Source: an uncultured Alphaproteobacteria bacterium
GTDB lineage: Bacteria; Pseudomonadota; Alphaproteobacteria; Rhizobiales; Methyloligellaceae
Length of the DNA: 64,000 nucleotides
Assembly (NCBI GenBank): GCA_963732205.1
Contig: CAVSYE010000001.1
Coordinates: 264,128 to 328,127 of the forward strand
Direction of reading: 5' to 3'
Of this stretch, positions 1 through 64,000 are shown piece by piece. The position numbers and the translations under genes are program-made. The notes below the pieces were generated by a model. It was not told the origin of the DNA. It saw nothing but the letters and a program-made list of their open reading frames with translations, and did no database searches. Numbering within the stretch: position 1 is the stretch's first letter; each line of letters starts with the position of its first letter.

Positions 1-2142
<2,142 letters not shown>

Positions 2143-2181
2143 GAACTCTCGATGGGCGGCGAGGTTTATCTGCCGGAGGGT

Positions 2182-2250
2182 GGGCCCTATCTGGAGACCA
2201 GGCGGCTCATAACCGTCTGGTTGGAGCTTCGAGTCCTCCCGGGGCCGCCA
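2182..2250 (+). pseudogene. Decayed tRNA with CAT anticodon (Ile2/Met-like), possible integration-site remnant
   Basis: Anticodon arm ggcggCTCATAAccgtc, T-arm ggagcTTCGAGTcctcc, terminal CCA; D-arm collapsed and acceptor stem mismatched. Confidence 0.7.
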
Positions 2251-2479
2251 GCTTTTACAAGCACTTAGCGGGATTATCGCCCCTGGCAGCCAATGCGGAC
2301 CCGCCGGGGGACATGGGTGCGCTGCGCGGGGCCCACGCAGGGGCGGTCCCGCTGGCTGGCTGCACCACACGCTGAGGTGCGCCCCCCGCCATCAGCGGGC
2401 ATCACCGCAGGCGCTGATGTTGCCCGCGCCGCGTGCTACATGTTGACAAAGCACAACCGACGTGTCGGAGCGCAGCATC

Positions 2480-3371
2480 ATGGCTCTGTCTCGATCCCAA
2501 CGACTGACTTTGATAAAGGAGATCGCCGATCGGCTTAGCCGAGAGTCGCGAGCTTTTATCAACGCCACCCTGAAGCAGTTTGGGCTGCCCCGCGGACCGG
2601 CTGGCGGCTACGACCACCCCTACGTTCTGGCACAGATCGAAGATGCCAAGGACCAGGAGCTCATCGAGCTTGCCGATCATCTCGGGTTCACGGTGGACTT
2701 TGAGCCGTCGCTACAATCCCTCAAGGGCGCGCCGGTCGAGTGCAAGGCGTGGCGTTCCGGTGCTTTCCGACTGTTCCTCTCTCACCTTGCCAAAGAGCGA
2801 GAATATGCGGCAGAGCTGCAGGAGCATCTGACGAAATACGGTATCAGTTGCTTCGTCGCGCACGAGGACATCAAGCCAACCAGGGAGTGGCAGGATGAGA
2901 TCGAGGCAGCGCTCGCGACCTGCGATGCCCTCCTGGCGCTGCTCCACCCCGGATTTCACGAGAGCCTCTGGACCGACCAGGAGATTGGTTACGTAATGGG
3001 TCGGGGATTGCCTGCGTTTGCCGTGAGACTGGGCGAGGAGCCCTACGCGCTTCCAGGCGTTCAATGGTCTTCGGAAGCGGCCCGAGGCGCTGGCGCGAGA
3101 GATCGTTGAGGCCTTCTTGGAGCACCCACAGATGGCAGCAGTGCTTTCGGAGGGCGTGATAAGTGCGTTCGAGCAGAGCCGCTCGTTCAATGATGCCCTG
3201 GAGCGCATCGCACACGTTGAGCGCATAGCGGTTTGGGACCCCACCTTCGGCCCGCGCTTGCGCGAGGCTGTGAGGAAGAATGATCAGATCGCGAAGGCCT
3301 TCGGCGTTCCGCATCGCGTTGAGGCTCTCATTGAGAGGTTCGAGGGCTCGCAAGTCGATGCCGCCCAATGA
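2480..3371 (+). pseudogene. TIR-domain protein (~296 aa if rejoined), frameshifted at 3047/3048
   Basis: LFLSH, FVAHEDI and SLWTDQEIG (catalytic Glu position); protein-like sequence resumes as RFQAFNG...AAQ in the frame of ORF 3117..3371. Confidence 0.85.
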
Positions 3372-4078
3372 GCACCCCCACGCCGGCCAGCAGAACCGCT
3401 CGCAAACTACCGGGAACCGCTACAGCGCAGGAATTTGAGCACGCGCTTGAGGTGTTCCGTACGAACGTCCAGTCGGGCGCGCAGTTTTTCTACGCCTACC
3501 TCGCCGTGCACGCGATGGCAGCCGAGGACAGCAGGGTCCACCGCATTCTCAACCGCACTCCACTGTTCTGGAACACGAGCCTCGGAGCACTACAGACCGC
3601 GACCTTCATAGCACTAGGCCGCGTGTTTGATGGGACGACCCGGCACAATCTGAATGCACTGCTAAAACTCGCCGACCAGAACAGGCAAGTTTTCACTAAG
3701 CAGCCGCCTCCGACTAGTGCCGACTTCCGTCGGCTCAACGCCTGCGCGACGAGGTGGAGCGCGATTTACGACAAGAGCTATCGTCCTCTTCGCAACAAGG
3801 TGTTCGCGCACACTGTTGTTACCGACGACAGAACAGTCCACGCGATGATGTCGAAGACGAAGGTACGAGAGCTAGAGCGCCTGTTCTCGTCTCTACTCTC
3901 TCTAGAAAAAGCCTTGTGGGATCTGCTCAAGAATGGACACAAGCCGCTGCTTCGGCGGCAGAGCTACTCACTGAAGCGCATGCTTGGCAGACCGGATAGC
4001 TACCGAGACAGGTATGCGCAGGAGCGCGTCGTGTTAGAGGCCAAGCGTCTTCTACTCGCCGCCGCCGAGATCCCATAG
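3368..4078 (+). CDS. HEPN-domain protein (AbiU2-like), putative RNase
   Basis: All-helical 236 aa; FWNT..ALQ..FIALGRVFD; R-x5-H motif RNKVFAH at 3791-3811; ATGA overlap with upstream gene. Confidence 0.7.
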   Translation: MSTPTPASRTARKLPGTATAQEFEHALEVFRTNVQSGAQFFYAYLAVHAMAAEDSRVHRILNRTPLFWNTSLGALQTATFIALGRVFDGTTRHNLNALLKLADQNRQVFTKQPPPTSADFRRLNACATRWSAIYDKSYRPLRNKVFAHTVVTDDRTVHAMMSKTKVRELERLFSSLLSLEKALWDLLKNGHKPLLRRQSYSLKRMLGRPDSYRDRYAQERVVLEAKRLLLAAAEIP

Positions 4079-5076
4079 TGCGCCCGTTCACATACCGCAA
4101 CACGAAGACTGACCCGAGATGGTCGAGGGAGCCATTCCACCGGATTAGGTCGCGTGGATACGCCTATGAAAATGCCACCCACTACGTGCACTTCGGCGGA
4201 CATGCCAATGGACTATGGACTTTCGACCACGGTAACGCCGGGACCCTAGCGCAGGGCAACGGTGGGGAAGGCGGGCTGCGGCACTGGGCTGAAGAAACGT
4301 TCGGCGCTGAAGACGTCGTGCAGATGCAGCTTGAGGTCGGCCACGTCGTAACCGGGGTTTGGCGTCCTGGCCTGTATTATCAGAACCAAACGCTACAGGC
4401 TTTGGGCGGATCCGAGGTTGAGCTCCGATCCGCGGAGCAGGCACTCCGCTTGTTGGTCGAGCGTCTCGACGAGATGCTCCTCTATGTTGAGCCGTCGGCC
4501 CACGGACTGGCGGCCTTCAGCCATAAGACGCGCGAGTTGCTGATCCTCGCTAGCACCGAGGTTGAGAACCAGTTGAAGCAGTATTTGAGATTGGCGGCGT
4601 ACGAGAAACAGGACGACCTGAGCATGGCCGACTACGTCAAGTTGGAGCCTAGGCTCTATGTCCGCGAGTTCATGCTTACTTTGAGGCCTTACGAAGGTGT
4701 AGAGCGGCTAACTCCATTCAGAGGATGGGACGCGGCTCGCCCCACCAGATCGCTGCCTTGGTACGACGCCTACAATAAGACGAAACATGATCGCACTAAA
4801 CACTTTGAGGAAGCCACGCTTGCGAACTGCCTCTCTGCCGTAGCCGCAAACGTGATCCTCTTCTGCGCGCGCTGGGGACCGTTCTTTCTGATTGATGGTC
4901 AGGGGCCACTGTCATCGCAGGTCAACCAACTATTCAGAATAGAACTCAACGAGCCTGACGTGACATCGTTCTATGTGCCTCTCGTTGAGTTCCCCGGCGA
5001 CACTCGTAGAGATTTCTTTTGGTTCGAAGGAGACAGATACGCTGTACCTTGGAAGGCGCTGCCGCTTACCATGTGA
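4078..5076 (+). CDS. Uncharacterised protein with HEPN-like C-terminal domain
   Basis: 332 aa; RELLILASTEVE and PWYDAYNKTKHDR motifs; GTG start overlaps upstream TAG; paralogue at 29159-29812. Confidence 0.75.
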   Translation: MRPFTYRNTKTDPRWSREPFHRIRSRGYAYENATHYVHFGGHANGLWTFDHGNAGTLAQGNGGEGGLRHWAEETFGAEDVVQMQLEVGHVVTGVWRPGLYYQNQTLQALGGSEVELRSAEQALRLLVERLDEMLLYVEPSAHGLAAFSHKTRELLILASTEVENQLKQYLRLAAYEKQDDLSMADYVKLEPRLYVREFMLTLRPYEGVERLTPFRGWDAARPTRSLPWYDAYNKTKHDRTKHFEEATLANCLSAVAANVILFCARWGPFFLIDGQGPLSSQVNQLFRIELNEPDVTSFYVPLVEFPGDTRRDFFWFEGDRYAVPWKALPLTM

Positions 5077-5113
5077 AAGGTGGGCGTGGGGACCCCGCGC
5101 AATCACCAGGACC

Positions 5114-5767
5114 TTAGTGCCTACCCCGATACACAACCCGCGCCACGAGCGGAGAGGCAATGACGAGCAGATAAAGCAGCATGGCGTAATCGGGCGAGTA
5201 GAGGCTCGCGATCATGGAGAGAACGGCAGACGCAATCAGCACGCCGAGCTTGACGCGTCCCTCGGTTTCGCTCGCGCGGGCGCGGCTGCTGCCGCGTTCG
5301 GCGGCGCGCGAAACGAGGAGCGACGTCACCGCCAGCCAGATCATGTTGGCGCCGTAGATCCACACGGCTGCCGCCAAATCGTAGCGGCTCACCGCCAGCA
5401 TCGAGAACGGCAGGAAGGTGACGCCCAGCAGATGCAACAGCGTCGCCCGCGCATAGGCCGGGCTCGCCATGTCCGGTTCTCCAGTCTCACCTTGCGCGCG
5501 TCCGGACCAGAAGCCGATGAGGACGAAAAAGGTGATGAGATAGGCGGTGAACGTGTCGGAGAGGCCCGCAAGCTTGTGCAGGAACTCCTGATTGGTCTTG
5601 GGGTGGAAGTCTTGCGGCAGCTCGATGTTGATGACCAGCAACGTCATCGCGAAGGCGAAGACGCCGTCGGTCAATGAATCGAGCCGGCTCCTCGGGATGA
5701 AACCGGCCGCTTCCTGTTTCTGGACTGACAAGCCTCGCTCCCGCTCGGCTGCCCGCGATTCGCGCAA
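5114..5767 (-). CDS. TMEM175 (DUF1211) family potassium channel
   Basis: RLDSLTDGVFAFAMTLL signature; multiple transmembrane helices. Confidence 0.85.
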   Translation of the reverse strand: MRESRAAERERGLSVQKQEAAGFIPRSRLDSLTDGVFAFAMTLLVINIELPQDFHPKTNQEFLHKLAGLSDTFTAYLITFFVLIGFWSGRAQGETGEPDMASPAYARATLLHLLGVTFLPFSMLAVSRYDLAAAVWIYGANMIWLAVTSLLVSRAAERGSSRARASETEGRVKLGVLIASAVLSMIASLYSPDYAMLLYLLVIASPLVARVVYRGRH

Positions 5768-5880
5768 TTAGTCATCCTCGGTCCGAAGTCGCTTTGTGGT
5801 CAACTCGTGCCAAGACTTATCCCCCCGCTCCTGGAATCATCCCTGAGCGCTGCGATCTCGCCTGAGCGGCGCAACGGACT

Positions 5881-6352
5881 CCTTCCCTCCCCTTGACGGG
5901 GAGGGAGTCGCGCCTTTGGCGCGACGGGTGGGGTGGAGGGCACTGCGGCCGCCGTATTGCCGTGTGAGACTCACGGCCCCCACCCCAGCGTCGCGCTGCA
6001 TTAGTGCGCTACCGCTTCGCTGCTTGAGCGCGAGCGCGCCGCCGGACCTCCCCACGAGGGGGAGGTATGAAAAGGAACGGACGCAGCAGCAGACTCCCCG
6101 CTCTCCCCTTGTGGGAGAGCACGACTGCCATCCTGAAAGCGCTATCGCTTTGCTACTTGAGCGCAGATGCGCAGTCGGTGAGGGGTCAGCGGCGAACGCG
6201 TAAGCGTGAAGCCGCGTCTCGAAAAGAATCACCCCTCACCCTTTCCACCATGCGACTTGCGAAGCGCGTCCTTTAATGCGCTACCGCTTCGCTACTTGAG
6301 CGCGCCGCGCCGGCAAGATCGCGGCGGAAAGCCCTCTCCCACAAGGGAGAGG
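5881..6352. repeat. Cluster of palindromic hairpins interleaved with three 26-bp direct repeats
   Basis: GCGCTAYCGCTTYGCTRCTTGAGCGC at 6006, 6139 and 6278; hairpins such as CCCTCTCCCACAAGGGAGAGGG. Confidence 0.75.
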
Positions 6353-6725
6353 GGCGGAGCTTCCCGTTCCCTCGCACTTTCGGGTCCCTGTTTGTCCCCG
6401 GCGTTTTTATTTGCCGTATCATCGCATCACCTCGTCCGTTTGAGGGGCGCGCTCTAGAGGCGTCTTGATCGCGGGACGGGGTGCGGCGCCCGCGGGTCTT
6501 GACGCAACAAGACACCCGGGCGGCACCGGGGCTCCTCCCGGGACCACTACGAGTCCCTGCCAGGAGCTGGCTGATCGCCCGGCCATAGCCGGCAACGGAA
6601 AGCGAGGCCCGATGCCGGAATGAGAACGCCGTGACTGGCGCGCCGAGAGGCGCCTGCGCGGTCCCGCCAAGGATCGCGAGCTATCAGATTTGCGCTTTTC
6701 GGCGCGCCATCCGCCTCGCGGGGAA

Positions 6726-6791
6726 GGGTGGGCAACTCTTCGTTGCCCACGCTGAATATCGGCGGGCCCGCTTTCGCTTTGCCCACCCTAC
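6726..6791 (-). repeat. Pair of REP-like palindromes (GTAG type)
   Basis: Minus strand GTAGGGTGGGCAAAGCGAAAGCGGGCCCGCC (6761-6791) plus GGGTGGGCAACTCTTCGTTGCCCAC (6726-6750). Confidence 0.6.
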
Positions 6792-6892
6792 GCTGTTTGA
6801 CATGCCCTCGCGCGATTGCGCGGCGAGGCGTTGACGCTCGCCCACTTAAGATGAGCGCGAAGTTCCGCTCAGGCGGCGGAGATGACTGTTCC

Positions 6893-6961
6893 CTAAACGA
6901 CCCCAGCGGCGATCAGCCCAGCCAGAATGGCCGCAAACAGGAAGAACAACTTGACCGCCAT
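6893..6961 (-). CDS. Putative 22-aa single-transmembrane small protein
   Basis: MAVKLFFLFAAILAGLIAAGVV*, not in the ORF track; no clear RBS. Confidence 0.4.
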   Translation of the reverse strand: MAVKLFFLFAAILAGLIAAGVV

Positions 6962-7175
6962 GACGTTCGCTTCGTGTTGGGTCGTCGGAGTCGCGAATGG
7001 AAAGGTCACGGTGTCCCCCTTCGTTTAGTGGCTCTCTGGGTAGACAAACTCGGATGATCGGCTCGCTGTTCCCGCGCCCGGTTTTGCGCGTTCGGGCCAA
7101 GTGCATTTGAGGTTTTTTCCCCTTCGTTTTCGGGGTAGTTTGGTGCGCGGCCGAGGGAGCCGGAACGGGGGTTCC

Positions 7176-9146
7176 ATGCTGCCTGAACGCCAGTCGAGCG
7201 CTCTTGCTGCGATCGCATCGTTGCCGATCGCCTGTGCGCTTGTCTTTCTCCTTTTCCCGCAAACGCGGGCAGCGGCCGAGAATGCGGCCCCCGCCTGCGA
7301 CGAGTTCGGGCTCGCGCTCCTCTCCTCGCCGATTGCGCCCTGGAAGGGGGCACCGCTCCGCGTCATCTTCGCCGCGGAGAAGCCGCTTGCCGGCGAGCTT
7401 CAGCTGATCGCCCCCAAGGGAAAGATCGCGACCCAATCGTCGGACATGCAAGGCGGCCCGCCTTATTTCTGGTTCGCCGAGATCGCTTCGCCGGAGGCCG
7501 GCACGTGGCAAGCGAAGCTGACGCGCGCGGGGGCTGCGCCGGAATGCCGAGAGGTCACCCGCGCGATCGTGGTCGACCGCAAGGAGCCGCGAAGTCCTCG
7601 CGCCGGCAAGGGGGTGTGGCCCGTGCGCGGCCAATGGAATCGCCAGACCGAAAATCTGTACGCGGCCTGGATCGAGAAACTGTTCGACGCGCCGCTCGAT
7701 CAAGAGCTGACGTGGAAGGCGATGGACGCGGTGCTGCACGATCAATCGCGCAATGTTCTGTTCGACCATCTCGGCCTGCACGAGGACCAGAAGGCGACGA
7801 TCATTCAACCCGATTGCGCCGACGTTCCTTATTTCCTGCGCGCCTATTTCGCCTTCAAGATGGGACTGCCGTTCGGCTACGCGAAGTGCACGCGCGGCGA
7901 CGGCGGCGTGCCGCCGAAATGCCCCCAATGGTGGAACATCGTGAACGAAGAGCCGCCGCCCGCGCTCGATACCGGGAGCAGCGGGATGGTCGAGCCCGCC
8001 GGCTTCTTCGGCATCTTTGGACCGCCGGAAGCGGCGCCTACCGTGCGGCGCACCGTCCCCCAGAGGCCGAAAGGGCTCGTGCCCGGGTTCCAATATTATT
8101 TGACGAGGACCGTTGCCGACGCCGTGCAGTCCGGGAACGGGCGAACCGCGGCCGACGACGACAACACCGATTATTATCCGGTGCCGCTCGCGCAAGACAC
8201 TTTGCGTCCCGGCACGATCTACGCCGATCCTTATGGGCACGTTCTCATTCTCGTGAAGCGCGTGGCGCAGACCGGCGGGGGCGCCGCCGTGTTTCTTGCC
8301 GTCGATGGGCAGCCCGACGGCACGGTCGCGCGCAAGCGGTTTTGGCGCGGCAATTTCCTGTTTGCGCAAGATCCCGCGCTCGGAAGCCCCGGATTCAAGC
8401 GATTCCGCCCCATCGTGCAGGAGAAGAACGGTACGTTGCGGCGGCTGGCCAATGCGGAGATCGCCAAGGATCCCGACTACGGCGATTTTTCGCTCGAACA
8501 GTCGAAGCTCGGCGTCGAAGATTTCTACGACCGCATGGACGACGTGATGTCGCCCCAGCCGCTCGATCCCGTGCAGGCGCTGAAGGACGTGATCACCTCG
8601 CTCGAGGAGCAGGTGAACACGCGCGTGACCTCGGTCGAAAATGGCCGCCAATATCTTGCCGGCGGCGGCAAGAACGTGGACATGCCGGACGGCGCCTCGA
8701 TCTTCGAGACGACCGGCGCGGGGGAAGATTTCGCCACGCCCTCGCGTGATTTGCGCTTGCTGATCGCTATCGACGTGGTGCGCAACTTCCCCGACCGGGT
8801 GGCGCGGCGCCCGGAGCGTTACGCGATGCCTTCGGGCAAGACCCCAGCGGACGTCAAGGCGGAGCTTGATGGCTTGCTTGCGTCCGAGCTTGCCGCGCGC
8901 AAATTCACCTATACGCGCACCGACGGCTCTCCGTGGCCTTTGACGCTCAAGGACCTGCTCGACCGCACGGTTGATCTCGAGATGGCCTACAACATCAATG
9001 ACTGCGTCGAGGTGCGGTGGGGTGCGCCGGAGGGCAGCGAGGAAGCGTCGACCTGCAAGCGGCATGCGCCGGCGTCACAGCGCCAGAAGATGGCGTCGGA
9101 CTACCGTGCCTGGTTCAGCGAGCGCCGCCGCCCGCCGCGCGGCTGA
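7176..9146 (+). CDS. Large exported hypothetical protein with possible papain/NlpC-P60-like Cys-His pair
   Basis: Signal-like N-terminus; PDCADVPY and DPYGHVLILV motifs; host-like codon usage; start uncertain (7101 or 7176). Confidence 0.75.
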   Translation: MLPERQSSALAAIASLPIACALVFLLFPQTRAAAENAAPACDEFGLALLSSPIAPWKGAPLRVIFAAEKPLAGELQLIAPKGKIATQSSDMQGGPPYFWFAEIASPEAGTWQAKLTRAGAAPECREVTRAIVVDRKEPRSPRAGKGVWPVRGQWNRQTENLYAAWIEKLFDAPLDQELTWKAMDAVLHDQSRNVLFDHLGLHEDQKATIIQPDCADVPYFLRAYFAFKMGLPFGYAKCTRGDGGVPPKCPQWWNIVNEEPPPALDTGSSGMVEPAGFFGIFGPPEAAPTVRRTVPQRPKGLVPGFQYYLTRTVADAVQSGNGRTAADDDNTDYYPVPLAQDTLRPGTIYADPYGHVLILVKRVAQTGGGAAVFLAVDGQPDGTVARKRFWRGNFLFAQDPALGSPGFKRFRPIVQEKNGTLRRLANAEIAKDPDYGDFSLEQSKLGVEDFYDRMDDVMSPQPLDPVQALKDVITSLEEQVNTRVTSVENGRQYLAGGGKNVDMPDGASIFETTGAGEDFATPSRDLRLLIAIDVVRNFPDRVARRPERYAMPSGKTPADVKAELDGLLASELAARKFTYTRTDGSPWPLTLKDLLDRTVDLEMAYNINDCVEVRWGAPEGSEEASTCKRHAPASQRQKMASDYRAWFSERRRPPRG

Positions 9147-9242
9147 GAGTTATTTGCGCGAAGCGATGGGCAGCGAGGAGCGCGCACAGGGAACCGCCCT
9201 CATGGCCGTGGAGCAGGCCGGCGGGGGGCGCGAAGCTCGGGC

Positions 9243-9968
9243 TTAGCGCAGCGAGGCGCCGGCGGCCGACATCATGGGGCAGCCGAGCGTCTTCTCGAAG
9301 GCCTTCACCAGATCGTCCCGGTTCTTGGCCGTGATGAAGAGGCCGCCCGTTTCCTCGGCGAGACATTTTACATCGAGGATGCTCTCAGCGCCCGTCCAGC
9401 TGAACCCCGTGAGTTGATAGCCGATGACATGAACGGTTAGGTCTCGACTGTTGGCTTTGAGAAATTTGCCGAACTCGCACGGCGCCCCGCCGCAGGTTTC
9501 CTCACCGTCGGTCACCAGGACGACGACGCCTTTCTCCGTCCGGTAGTCGAGAACCTCGGCAGCCTGCTTCACCGCTGCCACCAGCGGCGTCTTTCCGGCC
9601 GGGTTGAGCGCGTTCACCGCACTCATGATGCGCTCGGCCGCGTTGGGGATCGGCGGGAAGGCCAGATCGACATTGCATTGCCCGTAGGGCCCGGGACCGA
9701 AAGTGATAAGCCCGACCTTGCGGAACCTCGTGACCCCCGGCAGCACCTCGCCCAAGGCTTTGCGGACCTCGTCGATGCGCGTCTTATCGCTGAAGAGGCC
9801 TTGGACCGTATTGCCGGCCATGGACCCCGAGGCATCGAAGACGATCATGGCGTCCTCGGTGCATGGCGTCCGAGGTTCGTCATCCGCCGCCTGCGCAGTC
9901 GCCGATCCGGCGAGGAGCGCAATAAGCGCGAGTGCAATTGGACACACGCAGCGTGACAGCATGTTCAT
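9243..9968 (-). CDS. Exported VWA-domain protein
   Basis: MIDAS DASGSM, GKTPL, LVTDGEETC; signal peptide. Confidence 0.9.
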   Translation of the reverse strand: MNMLSRCVCPIALALIALLAGSATAQAADDEPRTPCTEDAMIVFDASGSMAGNTVQGLFSDKTRIDEVRKALGEVLPGVTRFRKVGLITFGPGPYGQCNVDLAFPPIPNAAERIMSAVNALNPAGKTPLVAAVKQAAEVLDYRTEKGVVVLVTDGEETCGGAPCEFGKFLKANSRDLTVHVIGYQLTGFSWTGAESILDVKCLAEETGGLFITAKNRDDLVKAFEKTLGCPMMSAAGASLR

Positions 9969-10048
9969 TCCATGATTTTAGCCTAGAGTGGGGACGCCTT
10001 GCAGAGGCGGCTCGGTGCAACATCGACGCAGTGGGCGCGGCTCCCCAC

Positions 10049-11230
10049 CTAAAGCTCAGCCTCGATGGCGTGGAGCAGCCGGAAGCGCATCTCGCCGTCG
10101 TTGCTCTTCATCGAGATCACGAAGCGCACCCGCCCGTGGCTCTTGGTGTCGGCGTAGCCCGCCAGAGTGTGGACGCCGGACATCGTACCGGTCTTGTTCA
10201 TGCCGCCGTCATGGCCGTGGAGCAGGCCGGCGTGAGGCGCGAACAGCTCGAGCACTTTGGCGAGGCCGCGGGCGGTGAAGTGATTGTCGCGGCTGATGCC
10301 AGAGCCCTCCTCGAGATGGACCGAATCAGCGAGGCCGTTGGCGGCAAGCATGCTGTTCGCGACCTTGAGCGACTTCTCGAGGCTGACGGGTCCGCCCAGG
10401 GTCCCGCCGATCTCCAGGAAGACTTGATTGGCGATGTAGTTGTTCGAGGCAATGAGCAGCTGGACGAGGATCTGCGAAAGGGGGCGCGACTTGTGGACGT
10501 AGACCGGCTCGAGGCCTTGCGGAACGGTGCCCGTCGTGATGTTGCCCTTCACGCTGCCGCCCGCCCGGCCGATGAACGCGGCAATCAGTTCGCCGGCATA
10601 TTGCAGGCTCACCGCGGGGGCCTGGCTCAGGCTGATGCGACCGGCCCCTTTAGGGCCCCGCGCCCGGAATTCTTTGACCGCTAGAGGGGTGATCGGCGTC
10701 TGCGGCTCGCCAGAGAGGACACTGCTGCCCTTGCGCACGGCGTAGATCGTATTGAAGTTGACCGCGAGCGCCGAGTTCAGCGCGTTGTAGGATTCGTCGG
10801 TGTCCTCGATGCCGGGAATGCGGAGGTCGGAAGGGTAGTAGCTCGCGTCGAGCACGATGCCGGTGATGGGCTCCTTGCCGATCGCAGCGACGAGCTCTTT
10901 CGCGAGAGGCGCCAGCTCCTCTGAGATCAAGAAAGGATCGCCGCCACCGCGCACGTACAGCACCCGATCCTTGTCCAGGTAGAAGCGGGTCTCGAAGCGA
11001 TAGTCGGGGCCCAAGACCTCCAGCGCCAGCCACGCCGTCACGATCTTGGTGACGGAGGCGGGCACGAAGGGCTTATCGGCGTTCTGGGCGATCAGCTCGT
11101 TGCCCTTTTCGTCCACGACGAGCACCAGCGCCGACGGAGCCATCGCCGCGACCTTCTCCCTGACGCCGGCCAGCGCAGGGGTGGGCAGGATGAGCAAAGC
11201 CCAGATAAGGACGAGCAGGCGGGACCACAT
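10049..11230 (-). CDS. dacB: D-alanyl-D-alanine carboxypeptidase/endopeptidase (peptidase S13)
   Basis: SxxK (PASVTK), SxN (SNN) and KTG motifs; signal peptide. Confidence 0.9.
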   Translation of the reverse strand: MWSRLLVLIWALLILPTPALAGVREKVAAMAPSALVLVVDEKGNELIAQNADKPFVPASVTKIVTAWLALEVLGPDYRFETRFYLDKDRVLYVRGGGDPFLISEELAPLAKELVAAIGKEPITGIVLDASYYPSDLRIPGIEDTDESYNALNSALAVNFNTIYAVRKGSSVLSGEPQTPITPLAVKEFRARGPKGAGRISLSQAPAVSLQYAGELIAAFIGRAGGSVKGNITTGTVPQGLEPVYVHKSRPLSQILVQLLIASNNYIANQVFLEIGGTLGGPVSLEKSLKVANSMLAANGLADSVHLEEGSGISRDNHFTARGLAKVLELFAPHAGLLHGHDGGMNKTGTMSGVHTLAGYADTKSHGRVRFVISMKSNDGEMRFRLLHAIEAEL

Positions 11231-11319
11231 GGCGGACCTATGCTAATGGCACTTAGCCGTTGAGTCAGTCAGATCGCAGAAGTTGCAGCCAACAGGGGGT
11301 TCAGTGAAGTCTCGATAAG

Positions 11320-12030
11320 TTGCTTGCCTGCTGTATGATCATGGAAAGCCAAGCCTTAGCTAGCCCCGAAATGGTCGAACGCCAAAATGGCTTGCCGATG
11401 TGCAGCGCATCCTGCAGACGCGCCGCGCTTGCTGTCGTCCTGCTCTTGGTGAGTGGTCAAGTCGCAGCGCAAGAGACCGTCCGCGAGAAAAGCGGCTCGG
11501 CACCGGAACAGGCCAAAACCCCATTGGCGAATAGCGATACGGAAAGTCAGGGTAGTCCGGCGGCTCCCGAAGGCTCGGGCATGATCTTGGTCTCCAAGCA
11601 GCCGATCAAACTGTTGGCAGGTCCGTCATCTTCCGCTGCAGTCCTGTATGGCTTTCCGGCTGGACGGCGCTTTAGGTTGATCGGCCAGCAGTCGGGTTTT
11701 GCTCAAATCCAAGCTGTGAAGAGCGGCGCCAAGGGCTGGATCGATGAGGTCGCGCTTGGGCAGTCGCCGGCCGTGCCGGTAGCCACGGCTCTACCAGAGC
11801 CAAAGCACGATTTGCGTCCTCGCAAGGAGGTAACGGCAGCGATACCGCCCAATCCCACTCCAACGTCGCACACCCACACGAAGAAAATTGCCTCGACGCC
11901 CACGAAATCCAAGCACACTCACAAAGCCGCAACGGTTGAAGCGAAGTCGGCAACGTCGGCCTCGGAGCAGCCCAAGCGGCGCGGCCTATTCGGTCTGCGG
12001 CGCAACAGCGCCCAAGGGGTTCTTTTCTGA
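11320..12030 (+). CDS. Exported SH3-like domain protein
   Basis: Signal segment, then LLAGPSSSA...GAKGWI (bacterial SH3 pattern) and a low-complexity tail; start uncertain. Confidence 0.6.
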   Translation: MLACCMIMESQALASPEMVERQNGLPMCSASCRRAALAVVLLLVSGQVAAQETVREKSGSAPEQAKTPLANSDTESQGSPAAPEGSGMILVSKQPIKLLAGPSSSAAVLYGFPAGRRFRLIGQQSGFAQIQAVKSGAKGWIDEVALGQSPAVPVATALPEPKHDLRPRKEVTAAIPPNPTPTSHTHTKKIASTPTKSKHTHKAATVEAKSATSASEQPKRRGLFGLRRNSAQGVLF

Positions 12031-12154
12031 CGGCGTTTGCGCATCACACTTTCGAGTCGTCTCCACAGCAGTCGTTGGGAATAGCGTCAGCCGCAACAAC
12101 GTCCGCTTCTGGGCGATGAAGCTCGCCGTGGAATGAGGTAGAGTCGCTACAGGC

Positions 12155-13729
12155 CTAAGGGGACAAGTCACTCAATATGACGCGAGCGGCGTTGTGCCCG
12201 GGCGCCATGGTGATTCCCCCGCCGGGGTGGCTGCCCGAACCGCAGAGATAAACGTTCGGAACGGGCGAGCGGTATTGCCCCAACTCCGGCACGGGACGCT
12301 GCGAGCCTTCTTGATAGGTCAGCAAGGCGCCGTGGGTCACTGTCCCGCGCACGGCGCTCAACATCAGGCGCTCCATGTCGACCGGCGAGTGAACGACTCG
12401 TTTGAGGATGCTGCTCTTCAGAGTGGAGGCATAGGTGGCGGTAAGGTAATCGATCAGGTAGTCGGCATAAGGCTCCTTCACCTCATCCCAGTTGCGGCCG
12501 CCGATCTTGCCGGTCGCATCGCCGCGAATGTCATACGGCACGTTGTGCACGACCATCTTCATCACGGCCTTGCCGGCCGGCGCTCGGCTCGGATCGATCA
12601 CCGAATCGTTGCACATCAACACGAAGGGGAAAGCGGGCAATTGGCCGCTCCGGCATTCCGTGTAGATGCGCGCCAGATATTCGAGCGACGGCGTCGTCGC
12701 GTGCACGTACGGACTGCGTTGTGCGTCAGGGCCGGCCTTCTAGGTAACGGGAGCATCAAGAGCCAGATAGATGACCATATACGCATCGCCCCATTCGTAG
12801 CGCCGCATCTTGGCGACAAGCTCTCCGCCCACGGTCTCCTCGCCGAGAAAATCGACGATGAGATGGAAGGGATCGACGTTCGAGGCGACAAGGCCGTCTT
12901 CGGCGATCTCGATCACCTCGCCATCGGTCAAGCGCACGCCTGTCGCGTGGTTATCTTGCACCAGGATCTTCGCCACACATGCTCCGGTCCTGATCTCGCC
13001 GCCGTGGGATCGCAAATACGCGGCGAGCGCGAGCGGCAGATGGTGCATTCCGCCCTTCACCGCGCGGTTGCCGACGTCTTGCAGGAGGGATGCGAACAGC
13101 CACGCCGTGTGGCCGCCGCCGACGTCGTCCGGGCCGAGGCTTACGTGACAGGCCCACCCGCCGACGAATAGGCGCGTCTCCTCGCGCTCAAAATGCTCAT
13201 TGCTCCACGAGCGGTAGCTCTGAAGGCCGAAGCGATACGCGCCCATCCCGTCAGGCTCACGCACCAACGTCTCGGTTTGCCTCAAGAGCGAGGCGGGCGA
13301 AGAGTTCATCCATGCCGCGACGGAGTCCTTGGCGCGAACAAAATCGCCGGAAAGCCGCCGCCACGTCTCGGCGTCCTTGTTCGAATAGCGACCGATGCTG
13401 GCGACGGTATCCTCCACGTCGCGATGCAGCGAAATGATGCCGCCGTCGGGGAAGACGTGCGAGTGATTGATCTCCGGCCGGATGAGCTCGAGGCCAAAAT
13501 CGGCGAGCCCCAATTCCTCAGGCACGGGAGACAGATTGGCAAGCTGAAACCCGAACGCATGCATGTCCGAGCGGAAGCCGGGGAGGGTAATCTCCTCTGT
13601 CGTCGCCATGCCGCCGACCGTGTGGTACTGATCGAGGACAAGCGTCTTGAGGCCCGCGCGCGCCAGATAGCACGCGCAGGTCAGGCCGTTATGACCGGCC
13701 CCCACGACAATCGCGTCATATGCTTGCAC
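12155..13729 (-). pseudogene. Phytoene desaturase-like FAD-dependent oxidoreductase with in-frame TAG at 12740-12742
   Basis: GAGHNGL dinucleotide fold; C-terminal YLCGSGSHPGGGITMAPG; both ORFs are in the same frame. Confidence 0.85.
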
Positions 13730-13964
13730 TGTCTTGTCTCCCTAGGGTGAGCTTGTGCCTCTCGCCCCCTTTGGGTCTCGCGGTTCGGCACCACGCTTTG
13801 TGGCTCGGACGACGGCATACGAACTCCGTATTTCAAAGATCATTCGATGGTCGCGTGACGTTTGTGTAACTCTAAAGCAGTGAGGCGCTGAAGGAGAGTA
13901 GGCGGGAGAAGCGGCATGACGCTATAACGACCTCTCGCCGCGCTCTGCTCGAAGTCGCTCTCAA

Positions 13965-14735
13965 ATGCTCTCGCTCCATTCCTATCCACCGCTGTTCGGC
14001 GTTGCCGACAATAACGGCTATGGCCTCAAGGTATTCGCTTTCTTGAAGCTTGCCGGCGTGCCCTTCCGGCATGAGCATTTGTTCGACGCGAGCGCCGCCC
14101 CGCGCGGTCAGCTTCCCTATATCGTCGACGATGGCGAGACGATCGGCGACAGCGATGCCATCATAGCCTTTGTCACTCGGAAATACCGCCTCACGATCGA
14201 TGCGGGCTTGACCCGGGCAGAGCGTGACACTGACCTCCTAATCGCGCGCCTGCTCGACGACCTTTATTGGGTCATGTACTATTCGCGCTGGAAGGATGAG
14301 CGCTTCTGGCCGCTGTTCCGCGATGCACTGCTGCGCGAGCATCCTGAGCTTACCGGGGAAGGTCTCCGCAAGGCGCAAGAGTACAATTGGCAGCGCTACT
14401 TCTATCAGGGCATCGGTCGCTATCAACCGGACGACGCCTACGCGCGAGGCCTCGCGGATTTGGGCGTCCTGGCGCGTCTCATTCCGTCATCGGGCTTTGT
14501 CCATGGCGAGCAGGCGACCGGAATCGATGCCGCCGTCTATGGGTTCGTCGCCAATATCTACTTCTACGAGATCGCCACACCGCTGAAGGACTTTGTCGTG
14601 GCGCATGACAACGTCGTGCGCCATTGCCGCGAGATCCATCAGCGTGTGATGGCTGAGCCCAGCCACGGCTCTACACAAGCTTTGAGCACGGACTCTAAGG
14701 GAAGGCCATTGCCTCAGAGCGAAGGCTGCCATTGA
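13965..14735 (+). CDS. Glutathione S-transferase family protein (metaxin/FAX-like)
   Basis: KVFAFLKLAG, APRGQLPYI, IGDSDAII. Confidence 0.85.
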   Translation: MLSLHSYPPLFGVADNNGYGLKVFAFLKLAGVPFRHEHLFDASAAPRGQLPYIVDDGETIGDSDAIIAFVTRKYRLTIDAGLTRAERDTDLLIARLLDDLYWVMYYSRWKDERFWPLFRDALLREHPELTGEGLRKAQEYNWQRYFYQGIGRYQPDDAYARGLADLGVLARLIPSSGFVHGEQATGIDAAVYGFVANIYFYEIATPLKDFVVAHDNVVRHCREIHQRVMAEPSHGSTQALSTDSKGRPLPQSEGCH

Positions 14736-14781
14736 TGCCGCTCTGGCGTCCCGTCGTGTGAAAGCCTAGAACTTTACGAAA

Positions 14782-15243
14782 ATGTACCTTGCCGCCGTTC
14801 TTCTCTTGATGCTCGTACTGCCCGCGGCTTCGGTCGCGGCCGAGGTATTGCGCGCCCCGGGTGCGGCCGACCTCATGCCGCTCGTCGGCAAGTGGTTCAC
14901 GTTCTGGGCCGTGGGGGTCAGGTTGTTCCTGGCGGGGGTGATGCAGACCTTGCACCCGCAATTCACCGCGCAGTCCGTCTTCGACATCAGGGACGAGGGC
15001 GCGCTTGCCGTCGTGCGCGAAGTCGGCTTCGGCAATCTCGCGATGGGGACGCTCGGGCTTGTAAGTCTCGCCAAGCCTGGGTGGGTCGTACTGGCCGCGT
15101 TGGCCGGTGGTCTCTATTACGGGCTCGCCGGGATCGGCCACGTCTTCCGCAAGACGCGGACTCTCAAGGAGCAGATTGCGCTCGTCTCGGACCTTGCCAT
15201 CTTCGTCTTGCTCGCAGCCTTCGTCGCAAGCCGCGCGTTCTAA
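14782..15243 (+). CDS. Membrane protein, DUF6790-like
   Basis: Four TM helices; KWFTFWAVGVRL and REVGFGNLAMG. Confidence 0.7.
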   Translation: MYLAAVLLLMLVLPAASVAAEVLRAPGAADLMPLVGKWFTFWAVGVRLFLAGVMQTLHPQFTAQSVFDIRDEGALAVVREVGFGNLAMGTLGLVSLAKPGWVVLAALAGGLYYGLAGIGHVFRKTRTLKEQIALVSDLAIFVLLAAFVASRAF

Positions 15244-15280
15244 TTCATGCGGGCAAGCAATCTGTCACGAAGCGAGGCGC

Positions 15281-15475
15281 TCAGTCAGGATGCTTCGACT
15301 TGAGGTACTCTTCCACCTTCCAAGCGTGGGCGCCCGCCGCGCGCACCGCTTCGTGGAGTTCCGACTCCGAGACGCCAAAGCGTTCCTTCCAGTAGGCGAC
15401 TTGGTAAGACTGTTTCATGTCAATGCGGGTCTTCTTGCCGTAGTCCCGCTTCTTCGGAGGGTTGACACTGCCCAT
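15281..15475 (-). CDS. DUF3606 family small protein
   Basis: RID...YWKERFGVSESELHEAVRAAG. Confidence 0.75.
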   Translation of the reverse strand: MGSVNPPKKRDYGKKTRIDMKQSYQVAYWKERFGVSESELHEAVRAAGAHAWKVEEYLKSKHPD

Positions 15476-15671
15476 CCTAGCTTCTCCCTGTAAGTTGGTG
15501 CTTTCGATCGTACCTCGGCTATTCTTCGCGAGAACACTAAGCTCGCCGGGTGATCGGGTTCCGGCCCGGCGGCGCATTCTTGATCATGCCGCAATCTGCC
15601 CCGGTCTGCCAAGGGGGTTTGAATGAGCCGAACGATGCCGTACGGAGCGAATTGGTGAGGAACGTCCGCCG

Positions 15672-16061
15672 ATGACCGACGACGAACGGGCCATACTCGA
15701 CCTCGTCGCCAGGTGGATGGAAGCGAGCAAGGCGGGTGATCTCGACACTGTGCTCTCGCTCATGGCCGACGACGTAATCTTCATGGTCCCGGGCCGCGAG
15801 CCCTTCGGCAAGGAGGAGTTCGCCGCAGTCTCTCGCGGCATGACCGAGGTCCGTATCGAAGGCGCCAGCGACATCCAAGAGATCGCCGTGCTTGGCGATT
15901 GGGCTTAGATGCGCAATCGCCTGACGGTCACCATGACGCCCGCCGGTGGACAGGCGATGCTGGAGCGCTCTGGCTACACGCTTTCGATTCTACGCAAAGA
16001 GGAGGACGGACGCTGGCTGCTCGCCCGCGACGCGAATCTCCTCGCAGCAATCCATGAATAA
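15672..16061 (+). pseudogene. SgcJ/EcaC (SnoaL-like) family protein with in-frame TAG at 15906-15908
   Basis: LMADDVIFMVPG; frame continues MRNRL...SGYTLSILRK..DGRWLLARDANLL to TAA at 16061. Confidence 0.85.
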
Positions 16062-16230
16062 AGGCACTTGACGGCGGGATCCAAGGCGATCTGATCTCGC
16101 GGCACGGCGGACACGAACGTCTTCGTTCTGTTCAACGAATGGGATTGCGAGAGTTCGTCGAGCCGTTCCGGGAACCCTTGGAGGAATGTTGCGGTTGTGA
16201 GAGATTCGAACGGATAGATGTGAGGAGCTA

Positions 16231-16476
16231 ATGGCTAAGGTCATCTACAAGATCGTGAAGCACGAGGACGGCTGGGCCTACAAGGCGCGCGGGACATTCT
16301 CGGAGACATTCCCCACCCACGACGCCGCACTCGCAGCGGCGAGGCGTGCCGCCGGCGAACAGCGCGTGCCGGGCGAGACCGTCGGCATCGAATATGAGAC
16401 GAAGGATGGCGTCTGGCACGAGGAGCTCGATCCCGGCTCGGACCGGCCGGAGACCGCCGTCGAGGACGACGAATAG
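16231..16476 (+). CDS. DUF2188 family protein
   Basis: GWAYK...FSETFPTHDAAL. Confidence 0.75.
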   Translation: MAKVIYKIVKHEDGWAYKARGTFSETFPTHDAALAAARRAAGEQRVPGETVGIEYETKDGVWHEELDPGSDRPETAVEDDE

Positions 16477-16560
16477 CGCGCAGCGTTGCTCGGGTTGACT
16501 CGCCTCAAAGATCACGGTCCTTTGCCCTTCGAGTGGCAGCGCACGACATCGGAGGGCTAA

Positions 16561-16992
16561 GTGGTGCAATCCTATGTTCTTTGGGCCTTGCTCGGCATGG
16601 CCGGCTATTCCTTCATGACCTTGTTCGTCAAGCTCGCAGAGCGCAGCGGCAACGCCACCACGTATATGGTGTTGGCGGTCTCAACCACGATCGTGGCGAT
16701 CTTCGCCATTATCGTCGTGGCCTTGCGGGGTGAGCTAACGCCGCTTCTGCTCGAAATGGAACGTCCGCCGATCCTGTGGGCGATTGCCGGCGGCATCGCG
16801 CTCACCATTGCCGTAAGCTCGCTGTTTCACGCTCTGTCGCTTGGACCGTCCAACATCGTGGTCCCTATTTACGGCATGTTCATCGTCGGCGGCGCGCTGC
16901 TCGGCGTGCTCGTGCTCGGCGAGCCAATGCCGCTGCACAGGATGATTGGCCTCGCCGCGGCGGTCATCGGCATCGTACTCGTCTCGGTGTAG
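16561..16992 (+). CDS. EamA/DMT family transporter (single repeat)
   Basis: Five TM helices; ALSLGPSNIVVPI and LGEP motifs. Confidence 0.85.
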   Translation: MVQSYVLWALLGMAGYSFMTLFVKLAERSGNATTYMVLAVSTTIVAIFAIIVVALRGELTPLLLEMERPPILWAIAGGIALTIAVSSLFHALSLGPSNIVVPIYGMFIVGGALLGVLVLGEPMPLHRMIGLAAAVIGIVLVSV

Positions 16993-17020
16993 AATGCCAG
17001 CGATCGAGGCGAGGCTTCCC

Positions 17021-17143
17021 ATGAGGTACGCACCCGCCGCAGCCATAGCCGCCATCGTTCTTTTCTCTTGTTCGTATCTCTATTTCGCGCTGTGGCACGA
17101 GGTGCTGGACGCGATGCTTATCCAGCCGGCGCCGTGGTCTTGA
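17021..17143 (+). CDS. Putative 40-aa membrane peptide
   Basis: MRYAPAAAIAAIVLFSCSYLYFALW...; GAGG upstream. Confidence 0.35.
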   Translation: MRYAPAAAIAAIVLFSCSYLYFALWHEVLDAMLIQPAPWS

Positions 17144-17177
17144 GGAAGGCAAGTCCGCGGACCCGCCTTCCTTAAGC

Positions 17178-17876
17178 TTAGAGCGTATCGACGAGCACGA
17201 TCTCCGAGTCGTCGAGCGCTTTGACCTTCACGACGTCTTCCCGGCTGATGGCGGCGCCGTCTCTTGCATCGAGGCGGACGCCGTTCACCTCGACGCTGCC
17301 GACGGCAGGGACGAGATAGCCGTGACGCTTCTCGCCGAGCTCGTATTCGACGGTGTCGCCGGCTTTCAGCGTCGCGCCGAGAACGCGCGCTTCGGCGCGG
17401 ATCGGAAGCGCCTCGCCGTCACCGCCGAATCCGCTCGCGAGCGGCACGAAGCGGCCCGAACGATCGGCCTTCGGGAAAGGCTTGGCGCCCCAAGACGGCT
17501 CGCCACCCCCAGCCTCGGGCTCGATCCAGATCTGGAAGATCTTCGTCGGAACCGGCTCGCGGTTATATTCCGCGTGGCGGATGCCCGAGCCTGCGCTCAT
17601 GACTTGGACATCGCCGGCCTCGGTGCGGCCTTTATGGCCCAGGCCGTCTTCGTGCGTGATCGCGCCCTGCCGCACATAGGTGATGATTTCCATTTCGGCA
17701 TGCGGGTGAGGCGGGAAGCCCGTGTTGGGAGCGATCTCGTCGTCATTCCATACTCTGAGCGCGCCATGGCCTAGGCGCTCGGGATCGTAATACCGGGCGA
17801 AGGAGAAATGGTGCTTCGCCTTGAGCCAGCCATGGTCGGCGCCGCCAAGGGCGTCAAAGGGTCTCTTCTCGATCAT
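17178..17876 (-). CDS. Pirin family protein (YhhW-like)
   Basis: HHFSF, GFPPHPH, MSAGSGIRHAE, FQIWI. Confidence 0.92.
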   Translation of the reverse strand: MIEKRPFDALGGADHGWLKAKHHFSFARYYDPERLGHGALRVWNDDEIAPNTGFPPHPHAEMEIITYVRQGAITHEDGLGHKGRTEAGDVQVMSAGSGIRHAEYNREPVPTKIFQIWIEPEAGGGEPSWGAKPFPKADRSGRFVPLASGFGGDGEALPIRAEARVLGATLKAGDTVEYELGEKRHGYLVPAVGSVEVNGVRLDARDGAAISREDVVKVKALDDSEIVLVDTL

Positions 17877-17906
17877 TGCCTTGTCCTCCACGCGAAACTA
17901 TACGTC

Positions 17907-18662
17907 CTAGGCGCTGAACCCGCCATCGACGTTCAAGGTTGCACCCGTGATGTAGGCGGCGGACGGGCTGGCCAGAAATGCGACAGCGGCTGCAACCTCC
18001 TCGGGCTTGCCGTAGCGGCCAAGCACGGTCCGGGTTCGGAGCAAGTCGGCGACATCGCCCTCGGTTGGCGCCATGTCGGTGCTGATCGGGCCGGGCTGGA
18101 CATTGTTGACGGTGATGCCTCGCGAGCCGAGGTCGCGGGCCCAGCCGCGGGTGTAAGCCGCAACCGCGCCCTTGGTGGCCGAATAGTCGGCCACGCCAGC
18201 CCAAGGCGAGGTGTCGCCGGCAACCGAGCCGATCGAGATAATACGGCCACCTTCGCCCATCAAAGGCGCGGCCGCGCGGACGGCTGCGACCACTCCGCCG
18301 ACATTGACAGCAAAGAGATGGTCGAGCTCGGGAAGATTGTTGGCGCGGTCATGCACCTGTCCGCCGGCAAACACGCCGGCGTTGTTGACGAGAATGTCCA
18401 GGCGCCCGAAGCGCTCGTCAACCGACTTCACCAGTGCCTCAACTTCCTGGGCATTGGCCTGATCGGCCTTGAAGGCGTGAGCGCGTACGCCCTTGGCCAA
18501 GAGATCGTTGACGACGGCCTTGGCCTTGTCGGCCGAGGCCGAATAGCTTATGGCGACGTCGGCGCCATCGTCGGCTAGCGCACGGGCAATGGCCGCGCCG
18601 ATGCCGCGCGAGCCGCCGGTGACGAGGGCAACTTTGCTGGCGAGGGGCTTCGTGTTGGTCAT
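17907..18662 (-). CDS. SDR family oxidoreductase
   Basis: TGGSRGIG, NNAG, YSATK. Confidence 0.92.
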   Translation of the reverse strand: MTNTKPLASKVALVTGGSRGIGAAIARALADDGADVAISYSASADKAKAVVNDLLAKGVRAHAFKADQANAQEVEALVKSVDERFGRLDILVNNAGVFAGGQVHDRANNLPELDHLFAVNVGGVVAAVRAAAPLMGEGGRIISIGSVAGDTSPWAGVADYSATKGAVAAYTRGWARDLGSRGITVNNVQPGPISTDMAPTEGDVADLLRTRTVLGRYGKPEEVAAAVAFLASPSAAYITGATLNVDGGFSA

Positions 18663-18690
18663 GAATCCATCTCCTTGCATTTTGGTTATT

Positions 18691-18755
18691 TAGCGTTCGC
18701 TACACATTTAGGAGGCTGGACGTTCTGCGTCAAGAGGATTACATAGCGATCACTA
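18691..18755. promoter_or_regulatory. Two putative TetR operators between divergent SDR and tetR genes
   Basis: TAGCGTTCGCTA (18691-18702) and TAGCGATCACTA (18744-18755). Confidence 0.55.
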
Positions 18756-18770
18756 CAAAGGTACTAGAAA

Positions 18771-19400
18771 ATGGCAGTTTCCAAAGCGCGGGCGGCCAAG
18801 CCGGCGATGATCGGCCGGCCCCGCGGCTTCGATATGGATGAGGCCCTCAACCGGGCGCTCGATGTGTTCTGGCGCAAGGGCTACGAGGGCGCGAGCGTCT
18901 CTGATCTCACGGCGGCGATGGGTATCAACCCGCCGAGCCTTTACGCCGCCTTCGGCAACAAGGAGGGCCTGTTCTGTAAGGCGCTTGATCGCTACGTCGA
19001 ACGGCACGACGATGTCCTGCGTGAAGCGCTCGCACAGCCGAAGGCGAGGGACGGCGTCGCGACTTTGCTCCGCAAATCGATCGAAGGCCTGACCGACAAA
19101 TCGAGTCCGCCGGGATGCCTGCTTGTGCAGGGGATCGCTGGTTGCGGCGATGATGCGCAATGCATCAGGGATGCGCTCGCTAAGAGGCGTGCGGCCAATG
19201 AGAGGCTGATCCGCGAACGCCTCAAGCGGGCGAAGGCGGAAGGTGAGCTTGCGGCAAGTGCCGACCCCGCCGCGCTCGCGCGCTTCGTTTCCACCGTCAT
19301 GCAAGGCATGGCAGTCCAGGCCGCCGGCGGCGCCTCACGCAAGGAGCTGGAGGCTGTGGCCGCGACGGCAATGGCGGCTTGGCCGGCGAAACGCCGCTAG
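18771..19400 (+). CDS. TetR/AcrR family regulator
   Basis: GRPRGFD...GYEGAS...GINPPSLYAAFGNKEGLF. Confidence 0.93.
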   Translation: MAVSKARAAKPAMIGRPRGFDMDEALNRALDVFWRKGYEGASVSDLTAAMGINPPSLYAAFGNKEGLFCKALDRYVERHDDVLREALAQPKARDGVATLLRKSIEGLTDKSSPPGCLLVQGIAGCGDDAQCIRDALAKRRAANERLIRERLKRAKAEGELAASADPAALARFVSTVMQGMAVQAAGGASRKELEAVAATAMAAWPAKRR

Positions 19401-19469
19401 CTTCTGGCCAATTAGGAGTGGCTTTAGGCTGAAACGAGCGCGCTCTTTATTCGGCTTCCGACTCGGCGC

Positions 19470-19877
19470 ATGCTGCTCGGCATGAGGAGTGTGCAACTTC
19501 TTGGCCTTTGCCTGATCCTCACTGCCGGCCCGGCTTTTGCCGGCACGGCGGCCGAGGACGAGGGACCGCTCGGCCCTTGCGTCAAAGGCGATAGTACCAC
19601 TAGCGATGCGCAAACCGCGTCTGGCCCCGCCTGGGGCGTCGAGCTCGCCACGTCCTTCAACAAGCAGGAAGCGCTCGACGATTTCGCGAGCGTGCAAAAG
19701 CAATATTCCGACCTATTGGGGAGCGATCAGCCGCTGATCGTCGAGGATTGCGACCTGCACATGGGAATGGCGCCGCAATATTCGGCAAGGATTGGGGTCG
19801 ATAGCCGCGACGATGCCGACGCGCTCTGCACCAAGCTCAAGGCGCAAGGCGGCGCCTGCCTAGTAAAGAAGAACTAG
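19470..19877 (+). CDS. Exported protein with SPOR-like C-terminal domain
   Basis: Signal peptide; WGVELA...LCTKLKAQGGACLVKKN resembles the C-terminus of the next gene. Confidence 0.7.
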   Translation: MLLGMRSVQLLGLCLILTAGPAFAGTAAEDEGPLGPCVKGDSTTSDAQTASGPAWGVELATSFNKQEALDDFASVQKQYSDLLGSDQPLIVEDCDLHMGMAPQYSARIGVDSRDDADALCTKLKAQGGACLVKKN

Positions 19878-19929
19878 CCGCTTTTTCCCGCTTCTCTCGC
19901 CTCCCAACTTGTCGGAAACTTTGTGCAGG

Positions 19930-20844
19930 ATGCGGATCCTCGCTGCGATGTCTCTCATTGCGGGCCTCGTACTGCTCTCTGGCGCTGCCGAGGGCGAGGG
20001 GGCGTCTGCGCTTCTGAGCGTCGAGGCTGGGGTGAAAGAAGCGGGGCTCGCATTGGCGGGCCCCAAGCCATTCGTCGATATCGTCTGTCCGCTGATGCAA
20101 CAGGAGGCCGAGCAGTACAAGCTCCCGCCAATGCCCTTCGTGCGACTCATCTGGAAGGAGAGCCGCTTCAATCCGAATGCCGTCAGCCCAAAGGGGGCGC
20201 AGGGCATCGCCCAATTCATGCCGGCGACGGCGCTTGATCGCGGGCTCGACGACCCCTTCGAGCCGAAGCAGGCGATCGTCCATTCGGCCAGTCTGCTGGC
20301 AGACCTTCGCCAGGAGTTCGGCAATTTCGGCTTGGCCGCGGCCGCCTATAATGCGGGTGCCGAGCGGGTGAGGGGCTGGCTCGCAGGGACGAGCGGGCTC
20401 CCCTTCGAAACGCAGGACTATGTCGAATTCGTCACCGGCCGGGCGGCAGAGGAGTGGAAGCTTCCCGAGACCGAGCTCCCCGAAGCGTTGAAAACCCAAG
20501 GAGAGCAAGTCCAGGCGTCGTGCAAGAATCTCGCGCCGCTTGTGGTCCGCGCGGTCTACGAGACGGAACCGCTCACCGCGAGCGGAGCGTGGCGTCCCTG
20601 GGGCGTGCACCTTTCGACTGCCTTCTCCAAGGCCAAGGCGCTCGCCCAGTTCGCCAGGGTCAAGGCGCGCTATCCCTCGGTGCTCACCGACCGCGATCCT
20701 TTCGTCCAGCCCGAACGCAATCTCAGCCGCGGCCGGCGTTCGCTCTATATGGTTGAGATCGGCGCCGACAGCCGGGACGATGCCGCCAAGCTTTGCGCTG
20801 ATCTGCGCTCGGCTGGCGGTGCCTGTATCGTGCAAAAGAATTAG
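19930..20844 (+). CDS. Lytic transglycosylase (SLT) with SPOR-like domain
   Basis: IWKESRF, GAQGIAQFMP, AAYNAG, ETQDYV. Confidence 0.9.
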   Translation: MRILAAMSLIAGLVLLSGAAEGEGASALLSVEAGVKEAGLALAGPKPFVDIVCPLMQQEAEQYKLPPMPFVRLIWKESRFNPNAVSPKGAQGIAQFMPATALDRGLDDPFEPKQAIVHSASLLADLRQEFGNFGLAAAAYNAGAERVRGWLAGTSGLPFETQDYVEFVTGRAAEEWKLPETELPEALKTQGEQVQASCKNLAPLVVRAVYETEPLTASGAWRPWGVHLSTAFSKAKALAQFARVKARYPSVLTDRDPFVQPERNLSRGRRSLYMVEIGADSRDDAAKLCADLRSAGGACIVQKN

Positions 20845-20936
20845 CCGGAAATTTCCAGCCGAGCCGCATTGTCTCAGTGGCAACAGCCGGGCGCTGGTAT
20901 AAGGTCCGCTCGCGACGGGGTGGCAGGGGACATCCG

Positions 20937-21908
20937 ATGCTCACCATCTACGAGACGAGATCGCGCGAGCTGAAGGCTCAGGCGGGCCAGGCGAAGATCA
21001 CTGAGCAGGCGATCTGGATCGACCTCCTCAATCCGACGGTGGAAGAAGAAAGCCTCGTCGAGAAGGCGCTCAAGATCGACGTGCCTACGCGCGAGGAGCA
21101 GCAGGAGATCGAGGTTTCGAGCCGCCTCTATCAGGAGGACGGTGCGTATTTCATGACGGCGACGCTGCTTTACCAGCCCCAGGAAGGCGAGCCGCTAATG
21201 ACTCCAGTCACCTTCATCCTTGCCGGCCAAAGGCTCGTCACCGTGCGCTATGCCGAGCCGCGCGCATTCGCCATCTATGTCGCGCGCTGTAACCGGTCAG
21301 AGACCGAATTGAAGACGGGCCCACCGGTCCTGATCGGTCTGATCGAGACGATCGTCGACCGGCTCGCCGACTTCATCGAACGCGTCCAGGCGGAAGTCGA
21401 GGGCCTATCGCACTCAATCTTCGACCTCAAAGGCGGTGCGGCGACGCGGCAGCGGCGGTTCGACGTGCTGTTGCGGGCGATCGGCCGCGAGGGAGAGATC
21501 ACTTCAAAGTTGCGCGAGACCGCCCACTCGCTCGGCCGGCTGCTCACCTTTCTCGCCCATGCCGCTAATGAGCGGAAAGAGGAAAAGCAGCTGCAAGCGC
21601 GAATCAGAACTGCGGCGCGCGACGTGAATTCCCTGACCGACCATGCCACGTTCCTCTCGGGCAAGATCATCTTCCTGCTCGATGCGACGCTCGGGATGAT
21701 CAACATTCAGCAGAACGACATCATCAAGATCTTCTCGGTGGCGGCGGTCGTGTTCCTGCCGCCGACGCTGCTCGCCTCGATCTACGGCATGAACTTCCAT
21801 CACATGCCGGAGCTGAATTGGATGTTCGGTTATCCGCTTGCACTGATCCTGATGGTTCTCGCGGCGATATTGCCTTACATTTATTTCAAACGTAAAGGCT
21901 GGCTCTAA
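20937..21908 (+). CDS. corA: CorA family Mg2+/Co2+ transporter
   Basis: PPTLLASIYGMNF signature; two C-terminal TM helices. Confidence 0.93.
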   Translation: MLTIYETRSRELKAQAGQAKITEQAIWIDLLNPTVEEESLVEKALKIDVPTREEQQEIEVSSRLYQEDGAYFMTATLLYQPQEGEPLMTPVTFILAGQRLVTVRYAEPRAFAIYVARCNRSETELKTGPPVLIGLIETIVDRLADFIERVQAEVEGLSHSIFDLKGGAATRQRRFDVLLRAIGREGEITSKLRETAHSLGRLLTFLAHAANERKEEKQLQARIRTAARDVNSLTDHATFLSGKIIFLLDATLGMINIQQNDIIKIFSVAAVVFLPPTLLASIYGMNFHHMPELNWMFGYPLALILMVLAAILPYIYFKRKGWL

Positions 21909-21982
21909 TTTGCGCTTGCATGCGGGGGTGAGGGTCGCCACATTCCCTGCAGCGGATGGCAGTCAACGCCCTAAAGGAGAAT

Positions 21983-22300
21983 ATGATGCGATTTGCAGCT
22001 CTTGGTTTTGCAGCTTCGGTCGTCGCATTCGCTTTTCTGCCAACCACGGCATCGGCAGCACCCGGCACTCTCGCCGCGCCGGCGCATGTTTCCGACGTGC
22101 AACCCGTTTATTACTGCTCGAAGAAAGCCTGGCGTCGGGGCCTTTGTGGCGGCCCGAATGGAAGCTATGTGCGTGCGCCGTTCACCGAGGTTGACACCAC
22201 TCGCGGGACTTGGGTCGCGGCGCCCTTCGTGCGGGTTTACAGCGGCCGCTACGGCACTTGGGTGCGGGCACCGTTCGTCAATCTGTGGAGCGCCCACTAA
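21983..22300 (+). CDS. Small exported hypothetical protein
   Basis: GGAG RBS; signal peptide; three short VRAPFV-type repeats. Confidence 0.65.
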   Translation: MMRFAALGFAASVVAFAFLPTTASAAPGTLAAPAHVSDVQPVYYCSKKAWRRGLCGGPNGSYVRAPFTEVDTTRGTWVAAPFVRVYSGRYGTWVRAPFVNLWSAH

Positions 22301-22452
22301 ATCAGTCCGTTCTGCCTTCTCTAGTTTTCAACATGGCCGGGTCCAATCCCGGCCATGTTTGCGTTTAAGGACCTCCTCGCGGAACGTCTCGCGGCTAGTG
22401 GGATGGGGCACTCGCGTGCTACCTCGAGAGTCGAGGAGGCGAGCAAAGAGAT

Positions 22453-24297
22453 ATGGCAACGGCGGAATTGATCCAGGTGGCGGTCTTCCTGGCCGCCGCC
22501 GCTATTGCCGCGCCGCTCGGCCGCTACCTGCGCATAGGTGCAGTGCTCGGCTATCTCGCCGCCGGCGTCATCATCGGCCCTTACGTGCTCGGCCCGTACT
22601 ACGCTCTCGACGACGTCGATAAGGTTCTGCATTTCGGCGAGTTCGGCGTGGTGATGCTCTTGTTCGTGATCGGACTGGAGCTTCGCCCGGTGCGCTTGTG
22701 GGCCATGCGCTCGGCGATCTTCGGGCTAGGCACGGCGCAGCTGATGATTACAGGCGTCGTCCTGGCAGCGATCGCGATCGCGCTCGGGTTCTCCGTCGGG
22801 CCGGCACTGTTCATTGGGCTTGCGCTCGGGCTCTCTTCGACGGCATTCGCATTGCAGGTGCTCGAGGAGAAGGGCGAGCTCACGACCCGCCACGGCAGGC
22901 TCGCTTTCTCCGTGCTGCTGTTCCAGGACCTCGCCGCCATACCGTTAATTGCTCTCGTGCCGCTGTTCGCTCTCGGCGGAGAGCAGCCCAAGATGGATTT
23001 CAAATCCGCCGCTCTGGCCATACTCACCATTGTGGGTGTCATCCTAGTGGGGCGCTTCCTTTTGAGCCGGCTCTACCGCATCGTGGCGCGAACCGGTGTG
23101 CGCGAGGCGATGACGGCGAGCGCGCTGCTCACGGTGATTGGGGTCGCGCTTGTCATGGAAGCAGTGGGGCTTTCCGCCGCGCTCGGTGCCTTCATCGCCG
23201 GTGCTCTGCTCGCCGATTCGGAATACCGCCACCAGATCGAGGCCGATATCGGCCCGTTCGAAGGGCTCCTGCTCGCCGTCTTCTTCATCGCCGTCGGCAT
23301 GTCGATCGACCCGCGCGTTCTCGTCTCGCGGCCAGGAGAGCTTGCGGCCATCGTAGTCTGTCTCCTCACCGTGAAGGCGACTATTCTTTATGCGCTGGGC
23401 CGCTGGTGGGGGCTCGACAGTCGAGCGGCGCGCAGGCTCGGCCTCGTGATCAGTCAAGGCGGCGAGTTCGCCTTCGTGTTGTTTGGGGCAGGGGCGCTTG
23501 CCGGCGTGATCAACCAGGGTACGGCCAATCTCCTGACGCTTGCTGTGACCCTGTCGATGGGGGCAACGCCGCTTCTGCTGCTCATCGATGACAGGGTCAA
23601 CCGTGCGCTCAAGCCTGCGCCGCCGGAATACGAGGTGCCACAAGGCGGCGAGCGCCATGTGATCGTCGCCGGCTTCGGCCGCTTCGGGCAGATCGTGGCG
23701 CGCATGCTGCGCGCCAAGCAAATTCCCTTCACCGCGCTCGATTCAAGTGTTGAGCAGGTCGATTTCGTGCGGCGCTTCGGCGCGCAGATCTATTACGGCG
23801 ATGCCGGGCGTCTGGATATCCTGCGCGCAGCGGGAGCGGACAAGGCGCGCGCCTTCGTGCTTGCCATCGACAATGTCGACGCCTCGCTCAGGGTCGCCGA
23901 GATGGTGCGGACTCATTTTCCCAATCTCACGATCTATGCGCGCGCGCGCGACCGCACCCATGTCCACAGGCTGATGGATCTCGGCGTCACCATCATCGAG
24001 CGCGAGACGTTTCTCGCCGCCCTCGAATTGACCAAGGAGTTGCTCAAGGGCCTCGGTCTTTCTTCGGCCGAGGTCAAGCGCGTGACCGAGACCTTCATGC
24101 GACTCGACGAGAAGCGGCTCTACGAGGATTACCAATACTATACGGACACGGAGAAGGTGCGAGCCAACGCGCTGTCGCAGGCGAAGGAACTCGAGGAGCT
24201 GTTCGCGCGCGACGTCGCCGAACTTCCCGACGAGGATGGTGTGGCGCAGAAGCGGGAGCCCGAGTGGGTCAGCGCTGGGTCGCCAGATGGTCGATGA
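22453..24297 (+). CDS. Kef-type K+ efflux antiporter (CPA2) with TrkA-N domain
   Basis: GEFGVVMLLF, QGGEFAFV, AGFGRFGQ. Confidence 0.92.
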   Translation: MATAELIQVAVFLAAAAIAAPLGRYLRIGAVLGYLAAGVIIGPYVLGPYYALDDVDKVLHFGEFGVVMLLFVIGLELRPVRLWAMRSAIFGLGTAQLMITGVVLAAIAIALGFSVGPALFIGLALGLSSTAFALQVLEEKGELTTRHGRLAFSVLLFQDLAAIPLIALVPLFALGGEQPKMDFKSAALAILTIVGVILVGRFLLSRLYRIVARTGVREAMTASALLTVIGVALVMEAVGLSAALGAFIAGALLADSEYRHQIEADIGPFEGLLLAVFFIAVGMSIDPRVLVSRPGELAAIVVCLLTVKATILYALGRWWGLDSRAARRLGLVISQGGEFAFVLFGAGALAGVINQGTANLLTLAVTLSMGATPLLLLIDDRVNRALKPAPPEYEVPQGGERHVIVAGFGRFGQIVARMLRAKQIPFTALDSSVEQVDFVRRFGAQIYYGDAGRLDILRAAGADKARAFVLAIDNVDASLRVAEMVRTHFPNLTIYARARDRTHVHRLMDLGVTIIERETFLAALELTKELLKGLGLSSAEVKRVTETFMRLDEKRLYEDYQYYTDTEKVRANALSQAKELEELFARDVAELPDEDGVAQKREPEWVSAGSPDGR

Positions 24298-25078
24298 TCA
24301 GGAGGTTGATTTCGGTCGGGTGAGTGAAAGGGCTCATATGGCCTGCGCCCTTCAGTGTCTCGACATGCGCATTCGGTAGGGCCTTGCCCAACAGATCGAC
24401 CACGGCGCGGGTCGGTGCAGGCGTCTTGCTGCCTTTGACAATAAGCGTCGGCGCCGTGATCTCGGCATAGTCCTTTAGCGTGGTCGGCGCCTCGACGAGA
24501 ATGCCGAATTCGAGCGCGACCTTGGGGATGGTGGCGGCGATCGCCGCTTTGAACCGTTCTGGCGATATGAACCAGCGGAAGCGGCCGAGCCAATAGCTCA
24601 TGAAGGCCGCGGCGGCCGCCCGGTCATCGCCCTTGGCGACGGCGCCGAGCACCGCCTTGCCGAGCTTTTCGATCTCAGCCCATTCGGGACGCCCTTTTTG
24701 GCGGAGCAAATGAAAGGATACAGGCTCGACCAGCGCGAGACTCTTAACACGGGATCCGAGATGGCGCGCCGCTTCGAGCGCGAGCGCCGCGCCATAGGAA
24801 TGGCCGACGAGATGCACCTCGCCCTCGGTCTTTTCGGCCAGGGAGAGGAGCACTGCCACATCGGCGTCGATACTGAACGGATCGCTCGCCGGCCAGGGAT
24901 CCGACTTGCCGTAGCCGATGAAGTCCGGGGCGAGCACGCGCCAGTCAGAACGAAGCGTCTCGACGAGCGGAAGCCATTCCTTATGCGAGCCGCTCGAGCA
25001 ATGGCCGATGACGATGGCGGGACCGCTGCCCTCGTCGAGATAGGCGATCTCGACGCCGTTGACGGCAAGCTGCTCCAT
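24269..25078 (-). CDS. Alpha/beta hydrolase
   Basis: GHSYGA nucleophile elbow; GAGHM. Confidence 0.88.
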   Translation of the reverse strand: MEQLAVNGVEIAYLDEGSGPAIVIGHCSSGSHKEWLPLVETLRSDWRVLAPDFIGYGKSDPWPASDPFSIDADVAVLLSLAEKTEGEVHLVGHSYGAALALEAARHLGSRVKSLALVEPVSFHLLRQKGRPEWAEIEKLGKAVLGAVAKGDDRAAAAAFMSYWLGRFRWFISPERFKAAIAATIPKVALEFGILVEAPTTLKDYAEITAPTLIVKGSKTPAPTRAVVDLLGKALPNAHVETLKGAGHMSPFTHPTEINLLIIDHLATQR

Positions 25079-25157
25079 AGGTCAAATCCCCCCGGCTCGC
25101 CGGGGAGTGCCCGGCAATCACAAAAATCCATCGCTGGATTTGGCGCGTGGCTAGCGC

Positions 25158-26054
25158 CTAGTCCGCTTCGGCGGGTTCCAGGTGAGACGCGGCCGCGGCG
25201 GACTTCTGCACCGCCTTCTGCACCTTCTCGAAGGCGCGCACCTCGATCTGGCGGATGCGCTCGCGGGAGACGCCAAACTCTGCGGAAAGCTCCTCGAGGG
25301 TGAGCGGCTCGTCAGCCAGCCTGCGGGCTTCGAACACACGGCGCTCACGCTCATTCAGACCTTTGAGCGCCTCCATCAGCATGGTGTGGCGCTGACCGCG
25401 CTCTTCCGATTCGGCAAGTGCCGATTCCTGGTCCATGGTCTCATCGACCAGCCAGTCCTGCCACTCGCCGCTCTCGGCGTCGTTGCGCACCGGCGCATTG
25501 AGCGACGAGTCGCCGGCGAGCCGCCGGTTCATGGACACGACGTCGTCCTCGGTCACGCCTAATCTGGTGGCGATCTGCTTCACCTGATCGGGCCTGAGGT
25601 CGCCCTCATCAAGCGCCTTGAGCTGACCCTTGATCTTGCGCAGGTTGAAGAACAGCTTCTTCTGCGCCGCGGTGGTGCCCATCTTCACGAGGCTCCACGA
25701 GCGCAGGATGTATTCCTGGATCGCAGCCCTGATCCACCACATCGCATAGGTCGCGAGCCGGAAGCCCTTGTCGGGATCGAAGCGCTTCACTGCCTGCATC
25801 AAGCCGACATTGCCTTCTGAGATGACCTCACCTACTGGCAGGCCATAGCCGCGATAGCCCATGGCGATGCGCGCCACCAGGCGGAGATGCGAGGTGACCA
25901 GCCGGTGCGCCGCGTCGCGGTCGCCATGCTCGCGCCAACTCTTGGCGAGCATGAACTCCTCCTGCGGCTCGAGCATCGGGAACTGTCTGATTTCTTCGAG
26001 GTAACGCGTCAGTCCGCCATGCGCGCCGACACTCGGCAATGTTCTTGTGGCCAT
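25158..26054 (-). CDS. rpoH: Heat-shock sigma factor sigma-32
   Basis: RpoH box QKKLFFNLR; regions 2 and 4.2. Confidence 0.97.
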   Translation of the reverse strand: MATRTLPSVGAHGGLTRYLEEIRQFPMLEPQEEFMLAKSWREHGDRDAAHRLVTSHLRLVARIAMGYRGYGLPVGEVISEGNVGLMQAVKRFDPDKGFRLATYAMWWIRAAIQEYILRSWSLVKMGTTAAQKKLFFNLRKIKGQLKALDEGDLRPDQVKQIATRLGVTEDDVVSMNRRLAGDSSLNAPVRNDAESGEWQDWLVDETMDQESALAESEERGQRHTMLMEALKGLNERERRVFEARRLADEPLTLEELSAEFGVSRERIRQIEVRAFEKVQKAVQKSAAAASHLEPAEAD

Positions 26055-26124
26055 GAGAGCCCGTCTCCCGCGGCAGCGACCGGCCGCAATCTTCTCAACA
26101 TAACCCGCCCCCCGGCGAGCCTCT

Positions 26125-26153
26125 CTATAGAATGTTTATCGCCTCTATTAAAG
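26125..26153 (-). promoter_or_regulatory. Candidate promoter for rpoH
   Basis: Minus strand CTTTAA-N17-CTATAG, ~70 nt upstream of the start. Confidence 0.35.
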
Positions 26154-26165
26154 AGCGGCACGTGT

Positions 26166-27188
26166 TCACAGTTCCTTGAATTTGTCGACAATCTCGGCGA
26201 GATCGGACGGCAGCGCACTATTAAATTCCAGTAAGGTGCCGGTTAGCGGATGGACGAAGGCGAGATGCGCGGCATGGAGCGCCTGCCGGTCAAGCGCGGC
26301 AAGTGTGGCACGAAGGGGCTCGGGAAGCTTGCCCAGTTTGGATTTGAAGCCTTGGCCATAGAGCGGATCGCCGATCAGGGGATGGCCGATTTGGGCCAGA
26401 TGCACGCGCACTTGATGGGTGCGTCCGGTCTCCAGCGTACATTCGATGAGCGAGGCGATCGGACCCGCGCGGCCTTCCCCGCGTCCGAAGGTCGCGAGCA
26501 CGCGCCAATGAGTCACGGCCTCGCGTCCCTTCTCGGGGATGACTGCCATCTTGGTACGACTTGTCGGATGACGGCCGATCGGCGCATCGACGATCCCTTG
26601 CAGGCGTGACGGCGCTCCCCAGACAAGCGCGAGATAGCCGCGCTCGAGCTCACCGGTCCGGCCGTGGTCGGCAAACTGCTCGGCAAGCGCACGGTGCGCC
26701 TGATCGGTCTTGGCGATGACCATCAGCCCGCTCGTGTCCTTGTCGAGACGATGCACGATACCGGGCCGCGCCACTCCGCCGATGCCGGAGAGGCTATCGC
26801 CGCAATGGGCGATCAGAGCATTGACGAGGGTGCCTTGCGGGTTGCCGGCGCCGGGATGCACCACTAGGCCTGCCGGCTTGTCGATGACGATCAGCGAATT
26901 GTCCTCGTAAACGATGTTGAGCGGGATATCTTGCGGCTCGAGTGCCGCGGGGACTGCCGGAGGAAGATCGAGCGTGAAGCGATCGCCCGGTTTGACCCTA
27001 TATTTCACCTCCTCTATGGTCGCGCCGCTTAGGCGCGCATGGCCCTCCTTGATCAAGGCTTGCACGCGGGTGCGGCTCAAGCTCGGAAGCTGCTCGGAAA
27101 GAAATCGGTCGAGCCGCTGCCCTGCGTGGCACTGATCCGCCTTCGCCGTGAGGCGCTCTTGCACTTTGGCTTTGCGTTCGGTCGGCAT
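26166..27188 (-). CDS. rluD: RluA-family 23S rRNA pseudouridine synthase
   Basis: S4 domain; GIVHRLDKDTSG; TGRTHQVRVH; upstream of rpoH. Confidence 0.92.
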   Translation of the reverse strand: MPTERKAKVQERLTAKADQCHAGQRLDRFLSEQLPSLSRTRVQALIKEGHARLSGATIEEVKYRVKPGDRFTLDLPPAVPAALEPQDIPLNIVYEDNSLIVIDKPAGLVVHPGAGNPQGTLVNALIAHCGDSLSGIGGVARPGIVHRLDKDTSGLMVIAKTDQAHRALAEQFADHGRTGELERGYLALVWGAPSRLQGIVDAPIGRHPTSRTKMAVIPEKGREAVTHWRVLATFGRGEGRAGPIASLIECTLETGRTHQVRVHLAQIGHPLIGDPLYGQGFKSKLGKLPEPLRATLAALDRQALHAAHLAFVHPLTGTLLEFNSALPSDLAEIVDKFKEL

Positions 27189-27201
27189 GGAGTTCGGGAC
27201 G

Positions 27202-27591
27202 ATGGCTATCGCGAGCGAGCCTGACAATACGCCATTGCCAGGAACAGTGTTTACCCCGCGCCAAGTGCGGGTGCTGAAGGTCGCCGTTATCGTGATGGGG
27301 ATTCTGCTCGTGGGCGGCTTCGCCTTCGTGCTGGCCGCGATTGTCTATCAGGCCTCGCATGGCAGGCAAGCTGTGTATCCGGCGGCAGCGGACGCTGTGG
27401 GCGGGACTGCAGGGGGAGCGACTCCGCCGCTTTCAGAGCTGCCAATCCCCAAGGACGCCACGGTCACCTCGCTTGCCCTCGATGGTCGCCGGCTCGCTCT
27501 CCATCTAAGTTCGCCTGCGGGGGGCGAGATCATTGTCATGGAGGTCGCGACTGGCAAGGTGCTTGCCCGCGTCAAGCTCAAGCCGCAATAG
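27202..27591 (+). CDS. Membrane-anchored hypothetical protein
   Basis: Single TM helix; divergent from rluD. Confidence 0.7.
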   Translation: MAIASEPDNTPLPGTVFTPRQVRVLKVAVIVMGILLVGGFAFVLAAIVYQASHGRQAVYPAAADAVGGTAGGATPPLSELPIPKDATVTSLALDGRRLALHLSSPAGGEIIVMEVATGKVLARVKLKPQ

Positions 27592-27594
27592 GTC

Positions 27595-27624
27595 TTGATC
27601 GCCTTCGCGTCGCCAAGCTATAGC
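27595..27624 (+). promoter_or_regulatory. Sigma-70-like promoter of tRNA-Glu
   Basis: TTGATC-N18-TATAGC just upstream of the tRNA. Confidence 0.45.
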
Positions 27625-27642
27625 TTTTCTCTGTCTCGGCCC

Positions 27643-27718
27643 GCCCCGTTCGTCTAGTGGCCTAGGACGCTGGCCTCTCACGCCGGAAACAGGGGTTCGA
27701 AACCCCTACGGGGCGCCA
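27643..27718 (+). tRNA. tRNA-Glu (CTC)
   Basis: 76-nt cloverleaf GCCCCGTT...CTCTCAC...GGTTCGAAACC...GGGGCGCCA. Confidence 0.96.
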
Positions 27719-27766
27719 ATGAAATCAATAGCTTACTAGCGGCATCGACTCCGTCTACCCAATGGT

Positions 27767-27800
27767 TGCCCAATATACCGAGGCCTGCCCAATATACCGA
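27767..27800 (+). repeat. 15-bp direct repeat x2, possible integrase arm-type sites
   Basis: TGCCCAATATACCGA at 27767 and 27786. Confidence 0.6.
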
Positions 27801-28410
27801 TTTGAAGGAAAGCGTTATCTGTAGGCACCCTGAGCGAGGTGCTCTCCCACATTCAAGGAACAAGCACCTGTACACTCGGACGGCGGAGCCGACCGACGAG
27901 ACTCCGCTCAGGTAGTAGCCGGGTTCAAGATCGAGCGCGGCGAGGCCGGTCATCTGTAGGTTGCCGCATGAGCGCGCCCCGCTTCGTCGAGGCCGCTGAC
28001 GATGTGTTCGTCGCGGCGCCCCGAGGCTCACCCGCGTCGAGATGCAGATCTACGAGGACCAGCTGCTGCTCGCCATCGAGACTAACTTCGCGAGCCTGCT
28101 GGAAGAGCCCACCTCGCGGTGCCCTGCGTGCTCGTGTGCGCGGAGAGGGGTTCCCGAGGTGAGCCGCGAGGTCTCCCTGGACGACATCCACCAACTCTGC
28201 CGCACGATGAGGAAACGGGATGTGGCCGAGTCGTGCCGCGATAGTGGGCGCAATCCGGTGCGCACGTCCGGCTTCTTCCTGTGTGCCGAAAGAATATCAA
28301 ACCCTTTACGGCATTTAGAAAAAGATATGGGTGTTGGCACGATGCGGAGGCTCAAAAAAGTTCAGCATCAAGCGTGTCGCAAAAACGAGCGTTTGCGGGA
28401 CAGTGCTCCG

Positions 28411-29031
28411 ATGCATTTGCTCGGTTATATGCGCGTCTCGAAGGCCGATGGTTCGCAGGTACTCGACCTGCAGAGGGATGTACTGCTTGCTGCAGGCGTC
28501 TGCGAACGGCAACTCTACAGCGACACCGCCTCCGGGAAGCAATGACCGACCGGGACTCGCTGCATGCCTCCAGGCACTCAGGGAGGGCGACACATTGTGG
28601 TGTGGAAGCTTGATCGGTTAGGACGCAGCCTTCGGCATCTCGTCAACGTGGTGTACGATCTTACGAACCGAGGTGTCGGCCTGAAGGTGTTGACTGGTCA
28701 GGGTGCCGCAATCGATACGACCACTCCTGCCGGCAAGTTGGTCTTCGGCATCTTTGCATCCCTGGCCGAATTCGAGCGCGATCTAATTTCTGAACGCGCT
28801 CGCGCTGGGCTGACCTCGGCCCGTGCTCGAGGTCGCAGGGGAGGGCGTAGACCTAAGATGACCTCTGCGAAGCTGCGGCTCGCAACGGTTGCGATGGGCA
28901 AGCCTGAAACCAATGTCGGCGACCTATGCCGCGACTTGGGGATTACTCGATCCACACTCTACCGACATGTCTCACCTACTGGCGAACTTCGTGGTGATGG
29001 GGCAATGCGCCTGAAGGTACGCCGTTTGTAA
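28411..29031 (+). pseudogene. Serine resolvase/invertase with two mutually compensating frameshifts
   Basis: GYMRVSK, VWKLDRLGRS and C-terminal HTH; middle segment NDRPGL...EGDTL lies in another frame. Confidence 0.88.
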
Positions 29032-29158
29032 CGGTCGCCAGGGTCGGAGCGCGCCTGAGCCAGCGCGCCGTCGTGATTCCGTCAGCGCAACTTGCCAAAG
29101 AAGGACGTGCAATGACCAAAGCAAAGAAGGAAGGTCTTACTATGCGCCGCTGCTGCCC

Positions 29159-29812
29159 TCACACGGTGAGAGGTAGTGCTGTCCAGGGGGCGACAAGTCG
29201 GCGTCTGTCGAAATAGATGAAGCCCTGCCCGTAGGCTGGCGGCAGAGTAAGTAGGGGCACGTAGAAAGACGTTACATCGGGGTCATGGAGTTCGATTCTA
29301 AGGAGTTGGTTCACGAGCGACGACAGCGGTCCCGCACCGTCCAGTAGGAAGAATGGCCCACACCGTGCGCAGAAGAGCGCGACGTTTGCCGCAACCGCGG
29401 CGAGGCAGTTCGCGAGAGTGGCTGCCGCGAAGTGTGCGGTCCGATCATGCTTTGTCTTATTGTACGCGTCATACCACGGGATCGATTTTGTCGGTCGGGC
29501 TGCCTCCCAACCTTTGAACGGAGCCAGCGGTTCGATGCCCTCGTATGGTCTAAGGGCGATTACGAACTCGCGCAGGTAAAGCCTTGGCTCGAGCTTGACG
29601 TAGTCGTTGCTGGTCAGATCCTCTTCTTTTCCGTATCCGGCCAATCTCAAATACTGATTCAGCTGGTTCTCGACTTCAGTGCAAGCGAGGATCAACAGCT
29701 CCCGGGTCTTGTGGCTGTAAGAGGCGAGACCGTTGGCGGAAGGCTCGATGTAGAGGAGAAGCTCATCAAGTCGCTCAACGAGCAACCGAAGCGCTTGCTC
29801 CGCCGACCGGAG
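29159..29812 (-). pseudogene. 5'-truncated paralogue of the 4078-5076 HEPN-like gene
   Basis: LRSAEQALRLLVERLDE...PWYDAYNKTKHDR...ALPLTV aligns by eye along its whole length. Confidence 0.92.
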
Positions 29813-30048
29813 TGATTAGCGCGCGCGTGTGAAGGGCTCACGCGATGCGCCGCGGGTCGCACTCCTCTCAAGATGGCCCTAAGGGCCGGAGCGCTGGCCT
29901 CCGCCATGGCGGGCACGATACCTGCCATCGCGGCGACCCTGTTGATGCCCGATTTCATGTCTCTGACTTGGTAGGGTAGGAGGTCAGCGGCCTCGACAAG
30001 CTCGAGCACGTCTGCCAGTGTTTTTATGTTGTTTTTGGTTTCTGGCAT
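29813..30048 (-). pseudogene. N-terminal remnant of a putative tyrosine recombinase/integrase
   Basis: TLADVL...RDMKSGINRVA...APALRA resembles alphaproteobacterial island integrase N-termini; follows an excisionase-like gene; catalytic domain absent. Confidence 0.5.
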
Positions 30049-30179
30049 TTCTTTTGTCCCTTGTTGTTGGAATTGAAAGTGACAAACCGTGTCAAACTGT
30101 GACATTCGTGAAAGCTATCACAGAATACATGGAACATGTTCTTGCCTCATGTCTTCCCGAAATCCAGTAATAACTCTGA

Positions 30180-30395
30180 TTATGCGTCATATTCTTCTCC
30201 ATCGTCAGCGGCATCTTGGAGCCGTTCGTGAGGCGCAGAAAGTACGGCTTTCAGATCCGCCGCTGCCACGAGCCTGGCGCCGCCGAGCTTGGTGGACGAG
30301 AGGACCTCCTCCCTGATCCAGCGCCGGATCGTCCGGAGCGACATCCCCGTCAGCTCGGCGATCTGGGCTGCGCGGAGGTATTGTCTGCCCCTCAT
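30180..30395 (-). CDS. Excisionase-like HTH DNA-binding protein
   Basis: YLRAAQIAELTGMSLRTIRRWI...KLGGARLV. Confidence 0.85.
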   Translation of the reverse strand: MRGRQYLRAAQIAELTGMSLRTIRRWIREEVLSSTKLGGARLVAAADLKAVLSAPHERLQDAADDGEEYDA

Positions 30396-30616
30396 GACCA
30401 CCGCTTTTCCGAACGCGGATGCGGTGGCGCAGCGTCACTGATGTCTGGCTGCCGCGCGCTCCATTCATGGGCCGCTTGGCGGGCAAGCAGGCGCGCGATT
30501 TCGATCAGTGCGGCGGAGGCCGGACTGACCGTTTTGCTGATATTTGGGCGAAGCGGAGCCATGTCCGCCCGGACATGGGTATTGGCGCGGGGTCAGAGAA
30601 AAAGGGGCAATCGAAT

Positions 30617-31342
30617 CTATTTTCTGCGGCGCCGACCGGGATTCAGAAGGTCGCGAATGCGGTCTCGCAACAATTCAGCTGAATGCTCGAGACCTAGGGG
30701 TTTTTCGGCCGCCGCGAGGAAGCGGACGACGGGGCCCGTCGCTTTACGCTGAAGAGAACTGCCAGGGGCACCGACCGAGGTTCCCGGGTCCTTCCCGGTA
30801 ATCTGCTTGTAGATCGGTAGCATTGCTGCGATCCAATGGTTGAAGGCGACGTCGCCTTGGTGCTCTTTCGGGACCGTCAGCCGACCGAATTCCATGACCT
30901 CGTCAGCACCTCGGCGAGCCCACTGTTCGATGTCACCCGCTGCCTCAATGGCCTCAAGAATCTCGGCCAACTTCCCAAGTCGCCTTGTTGCGGTGATAAC
31001 GGGATCCTCGTCGTGCTCTACGGCCCAAGAGAGAACCTTAAGAATCTCGATGTCGCCGGGGCCATCATAAGCCTCTTCGATTATTACAAGGCCACGCTTG
31101 TCGCGGCGAACGCCGAGAGCCTCAAGGAAGCGACGGGCACTCTTTTCCACCCGCTCCATTTTGCCGCGCATCTGGGTTGGTGTTGAACCGCGGGAACGCG
31201 CGAGCTCTGAGGGAGACCCACGGTCCAGCCTGAACATAAGAGCAGCGTTCTCGAAGTCCTTTTGATGCGCCATCACATCCGCTACGTCCTTGCCGACGGC
31301 GGCAGCAATTCGTGCGTAATCTTGTTGCGTACAAGTGACCAC
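30617..31342 (-). CDS. Hypothetical protein of the integrative element
   Basis: 241-aa ORF co-oriented with the excisionase; no motif recognised. Confidence 0.6.
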   Translation of the reverse strand: MVTCTQQDYARIAAAVGKDVADVMAHQKDFENAALMFRLDRGSPSELARSRGSTPTQMRGKMERVEKSARRFLEALGVRRDKRGLVIIEEAYDGPGDIEILKVLSWAVEHDEDPVITATRRLGKLAEILEAIEAAGDIEQWARRGADEVMEFGRLTVPKEHQGDVAFNHWIAAMLPIYKQITGKDPGTSVGAPGSSLQRKATGPVVRFLAAAEKPLGLEHSAELLRDRIRDLLNPGRRRRK

Positions 31343-31613
31343 TGGGGCGCGCTCGAGACAGCGAATCGTTTCTCTCCGCGGGGCAGGATTTACGGGCGGC
31401 GTCGTTTGGCATACTCAGGGGACTTGTTCGCCAAATCCACTCCTTCATAGCAAGCAGGCTCGAAATGACATATTGGGCCGCTGGATCGAGCAACGAGGCG
31501 GTCGGGCCGGGTTCGGAGCGCTACGTCGCGATCCGCAAAGACGACTTTGAGAAACGCCTCATCGGGCTCCTCAATTCGCGGGGGGCATCGCAGGCCGCCT
31601 CTATCCTCAAGCA

Positions 31614-31861
31614 GCCTTGCCACGTGTTGTTGCTTTGCCGACGCCACGCAACGCGATTTCCGTCAGACGCTTGCTGTCGCGCTCACCCGTGCAAGCCGAA
31701 GCCAAGATCATCTTGGCCAGCCTCTCTTTGAGATCAGCCTCTTGGGCCGGGGTCATTGCATTATGCGCGACACACAGATGTTTTCAGGCAGCGTCATAGG
31801 CTGCCGTAAGAGCATCGAGTTCGTTGGGGTTGAAGAAAGCCTGGTAGGCCATGAAGGCCAT
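31614..31861 (-). pseudogene. Small hypothetical protein with internal TGA
   Basis: MAFMAYQAFFNPNELDALTAAYDAA*K...GERDSKRL; resembles the 32853-33089 protein. Confidence 0.45.
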
Positions 31862-32063
31862 TGTCGTCGCTCCCGGAACGGGCGGGAGTCTTGACGCTCT
31901 CAGTGGCTGGGTTGGCCGTGACGAGCCCAGCGATCGCTTAACCTATGCCTGCTATCCTCAGCTGTCTTTATGCGCTGCACTACATCTGGGTGCGTTGCAG
32001 CAGGGTCGGGGGCAGCGCAGCATAGCAGCAATGAGAAGGTCTCTCTTTGAGGAGCGCTAGGGA

Positions 32064-32267
32064 TCACGCGCGCTTGCCGCGTTTTCTTGGCCGCGGTTGA
32101 TGACCTATGGAGAACCCCAAATTGCGCGCCTTCTGTCTCAGAGCAGCAGGCGTGCGTTTCATGGCCTTAGAAATTTTGGCTACCGGCGTTTCTGCTTTTG
32201 CATGCTTGCGTAGCTCTTTCGTCTCGGCGGCGGTCCACTCCCGCCGTTTAATCGCCTTAGCCATCAT
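32064..32267 (-). CDS. Small basic HTH-like hypothetical protein
   Basis: REWTAAETKEL...KISKAMKRTPAALRQKA. Confidence 0.7.
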   Translation of the reverse strand: MMAKAIKRREWTAAETKELRKHAKAETPVAKISKAMKRTPAALRQKARNLGFSIGHQPRPRKRGKRA

Positions 32268-32852
32268 CTGCTCCCCGTGATTGACGGGCCCTGTTAACAC
32301 GATCCGTGGCCGAGGGCCAACGAGGGCTGAGGATTCTTTGTGGCTATGGCTCGGTAACGAGGGGCCCACCCAGATAGGAAAAAAGGACCGCACCTTTAAG
32401 ACCACTCGTCCTTTTGGGCGCCACCTGGCAGATATTGCAGCGCGCCTTTGTTGGGAGCTATCTGCGTCGACTTTCTTCGTATCTCTCTCGTCGTCGCCTC
32501 CGTTTCCTTTACGCCCTGCTTCCACTTATGGGCATGAAGCAGATCGCTAGCGGCTGCGCCGCCCGGTATTCGATCTGAGGTCGCGGCGGGCTTCACCTGC
32601 CTCGTCAGTGTGGTCGCAACTAGAGGGTGAGGCACGATTCCCTTGGGTGGCAGTGGCTCACCTAAGCCGAACCGCCTCTTGGTGCGCTGAAGCTCTCGGG
32701 CAGCCCTCTGTCTTGCCTCTTTCTTCAGTCGATGCGGGGTTGTTGCTCTCTTCCTCACGATACCGATGTAGGCACAAGCGTCAAACATGCAACACTGGTC
32801 TCAGCTGTTGGCGGACGTTCAGCCGGAACTCTTGGAAAGTCAGCGGGGCGAA

Positions 32853-33089
32853 CTATGCGTCCCCGCTAGCGCTGAGAAGGAGGTCCCGAAGGGCCTCGGG
32901 GTCACTCACGCCGCTATTCAACGCAATCTCGACGAGTTCACGACGTAGATTCGCTTCGAGCTGTTCGTCGGTATCGAGCTCTCCGCTCGGCACATGGTCG
33001 CCTTTGACGGCCGCCCAGGCGCTCTCGAAAGCGCTTTCCATGACCTCAACATCGAGGGGATCGAATTCGCGTCGTAGCTTAGATTGCAT
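32853..33089 (-). CDS. Small hypothetical protein
   Basis: FDPLDVEVMESAFESAW...DPEALRD; GAGG upstream. Confidence 0.6.
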   Translation of the reverse strand: MQSKLRREFDPLDVEVMESAFESAWAAVKGDHVPSGELDTDEQLEANLRRELVEIALNSGVSDPEALRDLLLSASGDA

Positions 33090-33272
33090 GGGTCCTCTTC
33101 GCGTATCTGGCCTCATCGCCATTACGCAGGTCAGATGACCAACTTATGACTCCCGCTGCGACAATCGCGCCGAGGCGCGTCTAAAGGCCGCCGTTCCAAT
33201 TGCAATCGAGCACTCCGCCATGAGTATCGGAGCACTCCTCCGTCCACGGCAATGCCTCTTTAGTGCGCGCCC

Positions 33273-33830
33273 TTAATTGCCGAACACATCGGGAAACAGC
33301 GCCGAGGCGCCATCCATCGCACCAGTCTCGCGATAAGAAAGCGGCTCGGCTTCGGAATCCACCAGCCTGCCACCGACCACTTTTCCTAGAACCAGCCTGT
33401 GGTCGCCGGCCGGGTGTTCGTCGATGAGCCGGCACTCGAACCAGGCCAGAGCCGCACGCAACAAGGGAAGGCCCATGCGGCCCATCGTCCACTGTGAGGT
33501 AGCCATCTTCTCGGTGCTGGCCGGCCGAGCGAAATGCTCAGCCAGATCCAACTGACCTTTCTTCAGCACATTGACGCTGAACGCTCGGCCCTCCTTCAGC
33601 AAGCGATACGACGAGTGATGCGGATCGATGCTCAAGGCTAGCAGCAAGGGATTGAACGACACCTGCATGATCCAGGCGGCGGTGAAAGCATCGCGTGCCT
33701 CTCCATGGGCAACGCCCACCACGTAGACGCCCTGCGTCAACCGCTGAAACAGGGCAGCAAGGGAATCGCTCAAGTGCTTCTCCCGCCGGCGGGCATCAAA
33801 AATTGCCTGCGCCGACTTTGCCCGCACCAC
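33273..33830 (-). CDS. Flavin reductase-like protein
   Basis: GVYVV, QVSFNP, FSVNVL, GDH. Confidence 0.9.
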   Translation of the reverse strand: MVRAKSAQAIFDARRREKHLSDSLAALFQRLTQGVYVVGVAHGEARDAFTAAWIMQVSFNPLLLALSIDPHHSSYRLLKEGRAFSVNVLKKGQLDLAEHFARPASTEKMATSQWTMGRMGLPLLRAALAWFECRLIDEHPAGDHRLVLGKVVGGRLVDSEAEPLSYRETGAMDGASALFPDVFGN

Positions 33831-33835
33831 GTCGT

Positions 33836-34777
33836 TTACACGGCTCGCGGTTTGCCAGGCAGCCCGATTGTCGTCTCGAGTGCCTTTCGATCCCAGTTCC
33901 CATTGATGGCGGCAGCTTCGTAGGTACTCATGAGAAAACTCATCAGCACGCGGTCAGGATCTTTGGCCGTCCGGACGGCATCGTAGGGAAGGACGTACTC
34001 GCTGAAGGTGTCGTGGTAGTAGGCCTCCGGAGGCTGGACCGCCGCCGAAGGAAACCCTGGCGGCTCGGGATACGCATAGGAATAGAAGGCGGGCTCCTCC
34101 AGGATACCTTTTGTCCCGGCCCAAAACCCGGCACTGCTCACCTCATGCGAATAGGCCTCTTGGGTCACTCTGTCGGGGAGAAAGGGCACCCCGCCGGGGT
34201 GCAAGGGCGCGCGCCGGCCCGAGAACCGCGTGACCGCCAAATCAAAGCTGCCCCAAAAGAAATGGACCGGACTGCATTTGCCGATGAAAGCCGTCCGGAA
34301 TTCGTGCAGTATCCGGTCGACCCGCAGAAGAATGCGCCAGAATCTCTGGACGTACTCTCCGTCATAGGATGCGTGCACATAATCCTCTGTGAACCGGATT
34401 GGGTCGGGGATTTCGTTGGGCATCTCGTAGATGCACACCGCGATGCCGAGCTCGGAAAGAGCTTGCATGAGGTCGCCGTAGAATTCGGCTACCGTCCGAG
34501 GAACGAGCGGTACCTCGCGAAATGAGCCGTCATCGGTTGACGCCCGGAGCACGTACTTCAAGAAATCGAATTCAAGCTCAAAGCTGCGCTGCCCGTAGGG
34601 TATCGAAGATGTGGTTAGGCCGCGCGGCGATACATAGAGCGTGACGTGCCAAGAGTGGTTGACCCAGGGCGTCTGCGCGAGCCGGATCTTGCCAACAATC
34701 TGCGTCCACAGATGCAAGGTGGCATAAGTATCCTTCCACGCCGCATAAGGTAGGTCGGGCCAAACGTCACGGTTCAT
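33836..34777 (-). CDS. DUF5996 family protein
   Basis: TLHLWTQIVGK, NHSWH, HFFWGSFDLA, PAFYSYAYP. Confidence 0.8.
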   Translation of the reverse strand: MNRDVWPDLPYAAWKDTYATLHLWTQIVGKIRLAQTPWVNHSWHVTLYVSPRGLTTSSIPYGQRSFELEFDFLKYVLRASTDDGSFREVPLVPRTVAEFYGDLMQALSELGIAVCIYEMPNEIPDPIRFTEDYVHASYDGEYVQRFWRILLRVDRILHEFRTAFIGKCSPVHFFWGSFDLAVTRFSGRRAPLHPGGVPFLPDRVTQEAYSHEVSSAGFWAGTKGILEEPAFYSYAYPEPPGFPSAAVQPPEAYYHDTFSEYVLPYDAVRTAKDPDRVLMSFLMSTYEAAAINGNWDRKALETTIGLPGKPRAV

Positions 34778-34916
34778 CGAAGCACACGTGCTCTTTTTGC
34801 TTGGTTCACCACGCACCATCCTGCCTTTGGTCATCTCGATCGCGTCCGGGCTTTTCCAGCTCGCGCCATGAGCTTATGTATCACGCGGAGCCCGGTTCTC
34901 TAACGAGGAGGCAGTC

Positions 34917-35618
34917 ATGAGTTACCAAGGTCGGCAAGTCATCGTGACCGGGGGAACCGGAGCCCTTGGCTCCGCTGTAGTTGGGAGTCTGATCGAGGCG
35001 GGAGCGACCTGCTACGTGCCGTGGCGACATGAAGCCGAGGTTGAGCGGTTTGCCTATAGACAGCACGACCAGGTCAAGCTTTTCGGCAGCGTCGATCTTA
35101 CCGATGAGTCGGCAGTCGATCGGTTGTTCGGGGAAGTTCCGGCATTATGGGCGTCGATCCACGTCGCCGGAGGCTTTGCAATGGGCCCCGTGGCCAAAAC
35201 CGGCAAAGCCGATCTGATGCACCTCCTCGACATGAATTTCGTGAGTTGCTTTCTCTGCTGTTCGCATGCGGTCAATGCCATCGGCCGCTCGGGACAAGGT
35301 GGCCGCATTGTCAACGTCGCAGCGCGTCACGCTCTCGAATGGCGTGGCGGGGCGGGACTTGTCGCCTATACGGCGAGCAAGGCTGCGGTGGCGGCGATGA
35401 CCGTTGCTCTCTCAGAGGAGGTCGCCAAGGAGGGGATTCTCGTCAACGCGGTCGCGCCTTCAATCATGGATACGCCGACAAACAGGGCTGCGATGCCCAA
35501 GGCGGATTATCAAGCCTGGCCCAAGGTGGATGAGGTGGCAGCAACCATCTTGTTTCTCAGCTCGCCGGAAAACAAGGTCACACGAGGAGCTGTGGTTCCG
35601 GTGTATGGCCGATCGTGA
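34917..35618 (+). CDS. SDR family oxidoreductase
   Basis: TGGTGALG; YTASK. Confidence 0.9.
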   Translation: MSYQGRQVIVTGGTGALGSAVVGSLIEAGATCYVPWRHEAEVERFAYRQHDQVKLFGSVDLTDESAVDRLFGEVPALWASIHVAGGFAMGPVAKTGKADLMHLLDMNFVSCFLCCSHAVNAIGRSGQGGRIVNVAARHALEWRGGAGLVAYTASKAAVAAMTVALSEEVAKEGILVNAVAPSIMDTPTNRAAMPKADYQAWPKVDEVAATILFLSSPENKVTRGAVVPVYGRS

Positions 35619-35645
35619 CGCGGTCGTAAGAAACAGGAGTGCGCA

Positions 35646-36566
35646 ATGAGTTGGTTGCCTTCCGCTGATCCGATACTCGGGGACAAGCCGTCATGCGATG
35701 CGCTGGAACTGATCGTCGTTCCGCGCGTCCGCGATTTAGGCGACGGCTTTGAAGTCCGTCGTGCGCTGCCGAGCGAAAAACGTCAAATGGTTGGCCCCTT
35801 TATCTTCTTTGATCAGATGGGTCCAGCACAGTTTCTAGCGGGAAAGGGACTCGATGTCCGGCCCCATCCCCACATCGGCCTCGCGACGGTCACATATCTA
35901 TTTGATGGCCAGGTTATGCATCGCGACAGTGAAGGGAACGCGATCGAGATTACGCCTGGCGCGATGAATCTCATGACTGCCGGGCACGGCATTGCCCATT
36001 CTGAGCGCACTCCACAACATGCACGGCACGCCGGTGGCAATTTATCCGGAATTCAAAGTTGGATTGCTCTTCCGCAAGCGCACGAGGAGATCGACCCTTC
36101 CTTTCAGCATTTCGAGGCAGCTGATCTCCCCGTGGTCGAGGCGGACGGTGTATGGGCACGAGTCATTGCTGGATCGGTCTTCGGTCAAACAGCTCCCGTC
36201 AGCATGGTTTCTGATTGGTTCTACGCAGAAGTGACGCTTGAGCCGGGTATGAGCGCGCCGCTTGATCCCCATTACGAAGAACGCGCGATCTACATCGTGC
36301 AGGGCGAGATTGAGATTGCTGGTGAGAGCTTTGAGGCACCTCGACTTCTGGTCTTCCGGCCCGGTGATCGCATTACGGTGCGAGCGAACCGACGTGCGCG
36401 CCTCATGTTTCTCGGCGGCTCGGCTCTTGAGGGGCCACGTTATATCTGGTGGAATTTCGTGTCGTCACGGCGCGAGCGGATTGAGCAAGCCAAGGAAGAT
36501 TGGAAGTTGGGACGATTTGCGCCCGTTCCCACCGAAACAGAGTTTATCCCCTTGCCACAGAGCTAG
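35646..36566 (+). CDS. Pirin family protein
   Basis: GPFIFFDQMG, PHPHIGL, GIAHSE, IWWNFVSS. Confidence 0.93.
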   Translation: MSWLPSADPILGDKPSCDALELIVVPRVRDLGDGFEVRRALPSEKRQMVGPFIFFDQMGPAQFLAGKGLDVRPHPHIGLATVTYLFDGQVMHRDSEGNAIEITPGAMNLMTAGHGIAHSERTPQHARHAGGNLSGIQSWIALPQAHEEIDPSFQHFEAADLPVVEADGVWARVIAGSVFGQTAPVSMVSDWFYAEVTLEPGMSAPLDPHYEERAIYIVQGEIEIAGESFEAPRLLVFRPGDRITVRANRRARLMFLGGSALEGPRYIWWNFVSSRRERIEQAKEDWKLGRFAPVPTETEFIPLPQS

Positions 36567-36590
36567 ATGGCCAAGAAGGGACTGAAACCG

Positions 36591-36725
36591 ATGGAGGAGC
36601 GATACGTCGAAGACTTCCTGGCGGGGCAAACCTTTGGCTCCGCTCGCGAGCGCGCATTACTAATGAGGAAATTCAAGCCTTCGCGGCGGAATTCGATCCG
36701 CAGCCCTTTCATCTCGACGAATCAG
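36591..36725 (+). pseudogene. MaoC-like dehydratase 5' remnant, frameshifted
   Basis: RYVEDF..GQTFGS, then in another frame ITNEEIQAFAAEFDPQPFHLDE. Confidence 0.75.
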
Positions 36726-36932
36726 CCACGCAGGAACCAGCCGGGTCAGGCAGAAATTATTCTCCTGGCGCCATACCGGTCGCGCGACGAAATGCTCGCG
36801 TAAAACTCGCCTGGGACGAAAAGCGCGCGTTGAAAGCTACCTGTGCAAGCGGCATTTGCCCGCTGAATGTTGGCTTGTGTGAAGGGTAACGATTTTCAAA
36901 TGCATGACCCCTTTCTGAAAGGGATAACGAAG

Positions 36933-38603
36933 ATGGCTGATGCGCAAACCGTAACGACGAGTGTAATTGACTATATCGTTCAGCGACTTGCTGATGAAGG
37001 GATCACTGACTGTTTCGGTGTCCCGGGCGACTACGCGTTCCCGGTCTGTGACGCAGTCGAGCGCAATCCAAAAGTCAAATGGATCGGCTGCTCGAACGAA
37101 TTGAATGCCTCCTATGCTGCCGACGGTTATGCGCGCGTTCGGGGGGCGGCAATGCTGTCAACAACGTATGCCGTGGGCGAGCTGTCTGCCCTCAATGGAG
37201 TCATGGGCGCGAAAGCCGAGCGCTCACTTGTCTACCATGTTGTCGGCATGCCGTCCTACCAGAATCAACGCCTGCGCAAGACGATGCACCACACACTTGG
37301 AGACGGCGTATTCGATAAGTTCATCAACATTTCCGCTCAAGCGGCCTGCTGTCATGCCGTGATCAATCCGGATAACTGCGTGATCGAAATGGAACGCGTG
37401 ATCGCAGAAGCGCGTCGTAATAATCAGCCTGCCTACATCGTCGTTCCATCTGACTATGCCCTGGCGCCAATAACGCCGGTCGATGTTCGGCCCGTGACGA
37501 TCAAGTCCAACGAAACGTCTCTGCAAAAAGCCGTAGCTGCTATCACTGAACGGCTAAAGAGCGCGAAGTCGGTTGTGGCATTGCCGGCCTTCACGATCTC
37601 GCGTCTCGGTTTGCAGAAAGAAGCTCGCGCAGCGATCGAAGCGATTGGTTGTCCGTTCGCCACTACGTCGATGGAAAAATGCATCATCGACGAAAGTCAT
37701 CCACAATTTGCCGGGATGTATTCCGGCGCGCTGTCCACGAAAGAGACGCGCGAGATCGTTGAAGACGCCGAACTGGTTCTTGATATCGGCGGCGTCAGCC
37801 TCAACGACGAAACCACGATGGGTTTCTCCACGCGTCTCGATCTCGCGCGGTTCATTTCGATCGGGTTGAATGATGTTCGTGTTGGAGATCAACTGTTCGG
37901 GAGTGTTCGCATCGCTGACGTTCTCGCCGCGCTGACAAAATTTAAATCATCTTCTTCTCGGTACAAGCGACCATCGCAGGATGCTCTACGAGTAAATGGA
38001 AAGCCGTCGGACAAGATCACCATGGACGCGCTCTATTCGCGTTACGCAGCATTTATCCGACCCGGCGACAACGTTGTTCTGGAAAGCGGAAGCTCTAGCT
38101 TCGGAGTTTCGCCAATGCAGCTCGCTGATGATGTGCAGGTGCACATCCAAATGTTATGGGGGTCGATTGGATGGGCCACGGGAGCGACCTTCGGAATCGC
38201 GCTCGCCAATCGTAACCGGAAAACCATCCTGATTACCGGCGAAGGCTCTCATCAACTAACCGCGAACGACATCGGAAACATGGGCCGATTCGGCGCTAAT
38301 CCCATCGTCTTTGTCTTGAACAACGACGGCTATATGGTCGAGCGGGCGCTGGAATTAAATCCAGACTGGTCCTACAACGATCTCGCAAAATGGCGTTATG
38401 CAGCTTTGCCGCACGCGCTCGGATGCGCGGACTGGTTCACCGCCCGCGTCGAGACGCTGGGCGAGCTCGATGCCGCACTGAAAGCAGCCCGCGAAAGTAA
38501 ATCGGGCGCATACATCGAGGTCATCGGCGGACGAATGGATATGCCCAAAGGTCTCGCCTTCGCGCACACGCGTCTTAAGGACTTGTACGGAGATGCGCCC
38601 TAA
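36933..38603 (+). CDS. ThDP-dependent 2-oxoacid decarboxylase (pyruvate/indolepyruvate decarboxylase family)
   Basis: FGVPGDY, NELNASYAADGYAR, HHTLGDG, GEGS...LNNDGY.VER. Confidence 0.92.
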   Translation: MADAQTVTTSVIDYIVQRLADEGITDCFGVPGDYAFPVCDAVERNPKVKWIGCSNELNASYAADGYARVRGAAMLSTTYAVGELSALNGVMGAKAERSLVYHVVGMPSYQNQRLRKTMHHTLGDGVFDKFINISAQAACCHAVINPDNCVIEMERVIAEARRNNQPAYIVVPSDYALAPITPVDVRPVTIKSNETSLQKAVAAITERLKSAKSVVALPAFTISRLGLQKEARAAIEAIGCPFATTSMEKCIIDESHPQFAGMYSGALSTKETREIVEDAELVLDIGGVSLNDETTMGFSTRLDLARFISIGLNDVRVGDQLFGSVRIADVLAALTKFKSSSSRYKRPSQDALRVNGKPSDKITMDALYSRYAAFIRPGDNVVLESGSSSFGVSPMQLADDVQVHIQMLWGSIGWATGATFGIALANRNRKTILITGEGSHQLTANDIGNMGRFGANPIVFVLNNDGYMVERALELNPDWSYNDLAKWRYAALPHALGCADWFTARVETLGELDAALKAARESKSGAYIEVIGGRMDMPKGLAFAHTRLKDLYGDAP

Positions 38604-38609
38604 CAAAAT

Positions 38610-38727
38610 GGTTGCATCGGGTACCTCAGCCAGCTGGCCATTCTTCGCGTCATAGACATAGCGGTAGATCGCCACCGAGCCGGGAACAAGCGGATGTAAC
38701 CTAATGCGCCGGACATCGCTGGTCACT
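38610..38727 (-). pseudogene. C-terminal remnant of a beta-class carbonic anhydrase-like protein
   Basis: DVRRIRLHPLVP..VAIYRYVYDAKNGQLAEV. Confidence 0.55.
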
Positions 38728-39176
38728 GTGTGTACCGAAAACCTAAATGTGGACGTAGTGGTGATGACCTGTTGGCTTCGCGGGTCCCGCGTTTGCCGTC
38801 GATCTATCAAACGTAATGTCCCAGGCCCCTTGCGATGAGGCTGGCAGTGCGTGGACGAAGAAGCGGCTAAGTGCGTTGCACGAGAACTCTCAGAGGGCTT
38901 GTGAGCTGATTAAGGGAGAATGGGACAACGGGACCGGTACCTGCAAAAAGAAGTAGTTAGATTGAGATTCATTGCGGCGGGTCCAGTCGAGGCCCGCCGT
39001 CTATTGTGTTTGGCCGCGCTAGGTGCGGACGCCTTTTGGTTTGCAACACGTTTTAGGGGTTTCAGTAGTTGAAGGTGAGCCGACGGGTATTATTATCATG
39101 GGGTCCCCGACAAGCACTTTTCGGCTAAACTTTCGAAGAAGGGAGTGCCTTTCGTCTCGTCTGAGCAGGTGACCTA

Positions 39177-39632
39177 ATGCCAGCATTGACGATCAATGGC
39201 AAAGAGCGACAGCTTGATGTCCCCAACGATATGCCCCTGCTCTGGGCCCTACGCGATGTTTTGGGCCTGACCGGCACAAAGTTCGGTTGCGGGGTTGCTC
39301 TGTGCGGGGCGTGCACCGTGCATCTCGATGGCCGTCCGGTTCGATCCTGCATCACTCCCATCGCCAGCGTTGTCGGCAAGAAGGTCACGACCATCGAGGC
39401 GATCGGAGACACCGAGAGCGGAGCGAAGATCCAGCGGGCTTGGCTCAATATCGAGGTGATCCAATGCGGCTATTGCCAGTCGGGCCAGATCATGGCAGCG
39501 GCAGCCCTCATTGAGAGCAATCCAAATCCGACCGACGCTGATATCGACGCTGCCATGTCGGGCAATATCTGCAGGTGTGGCACCTACGTACGCATCCGCG
39601 CGGCAATCAAACAGGCATCGCAATCTGCGTGA
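39177..39632 (+). CDS. iorA: (2Fe-2S) small subunit of an isoquinoline 1-oxidoreductase-type molybdoenzyme
   Basis: [14 protein letters not shown]; QCGYCQSG; CRCGTY. Confidence 0.92.
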
Positions 39633-39649
39633 GACCATCCGAGGTTCCA

Positions 39650-40030
39650 ATGCCTAAACGGGTTATCGATCAAAAGCGAGAAACTGCGCAGAAGAGCCTC
39701 TCGCGTCGTGCTTTTCTCGTGACTAGTGTCGCTGCCGGCGGCGGATTGTTGCTTCGATTCTATTTGCCCGGACGGATCGATGCAAAGGCCCAAGCCACAA
39801 GCGATGAACTCTTACGCCCCAATGCGTTCGTGCGGATTCGCCCCGACGACAGCATCACCCTCGTCATGCCGCAGGTCGAGATGGGACAAGGCACTTATAC
39901 ATCGATGCCCATGCTCATCGCCGAGGAGCTCGAGGTCGACTTGACAAAAGTGAGCCTCGAAGCGGCGCCTGCCGACGAAAGGCTTTATGCCAATCCGCTC
40001 ATCGGTTTCCAGGTCACTGGCGGTTCGACG
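39650..40030 (+). pseudogene. iorB: Truncated molybdopterin large subunit (first ~127 aa)
   Basis: Tat motif SRRAFL, EMGQG, TGGST, then abrupt switch to transposase sequence. Confidence 0.85.
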
Positions 40031-40310
40031 CTCTATCGGCATTTCCCAGATATCGGCAATGCCGTCGCGATCGTTCGCCCTGAAACCGTCAGGCAGACAA
40101 AGATTGCTCGATCGAATGCGTTTGGCCGCGACGCAATATGTCGAGCTGGTGTCGAAGAACAAGCACCTCCGCTTCAAGCCGCCCGCGCGACATAATACAA
40201 TCGCGTAGCGCCCCGATCAGCAGCCTGAGGATCGCCCATCGCCCTCCGAGCATGCCCCGATTCGAGAATTCCGGGCGAATCCTCCCCGGATAAGGTTTTC
40301 GGAAGGGACA
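40031..40310 (-). mobile_element. 5' remnant of an rve-type IS with terminal repeat; 40031-40090 is inverted
   Basis: Minus-strand end TGTCCCTTCCGAAAACC; RLEAEVLVLRHQL; LYRHFP..VRPETV on the plus strand. Confidence 0.7.
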
Positions 40311-40510
40311 CGTCGCTTCCTGATCGCGGCCGAAAACATCGGACCGAACCGGTTCCACCAGTACCGAACCGTCTCGTGGCAGATGTCGATGCCTCGCTCG
40401 AACAGAATATCCTCGACCTGTCGCAGCGACAGCGGATAGCGGATATACATCATCACAACGAGGCGGATCACCTCGGGCGAGCTGTTGAAATAACGGAAGG
40501 GATTGCGCAT
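40311..40510 (-). mobile_element. IS6-family transposase 5' fragment
   Basis: FRYFNSSPEVIRL...LSLRQVED...CHETVRYWWNRFG. Confidence 0.9.
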
Positions 40511-40539
40511 CGCCGGAGGCTAAGGATCCTCGCCAGGAG

Positions 40540-41202
40540 CGGGTCTGTAGAATTAGAGCGAGCTCTCGCACGCCGGCTGGGTCTTTTCCTCTTCACCGGA
40601 CCCGGGATGGTACGCTCTGCCTTGATTTCGAGCTCGGCCTCGTGTCGTCGGATGAACCACAATGAAACAATTATCGCCATGAGACCGATGACGAGCAGGG
40701 TGAGCCCGACTGGACGTGTAAATGTCTCTATTTTTGTCCCCAAGTAGAACGCGGCTGACCCGTACAGCGTCGCCCACAAAATTCCACCCGCCGCATTGAA
40801 TAACACAAATCGTGGCCAGCTCATTTTATTGACGCCCGCGAGGACAGCAGCCAATGAGCGAAGCAAGGCAACGAAACGTCCAAAAAAGACGATCTTCCCA
40901 CCATGGCGCTGGAAAAGATATTCACCGAGCCTAAGCCGGCTCTCGTTGAGCCCGATGTAGTGGCCATAGCGGAGCAAGAGGCGGAACCCGAGTTTTCGCC
41001 CAATCCAATAGCCCAAATTGTCGCCGAGGATCGCACCAGCAGAAGCGGACGCGATGACCAGCCAAATGTTTAGAGAGTGCGTTTTGCCAGCCAAAAGTGC
41101 TGCCGCAACGAGGGTTGTCTCTCCGGGGAACGGAAGACCCATGCTCTCCAGGCCAACCGCAATAGCCACACCCACGTAACCGTAATGGTGAAGAAGGCTC
41201 AT
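40540..41202 (-). CDS. DedA family membrane protein (3' end runs into IS debris)
   Basis: ESMGLPFPGET, GDNLGY, FFGRF; ORF track extends it to 40468. Confidence 0.88.
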
Positions 41203-41309
41203 CGGCTGCGTCTCGAGAAATTATCTAACGCGCTCTTGCTGATGCTCAGCAGCTGCCATACGTTTGCTCCCATGACCATAGGACCGTGCACATGATTTCA
41301 AGGAGTGGC

Positions 41310-41714
41310 ATGGCAACCCTCAAGAACGCTGCTTTCGGTAAGGAACTCAGTTGGCATCTTTTCCAGCAGCGCGAGCGCAAGCTTCGGCGCGATTTCTGGG
41401 AGATGCTCCGGACGTTTGCAGGTCGAATACCGTTCATCGAGGATCTGGTGGCGGCGTATTACTGTGTGATGGACCCCGCAACTCCGATGCGGGTGCGTGG
41501 CATTCTACTTGCTGCTCTTGCCTATTTTGTGCTCCGCGCGCGTGCTCGGCCCTCAGCTTGGTTTCAGAAGATACCCGGTCTTGGTTTCACCGATGACGCA
41601 GCCGTCTTAGCTGCAGTGTTCGGATTCTCCTCGCACATTACCCCCGTGCATCGTGCAGCATCGGCAAGAGCACTCGGAAAGGAATTTCCCCGAGCGAATG
41701 ATTCCGCAGGATAA
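41310..41714 (+). CDS. YkvA/DUF1232 family protein, possibly degraded
   Basis: RIPF.ED..AAYYC..DP.TP; GFTDDAAVL; the expected DAIPD segment is replaced. Confidence 0.75.
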   Translation: MATLKNAAFGKELSWHLFQQRERKLRRDFWEMLRTFAGRIPFIEDLVAAYYCVMDPATPMRVRGILLAALAYFVLRARARPSAWFQKIPGLGFTDDAAVLAAVFGFSSHITPVHRAASARALGKEFPRANDSAG

Positions 41715-41722
41715 TCGGCGCG

Positions 41723-41957
41723 CTGCGCGTGGCCCGTATCAAGGAGCTCACCAACGGAATCGGCGTTGATTCGGTGCTGGAGTGCCGCCCGAGGGTGAGT
41801 GCCCTCCACCACGACGAGGTTTGGCCGGACCCGCGTTATATGCTCCCGCTTGCTGACCAACTCGCCTCGGCGCTTGACGAGCGCGGTCAGGATATCGAGC
41901 GCGCGGGGGATCGGCCCTGCCGAAAAGGATGGGACGTCTAGCAGGCTGTTGAAAAAC
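41723..41957. pseudogene. Mosaic of remnants: Zn-alcohol dehydrogenase piece (+), winged-helix regulator piece (-), IS-like end
   Basis: RIKELTNGIGVDSVLEC; RALDILTALV.RRGELVSK; CAGGCTGTTGAAAAA at ~41942. Confidence 0.5.
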
Positions 41958-42428
41958 TCGGGCAGGATTGATGGTGGCGACGCAATCAAATCCTGCGCGC
42001 CGCATCGGCAAATCTTTGTTGCGTGAGGGAATCGTCACACGAATCTAAATTGCGCCAGAGCATGCCCAAAATCCTTTTTCACCAGCCTGCTAGTGCCTTG
42101 GTTTACGTGGCTGCGTCTCGCGGATGGAAATTTTTACTCCGCCTGGATCGCACTGCCGCGCCGCTTGAATGTCGCAGAAGTGCCATAGGCAGACATTCGA
42201 CGCCGTGCCGACTAACACAGCATGGGCGGGCTAAACGAAACGAGAGTAGTAAGGAGCACCCGCTGCTGAGAAGCTCATCGGCACGTTTTCTTCTGCCGTC
42301 GTAAAGAAGCTTGCTCCGGGTGGTCATATCGGGCTTTTCATGAGGCTGCGCACCCTGGCCGAGATCTGCCGGAGATCGGACGCTGGATCCACCGTCTCCC
42401 GCGTCGGTGTCGGTTGGTCACATGCGCT

Positions 42429-43145
42429 TTAATATTGAGTCGTCTCGTCAAGCGTGGTGTTGCCCGTCAGCCAAAGGATTGCCTCGATGATGGCGTTGGT
42501 CAAACGCAGCACAAGCTGCCAGACGGCATTGAGGTCAATTCCGAGTTGCGCACCCAGCAACGGCAAAATGAATAGGATCCCGATCAGAATTATCATGCCA
42601 TAAGGTTCCAGCCGGGCCAGTGGACTCGCCAGCGCATCCGGGAGAATGCCCACCGCGATGCGCCCACCATCGAGTGGCGGCAGCGGCAACAGGTTAAAAA
42701 TGGCAAGCAGCACGTTGATGATCACCGCATTTTTGAGGTTCTCAGCGACCCATGATCTGGCCGGATCCGGTAGGAAAATGAGGAGGTGAAAGGCAAGCGC
42801 AGCGACTGTCGCTAGCGCAAGGTTCATGGCCGGGCCCGCTGCCGCAACCCAAATCGAGTCGCGACGCGGATTCCGCAGCGCTTGAAAGTTGACTGGCACC
42901 GGTTTGGCGTAGCCAAACAGGATCGGCGAACGCATCAACAACAGCAGCGCCGGCAACAAAACGGTACCAAAAGGATCGACGTGTTTTAGCGGATTGAAGC
43001 TCACGCGCCCGAGACGCCACGCGGTATAGTCGCCGAATAGTCGCGCGACATATCCGTGAGATGCTTCATGGAATGTAATGGCGATGACCAAGGGGATAAC
43101 CCAGGTCGAGGCCGTGTAGAGCGCTGTGGCGAACTGCTGAGACAT
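42429..43145 (-). CDS. Site-2 protease (M50) family protein
   Basis: HEASH; AAAGP; NLLPLPPLDG. Confidence 0.93.
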   Translation of the reverse strand: MSQQFATALYTASTWVIPLVIAITFHEASHGYVARLFGDYTAWRLGRVSFNPLKHVDPFGTVLLPALLLLMRSPILFGYAKPVPVNFQALRNPRRDSIWVAAAGPAMNLALATVAALAFHLLIFLPDPARSWVAENLKNAVIINVLLAIFNLLPLPPLDGGRIAVGILPDALASPLARLEPYGMIILIGILFILPLLGAQLGIDLNAVWQLVLRLTNAIIEAILWLTGNTTLDETTQY

Positions 43146-43257
43146 GGGATGTGGCTAAGTCGCTATGCGCTTGCCGAGCTGATCGAATAAGCCAGTTTGT
43201 TCAAGTCGCGCAGCCGGACCGCCGTTGTTCGCCTCCTAACGACGGCGGAAAGCCCCG

Positions 43258-43430
43258 TGTCCTTCCCGAAAATTCCATCTGGCCTGGATTCGCATCGTAA
43301 GGCAGAATCATCGCATCATTGCGAGCGATGTTTGCGCTCCTGTACGCGCTCGGAATGTTCGTCGCCGACCTGTTCAAGTCGCGGTGGCGGCTTGAGGCCG
43401 AGGACTTGCTTCTCCGCCATCGTCCATGGC
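43258..43430 (+). mobile_element. Left end and transposase N-terminus of an rve-type IS
   Basis: TGTCCTTCCCGAAAAT; DLFKSRWRLEAEDLLLRH. Confidence 0.7.
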
Positions 43431-43540
43431 GAACGATCGTCGAGGGCTTCCGGTCCACCGGTGCAGTCGCACCAACGGTAGATGGTCGCCCACTCGACGC
43501 ATTACACCCGAACCAAGAAAAGCGGGCGCACTGATAGCGT

Positions 43541-44530
43541 TCAAAGATCGATGACTATCCGCCCTCGCGTTTTTCCGGCAAGGATCTCAGTCGCCAGAAC
43601 AGGCACGTGCTCGAGCCTTGCCCGTGACGTCATGTTGCTGAGCTTCGCGAAATCGAGATCGTTGGCTAGACAACTCCACGCCTCTTCACGCTTCTCTCGC
43701 GGGGTTACAACCGAGTTCACTCCCGCAAGCGTCACGTCGCGGAGGATGAAGGGCATGACGGTAGCGGGCAAGTCGGAGCCCTGCGCCAAGCCGCAGGCAG
43801 CCACTGCGCCATCATATTTGACTTGCGACAGCACGTTGGCCAACGTGCTGCTACCGAGCGAGTCGATTGCGCCGGCCCAGCGTTCCTTGCCTAATGGGCT
43901 TCCAACTCCAGAGAGATCGCGAGAGTCGATGATTTCATCGGCCCCAAGTCCATGTAGGTAGTCGGCCTCCCGCTCGGCGCGGCGGGAGGAAGCGACGACG
44001 CGATAGCCGAGCTTGTCGAGGAGCGCGATCGCAACTGAGCCCACCCCGCCAGCAGCGCCGGTCACCAGCACATCGCCTCTGTCTGGAGAGATCCCCTCTT
44101 TTTCTAGCGCCAGCACGCAAAGCATGGCGGTGTACCCGGCAGTACCAATCGCCATGGCTTGGGCTGTCGAAATATTATCGGGAAGCTTGATCAGCCAGTC
44201 ACCCTTGAGACAAGCCAGCTCCGCATAGCCGCCGTGATGCGTCTCGCCTAAACCAAAACCGTTTGCCACGACGCGATCTCCGGACTGGAAGCGAGGATCC
44301 TCCGAACGCGACACCTTGCCGGCCAAATCAATGCCGGGGATGAGAGGGAATTTGCGGATGATGGGCGCTTTGCCGGTTATGGCGAGGCCATCCTTGTAGT
44401 TCACCGTCGAGTGCTCGACGGCTACGGTGACATTGCCTTCCATAAGATCCGCATCTGTTAGCTCGGTGACCTCGACGCTTTGCCGGTCGCCCTTTTTGGT
44501 CACGAGTAAGGCCCGGAACTTTTCGGTCAC
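43541..44530 (-). CDS. YhdH/AcuI-like MDR oxidoreductase
   Basis: STVNYKD, GTAGYTAML, GAAGGVG, PFILR; GGAG RBS before GTG. Confidence 0.92.
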   Translation of the reverse strand: MTEKFRALLVTKKGDRQSVEVTELTDADLMEGNVTVAVEHSTVNYKDGLAITGKAPIIRKFPLIPGIDLAGKVSRSEDPRFQSGDRVVANGFGLGETHHGGYAELACLKGDWLIKLPDNISTAQAMAIGTAGYTAMLCVLALEKEGISPDRGDVLVTGAAGGVGSVAIALLDKLGYRVVASSRRAEREADYLHGLGADEIIDSRDLSGVGSPLGKERWAGAIDSLGSSTLANVLSQVKYDGAVAACGLAQGSDLPATVMPFILRDVTLAGVNSVVTPREKREEAWSCLANDLDFAKLSNMTSRARLEHVPVLATEILAGKTRGRIVIDL

Positions 44531-44878
44531 ATCATTCTCCGTGGGGTGTCCCGGTCGCGGGCGGCCGCGGCAACCCATAGATAGAGAGAGGTATGCCCTC
44601 TCCAGCGTAGTCGACGAGTTCGGCAAGAACGGGGGCATCGCCAATGGTCGCAGGGCGGAACATAGGATTGCTGAGAGGATGGACCAGCTTGCACTGTCAT
44701 GGGTTGAAAGGCATGAGGGTTAAGGCATGAAGCAAATAAAAAGGAGACGCATAAACCTGCACCGCAAGCGCCACCCAGCAAAGCTGCGGAAGCGCGAACT
44801 AGCTTGCCGAGTGCGGCGCTCGCGGCGAGGGGAGGGGCAATGATGGGAGTTCCCCCAACCGACCGTCGAGGCTTGAGG

Positions 44879-45058
44879 TTATCTCTTCTCAGGCTTTCTC
44901 GCTTTCACGGAGCCGACCTTCGTCCTACCCCTTCCAGCTTCGACCGCTGCCATCCGCGTTTGCGCTCTGAGCATTAGCGCGGCTTGGCGCGCTTTGTGCG
45001 ATGCTCTGCGCTGGCTCGCTCTACGCTTCATCTCCTTGGCTCTGTGCGCACCCCGCAT
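44879..45058 (-). CDS. Small, highly basic hypothetical protein
   Basis: 59 aa, Arg/Lys-rich; GGAGG RBS. Confidence 0.45.
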   Translation of the reverse strand: MRGAHRAKEMKRRASQRRASHKARQAALMLRAQTRMAAVEAGRGRTKVGSVKARKPEKR

Positions 45059-45124
45059 AGCGTCCTCCATAGGCCGTTGGCGTCTTACAGCCGAGTGCCG
45101 AAGCTGAACCCTCAACGTCCAGCC

Positions 45125-45142
45125 GGGACTGTCACAGTAACA
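45125..45142 (+). mobile_element. Orphan IS6-like terminal repeat
   Basis: GGGACTGTCACAGTAAC resembles GGCAATGTCACAGTAAC, the end of the IS6 at 56613. Confidence 0.5.
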
Positions 45143-45232
45143 CACTGGCTTGGTACGGACGGGCCGGATAGCATTCGCTTATGGACAAGCTTTCATACCG
45201 CCGCGGCCGATTGACCTAGCCGCACCCCTTGA

Positions 45233-46996
45233 TCAGCTGCCTGTGAAGGTCAGCAGCTTGCGCGCCCTGGCCGGGTCGCTCAGCTTCCGGAGCGCCTTCG
45301 CTTCGATCTGGCGGATGCGTTCGCGGGTCACGCCGAACATCTTACCTACCTGTTCGAGCGTGTGGTCGGGCATTCCGATCCCGAACCGCATCCGCAAAAT
45401 GCGCTCCTCGCGGGGCGTCAGCTCAGCCAGGACCTCCGCCACGCATTCTCGGAGCGCGGCAGCCTCCGCCACGGTGTGAGGATTGATAGCGTCGGGCGCC
45501 TCGATGAGATCGGCCAAGGTGGCATCGCCATCCTCGCCGATTGGAACATCAAGGGAAGTGGGGTCTTGCACCAGCGACAGCACCTGCTCGACTTGAGCCT
45601 TTGCAATGCCCGAGCGTGCAGCAATCTCGTCGGTCCCTGGCTCGTGCCCGTGCTGCTGATGAAACTTGCTCCGCTCACGATGAACCTTCCTTGCGGTTTG
45701 CGCCATGCGCACGGGGACGCGAATCATGCGGCCCTGGTCGGCCATAGCGCTCGTGATCGACTGGCGGATCCACCAAACGGCATAGGTCGAGAGCTTGACG
45801 CCACGTCGATAGTTGTACTTTTCGACCGCACGCATGAGACCGAGATTGCCTTCCTGGATAAGATCGGAAAGCTCCAGGGAGCTGTGATCTCGATACTTCT
45901 TGGCGATGGCAACCACGAGACGGAGATGCGCACGCACCATCTCCTGGCGCAGCCGCTTCAGCTCTCGCCCGGCCTGGTAGACCTCCGTAAGGACAAGACG
46001 CAGCTCAGAGAGCGGCAAACCCAGCCGCCGGGCTATAGCCTCGAAGTCTGCACGAAGCTCGGCCGGACGCTGCGCATGCGTTTTCATAAGAGCGCACCAG
46101 CCTCGGTCGGATAGAGATGCAGCCTCGCCGATCCAGTCCGGATCGAGCTCGCGCCCAAAGAGTTGGTCGATCACCTCAGCGCGCGCGATGCCGCAGCCTT
46201 CGGCCAGCCGCAACAGCTCTCGCTCCGTCCGGCATAGACTCCGGGCCTCGGTGTCGACCTCTGCCACAAGATCCGAAATCCGGTCCTGCTGCAGATGCAG
46301 GCCCGCAATATCCGCCATGGCGCGCGACAGAAGCTCGTCAAGCCGCCTGCGTTCACGCCGTGAAAGCTCCTTCCCACGGGCGAGCGCCGCGATGCGCTTC
46401 CGAGCAAGACCGGCGATCTCGGCACTCAGGGCGGCGATGAGTTCAAGCCGTGGGATGAAGTCCACCGCTTCGGCGCTTACGTCGAGGCTACCATCATCGC
46501 CAAGGAGATCGTCTTCGGCCGCTTCGCGCTCATCCGACGGAACGGCATCAAGCAAATAACTCAAGCGAAGGCGACCCGCGCGCAATTCGTCTCCCCAGGC
46601 ACCAACTCGCTCGACGATCAGCGGAATTCGGCATAGGCAGATCAGCAAGGCCCGCTGGGCCTCATCGATCCGCTTGGCGAGCGCGAGCTCCTCGCCGCGG
46701 GACAGCAACTCGGCATTGTCGAGGTTACGGAAGTACGCATCGAGAGGGTCACGCGAGCGCGGCGCATCGTCGACCTGATTGGCGATGCTGCCGGTGGCGG
46801 CTGCGCCATCCCGGCGCATGGCCACGCCGGGTTCGAGCCTGTCCGAGTTAAGCTCGTGACTTGAATCGATCCCAGCTACTTTGGCGCGCCAGAAAGCGGC
46901 GACGTCGGCTGGACGCTCAACGGCGGAGCCGTCGTACTCCACTTCAAATTGGTGGTGCCTCATCGAATCCATTTGGTCAAATTCCTTCGAGCGCAC
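45233..46996 (-). CDS. RpoD-like sigma-70 paralogue with non-conserved region, no recognisable region 1.1
   Basis: DPLDAYF; [14 protein letters not shown]; [10 protein letters not shown]; [16 protein letters not shown]. Confidence 0.9.
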
Positions 46997-47107
46997 CCGG
47001 CATAGCGGCCGGGCAAGAGCGGTAACGCCCTGGCCAGGAAGAGCCAGAGTTGCTTAGCGCCGCTTTGCCGATTGAGATCTTCGGGGATAGTGGCACGAGC
47101 GAACTAA

Positions 47108-47160
47108 GTTTCGAAACAAAATTATACCCGTCCGATCGGTTGTCAACTTGATTTCGAAAC
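47108..47160. promoter_or_regulatory. Two putative MarR operators
   Basis: GTTTCGAAAC (47108-47117) and ATTTCGAAAC (47151-47160) between the divergent sigma and marR genes. Confidence 0.55.
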
Positions 47161-47186
47161 ACTATCATGTTTTCAAAGAGGCAATC

Positions 47187-47780
47187 ATGTCAGCGCGCGA
47201 AACGGCGGAACGGCTGCTGCTGCTGGGACGGCTCGTGCAAGCCGAGGGCTATCACGGCGACCTCTGCCCCGCCCAATGGATGGCGCTGCGCTTCTTCGCC
47301 CGCGCCAACTCTTTTTCCCGCACCCCATCCGCATTCGCGGAATTTCAAGCGACCACCCGTGGCACCGCGACACAGACCATCAAGGCGCTTGAGACAGGTG
47401 GGTACTTGGTCCGACAGCGATCGGAGGCGGACGGGCGAAGCGTCAGTCTGCGACTGACGGACAAAGGTCACGAAGCGGTTGCGCGCGATCCGTTCGAAGT
47501 TCTGGTGTGCGCCGTGGACTCGCTCGATGCGGAAGAGCAAACCGCGATGCACCACGCCCTACACCAAGTGCTGACCACGGTAGCTGCGAGCGGGCCGCAT
47601 CGGCACTTCGGTGTTTGCCAGGACTGCGCGCACCTCGGTGAGGAACCCTCCTGCAGCTCAACGAGCGCGACCCGGCCGGCCCTCGAATGCCTACTGTTCG
47701 GCGTTGCGATCGAGCCAGAGGACGCTGGTCTTCTCTGCGTCCATTTTCAGCCAACGAACGAACGAGCACCGCGATGGTAG
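47187..47780 (+). CDS. MarR-family regulator with Cys-rich C-terminal extension
   Basis: Winged helix (DGRSVSLRLT); CQDC...C...C...C tail. Confidence 0.85.
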   Translation: MSARETAERLLLLGRLVQAEGYHGDLCPAQWMALRFFARANSFSRTPSAFAEFQATTRGTATQTIKALETGGYLVRQRSEADGRSVSLRLTDKGHEAVARDPFEVLVCAVDSLDAEEQTAMHHALHQVLTTVAASGPHRHFGVCQDCAHLGEEPSCSSTSATRPALECLLFGVAIEPEDAGLLCVHFQPTNERAPRW

Positions 47781-47826
47781 ACACCATGAATGAGTGCACC
47801 CCTGCGATCTGCTGTAAGGCGCTCAA

Positions 47827-47887
47827 ATGCCCTACGCCGTCAACAAAAGCTGCATCAGTGCAAGTACATGGACTGTGTCGAGGTGTG
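47827..47887 (+). pseudogene. Ferredoxin (FdxA-like) 5' remnant
   Basis: MPYAVNKSCI / CKYMDCVEV matches the start of fdxA at 63093 with an indel. Confidence 0.7.
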
Positions 47888-47940
47888 GAGGCCAGGGCTG
47901 CCGACGTGGTGTCTCCTGCCGCAGATGAGCTGCAAGACCC

Positions 47941-48381
47941 ATGACGCTCGAGAACATCCTTGCGGACTTCCAGCTCCTGGATGACTGGGAGGACCGCTAT
48001 CGCTATGTGATCGAGCTCGGCCGCGCTCTGCCTCGGCTGCCGGAAGCGGCGCGAACGGCGGCGAACAAAGTTCGCGGCTGCGCCAGTCAGGTCTGGCTCG
48101 CGACCGAGGTCAATGGCGCCACCGCCGGGGCCGCGCCGCGCCTCAACTTCAAGGGCGACAGTGACGCCCATATCGTGCGGGGACTGATCGCCATCCTCTT
48201 TGCGATCTACTCGGGCCGGCGCGCGGACGAGATCGTTCGGATCGATGCGGAGGGCGTGTTCCGGCGTCTCGGGTTGGCCGAGCACTTGACGCCGCAGCGC
48301 TCGAACGGATTCGCCTCGATGGTCGAGCGGATCTGCACCGACGCCCGCGGCGTCATGAGCAGAGAGGCGACGGCAGCCTGA
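47941..48381 (+). CDS. sufE: Fe-S metabolism protein SufE
   Basis: WEDRYRYVIELG; VRGCASQVWL; DSDAHIVRGL. Confidence 0.93.
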   Translation: MTLENILADFQLLDDWEDRYRYVIELGRALPRLPEAARTAANKVRGCASQVWLATEVNGATAGAAPRLNFKGDSDAHIVRGLIAILFAIYSGRRADEIVRIDAEGVFRRLGLAEHLTPQRSNGFASMVERICTDARGVMSREATAA

Positions 48382-48443
48382 GCCGCGCACGCACCCACAA
48401 ACAACGATCCATTGAGTCTGTTCAATCTTGTGAGGAAGGCGTG

Positions 48444-48866
48444 ATGACATTCATAGCAGAGAACCTCGCCGTAACGACGAACCCCGATGGGAACCGCCTT
48501 CAGACGATCGCTTCACGGCTTCGGAAGCACCTGCAAAAGATCGCCGGGCGGCGTGTTCCGACCACCTACCAAGAGCTTGCAAAGGCACTGGCGCTGACGC
48601 CCCCGCACAGGATTCATCAGGTGAGCGAGGCGTTGGAGCATCTCATGGCGGAGGATGCGGCGACCGATCGCCCGTTCATTGCCGCCATCGCCATCAGCAA
48701 GGCGCGGGGCGGCCTACCGGCCCCAGGGTTCTTTGATTACGCCCGGCGGCTCGGACGCTGTGCCGGCGATGCGGCAGGACTCGAGGCGTGCGCCTTCCAT
48801 GCGCGGGAGTTAAACGCCGCAGTCACGTTCTGGGCGGCAACGGCAACCAATGGCAAGAGCGGGTAA
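48444..48866 (+). CDS. Hypothetical protein, possibly winged-helix-like
   Basis: TTYQELAKAL; GLPAPGFF; in operon context. Confidence 0.65.
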   Translation: MTFIAENLAVTTNPDGNRLQTIASRLRKHLQKIAGRRVPTTYQELAKALALTPPHRIHQVSEALEHLMAEDAATDRPFIAAIAISKARGGLPAPGFFDYARRLGRCAGDAAGLEACAFHARELNAAVTFWAATATNGKSG

Positions 48867-48872
48867 ACAGGC

Positions 48873-50258
48873 ATGGTCCTTCGCTCGGATCAGGCGTCGG
48901 ATTCGACCCGGTTGAGGCCCGTGTCGCGCGGCAGCGTGGGCGGCTGGCCGCACGTGGTCATTGTTGGCGCCGGGTTCGGCGGCCTGACCGCCGCGAAAGG
49001 GCTCGCCAAGGCAGCCGTCGAGGTCACCCTGATCGATCGCGAGAACCACCACCTGTTTCAGCCGCTGCTCTACCAAGTAGCCACCGCGGGTCTATCCCCG
49101 GCGGAGATCGCTTGGCCGATCCGGGGTCTGGTCCGGGGGCAACGCAACACCCGGGTGCTGCTCGGCGAGGTCACCGGCGTGGAGCGCGGGCGGCACGTTG
49201 TGACTATGGGCGACCAGGAGGTTCCTTATGACTTTCTGGTGCTCGCGACAGGCGCGACCCATGCCTACTTCGGCAACGACGGCTGGGCCGAGCTTGCACC
49301 CGGCCTGAAGTCCATCGACGATGCCACAGAGATTCGGCGCCGCCTCCTCATGGCGTTCGAGCGGGCCGAGATGGAGAACGATCCGGAAGAGCGCGAACGG
49401 CTCCTCACCATTGTCATCGTCGGCGGTGGCCCGACTGGCGTGGAGATGGCCGGCGCTATTGCGGAACTGACCCGCAGGGCGCTCGCGGCCGACTTCCGGA
49501 CCATCGATCCCAGGCACACGCGGGTGCTGCTGATCGAGGCCGGGCCAAGGCTACTCCCGACCTTCCCCGAAGACCTATCCCGCTATGCCGAGCGTGCACT
49601 CCGGAGCTTGGGCGTCGAAGTGTGGCTTGGGCGTGCGATCACAGGCTGTGACGCGGCCGGTGTAACGCTGCATGAGGAGCGCCTTCCCGCGGGCACGGTA
49701 ATCTGGGCGGCCGGGGTGGCCGCATCGCCGGCAGCCGCGTGGCTGGGGGTCGAGGCGGACCGCGCGGGACGGGTGAAGGTCGGCGCACGACTGACGCTGC
49801 CAGGATCCGACGACGTCTTCGTGATCGGCGATACCGCCCTCGTGCTTGACGCGAACGGTGAACCGCTCCCGGGATTGGCTCCGGTCGCAAAGCAAGAAGG
49901 CGCCTACGTGGCCGAGGTGATCAAGGCGCGCCTTGCCGGCAAGACCCACGTGCCGCCCTTTGGTTATCGGGAGCGGGGCAAGCTCGCCACGATCGGCCGA
50001 CGGGCGGCAATCATCGCGTTCGCAGGCCTGCGGCTAAAGGGGTGGCTTGCCTGGTGGATCTGGGGCATCGCCCACATCTACTTCCTGATCAGCCTTCGCA
50101 ATCGGCTGATCGTGGCGACGCAATGGCTCTGGTCCTACGTCACTTTTGAGCGCGGCGCGCGGCTGATCACCGGCATGCATCTGAACCCCAAGCGTGACGG
50201 GCACGGTCGTCGCGGCGACGACAGCGCTCGCCCACTCCCACGCCGAAGAGCCGCCTAG
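48873..50258 (+). CDS. ndh: Type II NADH dehydrogenase-like FAD oxidoreductase
   Basis: GAGFGG; HLFQPLLYQVAT; GGGPTGVE; APVAKQEG. Confidence 0.9.
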   Translation: MVLRSDQASDSTRLRPVSRGSVGGWPHVVIVGAGFGGLTAAKGLAKAAVEVTLIDRENHHLFQPLLYQVATAGLSPAEIAWPIRGLVRGQRNTRVLLGEVTGVERGRHVVTMGDQEVPYDFLVLATGATHAYFGNDGWAELAPGLKSIDDATEIRRRLLMAFERAEMENDPEERERLLTIVIVGGGPTGVEMAGAIAELTRRALAADFRTIDPRHTRVLLIEAGPRLLPTFPEDLSRYAERALRSLGVEVWLGRAITGCDAAGVTLHEERLPAGTVIWAAGVAASPAAAWLGVEADRAGRVKVGARLTLPGSDDVFVIGDTALVLDANGEPLPGLAPVAKQEGAYVAEVIKARLAGKTHVPPFGYRERGKLATIGRRAAIIAFAGLRLKGWLAWWIWGIAHIYFLISLRNRLIVATQWLWSYVTFERGARLITGMHLNPKRDGHGRRGDDSARPLPRRRAA

Positions 50259-50281
50259 TCGAGATGTCGAGGAACCGAGGT

Positions 50282-51538
50282 ATGCAGACGACCAACCCGC
50301 ACCACGATCAGCAGCACGCGCCTGGCGCGTCGTCCCAAGCATCTGCCGGTCCAGAGAAGCTACCTGGGATCCGCCACATCATCGCGGTGGGCAGCGGCAA
50401 AGGCGGCGTGGGCAAGTCCACGGTCAGCGTGAATCTCGCGTTCGCGCTCCAACAGATCGGGGGCAGGATCGGACTCCTGGATGCTGACATCCTCGGCCCG
50501 AGCATCCCTGGCATGCTGGGGCTTCCGGTCGGTCAGCCGCCCACGACCACACCGGACGGCAAGATCGTCCCCGTCGATCGCCACAGCCTAAAAGTGATGT
50601 CGATGGGCATGCTGACCGGGGACGACGCGCCGGCGGTTCTGCGCGGGCCGATGGTGGGCAAATATCTTCACATGTTCATCCGGGGGGTGCAGTGGGGACA
50701 TCTGGACTACTTGATTCTCGACCTCCCGCCCGGAACAGGCGACACCCAGCTGACGCTGGCGCAGAGCTACCCTTTGTCGGGTGCGATCATCGTGACGACG
50801 CCGCAGGACGTGAGCCTGAAGATCGCCCGCCGTGGTTTGCGAATGTTCGAGACCGTGCATGTCCCCATCCTCGGCATCATTGAGAACATGAGCACCTTCA
50901 CTTGTCCTCACTGCGGGAAGGGCACAGATATCTTCCGTCGCGGCGGCGGCGAGCAGATGAGCCGGCAACTCGAAGTCCCGTTTCTAGGCGCCATCCCACT
51001 CGACGCCGATGTCGTCACCTGCGGTGACGAGGGTCGCCCCATCGTGGTCGACAGGCCCAAGTCGGTCGCCGCCCGGGCGTACGCTGCCATCGCCGCGGCG
51101 CTCGCGGAGCAACTCCATGCCGCTCCGGCCACTGTGCTGAAGCCCTTTGTATGGACATGGGACAGCAATGAGGGCGCCCCGGCCTGGATGGAGGACGCCG
51201 TTTTGCCCTCGGGCTCTCGAACCACCGCGATTGGCTGGCGCCGGCGCGACGCTCGAACGCTGTCCGTGCTCTGGGAGAACGGCGACCGAAACGACTTTGA
51301 TGTCCGGGACCTCCGATTGGCGTGCCGATGCGCCCTCTGTGTCGAAGAGATGAGCGGGCGCCCTCTCCTGGATCCGAAGAGCGTGCGACCGGACGTGACC
51401 CCCCGCACCGTCACGAGCGTGGGCAACTACGCCATCACCATCAGCTGGAGCGACGGTCACAGCACGGGGATCTACTCGTTCGAGCACCTGCGGGCCTTCG
51501 GTGAACGCGGCGCAGCCAGGGTTGTGGAAGATGTCTGA
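50282..51538 (+). CDS. mrp: Mrp/ApbC P-loop Fe-S carrier fused to a C-terminal DUF971-like domain
   Basis: GKGGVGKST; DLPPGTGD; CPHC; C-terminal CRCALC...GNYAI...WSDGHSTGIY. Confidence 0.9.
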   Translation: MQTTNPHHDQQHAPGASSQASAGPEKLPGIRHIIAVGSGKGGVGKSTVSVNLAFALQQIGGRIGLLDADILGPSIPGMLGLPVGQPPTTTPDGKIVPVDRHSLKVMSMGMLTGDDAPAVLRGPMVGKYLHMFIRGVQWGHLDYLILDLPPGTGDTQLTLAQSYPLSGAIIVTTPQDVSLKIARRGLRMFETVHVPILGIIENMSTFTCPHCGKGTDIFRRGGGEQMSRQLEVPFLGAIPLDADVVTCGDEGRPIVVDRPKSVAARAYAAIAAALAEQLHAAPATVLKPFVWTWDSNEGAPAWMEDAVLPSGSRTTAIGWRRRDARTLSVLWENGDRNDFDVRDLRLACRCALCVEEMSGRPLLDPKSVRPDVTPRTVTSVGNYAITISWSDGHSTGIYSFEHLRAFGERGAARVVEDV

Positions 51539-52157
51539 GGTCCTACCCGTCGACCCGACGACCACCATCCGCGCCGAGACATCACAGGCCGACCCCGACA
51601 CGTGCAAGTTCACGGTCAGCCGGACGGTGCATCCGGGTGGCCCGTTCTTTTTCGACAGCAAGGATCGGGCATCCGGCTCGCCCCTCGTCGAGCAACTCTT
51701 CGCCCTGCCGGGCGTTTCCCATGTGCTCGTGGCTGAGACCGTGGTGACGGTTGGAAAGGACCCGAGTGTCGCGTGGTCGGCGCTGAAATCGGCAATCGGC
51801 GGGGCCATCCGGACGCAGTTGCTCACAGGTGTGCCCGCCATCTTCGAGGCTTCTCACAACGCAGGCACGCGGGGCCGGACAGACGGCGAGATTCGTGCGT
51901 CCGTTCAGGAACTCCTCGACCGCGAAGTGAATCGCTCCATCGCAAGCCATGGCGGGAAGATCTCAATCATCGACGTTCGGCACGGCAACCTCTTCATTGC
52001 GATGAGCGGAGGCTGCCAGGGTTGCGCTGCCTCTTCCGTAACCTTGCGACAGGGGTTCGAGGTCATGGTGCGCCGGGTGGCACCGGAGATTGTCGACATC
52101 GTGGACACGACGAACCACGCGGCCGGCGAGAAACCCTTCTACCAGCGCACGGTCTAG
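51531..52157 (+). CDS. Nfu/NifU-type Fe-S carrier
   Basis: Nfu N-terminal scaffold-like domain; SHGG...GGCQGC. Confidence 0.88.
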   Translation: MSEVLPVDPTTTIRAETSQADPDTCKFTVSRTVHPGGPFFFDSKDRASGSPLVEQLFALPGVSHVLVAETVVTVGKDPSVAWSALKSAIGGAIRTQLLTGVPAIFEASHNAGTRGRTDGEIRASVQELLDREVNRSIASHGGKISIIDVRHGNLFIAMSGGCQGCAASSVTLRQGFEVMVRRVAPEIVDIVDTTNHAAGEKPFYQRTV

Positions 52158-52500
52158 GAGACGTCGATGGCGAGGCGAGACATTGGGTCAAGAGTAAGAC
52201 CAATTCCGAGATGCACGATCGGACGACGACGGACGTGATCGGAAAAGCCGCTGGCCGGGAGAGGGGCGAGCGCGCGTTTCGGTACTGCCAACATGACGTG
52301 GGTCATGCCCCTGGGACTCTGCGCTTCGCGGCTGCTGCCCTTGGCCGGAAACTCTTCATCCTCGACCGTGTAGACGCCATGTCGCAGCTTCTCGGACTCA
52401 ACCGCAACGGCGACTACACCGGCGCGGAGCGACATGGCACTGAACGATAGATATTCGTGGGCATTGTACGGGCGAATAGTTTGATAAGGGAGAGGCTCAC

Positions 52501-52860
52501 ATGACCGAAACTCTTGCCCAGAAAACATGCACGCCCTGCCGTGGTGGCATCCCACCACTCACTCATGAGGAAGCCGAACGCTTCCGTGCGCAGGCCTCGG
52601 ACTGGGAACTCCGCGACGACGCTCATCGTATCGAGCGGACCTTCCGGTTCCGCAACTTTCGCGAAGCAGGGGCTTTTGTCCAAGAGATCGGTGAACTCGC
52701 TGAGGCCGAAGGCCATCATCCGGACATCAGCTTCGGCTGGGGCTATGCAACGGTCGGCTTGCAGACGAAGAAAATAAAAGGACTGCACGAGAATGACTTC
52801 ATCATGGCGACTAAGATCAACCAGATTTTCGACCGCTCGACCAAGAGCCCGAGCTTGTAA
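52501..52860 (+). CDS. phhB: Pterin-4-alpha-carbinolamine dehydratase
   Basis: EGHHPD; GLHENDFIMATKI; N-terminal CTPC. Confidence 0.9.
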   Translation: MTETLAQKTCTPCRGGIPPLTHEEAERFRAQASDWELRDDAHRIERTFRFRNFREAGAFVQEIGELAEAEGHHPDISFGWGYATVGLQTKKIKGLHENDFIMATKINQIFDRSTKSPSL

Positions 52861-53271
52861 TCTACTTCGTTAATCGGCGTGCCGGCCAGGCACCGGTCGA
52901 CCGCGAAGAGAAGGGCGGTTATTGGAAGGTCGGCGCGTCACTGACGCGTTGTTCAATGATAGCTTTAAACTTCGTCGAACCGCGCGACGCCGAGCAATAC
53001 ACGCCTGTCACCATGCGAATATGGTGCCGTGCCTGAGCTCAAGGTGCGTGCGTACGTACAACGTCTGCGGGCGAGGGTGACAATTCAGCGCGCTAAGATT
53101 GTAATACCCTCAGTCAATGTCCATATATTTGTCACTGGCGCGGCGCCCGAGGCGCCGTACCAACGACGTGCGGCTCTTTCCCGAAATTCTCAGCAGTCGA
53201 ACCTAGAGCCTCCGGATTCGCGAGCCTGCGAAACAGCGCATGCGTGCGCTGTCACCCCGAGAGGCACTATC

Positions 53272-53754
53272 ATGGCCGCTACCTTCAATTCCCAAGTTGC
53301 CGCCGACCAAGCCCGCAACGCCTACCGCAACGTGACCGCCCAACTCGGTCTCTTAGCTCTCGACACCGCCATTCCCGAGGCCTTAGGAGCCGTTGCCGAA
53401 AAGACCGTGGGCCAGACGCGCGAGGCCTATGACCGCTCCAAGGATGCTCTCGAAGCATCGATAGCGACTTTTGAAAGATCCTTCGATGCGGCGGGGTGGG
53501 GCGCAGCAGCGTTCAACCGTAAAATCATCGACATCGCCCGCCGCAACCTGAATTCCAGCTTCGACCTGGCGACGAGCTTGGCGGGCGCTAGGAACCTCGC
53601 CGAGATCGTGGAATTGCAGGCGGCCCATTGGCGCAAGCAGTTCAGAGCATTGACGGCTCAAGCCGAGGAAGTCCCCGCTTCGACCAAGGTGGTGGCCGAC
53701 GCGGGCGAACCGCTCAAGGAGTACCGCAATGACCATTCCCCATTACGTCAATGA
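53272..53754 (+). CDS. Phasin family protein
   Basis: Ala-rich helical; FNRKIIDIARRNLNSSFDLA...EIVELQ. Confidence 0.8.
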   Translation: MAATFNSQVAADQARNAYRNVTAQLGLLALDTAIPEALGAVAEKTVGQTREAYDRSKDALEASIATFERSFDAAGWGAAAFNRKIIDIARRNLNSSFDLATSLAGARNLAEIVELQAAHWRKQFRALTAQAEEVPASTKVVADAGEPLKEYRNDHSPLRQ

Positions 53755-53992
53755 ACACCAATCGGATCTTCGGGCGATCAAGCCTGGGTGGTATGGGATG
53801 GAGGGCAACGGCAAGCTCTCGTCCGGGCCGTTTCCAAACCAGGAGAGATGCCTCACCGGAATCACTCAGCAGCCGAGAAGCAATTTTCGAGCATCGCCCT
53901 GGCGGCACGCTAACCCAGCGGCCAGGAAAGCGGCCATGGACTACTTGGACTACGTGGCTCACGCGCAAGCTGCCATGGACGCTCAGGACTAG
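53729..53992 (+). CDS. Hypothetical protein
   Basis: 87-aa ORF overlapping the phasin end; GGAG upstream. Confidence 0.45.
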   Translation: MTIPHYVNEHQSDLRAIKPGWYGMEGNGKLSSGPFPNQERCLTGITQQPRSNFRASPWRHANPAARKAAMDYLDYVAHAQAAMDAQD

Positions 53993-54089
53993 AAGAAGGG
54001 TAAGGGAAAGGGAGCCACACAACCGAGCGAAGTCGAAGCAACGAAAAAGCGGACCAAGTCGACGGATCGCGTTTAGTTCAGCTTTTGAC

Positions 54090-54238
54090 CGATGCTGTCG
54101 GAAAAGTCGCCAGCCATGGCTCGGCACGCAACTATAGAATCAGTTACGCTGGAATTTTTAAATCGTTGCGCATCCACTGCTGTTCATTAATCAATGTTGC
54201 CTCGCGCAAGCACCCAAAATGCTTTTTCGACAGCATCG
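54090..54238. mobile_element. 149-bp MITE
   Basis: Terminal IRs CGATGCTGTCGGAAAAG / CTTTTTCGACAGCATCG; AC on both flanks. Confidence 0.7.
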
Positions 54239-54585
54239 ACCGAAAGCGGACATTTCGAGATAAGCGCCAGCACCCTAGCTCCCTTTGGGTAGGGCTCCGC
54301 AGTTGACTCTGGAATGTTTTGAAGCCCAATCGTGGCAGCCCCGGAAGATGGGGGCCATCGGGGCTGCGCATATTCGCATCATGGCCGATAAGCAGCCCAA
54401 GCGCCCAAATCATAACGCCAAAGCTTTAGAAAGCTGGGAAAGTGAGGGCGGCGCTCCTGCGTCGGACGACCGCTCAATTAAAAGGAAACGTTGCGGCAAA
54501 GCACGCGCTGCCAAAATGACGCTAGAGGAACGAAAGGCTTCGGCCCTAAAAAGCTCTTCGATCTCTTGCGTGAAGATGGTCACGC

Positions 54586-54819
54586 TCAGGCGATCCACCC
54601 CAGCAGGCGCGCCTTGGCGTTGGCGGCCTTCCAGGCGCGGGTATGAAACTCGGCTTGCGTCATCGGGGCACCCTGATCCTCTCGGCCTGAATGGGATTTG
54701 GTGAGAAGTTGCTGAGGGAAGGCCGTTGCCCTGTAGTATCTCACCACGTAGCTCGTGCCGGGTAGGGTGACGACGATGTCGTCTCCCTGCACTTCGACGT
54801 GAAGGTCGCGCTTATCCAT
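54586..54819 (-). CDS. Small hypothetical protein
   Basis: 77-aa ORF MDKRDL...AWKAANAKARLLGWIA. Confidence 0.55.
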   Translation of the reverse strand: MDKRDLHVEVQGDDIVVTLPGTSYVVRYYRATAFPQQLLTKSHSGREDQGAPMTQAEFHTRAWKAANAKARLLGWIA

Positions 54820-54874
54820 CATACGCCGAAGACCCGCGAGGTCGCCATTGGCCAGCTCATTATGCACGGCCGAG

Positions 54875-55270
54875 AGCACCTGGTCATTTCCCTGGATCGA
54901 GACGCCAGCCTACCTGGTGCGCGACAATGACCGCGCCTATGGACACGTCTTCACGTCTCGGGTGAGGGCGATGGGTATCCGCGATCGACCAATCTCTCCT
55001 GGGTTGCCGTGGCAGCATGGCTATGCTGAGCGTCTGATCGGCACATTGCGCCACGAGTGCCTGGATCAAGTGGTAATCTTCGGCGAGATGCACTTGCGGC
55101 GAATTCTTTCCGTTTATGCGGCGTATTACAATCAAGCGTGCACGCACTTGGCATTACAAAAGGATGCGCCCTTGCATCGAGCAGTCCAACGATCTGGCGC
55201 CATTGTCGCGATTCCAATCCTAGCTGGACTGCACCACCAATACGTCCGGATATGATTTTCGGAAAGGACA
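54875..55270 (+). mobile_element. 3' part (integrase core) and right end of an rve-type IS
   Basis: YLVRDND, YAERLIGT.RHECLD, YYN...HLAL.KDAP; end ATTTTCGGAAAGGACA. Confidence 0.85.
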
Positions 55271-55279
55271 GGAGGCAGA

Positions 55280-55465
55280 ATGGTAACATGCCCTAATTGC
55301 CAAGGACGAGGATGGGTTCAGGAGACTCAAGTGAACGAGGAGGATGACGGTGTGATTTACGTTCAGGTCACCTGCCCAGAATGTCATGGCACAGGTATGA
55401 TAGAGGAGCCGATCAGAACATGGATGACCCACTGTTTGGAACATGAGGACGGGCTCCTCCGCTGA
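55280..55465 (+). CDS. Mini zinc-finger protein with two CxxCxGxG motifs
   Basis: CPNCQGRG and CPECHGTG; GGAGG RBS. Confidence 0.65.
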   Translation: MVTCPNCQGRGWVQETQVNEEDDGVIYVQVTCPECHGTGMIEEPIRTWMTHCLEHEDGLLR

Positions 55466-55531
55466 ACCTTGCAGCCATTCGCCTTCCAGCCTCCACTCCT
55501 GTATGTTTAGCGCAAAGTGCGCAGGCGACCG

Positions 55532-55798
55532 ATGGCAAAACTCACGCGACAGCTACTCAAGCTGGCCAAGGGTGGAAATGAGGAATGGTGGAGGCTTGTT
55601 TTCGATACTGAGGCCCAGCGCCTTTATATTGAGCACGAATGGAGCCATACGGACGCGTGGCGAGCCTCCCGTTCAAAGAGCGGGACTGCGGAGTTTGATA
55701 TCAATGGTTTCCTGGCCGAGGGTGAAGCGCCTGCTCAAGCAGAGCTGCAGCGAATTCTCGAGAGCCTGTTCGAAAATGGGGACGGCGAGAAAGCCTAA
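55532..55798 (+). CDS. Hypothetical protein
   Basis: 88 aa, protein-like composition. Confidence 0.55.
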   Translation: MAKLTRQLLKLAKGGNEEWWRLVFDTEAQRLYIEHEWSHTDAWRASRSKSGTAEFDINGFLAEGEAPAQAELQRILESLFENGDGEKA

Positions 55799-55807
55799 AG
55801 GCGCCAG

Positions 55808-56613
55808 GGCTTTGTCACGTTGTCGGCGTTCAGTTGCGGTGAATGTAGCGGGCAGCAGGCATCATGCAGTGGCGGATGCCCCAGCCCAAGTGCGGAATGA
55901 AGCGGCGCGAAGCTCCTTGAAATGCGGTCGGCGCAGTAGATGACGTTGATGGGTGAAGGCGTTGAATGTGGCGGCATGGGTGGCGAGGAAACGTTGGGCT
56001 GAGCCGGGTGATTTGAACCGCTGCAGTTTGCGTTCTCGGCGGCGTATTGGCTGATGCGAGTTCTCCGCCCTGTTGTTTGCTCGCAAGCCCGATCGTGCTC
56101 AGCCGTGAGTCCGATCGTGCGGAACGCTGCCGGATAGGATCGCAGCCGGTCGGTCACAACCCGGCTCGGCGCGAAGCCGTGCTTCTTAAGCAATTTCACC
56201 ATGAGTTTCTTTGCGACGTGTGCATCCCGTCTGCGCTGGACGAGGAAATCCAACACCTCACCCTCGTTGTCGACCGCCCCCCAGAGCCAGTATTTACCGC
56301 CGCGGATCGAAATCACCATTTCATCGAGGTGCCAATGATCGCTCGGTCGCGGCCGCGAACGGCGGATATTCGCCGCGATCGACGGCCCGAACTTCAGGAA
56401 CCAGCGCCGGACCGTCTCGTAGGATGCGTCAATACCTCGCTCGGCCAGCAATTCCTCGACATCCCGAAAGGACAGTGTGAACCTGGCATAGAGCCAGATC
56501 GCGTGGCGGATGATTTCTGGCGGGAAGCGGTGGCACTTAAACGATATCGGTCTCATCCGATGATGCTAATCGGTGACGAACCGCAGAGCTATCCGAGTTA
56601 CTGTGACATTGCC
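55808..56613 (-). mobile_element. IS6-family element (806 bp), transposase frameshifted at ~56085
   Basis: IRs GGCTTTGTCAC / GGCAATGTCAC; HRFPPEII, WHLDE, NNRAENSH in a second frame. Confidence 0.92.
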
Positions 56614-56644
56614 GTCTTACTAGTCGCCTCCCCGGCCCCTCTCG

Positions 56645-56730
56645 AAGCTTTGACCTGGCTAAGAACCTAGCGGGCGCCAAGAACCTCGCCGACATCATGG
56701 AGCTTCGTGAAGCGCAATTAACGGTGCTCA
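56645..56730 (+). pseudogene. Phasin internal remnant
   Basis: FDLAKNLAGAKNLADIMEL resembles the 53272 phasin. Confidence 0.6.
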
Positions 56731-56817
56731 CGCAGACCCGCTGCCGCAGAAAGCCTGTTGCGCACACGCTCCTTACTGCGGATAGTCCTCCTTCCCCACC
56801 AAAAGAGGTCCCCGTCG

Positions 56818-57324
56818 ATGTCCCTCTCTATGTACCAGGCGTCGGTCCCGGCCTTTCTCCAAATGTTGCACAATCTTTCCACGATCTTAGACAAAGCAGA
56901 GGCCGATGCCAGGAACCGCAAGATTGATTCCGAAGTCCTGCTCAATTACCGGCTTGCCCCTGACATGTTTCCGTTCGTTCGCCAGATTCAGATTGCAGCC
57001 GATCTCGCCAAGGGAGCCGCTGCGCGGCTTGCGGGTGTGGAAGTGCCGAAACATGATGACACAGAGAAGACCTTTGCCGATCTCAAGGCGCGGATCGCTA
57101 ATACGGTGGCGTTCGTGGAATCCATCCAACCTAGCGACATTGACGGCTCTGAGGGTCGGGACATCACCCTAACCCTCGGTGAACACACGTTGAATTTTAA
57201 AGGCCAGCCCTATCTGTTGCATTTCGTGCTGCCCAACTTTTATTTCCACTGCACCACGGCCTACGACATCCTGCGGCATTGTGGTGTTGAACTGGGCAAA
57301 CGGGATTTCGTCGGAACTATCTGA
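56818..57324 (+). CDS. DUF1993 family protein
   Basis: RLAPDMFP; PNFYFHCTTAYDILRH.GV.LGKRDF. Confidence 0.9.
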   Translation: MSLSMYQASVPAFLQMLHNLSTILDKAEADARNRKIDSEVLLNYRLAPDMFPFVRQIQIAADLAKGAAARLAGVEVPKHDDTEKTFADLKARIANTVAFVESIQPSDIDGSEGRDITLTLGEHTLNFKGQPYLLHFVLPNFYFHCTTAYDILRHCGVELGKRDFVGTI

Positions 57325-57440
57325 ACCAGGCGCAAGGTAGGAAGAGGGCATGCCCACCTAAGCCGGCGCGGGTTATTCCATTCCACCTGTTGACTGACCG
57401 TCGGTTGGATGCGCTGGCCGCCCTTGTGACAGCGTTCGCG

Positions 57441-58172
57441 CTACAATCCCCAGCCGGTGACGGCGAGGACCTGGCCGGTAATGCCGGCGGCGGCTGGTGA
57501 GGCAAGGAAGAGCACGGTCTCGGCGATGTCTTCGCGCTTGGTCCAACGCTTCAGATCTTTCGGTTTCATCGCGGCAATGTTGGATGCCGTGTCTACCAGC
57601 CCTGGCGCAATTGCGTTCACGCGGATACCGAGATCTCTTCCCTCGAGCGCAAGCGTGCGGGTAAGTGCCTCAATGCCTGCCTTGGCGCAGTTATAGGCGA
57701 CCATGTTGGCCTGAGGCTGGCCAGCCCGTGCGAAGTTGATGATGACACCGGTCCCGGCCGCTTGCAGATGCGGGAAAGCTGCGCGCGAGGTCAAAAACGC
57801 ACTCAACAGGTTGTTGTCGACCTCCGAACGCCAATCATCGAGACTGTGCTCGACCGCACTCTTATAGCGGCTGAGGCCTCCTGCCAGGTTCACCAGAACG
57901 TCGATCCGGCCGTATTCACTTACGGTGCCGTCGATCAGCCGCTGGACCTGGCCCTCATCGGTCAAACACCCAACCATGGCGAACACACGGGCGCCTGCGT
58001 CTCGCAGCTCTTTGGCCCGGGCTTCAACGTTGCTTTGTTTGCGCGCACAAATCGCCAGCTGAGCGCCGTTTTCTGCCAGCGCCTTGGCGACGGCCTGGCC
58101 AACCTGTCCATCGCCGCTCACGCCCGTTATGATGGCCACTTTGCCTACAAGATTGGTCTGCATGTCATTCAA
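57441..58172 (-). CDS. SDR family oxidoreductase
   Basis: AIITGV.GDGQVG; YNCAK. Confidence 0.88.
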   Translation of the reverse strand: MNDMQTNLVGKVAIITGVSGDGQVGQAVAKALAENGAQLAICARKQSNVEARAKELRDAGARVFAMVGCLTDEGQVQRLIDGTVSEYGRIDVLVNLAGGLSRYKSAVEHSLDDWRSEVDNNLLSAFLTSRAAFPHLQAAGTGVIINFARAGQPQANMVAYNCAKAGIEALTRTLALEGRDLGIRVNAIAPGLVDTASNIAAMKPKDLKRWTKREDIAETVLFLASPAAAGITGQVLAVTGWGL

Positions 58173-58239
58173 TCCGGTGCTTACTTATTATAGCGCAAAG
58201 AGCTGACGTTTCGAGCATCAGCCCAGCGTGCCGGAGTAA

Positions 58240-59178
58240 ATGATGACCACGGTCGTGGTGTTCGGCGGTGCGGGTTTCCTCGGTCGGCGATTGGTGCACC
58301 GCCTAGCCACCGAGGGCATGACTGTACGCGTGGCTGTGCGGCATCCGGATCCGGCGCGGATTGAGCTGCGATGGATGGGTTTCGACCGGGTCACGGTCGT
58401 CCCCGCCGATGTGCGCGATCAAGCCTCTGTCGCCGCCGCCATTGCGGGAGCTAACGCCGTAGTCAATACGGTCTCGGCCTATGTCGAGAAGGGTGGCGTG
58501 ACCTTCGAGGCCGTGCACGTGCAAGGGGCCGAGACCGTAGCGCGGGAGGCAGTCGCGGCAGCCGTCGCCCGCCTCGTACTTGTCTCCGGCATCGGCGCGG
58601 ATGCCGATTCAGGGTCCTCTTACATCCGTGTTCGAGGACGCGGCGAACAGGTGGTCCGGCAGGAGTTTCCAGGAGCTACGATTGTTCGCCCAGGCGCCAT
58701 GTTCGGTCCAGGCGACGCCCTGTTCGGCACGCTCGCCGACCTCGCCCGGCTGCTTCCGGTGCTGCCGCTGATTGGCGGCGGCCACACCCGACTGCAGCCA
58801 GTCTTTGTGGAAGACGTGGCGGAGGCTATCGCCAGCATACTCACCGACCCCCAAACCGTCGGCCGAACCTACGAGCTTGCCGGCCCCGGAGTGTACACGC
58901 TGCGCGAGCTGGTCAGGATGACGCTGCACCTCACGAGGAAACGGCGACTGCTCATACCAGTGCCCTTTGCGCTAGCCGAGATCCAGGCGCGGCTGTTCGA
59001 GCTCCTGCCAAACCCACCGCTCACCACCGGCCAAGTCGATCTTCTCAAGGCGGACAACGTCGCGAGCGGTGCCCTGCCGGGTCTCCGGGAGCTCAATATC
59101 CAACCGAAAACGGTCGAGGAGGTAGTGCCGACCTATATTGGCACTCGCGCACTAGGATCGGTGTTCAGACATCGATGA
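58240..59178 (+). CDS. Complex I NDUFA9-like NAD-dependent epimerase/dehydratase family protein
   Basis: GGAGFLG; LQPVFVEDVA; YELAGP. Confidence 0.88.
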   Translation: MMTTVVVFGGAGFLGRRLVHRLATEGMTVRVAVRHPDPARIELRWMGFDRVTVVPADVRDQASVAAAIAGANAVVNTVSAYVEKGGVTFEAVHVQGAETVAREAVAAAVARLVLVSGIGADADSGSSYIRVRGRGEQVVRQEFPGATIVRPGAMFGPGDALFGTLADLARLLPVLPLIGGGHTRLQPVFVEDVAEAIASILTDPQTVGRTYELAGPGVYTLRELVRMTLHLTRKRRLLIPVPFALAEIQARLFELLPNPPLTTGQVDLLKADNVASGALPGLRELNIQPKTVEEVVPTYIGTRALGSVFRHR

Positions 59179-60153
59179 CCACCCGTCCTCGCGTTTTTCC
59201 CGCGAGGACTTTGGCCGCCAAAGCCGGCACGTCGTCGAGTCTCGCACGTGACGTCATGCTGTTGAGCTTTCCGAGATCGAGGTCCGATGCCAAACGACCC
59301 CAGGCCTCTTCGCGCTTCTCGCGCGGGGTCAAGACCGAGTTCACACCCGCAAGCGTCACGTCGCGTAGGATGAAGGGGAGGACGGTCGCGGGCAGGTCCG
59401 ACCCTTGTGCCAAGCCGCAAGCCGCCACCGCGCCGTCGTATTTGATCTGCGAGAGCACGTTGGCGAGGGTTCGACTGCCGAGCGAGTCCACCGCGCCCGC
59501 CCAGCGCTCCTTGGCCAATGGGACCCCAGCTCCGGAAAGTTCGCGAGCATTGATGATTTCATCCGCGCCGAGTCCTTGCAAGTAGTCGCCTTCCTGCTCA
59601 GCCCGGCGGGAGGAGGCGACAACGCGATAACCGAGCTTGTCGAGGAGCGCGATCGCGATCGACCCCACCCCAGCGGCAGCACCGGTCACGAGCACATCGC
59701 CCCTGTCCGGCGTGATGCCTGCCGTTTCCAAGGCCAGCACGGAAAGCATCGCGGTGTAGCCGGCGGTGCCAATCGCCATGGCTTCGGCAGTCGAAATGTT
59801 CTCAGGGAGCCGGATAAGCCAGTCGCTCTTGACGCGGGCCCGCTCGGCGTAACCGCCGTGGTGCACCTCGCCCAGACCATAGCCGTTCAGCACGACGCGA
59901 TCGCCACTTGGAAGTGCGGGTCCTCCGAGCGCAGCACCTTTCCGGCCAAGTCGATGCCGGGGATAAGCCGGAATTTGCGGATGATCGGCGCCTTGCCCGT
60001 AATCGCGAGGCCGTCCTTATAGTTCACCGTTGAGTGCTCGACCGCTACGGTGACATCACCCGCCATGAGATCAGCATCAGTCAGCTCGGTGACCGCCACG
60101 TTTTGCCGGTTGCCCTCTTTGGTCACCAGCAACGCCCGGAACTTGTCAGCCAT
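59165..60153 (-). pseudogene. Second YhdH/AcuI-like MDR oxidoreductase, -1 frameshift at ~59905
   Basis: Collinear with 43541-44530; one A missing at TTC CAA (A)GT. Confidence 0.88.
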
Positions 60154-60371
60154 GTCATCTTTCCTCAGCGCGGCGCCCGACCACTTAGGAGACAGTCGTA
60201 TCCGGTGATTACGTGTCAACGACTGACCCGACGCGGACGCTTGGAGGGTGGCGCGCTCGCCGAGTGTCGCGCGTTTACCCATCCACGCACAAACCTGCCC
60301 CCGTCGGCCTCGGCCGGGGCCCGTCCTGCTGTTCGCCGCTCAGCTAGGTTGATGTCGGAGGATCCTCGAAT

Positions 60372-60587
60372 CTATTTAGTGCCACGCTTGGGGGGCTGTT
60401 GAGCGCTTTTGCTGGCGTCGCTACCTTCCATATGGCCCATCTGCTCTTTGCCGGTCTTCTCTAATTTCGCTTCCTTTTGGCCAAGGTCGGCTGGTGGCTC
60501 ATCTCGCATAGCGTCTTTGGTCGGCTTAGGTTCTTCCCCTTCGCACCTACTAACAAAAAGACAGCAGATTGATCGCAGCAGGTTCAT
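60372..60587 (-). CDS. Small hypothetical protein
   Basis: 71 aa; GGAGG RBS. Confidence 0.5.
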   Translation of the reverse strand: MNLLRSICCLFVSRCEGEEPKPTKDAMRDEPPADLGQKEAKLEKTGKEQMGHMEGSDASKSAQQPPKRGTK

Positions 60588-60877
60588 GCTTCCGTCCTCC
60601 AATAAAGGAAACGCGTCTCGAGCGCGTCAGTGTACACGCACCATTTGCAGGCTTTCTTGGACTGTCTTCTTCTCAGATAGCTCATCACGCTTCGGCGGAA
60701 GGCGCGGGAGACTCCGCCGCGAGCCGGGTAGTTAGCGCCCCGTCAGCTTATGGCATACACACCAAGCGGAAATCGTGATCGGGTGCTGCCACGTCAGCAA
60801 GTGACCCCTTCGCACGTCGTGCGCGACAGCCCCGAAAAGCAGCCATAGCGAGCTCAAGCAGACCTTTAGGAGGCAGC

Positions 60878-61114
60878 TTAGTGCGAAGCTGCCGCGGCTA
60901 GCGCCTTCTTTGCATCGATGCGGATTTGTTCCAATTCAGCGAGTGCATCATCCATAAACTCATCGATTTCCGCGTCGATCATCAGATGTGCTGAGATTGC
61001 AAGATCCGGAGCCCGCCTGAGAGCGCTCGACTTCACATAGATCTGCACGTAAGTAGCGGTGCCAGTTTCGTGTTCGCCGCCACCGCGATGGAAACCGAAC
61101 TTTCCCTTCGTCAT
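60878..61114 (-). CDS. Small hypothetical protein
   Basis: 78 aa; GGAG RBS. Confidence 0.55.
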   Translation of the reverse strand: MTKGKFGFHRGGGEHETGTATYVQIYVKSSALRRAPDLAISAHLMIDAEIDEFMDDALAELEQIRIDAKKALAAAASH

Positions 61115-61137
61115 TCCAGCAACGCTCCTTTCAGGAG

Positions 61138-62006
61138 TCAGTCCTTGCGCTTCCTTGTTAATGCGGCCGCGAGTTCTCGTACGAGTGGCTTCATAAAGAA
61201 CTTGTTGTCGCGAGGAGTAACATTCACCTGCACTCCAATTGCATCAAGCTCGGCTACAACAATAGGCCCAACCGCCGCAACGACAATGCGTTCCAAACCT
61301 TGCCGCAGCTCCGCTTCTCGACCGAAGGCGCGTGCAACGTCGCGAAACCGTCGAACCTGAGGCGCACTTGTAAAGGCGATCGCGTCAATCCGGCCGGCAG
61401 CCATTTCGGCAATGACGGCGATCACGCGCGTATCGTCGACTTCCGAAGCGTAGACATATGGAAGCACGGGATCCCCTTCTGCCCCGGCGCCTTCGAGGAA
61501 TTTCAGAAGTCGCTCATTCGCATTGCCAGGATATAGCTGCACGCCGACCCGCCGCCCGGTGAGGTCGTGCCGTTCCAGCGCCGCGATAACGCCTTCGGTT
61601 GTGGGTTCGTCGGCGGGCAGGTCGGTCGTCAAACCGATCTCTCGCAGCGCGCGCACTGGCTTTGGCCCACGCGTAATCTTGCGTGTCGGCGTAGCGCAGC
61701 GATGAAGGCGGACTCGAGATCGATGCGTCGGGCAAAGCCGAGGAGGCGCCGTAGACCTTCACCTGTCATCAGCACGAGATCGTCACAAGCCCTATTAGCG
61801 AACCGGCGCAGCCACGCCTCTACCGGCGCTGTGTCGGGCGTATCGCGGATGGCAATCATTGGACAGGGGACAGTATCGGCACCGAGCTCTTCCAGCATGC
61901 GCACCAGTTGACCGAGTTCGCGCGTCTCCGGCACCACAACTCGCCGTCCGTTCAGCTCTTCCGTCGTGCCCAAACTTTCACTCCACGGCGATACGAGACC
62001 CAGCAA
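61138..62006 (-). pseudogene. hemD: Uroporphyrinogen-III synthase-like protein, frameshift at ~61688
   Basis: RVVVPETRE, LMTGEG, RGPKPVRAL, AFTSAPQV; start uncertain. Confidence 0.8.
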
Positions 62007-62096
62007 GATACTTTCGAGACGATGCCGATATCAGCTGACTCAGCCCACGCTGTTGAGGCTCCCGCTTGACGGCGGCAAGGCGACGTTTTAGCCGGC

Positions 62097-62586
62097 TCAT
62101 CGATAGGGCGCGTCGAGTGAGATATTCTTTGCGATCTCCCGCTCCCAGCGATCGCCATTCGCAAGTAGGCGTTCCTTGTCGTAGTAGAGCTCCTCGGGTG
62201 TCTCGGTCGCGAACTCAAAGTTCGGTCCCAGAACGATGGAGTCAACGGGGCAGGAACTCCTGGCAATAGCCGCAGTAGATGCATTTCATCATGTCGATGT
62301 CGAAGCGGGTTGTTCGTCGCGTGCCGTCGTTGCGCCGTGGCTCAGCCTTGATTGTGATCGCCTGCGCCGGGCAGATCGCCTCGCATAGCTTGCAGGCGAT
62401 GCAGCGCTCCTCTCCGTTCGGATAGCGCCGCAGCGCAAGCTCGCCGCGAAAGCGGGGCGATAGCGACCCCTTCTCGAACGGATAATTCAACGTACCTTCG
62501 GCTTGAAGAAGTAGCGCAGCGCCAGGAAGAACGCCGAAACGAACTCCGTCAGAAAGATCGACCGGGCCAGTTGATCCAGCCTCCAT
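62097..62586 (-). pseudogene. nuoI: Stand-alone NADH-quinone oxidoreductase subunit I with three indels
   Basis: [14 protein letters not shown]; [12 protein letters not shown]; CIYCGYC; tail NFEFATET...YYDKERLL in a shifted frame. Confidence 0.92.
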
Positions 62587-62757
62587 GATCTCGCCCTGTC
62601 CGCGTTCACCAGTTTGGTCACACGCTGGAACATCTCGCGTTGCCCGGGTCTACGACCGGTCTACCTCCCTCACTTTATCCTCGACTCCCCGATGATCACC
62701 TCGTAGTTGACGTTGCCGATCACGCACGCACGCACCTAAGTGTGCGCTGTCCAGCTC

Positions 62758-63093
62758 TCAATCACCCGTGCCAGGGTTTGGCGATAACAGGTTGATCTTG
62801 TCGGGCTTGCCCTCCCACTCCTTGGCATCTGGCGGCGGCTCACGTTTTACGGTGATGTTGGGCCAGATCTGAGCATATTTGGTATTGATCTCCAGCCACT
62901 TCTCGAGTCCGGGCTCGGTGTCCGGCTTGATTGCATCAACCGGGCATTCCGGCTCGCAAACACCGCAATCGATGCATTCGTCCGGGTGGATGACGAGCAT
63001 GTTCTCGCCTTCGTAGAAGCAGTCGACGGGACATACCTCGACACAGTCCATGTACTTACATTTGATGCAGCTCTCATTGACGATGTACGTCAC
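62758..63093 (-). CDS. fdxA: 7Fe-type ferredoxin
   Basis: [18 protein letters not shown]; [12 protein letters not shown]; GGAGG RBS. Confidence 0.95.
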
Positions 63094-63115
63094 GCGAGCC
63101 TCCTTCCAGGAAGAC

Positions 63116-63216
63116 TGGCCGTCGACCTCCGGATCATCGAATGGTGCACCCTATTAACGATTTCTAGAAGGATGGCCGTCGACCTCCGGATCATCGAATG
63201 GTGCACCCCATTAACG
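63116..63216. repeat. 44-bp tandem duplication, period 57
   Basis: TGGCCGTCGACCTCCGGATCATCGAATGGTGCACCCYATTAACG at 63116 and 63173. Confidence 0.9.
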
Positions 63217-63411
63217 CTCAATAGCCTCGGTGTGAGGTCGAGGTGGGTGACGCGTGTCACCGCGCCGATTCGATCGCCGCACATACATGATCGTGGCTCC
63301 GGGCTGGTCAGCCTTGGCCTTTAAGGCCGCGATGAGCGCGTCTTCGGCGTCAACGACAATTCGGTCGGCTTTTCCTTTCACTCTCAGTCCGACAGTGAAT
63401 TGCCACGACAT
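63211..63411 (-). CDS. Small hypothetical protein
   Basis: 66 aa; AGGAAGG upstream. Confidence 0.5.
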   Translation of the reverse strand: MSWQFTVGLRVKGKADRIVVDAEDALIAALKAKADQPGATIMYVRRSNRRGDTRHPPRPHTEAIER

Positions 63412-63810
63412 TTCTGGCCTTCCTTGAATCTACATTACGAACGAGCGCTCACCGGCATCGAACAATACCTTGCGTGCGAGCTCGATCTCTTTGCGCTTAG
63501 GGGTTGTCGCGTCACACTCAGCGCGCACCCCCAATATGCACAAAAATAGAGTGGGGCGGACGCTGGTTTAAGGGGCATCACATGCTACATGGTCCGCCCC
63601 ATGCGCGCTTCATATATCGGCATCAGTCAACAATGGCGCGCGTCCTTGACAAGTGGCCATTCAGTCCCCCCAGCACAAGTGACCTCGATCAAGGTCAAGG
63701 ACAAATCTTTAAACCTGACTGCCTTGGCCAAGCGGTGACGAACTCGGCTTAGGCTACCGCCAGCGGAGTGCCTTCCGGGCTTTTCAGAACACGAGATGTC
63801 TGCTTTTGAC

Positions 63811-64000
63811 GTTGTGGACGGCTCCTCCGCATGAGTGTCAAGGACGTGGGTGCGGTTAAGTACCCACGATTCGGAGGGGTGCGAATGAAGGTCGGATGTT
63901 TCGGCGCCTTAACTCGACTTCGGATGGACGATCACCCGGATGCCAAGGCCCGTCTTAAACACGTTGGCCACACCCCAATGGCCTTCGGGCCGTGCCGGCA
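63811..64000 (-). mobile_element. Probable non-coding end of an IS110/IS1111-family element; transposase would lie beyond the window
   Basis: GTGGACGGCTCC set 3 nt inside the junction with the half-palindrome ATGTCTGCTTTTGAC; hairpin-rich non-coding sequence follows. Confidence 0.45.

What the first reader, a model, noticed from the sequence alone, without database searches (positions are those of the whole stretch)
47187..52860. Accessory Fe-S delivery/repair module: SufE, unknown, NDH-2, Mrp-DUF971, Nfu, PCD
Co-oriented, tightly spaced genes (Mrp and Nfu overlap) encode a sulfur-transfer protein and two late [4Fe-4S] carriers, with no scaffold (SufBCD/IscU) or cysteine desulfurase in the window. 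Mrp fused to a C-terminal DUF971 (CRCALC) echoes the plastid carrier HCF101, here without an N-terminal DUF59 domain. Co-location with an Fe-S-independent NADH dehydrogenase, a ferredoxin remnant and a CxxC-bearing PCD suggests a stress kit that bypasses and repairs Fe-S-dependent respiration. I do not know this combination as a named system.
Basis: partly seen in the sequence, partly recalled or inferred. Interest (0 to 1): 0.65.

Follow-up and report, generated by a model that had tools for sequence, protein, structure and literature searches.

The report
Mobile iron-sulfur cluster back-up operon
This is a horizontally acquired operon of spare iron-sulfur-cluster delivery genes plus an iron-sulfur-free NADH dehydrogenase, under its own cysteine-rich repressor; its core gene pair (Mrp-DUF971 with Nfu) turns up nearly unchanged in at least a dozen bacterial phyla, so it is a widely traded toolkit rather than a one-off.

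Summary
Window 47187-52860 carries, co-oriented and tightly packed: a MarR with a four-cysteine tail, SufE, a 141-aa protein with no family, NDH-2, Mrp/ApbC fused to DUF971 (no DUF59), a two-domain Nfu overlapping it by 8 nt, and a PCD. It also holds fragments of fdxA and sagB.

Every gene has a diverged housekeeping paralogue elsewhere in the 3.7-Mb genome. None of about 58 same-genus genomes has the Mrp-DUF971/Nfu pair.

That pair is the invariant unit. It occurs at 70-98% protein identity in Alpha-, Beta- and Gammaproteobacteria, Gemmatimonadota, Actinomycetota, Eremiobacterota, Acidobacteriota, Planctomycetota and others. Its G+C stays near 60-65% even in 43% G+C hosts.

The exact six-gene order is not conserved, but the gene content recurs. 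In relatives the same Cys4-MarR lies between an iscA-sufBCDS(U) operon and unk141-NDH-2, often followed by LipA, FolE, Mrp-DUF971, Nfu, SelO and SagB. The window therefore holds the carrier-and-bypass arm of a mobile SUF-centred gene pool, assembled from two modules joined at 50268/50269.

Induction by stress and Fe-S sensing by the MarR tail are inferred, not shown. I rate it a new variant of a known kind, of moderate to high interest.

The parts
45233..46996 (-). Island-borne RpoD-like sigma-70 gene, transcribed divergently from marR
   Evidence: Sigma70 r1.2, ner, r2, r3 and r4 domains; RpoD model E 5e-135 but below its cut-off. The primary rpoD is on contig C4. Copies at 91-92% occur patchily in same-genus genomes. 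Other alphaproteobacterial loci have an RpoH-like sigma at this position.
47108..47168 (+). Control region: palindrome GTTTCGAAAC (47108-47117); -35 TTGTCA (47140-47145); second operator ATTTCGAAAC (47151-47160) inside the 17-nt spacer; -10 TATCAT (47163-47168)
   Evidence: It is the only 10/12 promoter match in 46900-53300. The same layout lies upstream of Cys4-MarR genes in L002, L007, L009 and L057, with degenerate forms in beta and gamma loci. The operator pair is unique in the 3.7-Mb genome.
47187..47780 (+). MarR-family regulator with a C-terminal four-cysteine tail (C144, C147, C168, C184)
   Evidence: MarR_2 at 1e-9. The four Cys are invariant in 22 sequences down to 39% identity. At least 2684 relatives exist in metagenomes. 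No solved MarR covers the tail.
47827..47887 (+). fdxA remnant: about the first 20 codons, frameshifted and then truncated
   Evidence: Homology to MarR-FdxA loci L002, L007 and L009 runs to 47887. It is 93% complementary to the window's intact fdxA at 63032-63060. Sequence read.
47941..48381 (+). SufE-type sulfur acceptor, a second copy
   Evidence: PF02657 at 7e-46. SufE equivalog 124 bits, below the 160 cut-off. Cys47 sits in RGCASQVW. The housekeeping copy at C1:737620 is 63.5% identical.
48441..48866 (+). Conserved 141-aa protein of an unnamed family (unk141)
   Evidence: No Pfam or NCBIfam hit. At least 837 homologues. It has 25 invariant residues and no invariant Cys. The AF2 model is all-helical at pLDDT 75, with no PDB fold match. 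In proteobacterial loci Cys4-MarR is directly upstream in 23/51 and NDH-2 directly downstream in 11/44.
48873..50258 (+). Type II NADH dehydrogenase (NDH-2), a second copy
   Evidence: Pyr_redox_2 at 2e-49 and NDH2_C at 3e-7. Two dinucleotide-binding motifs, GAGFGG and GGGPTG, are visible in the sequence. The chromosomal paralogue is 32% identical.
50264..51538 (+). Mrp/ApbC P-loop Fe-S carrier fused to a C-terminal DUF971 (GBBH-like_N). The likely true start is ATG 50282, giving 418 aa.
   Evidence: PF10609 at 1e-95 plus PF06155 at 5e-23, with no DUF59. C214-P-H-C217, C354/C356/C359 and H399 are invariant in 75 sequences. PDB relatives are 8zkc and 3kb1 for the carrier, and 3luu and 2l6n for DUF971. 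The housekeeping Mrp is 53% identical.
51531..52157 (+). Two-domain Nfu (Nfu_N plus NifU C-domain with GGCxGC), translationally coupled to mrp
   Evidence: Pfam result. Resembles both domains of human NFU1. The 8-nt overlap ATGTCTGA is shown. The gene lies next to Mrp-DUF971 in 78 of 82 loci. The CxxC motif is present in 65 of 69 sequences.
52265..52477 (+). Internal fragment of a SagB-like dehydrogenase gene (a remnant)
   Evidence: tblastn matches residues 91-159 of a 479-aa SagB-like protein at 75% identity, E 4e-26. L054 has the full gene between nfu and pcd.
52501..52860 (+). Pterin-4a-carbinolamine dehydratase family protein, a second copy
   Evidence: PF01329 at 3.5e-29. The equivalog scores 111 bits, below the 133 cut-off. 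It follows MarR-FdxA or Nfu in L003, L007, L054 and L192.
43258..43421 (.). Left piece of an rve-type IS that flanks the segment
   Evidence: In same-genus genome G065 this piece and the 54873-55275 piece lie about 540 nt apart within a single ~1.1-kb element.
54873..55275 (.). Right piece of the same IS (rve_3 integrase core)
   Evidence: rve_3 at 1.5e-11. Adjacency in G065 shown. Further copies occur in the genome.

Best explanation
The stretch is a single operon under MarR control: marR(Cys4), fdxA fragment, sufE, unk141, ndh2, mrp-DUF971, nfu, sagB fragment, pcd. It sits on an IS-flanked, horizontally acquired segment of an uncultured Hyphomicrobiales genome.

It is the carrier-and-bypass arm of a widespread mobile gene pool for iron-sulfur homeostasis. 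In relatives the other arm is an iscA-sufBCDS(U) operon transcribed divergently from the same MarR.

Proposed working, all inferred:
1. The MarR dimer sits on two GTTTCGAAAC-type operators, one of them inside the promoter spacer.
2. When Fe-S status falls (oxidants, NO, cobalt or copper, or iron shortage), the four-cysteine tail loses or changes its cofactor and the operon is derepressed.
3. Extra SufE raises sulfur flow from the host's own SufS.
4. Mrp-DUF971 and Nfu, made in fixed proportion by translational coupling, carry [4Fe-4S] clusters to labile clients. Candidate clients are the kinds whose genes travel with the pair in relatives: LipA, MoaA, aconitase, FdxA, NuoB and SdhB.
5. NDH-2 keeps NADH oxidation going without the cluster-rich complex I.
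6. The roles of unk141 and PCD are unknown.

Shown here: domain content, accessory status, horizontal spread, recurrent gene content, and conserved promoter/operator and cysteine positions. Inferred: cofactor sensing, inducing conditions and the client range.
For: Domains.

Each gene is a diverged second copy (Mrp 53%, SufE 63.5%, NDH-2 32%, Nfu 30%, PCD 32%), and the suf operon lies on another contig.

The pair is absent from 36 plus 22 same-genus genomes.

Horizontal spread of the pair:
- 75 Mrp-DUF971 sequences from at least 12 phyla form a tight clade, far from the housekeeping Mrp.
- Cross-phylum pairs are 95-98% identical in both proteins.
- Nucleotide identity is 89-90% between Alphaproteobacteria, Gemmatimonadota and Planctomycetota.
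- The pair's G+C is 58-59% inside Legionellaceae and Coxiellaceae flanks of 43%.

Recurrent neighbours: a gene of the Fe-S pool lies within 8 kb in 44 of 61 loci. SufR or the Cys4-MarR is directly beside the pair in 19.

The same content appears in other orders: Tardiphaga isolates, and Burkholderiales L236 and L216 and Lysobacterales L207.

The MarR lies between the iscA-suf operon and unk141-NDH-2 in many loci.

Promoter, operators and four invariant Cys are conserved.

Published support:
- Plasmid-borne Fe-S modules occur in glacier Polaromonas (PMC6015842).

The module junction at 50268/50269 is defined against L192.
Against:
- The six-gene order is not conserved.
- Two gene fragments show that the locus has been decaying or rearranging.
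- In 17 of 61 loci the pair stands among unrelated genes.
- The MarR tail folded with low confidence (pLDDT 33-59). A metal or cluster site therefore rests on conservation alone, and a zinc site or thiol switch fits equally well.
- Many loci come from metagenome bins, where mobile DNA is often mis-binned, so some cross-phylum assignments may be wrong. Megabase contigs (L006, L014, L018, L047) do support the main claim.
- SufE and PCD score below NCBIfam equivalog cut-offs.
Confidence: 0.6

Rival explanations
1. Chance mosaic. IS- and integrase-driven rearrangements have thrown unrelated cargo genes together, and the locus is decaying with no joint function.
For: - IS pieces lie on both sides, and duplicated, rearranged acuI copies are present.
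- There are fdxA and sagB fragments.
- Close relatives show different joins.
Against: - The same gene set recurs in Alpha-, Beta- and Gammaproteobacteria in different orders and orientations.
- All seven full genes are intact, and spacing is 5-6 nt or overlapping.
- There is one promoter with conserved operators.
- The neighbours are thematically uniform.
Confidence: 0.1
2. A dedicated maturation set for one client rather than a general stress kit. The client could be lipoyl synthase or MoaA (radical-SAM enzymes whose clusters are consumed or labile) or the Fe-S subunits of complexes I and II. On this reading, expression follows demand for that client.
For: - LipA lies within 8 kb of the pair in 10 of 61 loci and MoaA in 6.
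- Stand-alone NuoB-like and SdhB-like genes lie in the alphaproteobacterial islands.
- It is established that E. coli NfuA restores the LipA auxiliary cluster and that mitochondrial Ind1 (an Mrp relative) serves complex I. Both statements are from my own knowledge, not from a tool.
Against: - The window itself carries no client gene in the operon; only an fdxA fragment remains.
- The partner clients differ from locus to locus.
- The adjacent regulators are SufR or a Cys-rich MarR, which suggests sensing of general Fe-S status.
Confidence: 0.15
3. A metal or oxidant tolerance determinant. On this reading the MarR tail is a zinc site or a thiol/disulfide switch that senses Co, Cu, Zn or peroxide directly, not an Fe-S sensor. 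The gene products would be the same, but the trigger and sensing chemistry differ.
For: - DUF971 mutants are sensitive to Co(II) and paraquat.
- The Polaromonas plasmids that carry the module also carry metal-resistance genes.
- Thiol-based and zinc-binding MarR proteins such as OhrR and AdcR are known and appear among the PDB matches of the DNA-binding core.
- The DUF971 CxCxxC+H site matches the zinc site of the gamma-butyrobetaine hydroxylase N-domain family (and my own knowledge).
Against: - In other phyla the place of this MarR is taken by SufR (with its family match). By established knowledge SufR senses Fe-S status through a cluster.
- Four invariant Cys spaced CxxC-x20-C-x15-C fit a cluster at least as well as a thiol switch.
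Confidence: 0.15

Closest known systems
Plasmid-borne [Fe-S] assembly modules of glacier Polaromonas (pE3SP1, pE5SP1, pE10SP1; Ciok et al. 2018, PMC6015842)
   Same: - The same Mrp-DUF971/Nfu pair, at 74% nucleotide identity.
- The same pool of partners: suf, BolA, Grx, NifU, FolE, FdxA, LipA, SelO, SagB and MoaA.
- Second copies carried on mobile DNA and proposed to help against oxidative damage.
   Different: - The window has no suf genes. It carries SufE, which those plasmids lack, together with NDH-2, unk141 and the Cys4-MarR in one operon.
- In a text search for ApbC and Mrp the paper mentions neither. I found no treatment there of the Cys4-MarR or of spread across phyla.
HCF101 (plastid, mitochondrial or cytosolic Mrp-family carrier) and bacterial HCF101-like proteins (Pyrih et al. 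2021, PMC7980591)
   Same: A ParA-type Mrp core with CxxC, followed by DUF971 carrying the bacterial-type motif C-R-C-A-L-C.
   Different: - The N-terminal DUF59/FSCA domain that defines the HCF101 architecture is absent.
- The gene is always coupled to an nfu gene.
- No phylogenetic test against eukaryotic HCF101 was made.
ApbC/Mrp with free-standing DUF971, BolA and YggX in Pseudomonas and Shewanella (Price et al., bioRxiv 10.1101/072470)
   Same: Mrp and DUF971 are linked functionally by cofitness and by cobalt and paraquat phenotypes. Here the two are fused.
   Different: In that study the two are separate housekeeping genes. Here they form a fused, mobile second copy. The window's genome also keeps a separate DUF59-Mrp and a free DUF971.
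SufR-controlled suf operons (cyanobacteria, actinobacteria)
   Same: In 12 of 61 loci a SufR homologue sits directly beside the pair or its suf operon. The logic matches: a Cys-rich repressor beside Fe-S assembly genes.
   Different: The window and other proteobacterial loci use a MarR-fold protein with a different four-Cys tail. No SufR gene was found in the window.
Human/mitochondrial NFU1 and alphaproteobacterial Nfu
   Same: Two-domain build: Nfu_N plus a NifU C-domain with CxxC.
   Different: Only 30% identical to the genome's own Nfu. It travels as a translationally coupled pair with Mrp-DUF971.

Membership tests
Mrp/ApbC/NBP35 Fe-S carrier ATPases | ParA-type P-loop domain with a deviant Walker A (GKGGVGKS) | tested here: met
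   PF10609 at 320 bits against a cut-off of 27.1. The Walker A box is nearly invariant in 75 sequences.
Mrp/ApbC/NBP35 Fe-S carrier ATPases | Conserved CxxC that bridges a [4Fe-4S] cluster at the dimer interface | tested here: met
   C214-P-H-C217 is invariant. Actual cluster binding cannot be tested here.
HCF101 architecture | N-terminal DUF59/FSCA domain | tested here: not met
   Only about 35 residues with no domain precede the Walker A box; there is no DUF59 hit.
HCF101 architecture | C-terminal DUF971 with CxCxxC | tested here: met
   PF06155 at 82 bits. C354, C356, C359 and H399 are invariant.
NFU1-type Nfu carriers | Nfu_N domain plus NifU C-domain with a CxxC motif | tested here: met
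   PF08712 and PF01106 both exceed their cut-offs. GGCQGC is present, and the motif occurs in 65 of 69 relatives.
SufE/CsdE sulfur acceptors | SufE fold with the persulfide-accepting Cys | tested here: met
   PF02657 at 155 bits. Cys47 lies in RGCASQVW. The NCBIfam SufE equivalog scores 124, below its 160 cut-off.
SufE/CsdE sulfur acceptors | A partner group-II cysteine desulfurase encoded nearby | tested here: not met
   No desulfurase lies in the window. The SufS gene is on contig C3.
Type II NADH dehydrogenase | Two Rossmann dinucleotide-binding motifs plus the NDH-2 C-terminal membrane-anchoring domain | tested here: met
   Pyr_redox_2 at 169 bits and NDH2_C at 30.9 bits against a 27.7 cut-off. 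GAGFGG and GGGPTG are visible in the sequence.
Pterin-4a-carbinolamine dehydratase | Pterin_4a fold with the HHP catalytic motif | tested here: met
   PF01329 at 101 bits. EAEGHHP is present. All NCBIfam equivalog models score below their cut-offs.
MarR-family repressors | Winged-helix MarR DNA-binding core | tested here: met
   PF12802 at 38.5 bits against a cut-off of 27. The AF2 core has pLDDT 74-94. PDB MarR matches cover positions 11-138.
Fe-S-sensing regulators (working like SufR, IscR or NsrR) | A cluster ligated by conserved cysteines whose state controls DNA binding | not testable with these tools
   Four Cys are invariant. The tail is modelled at low confidence, and there is no solved relative.
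SUF Fe-S assembly operon | SufBCD scaffold and SufS encoded in the same locus | tested here: not met
   Absent from the window. Present beside the pair in about a quarter of related loci.

The most novel reading that the evidence does not exclude
A self-contained Fe-S maintenance island moves between bacterial phyla in aerobic soils and cold habitats. Its parts would be:
- a previously unrecognised MarR-fold Fe-S (or redox) sensor;
- an unnamed 140-aa partner protein;
- the coupled Mrp-DUF971/Nfu pair as a portable late-acting [4Fe-4S] delivery unit.

On this reading, tolerance of the Fe-S proteome to oxidants or metals would be a horizontally traded trait, much as metal resistance is. The fusion would also give DUF971 a testable role as the Mrp helper domain.
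Probability: 0.35. Interest if true: 0.75.

Novelty: new variant of a known kind. Interest (0 to 1): 0.6.

Why it matters
Fe-S cluster assembly is normally treated as core housekeeping. This locus and its relatives suggest instead that a compact set of late carriers, spare Fe-S client proteins and Fe-S-free bypass enzymes circulates as accessory, mobile DNA across phyla.

If that is confirmed, it would provide:
- a candidate new class of Fe-S or redox-sensing regulator, a MarR with a four-Cys tail, with more than 2,600 relatives in metagenomes;
- a genetic handle on the unknown function of DUF971, a domain that plant and apicomplexan HCF101 also carry;
- an unnamed but highly conserved 140-aa family to study;
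- cultured carriers in which to test all of this, namely Tardiphaga sp. vice352 and Polaromonas sp. E3S with pE3SP1.

Tried and rejected
- **AlphaFold model of the MarR, to see whether the four Cys converge.** The tail came out at pLDDT 33-59, so the result is uninformative.
- **AlphaFold plus Foldseek for unk141.** The model is acceptable (pLDDT 75), but no PDB match beat E = 3.7. Only weak local resemblances to winged-helix domains appeared, so no function is assigned.
- **Contexts of distant unk141 homologues in Rhodobacteraceae.** They are unrelated and varied, and gave no clue.
- **Rfam and tRNA scans of the region.** Nothing was found. The conserved 168-nt stretch between nfu and pcd proved to be a sagB fragment, not an RNA.
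- **The idea that cross-phylum similarity reflects strong purifying selection only.** Rejected on three grounds: 89-90% nucleotide identity, the G+C mismatch with hosts, and absence from about 58 same-genus genomes.
- **A link to atmospheric H2/CO oxidisers, which the host list resembles.** No hydrogenase or CO-dehydrogenase genes lay beside the pair in the 82 loci, so I dropped it.
- **Literature searches.** The terms were DUF971/Mrp/Nfu and iron-sulfur/island/rpoH/MarR. They found no description of this operon, the Cys4-MarR or unk141.
- **Megablast against plasmids.** It gave only three partial matches.

Full report
**What is in the sequence**

Between 47187 and 52860 the + strand carries seven intact genes.
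- A MarR-family regulator at 47187-47780.
- SufE at 47941-48381.
- A 141-aa protein without any family at 48441-48866.
- A type II NADH dehydrogenase at 48873-50258.
- An Mrp/ApbC P-loop carrier with a C-terminal GBBH-like_N domain (the former DUF971) and no DUF59, at 50264-51538. The probable true start is ATG 50282, which gives the 418 aa seen in relatives.
- A two-domain Nfu at 51531-52157.
- A pterin-4a-carbinolamine dehydratase family protein at 52501-52860.

The genes are tightly packed. The gaps before ndh2 and mrp are 6 and 5 nt, and the mrp stop overlaps the nfu start as ATGTCTGA.

Two gene fragments lie between the intact genes.
- The first ~20 codons of fdxA, frameshifted, at 47827-47887.
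- An internal piece of a SagB-like dehydrogenase gene at 52265-52477 (75% identity, E 4e-26).

Across 46900-53300 only one good sigma-70-type promoter is found: TTGTCA-17-TATCAT at 47140-47168. No convincing terminator was found, so a single transcription unit starting at marR is likely. No Rfam family or tRNA gene lies in the region.

**The genes are accessory and recently acquired**

The genome is 3.73 Mb in 7 contigs and about 98% complete. It belongs to an uncultured Hyphomicrobiales lineage. Housekeeping counterparts of every operon gene lie elsewhere in it:
- a DUF59-Mrp, 53% identical;
- SufE, 63.5%;
- NDH-2, 32%;
- Nfu, 30%;
- PCD, 32%;
- a primary rpoD;
- one suf operon on contig C3.

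None of 36 plus 22 same-genus genomes has the mrp-DUF971/nfu pair. Only the ATPase core of their housekeeping mrp matches, at 64-72% nucleotide identity.

The segment lies between two pieces of one rve-type IS, at 43258-43421 and 54873-55275. In genome G065 the two pieces lie about 540 nt apart within a single ~1.1-kb element.

**The invariant unit is the Mrp-DUF971/Nfu pair, and it crosses phyla**

A scan of one genome per species returned 80 loci. The pair is adjacent, and usually overlapping, in 78 of 82 loci.

Seventy-five Mrp-DUF971 sequences form a tight clade with terminal branches of mostly 0.01-0.3 substitutions per site. A long branch separates this clade from the window's own housekeeping Mrp. 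The clade includes Alpha-, Beta- and Gammaproteobacteria, Gemmatimonadota, Actinomycetota, Eremiobacterota, Acidobacteriota, Planctomycetota, Myxococcota, Nitrospirota, Armatimonadota and Dormibacterota.

Four observations argue for transfer rather than slow evolution.
- Cross-phylum pairs are 95-98% identical in both proteins. One example is a 3.65-Mb Gemmatimonadales contig against a Beijerinckiaceae contig.
- Nucleotide identity between phyla reaches 89-90%.
- The pair keeps 58-65% G+C even in Legionellaceae and Coxiellaceae flanks of 43%.
- The pair is absent from the window's own genus.

The caveat is that many loci come from metagenome bins, and some assignments may be wrong. Megabase contigs and a complete Polaromonas chromosome carry the pair too.

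The larger protein collection holds thousands of further copies. One source names the architecture 'MRP-like and DUF971 domain-containing protein'.

**Features of the pair**

In Mrp-DUF971 the Walker A box is nearly invariant. The bridging C214-P-H-C217 motif is invariant, and so are C354, C356, C359 and H399 in the DUF971 part. Solved relatives are Fe-S carrier proteins for the core and two uncharacterised DUF971 proteins for the tail.

The Nfu resembles both domains of human NFU1 and keeps GGCxGC.

Two published results bear on the fusion.
- Bacterial HCF101-like proteins carry the same C-x-C-A-x-C motif (PMC7980591).

The fusion seen here joins two partners already linked by genetics. It does not have the HCF101 architecture, because DUF59 is absent.

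**The neighbours form a recurrent pool, not a fixed order**

A gene of one thematic pool lies within 8 kb of the pair in 44 of 61 loci with enough flank. The pool holds:
- sufB, C, D, S, U and T;
- IscA, BolA and monothiol Grx;
- FdxA and a Rieske ferredoxin;
- LipA, MoaA, FolE and aconitase;
- NAD-dependent formate dehydrogenase and NDH-2;
- a NuoB-like protein;
- SelO, a SagB-like dehydrogenase and VIT;
- extra sigma factors.

In 17 loci the pair stands alone. A regulator sits directly beside the pair in 19 loci: SufR in 12 and the Cys4-MarR in 7.

The exact order in the window is not conserved. The closest relatives show the following arrangements.

| Locus | Identity to window | Arrangement |
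|---|---|---|
| L003 | 97% | SufE-Mrp-Nfu-PCD |
| L005 | 95% | unk141-NDH2-Mrp |
| L054 | 98% over mrp-nfu | (truncated Mrp)-Nfu-SagB-PCD, with a full sagB |
| L192 and same-genus G063 | 90-96% | sigma, then divergently MarR-SufE-unk141-NDH2, with no pair |

Against L192 the window is collinear up to 50268 and again from 52435. The mrp-nfu-sagB-fragment block (50269-52434) was therefore joined onto a pre-existing sigma/MarR/SufE/unk141/NDH-2/PCD module. In G063 that module abuts a tyrosine integrase.

**The left half is also a recurrent module and ties the whole to SUF**

The unnamed 141-aa protein has at least 837 homologues. It has 25 invariant residues and no invariant cysteine. Its model is helical, with no significant fold match.

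I tabulated 80 loci that encode it. In proteobacterial loci at 55% identity or more, the Cys4-MarR is directly upstream in 23 of 51, and NDH-2 is directly downstream in 11 of 44.

A common layout is sufU-sufS-sufD-sufC-sufB-iscA-iscA on one strand and MarR-unk141-NDH2 on the other. Here '<->' marks divergent transcription, and genes left of it are listed promoter-proximal first. Three loci are the most telling.
- L236: MarR-unk141-NDH2-FolE-LipA-Mrp-Nfu-SelO.
- L216: Mrp-Nfu-SelO-SagB-VIT <-> MarR-unk141-NDH2.
- Cultured Tardiphaga isolates: MarR-FdxA-SufE-unk140-NDH2-LipA-flavodoxin <-> RpoH-like-Rieske-Mrp-Nfu.

That argues for a functional link.

It also shows that in relatives these genes are satellites of a suf operon. 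In 9 of 10 genomes checked, that suf operon is the only one present. Between Myxococcota, Planctomycetota and Actinomycetota loci its SufB is 85-88% identical and its SufS 75-80% identical. It is plasmid-borne in Polaromonas.

It therefore looks like part of the same mobile pool rather than an ordinary vertically inherited operon. The Polaromonas plasmid modules were described in 2018. In a text search for ApbC and Mrp that paper mentions neither (PMC6015842).

**The regulator**

The MarR carries four cysteines (C144, C147, C168, C184) that are invariant in 22 sequences down to 39% identity. No solved MarR covers this tail.

Two palindromic sites lie upstream: GTTTCGAAAC at 47108-47117 and ATTTCGAAAC at 47151-47160. 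The second sits in the promoter spacer. The layout is conserved in other loci and occurs nowhere else in this genome.

This confirms an earlier first-reader note on the same gene. Whether the tail binds an Fe-S cluster, binds zinc, or acts as a thiol switch cannot be decided here. The structure model of the tail has low confidence.

**Most likely working, and its limits**

I read the stretch as a repressor-controlled back-up set.
- Derepression when Fe-S status falls.
- SufE to raise sulfur flow from the host's SufS. The alphaproteobacterial versions carry SufE where the beta versions carry SufS and SufU. That this is an adaptation to the host is my inference.
- Mrp-DUF971 and Nfu to deliver [4Fe-4S] clusters to labile clients.
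- NDH-2 to bypass complex I.

Flavodoxin, metal-free formate dehydrogenase, and spare NuoB, SdhB, FdxA, aconitase, LipA and MoaA in relatives fit the same theme.

Domain content, accessory status, horizontal spread, recurrent content and the conserved control elements are shown. Inducing conditions, the sensing chemistry, the client range, and the roles of unk141 and PCD are inferred or unknown.

**Verdict**

The system is a new variant of known kinds: SUF-associated carriers and plasmid Fe-S modules.

Three elements appear undescribed in the searched literature: the cross-phylum mobile Mrp-DUF971/Nfu pair, the Cys4-MarR, and the unk141 family.

Noticed in passing
window 43541-44644 and 59165-60160: There are two acuI (acrylyl-CoA reductase) copies 15.6 kb apart at 81-83% nucleotide identity, and the second is split by a frameshift. 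In relative L192 a single copy, with the SDR and NAD-binding genes of 57403-60180, lies directly beside the sigma gene. The window has therefore undergone a duplication or inversion around the island.
   Followed up: partly
window 45233-46996: An RpoD-like sigma gene occupies the divergent position that an RpoH-like sigma holds in Bradyrhizobium, Tardiphaga and Beijerinckiaceae loci. Giant RpoD-like sigmas of 940-1040 aa also lie beside the pair in two Actinomycetota loci (L012, L028).
   Followed up: partly
L016, L028, L040, L075: Whole suf operons next to the pair share 85-88% SufB and 75-80% SufS identity between Myxococcota, Planctomycetota and Actinomycetota bins, and each is the only suf operon in its genome. 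Either a complete SUF system moves between phyla or these contigs are mis-binned.
   Followed up: partly
L090 and L091 (5-10 kb), L092: Alphaproteobacterial islands carry HSP20-SufE-unk140-NDH2 followed by a stand-alone SdhB-like Fe-S subunit gene. They are flanked by integrase, resolvase and IS1595 genes. A stand-alone NuoB-like gene lies in L002, L007 and L068.
   Followed up: no
window 62758-63093 and 63110-63216: An intact fdxA has a 100% identical twin at C1:473740 and a 94% copy at C1:9480; the genome holds five fdxA-like genes. Two 50-nt direct repeats (94% identical) lie just upstream of the window copy.
   Followed up: no
window 52501-52860: The island PCDs share the motif LQTKKIKGLHENDF. 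The position where, as I recall, the published PCD signature has His or Trp is Lys here. All NCBIfam equivalog models score below their cut-offs. Catalytic competence is uncertain.
   Followed up: no
L001 9890-13452 and many other loci: A SelO (protein adenylyltransferase) gene and a ~590-aa SagB-like dehydrogenase gene repeatedly follow nfu as a pair. Their link to Fe-S maintenance is unexplained.
   Followed up: no
L240-L260 (Rhodobacteraceae isolates): Distant unk141 homologues (46-54% identical) occur singly in unrelated contexts in Sulfitobacter, Phaeobacter, Paracoccus and others. The family is therefore not confined to the island.
   Followed up: partly

Follow-up and report, generated by a model that had tools for sequence, protein, structure and literature searches.

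The last nucleotides of the window (by which we mean the whole stretch of 64,000 nucleotides analysed here) raise the question of which end of a mobile element is preserved there, and of what lies beside it. An earlier note had recognised an IS1111-type end and proposed that its recombinase would be encoded on the minus strand past position 64000 and that the following ~175 nt would form a guide (seek/bridge) RNA region. IS1111 elements carry sub-terminal repeats and a non-coding region downstream of tnp, the gene for the transposase, and their ends extend 7 bp on the left and 3 bp on the right (PMC11187229). From a sub-terminal repeat by itself, the left end of such an element cannot be told from the right one; the two are distinguished by the 7-nt versus 3-nt extension together with homology to an intact copy. 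Examined in this way, window positions 63807-63884, with the ATG at 63885, are very probably the decayed left end (LE) of an insertion sequence (IS) of the IS1111 group, i.e., of an RNA-guided member of the IS110 family with a DEDD recombinase. This explanation is built on the homology of the stub, its boundaries, its missing parts and the conserved fold of the LE, all of which are observed.

Relatives of the element, of which there are many, were found by searching 141 genomes of the family with the transposase (Tnp) N-terminus of a second stub located on contig C4 of the same genome (see below). Within the genus, ten full-length copies of 1,379 bp share one common layout, and the copy at L013:94-1472 (1,379 bp) is used here as reference IS. 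An LE of 86 nt precedes a gene for a 343-aa Tnp with the Pfam domains DEDD_Tnp_IS110 and Transposase_20, which is followed by a 3′ non-coding region of 253-283 nt and by GGAGCCGTCCAC + ACA. The 86-nt leader upstream of tnp reads TGATGCT-GTGGACGGCTCC-...-GGAGGAGCC-N4-ATG, while the non-coding stretch ends with CTTGCCAA-N4-5-GGAGCCGTCCAC-ACA and is followed by the flank TGGCACTTAGCGGAC, so that sub-terminal repeats are carried at both ends. Elements with the same left end are also found on Bradyrhizobium plasmids, where the matched stretches are without annotation.

Window positions 63796-63877 share 80% identity with the LE of a congener's full-length IS1111-type element (E 3.5e-14; E 2.1e-12 in a second search), which exceeds chance, as the earlier assignment to an IS1111-type end with a sub-terminal repeat anticipated. 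In the BLAST alignment, 63807-63884 corresponds to reference positions 1-78; by eye the correspondence extends to position ~89, with no alignment beyond. The 12-mer GTGGACGGCTCC is present at 63814-63825, where the note had placed it, and is the exact sub-terminal repeat of the full-length relatives. The 7 bp beyond this repeat (TGACGTT) abut the specific target atgtcYgctNt, as they do in the relatives, and the 80% identity to the LE of full-length elements extends over ~80 nt. Likewise, GCTTTTGAC is found at 63802-63810 inside ATGTCTGCTTT|TGACGTT and spans the junction GCTTT|TGAC. Read on the opposite strand, the stub, GGAGGAGCCGTCCAC-AACGTCA|AAAGCAGAC, fits the LE pattern AGCATCA|ANAGCGGAC and not the right-end (RE) pattern ACA|TGGCAC. 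Among the points counted against this explanation are that the stub is only ~80% identical to the reference LE, and that hairpin 1 of the leader is absent, a net deletion of 6 nt at 63829/63830 relative to the consensus having removed its 5′ arm. The parts of the locus are collected in Table 1, together with elements and segments of relatives that are discussed below.

Table 1. Positions of the stub's parts, of its surroundings and of related features in congeners (plain numbers are window positions; ref, reference IS).
Feature	Position	Strand	Basis or remark
Left half of REP-like palindrome, ATGTCTGCTTT	63796-63806		Arm GTCTGCT at 63798-63804; target up to the insertion point
7-nt terminal extension TGACGTT (family consensus TGATGCT)	63807-63813	+	Alignment to 21 relatives
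Left sub-terminal inverted repeat (sTIR-L) GTGGACGGCTCC	63814-63825	+	Right ends of relatives carry the reverse complement GGAGCCGTCCAC
Rest of tnp 5′UTR, degraded	63826-63884	+	Alignment, 80% identity to reference LE
Hairpin 2 of 5′UTR, CGTGGGTGC / GTACCCACG	63845-63868	+	9-bp stem in fold
3′ arm of outer stem, including Shine-Dalgarno GGAGG (63873-63877)	63872-63880	+	Pairs with 63821-63829, inside and just past sTIR-L
ATG where the transposase start codon is expected	63885-63887	+	IS homology stops here
Orphan sequence, outside the IS	63888-64000 (to 64081 past the window)		No detectable RNA or gene
GGCCTTCGGGCC, 4-bp palindromic stem	63980-63991		Within unconserved, unstructured orphan stretch
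Mini-derivative	L051:1501-1759 (G058:C26)		ref 1-98 joined to 1217-1379
Mini-derivative	L085:13-479 (G050:C8)		ref 1-196 joined to 1109-1379
Mini-derivative	L062:463-~545 (G045:C23)		ref 1-66 joined to RE tip
Guide-like segment of relatives	~90-115 after tnp stop		Matches reverse complement of right flank
Guide-like segment of relatives	~112-145 after tnp stop		Matches left flank and the element's first bases
Guide-like segment of relatives	~183-221 after tnp stop		Matches the element's last bases and right flank

The half palindrome at the junction, also reported previously, keeps its left arm, and its form is shared by the flanks of the relatives and by intact copies in the genome. Left flanks of the relatives end with (A)TGTCYGCTNT| and right flanks start with |TGGCAC(T)TAGCGGAC(AT), and uninterrupted palindromes GTCYGCTNN^TGGCACTTAGCGGAC exist in the genome of the window, for instance AGTCCGCTGG-TGGCACTTAGCGGACAT at C1:367569. 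Flanks and uninterrupted palindromes being of the same form, the element inserts into a REP-like hairpin, within its loop. The precise point of insertion is placed by the published 7 bp/3 bp rule and by comparison with the intact palindromes.

Everything beyond the leader is missing. No similarity to tnp is detected past the ATG at 63885 at the DNA or protein level, including by tblastn with full-length Tnp, and the frame downstream of this ATG has no Pfam match. Across the whole genome, the DEDD_Tnp_IS110 profile gives five matches and the Transposase_20 profile four, none of them near the window end (C1:328000), so that neither PF01548 nor PF02371 has a match there, and the 10 kb past the window end contain no IS110-family-like ORF. 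With up to one mismatch, GTGGACGGCTCC occurs in an IS-like context at only three sites of the genome (the window, C4:689409 and C4:705219), all of which are left ends. The right-end form GGAGCCGTCCAC-ACA-TGGCAC was not found in the window, in the next 10 kb or in the whole genome, and the right palindrome arm and the RE tail are absent at the stub. No complete copy of the stub's IS was found in its own genome, since none of the five DEDD_Tnp_IS110 matches is one. With sTIR-L present and the right repeat absent, the window therefore holds a fragment and not an element; the stub is immobile, and no guide RNA is encoded by it.

These results bear directly on the opposite reading, according to which the right end of an IS1111-type element stands here, 63826-64000 is its seek/bridge RNA region and the recombinase follows on the minus strand past 64000. 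We consider that this has next to no probability. Although sub-terminal repeat and half palindrome do exist, and IS1111 elements do carry a long non-coding region beside one end, the stretch is homologous to the LE and not to the RE of intact relatives, which puts it upstream of a plus-strand tnp. The DEDD IS110 recombinase expected past 64000 was not found in the 10 kb downstream, none of the genome-wide matches lying near the window end, and the matching inverted repeat was found nowhere in the genome; it was precisely the lack of an IS110-family transposase or of a matching inverted repeat that the earlier note had named as contradicting its proposal. The window piece is a short upstream UTR without a recombinase gene, whereas the guide-RNA region of the relatives sits after tnp, at the other end. 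A profile of the 3′ non-coding regions of 16 relatives has no match at the window end; elsewhere in the same genome it matches C4:6515-6750, C2:144344-144402 and C1:174916-175130.

Folding and searching for guide-like loops, as had been suggested, likewise gave no indication of a guide RNA. On the minus strand, the fold of the whole flagged stretch has z = -0.71, which is no excess of structure over shuffles, and guide-like matches between 63885-64081 and the junction extend over no more than 6 nt, which 687 of 1000 shuffles attain as well. Of the ~175 nt of non-coding hairpins described before, the first ~60 nt are indeed structured (z = -2.25 for the LE part), but the rest folds like shuffled sequence. 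The hairpin GTGGGT-N10-ACCCAC is present at 63846-63867 and is hairpin 2 of the conserved 5′UTR fold of the LE. For the minus-strand GGCC-CGAA-GGCC, GGCCTTCGGGCC does exist, but it is an unconserved 4-bp stem that nothing distinguishes from chance. The earlier interpretation is thus partly supported: the family had been recognised correctly, while the assignments of end and strand, and that of a guide RNA, were wrong.

A guide region can, by comparison, be placed in the intact relatives. When the 3′ non-coding regions of 16 relatives were compared with the flanks and ends of each element, three guide-like segments emerged (Table 1), with matches of 7-10 nt that co-vary with the flanks of each copy. 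The targets seen among these 16 are TGGCAC, TGACCC, TGGTCC, CGGCCA and TGTCCA. Segments containing ..GTGCCA.. accompany TGGCAC targets and those containing ..GGGTCA.. accompany TGACCC targets, whereas TCGGACCA goes with TGGTCCGA, TTGGCCGAA with CGGCCAAT and TGATGGA with TGTCCATCA. As the segments change together with the target, the seekRNA is placed at the opposite (RE) end of the element from the one retained in the window, and the pattern follows the logic published for seekRNAs (PMC11187229). Judging from these sequence comparisons, this amounts to natural reprogramming within one IS1111 lineage (L012-L019 and L030-L043, with five target loops). In addition, joining of RE to LE in the relatives yields TTGCCA (-35), 17 nt and CATGAT, a combination that would constitute a plausible junction promoter.

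The leader itself has a conserved predicted RNA fold. Folded individually, all 21 of 21 left ends adopt the same three-helix shape, in which an outer stem is formed between the 3′ half of the left repeat and the Shine-Dalgarno region (in some relatives also the start codon). This stem encloses hairpin 1 (GGCA..UGCC) and hairpin 2, the latter being kept in every relative with variable sequence. Across the aligned left ends, paired cells make up 93.6%, and compensatory changes are seen at 6 of 15 pairs, for instance from GGCUCC/GGAGCC to GCCCCC/GGGGGC; the outer stem is conserved with such changes in the relatives. None of 500 shuffles was as good, and slid controls gave 34-58%. Of this fold, hairpin 2 (63845-68) and the helix that encloses it, the outer stem (63821-29 with 63872-80), are still present in the window stub, with the z of -2.25 mentioned above. 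By analogy with ISPpu9, where 5′UTR structure regulates tnp, we infer that the LE fold may keep translation of tnp low.

The orphan stretch that begins behind the ATG does not resemble any part of the IS. We find it very unlikely that the stub was co-opted, either with its Shine-Dalgarno sequence and ATG driving a 75-aa ORF (63885-64109) or with the orphan stretch acting as a new small RNA. An open frame does begin at the relic ATG, with GGAGG 8 nt upstream, but this Shine-Dalgarno sequence is still paired in the predicted fold, and the 75-aa frame is without a paralogue (tblastn, own genome only) and without a Pfam match. With z values of +0.15 and +0.28, the 196 nt that follow the ATG are no more structured than shuffles, and they returned nothing in a six-frame tblastn search of the own genome. 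In 116 congeners the DNA has no homologue, the only matching part of the query being positions 205-546, a TerB-DnaJ fragment; this tally includes genome G071, flagged as unpublished, on which no claim depends. Among 400 genomes of the order, no homologue was found for a frame of 58 aa on the minus strand, nor was one found for a 63-aa frame among 5.8 billion proteins, at longer lengths, and the stretch has no match among plasmids, in Rfam or in Pfam.

Its surroundings consist of debris. Beyond the orphan stretch, 64082-64423 is the TerB-DnaJ gene fragment and 64436-64726 corresponds to the final 291 bp of an IS3-family element that is present in multiple copies, while on the other side 63401-63772 is a 98% identical duplicate of C1:473432-473060. 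In the sequence that runs past the window end (L004, with positions equal to the window position minus 62000), L004:2727-3600, beyond the window, is 89% identical to C1:464821-465750. With both flanks duplicated on the same contig, this indicates a large-scale patchwork rearrangement between two IS-rich regions ~140 kb apart. The duplicated left flank was considered as an empty site and rejected, because the duplicate diverges 25 nt before the palindrome and cannot serve as one. No orthologous empty site was found, and no sequence downstream of the break is common to the window stub and the other stubs. In one congener (L027, G050:C1:756621-757502), a paralogue of the TerB-DnaJ fragment and a copy of the same IS are separated by ~300 bp, and one island may carry both of them. 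We also would like to mention that two 50-nt direct repeats, 94% identical and with a spacing of 57, are found at window positions 63110-63159 and 63167-63216, directly upstream, in minus-strand direction, of the gene for a 7Fe-type ferredoxin (62758-63093, Fer4 + DUF3470), and that these may represent a duplicated promoter or operator region.

The second stub of the genome, at C4:689416-689329, consists of the same LE followed by 87 aa of the Tnp N-terminus. On its own strand the locus reads ...ATGTCCGCTGATGATGCT-GTGGACGGTTCC-(5′UTR)-GGAGGAGCCAAGC-ATG, then 87 codons, a frameshift and truncation; a weak DEDD_Tnp_IS110 match (C4:689313-689059, minus strand) comes right after its 78%-identical copy of window 63796-63877. 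Further relics occur in this genome: a 5′-truncated tnp with the 3′ non-coding region and the right repeat GGGGGCGTCCAC at C4:5618-6756; an N-terminal fragment, behind which the non-coding-region profile matches weakly, at C1:174458-175138; a 60-nt fragment of the 3′ non-coding region at C2:144344-144402; and a third left-end stub at C4:705212-705266, adjoining a phaC-like gene.

Congeners also hold transposase-less mini-derivatives that keep both ends inside REP sequences (Table 1). Two of them (G058 and G050) still contain that part of the 3′ non-coding region to which the guide RNA is assigned, and the derivatives are candidate non-autonomous RNA-guided mini-elements. The occurrence of such two-ended forms in G058, G050 and G045 would speak for regarding the window stub as part of a MITE-like element, mobilisable in trans and devoid of a transposase. 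This is extremely unlikely, as the right repeat, the RE tail and the right palindrome arm are all absent here and no complete copy of the IS exists among the five DEDD_Tnp_IS110 matches; for want of a right end, the reading was rejected in favour of a decayed left end.

A census of this IS in the genus counts, beside the full-length copies, ~31 truncation events, 12 of which, the window stub included, end at reference positions 86-130, i.e., within the first ~45 nt of tnp, or 3% of the element. Alignment ends in this census are good to about ±10 nt, and related genomes are not independent, obviously shared events having been merged; stubs are borne by the relatives L049, L051, L057, L059, L060, L063, L064 and L074-L081. 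Candidate causes of this clustering of breakpoints are the stable LE structure, selection against a truncated transposase, or an aberrant recombinase reaction. That LE stubs are not random wreckage and arise by a directed process, be it a recombinase reaction that aborts or takes place off-site, or deletion end-points that the very stable LE hairpins determine, seems unlikely to us; if it were true, either route would leave a structured stub at palindromes.

Taken together, the history of the locus can be pictured as follows. In all probability, an element once inserted, in a site-specific manner, into a REP-like palindrome GTCYGCTNN^TGGCACTTAGCGGAC, at its loop, and a rearrangement later broke it where translation of the transposase would start; what kind of event made the deletion is something that we infer rather than observe. 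The left palindrome arm and ~80 bp (7-nt extension, 12-bp repeat and 5′UTR) survive, whereas tnp, the ~260-nt downstream non-coding region with the predicted seekRNA and, on the right, both the repeat and the palindrome arm have been lost, and the sequence past the breakpoint is unrelated debris. The stub is a dead remnant of a known type of RNA-guided IS and lacks the proposed guide RNA; for the window itself this matters little, and the analysis is useful as a correction of which end was read. Its relatives form a REP-targeting IS1111 lineage in which guide segments co-vary with targets, mini-derivatives devoid of the transposase occur and a left-end RNA fold is predicted to occlude the ribosome-binding site, and they provide a natural series for study.

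Among characterised systems, ISEc11 (IS1111 family) has tnp followed by a 3′ non-coding region from which the seekRNA derives, while a promoter is made by joining its RE and LE (PMC11187229). This architecture is shared by the relatives, with their TTGCCA 17 nt before the junction CATGAT; the target of ISEc11 is a linear site and not a palindrome as for the relatives, and its functional parts are absent from the window. ISPpu9, an IS110-family element of Pseudomonas putida KT2440, has a 5′UTR whose secondary structure is reported to regulate tnp, a change in this structure being described as exposing the ribosome-binding site (PMC8450116, PMC12288879). ISPpu9 resembles the IS of the window in sitting in REP sequences and in having partial modules scattered in genomes. 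Its 5′UTR is 244 nt long and is opened by the antisense RNA Asr9, while the UTR in the window measures ~70 nt and has its closing stem formed by the terminal repeat itself. Finally, ISPa11 of Pseudomonas aeruginosa is a REP-targeting member of the IS1111 family for which a seekRNA was shown (Siddiquee et al., 2024; PMC11187229). ISPa11 and the lineage of the window's IS have in common the sub-terminal inverted repeats, the asymmetric extensions and the use of one position in a REP palindrome, and behind tnp, ISPa11 and the intact relatives both have a long non-coding region in which segments match the target. In contrast to ISPa11, the window retains a dead left end only, its parent being an IS of another bacterial group, known from sequence, and with a palindrome of its own, GTCYGCT..AGCGGAC.
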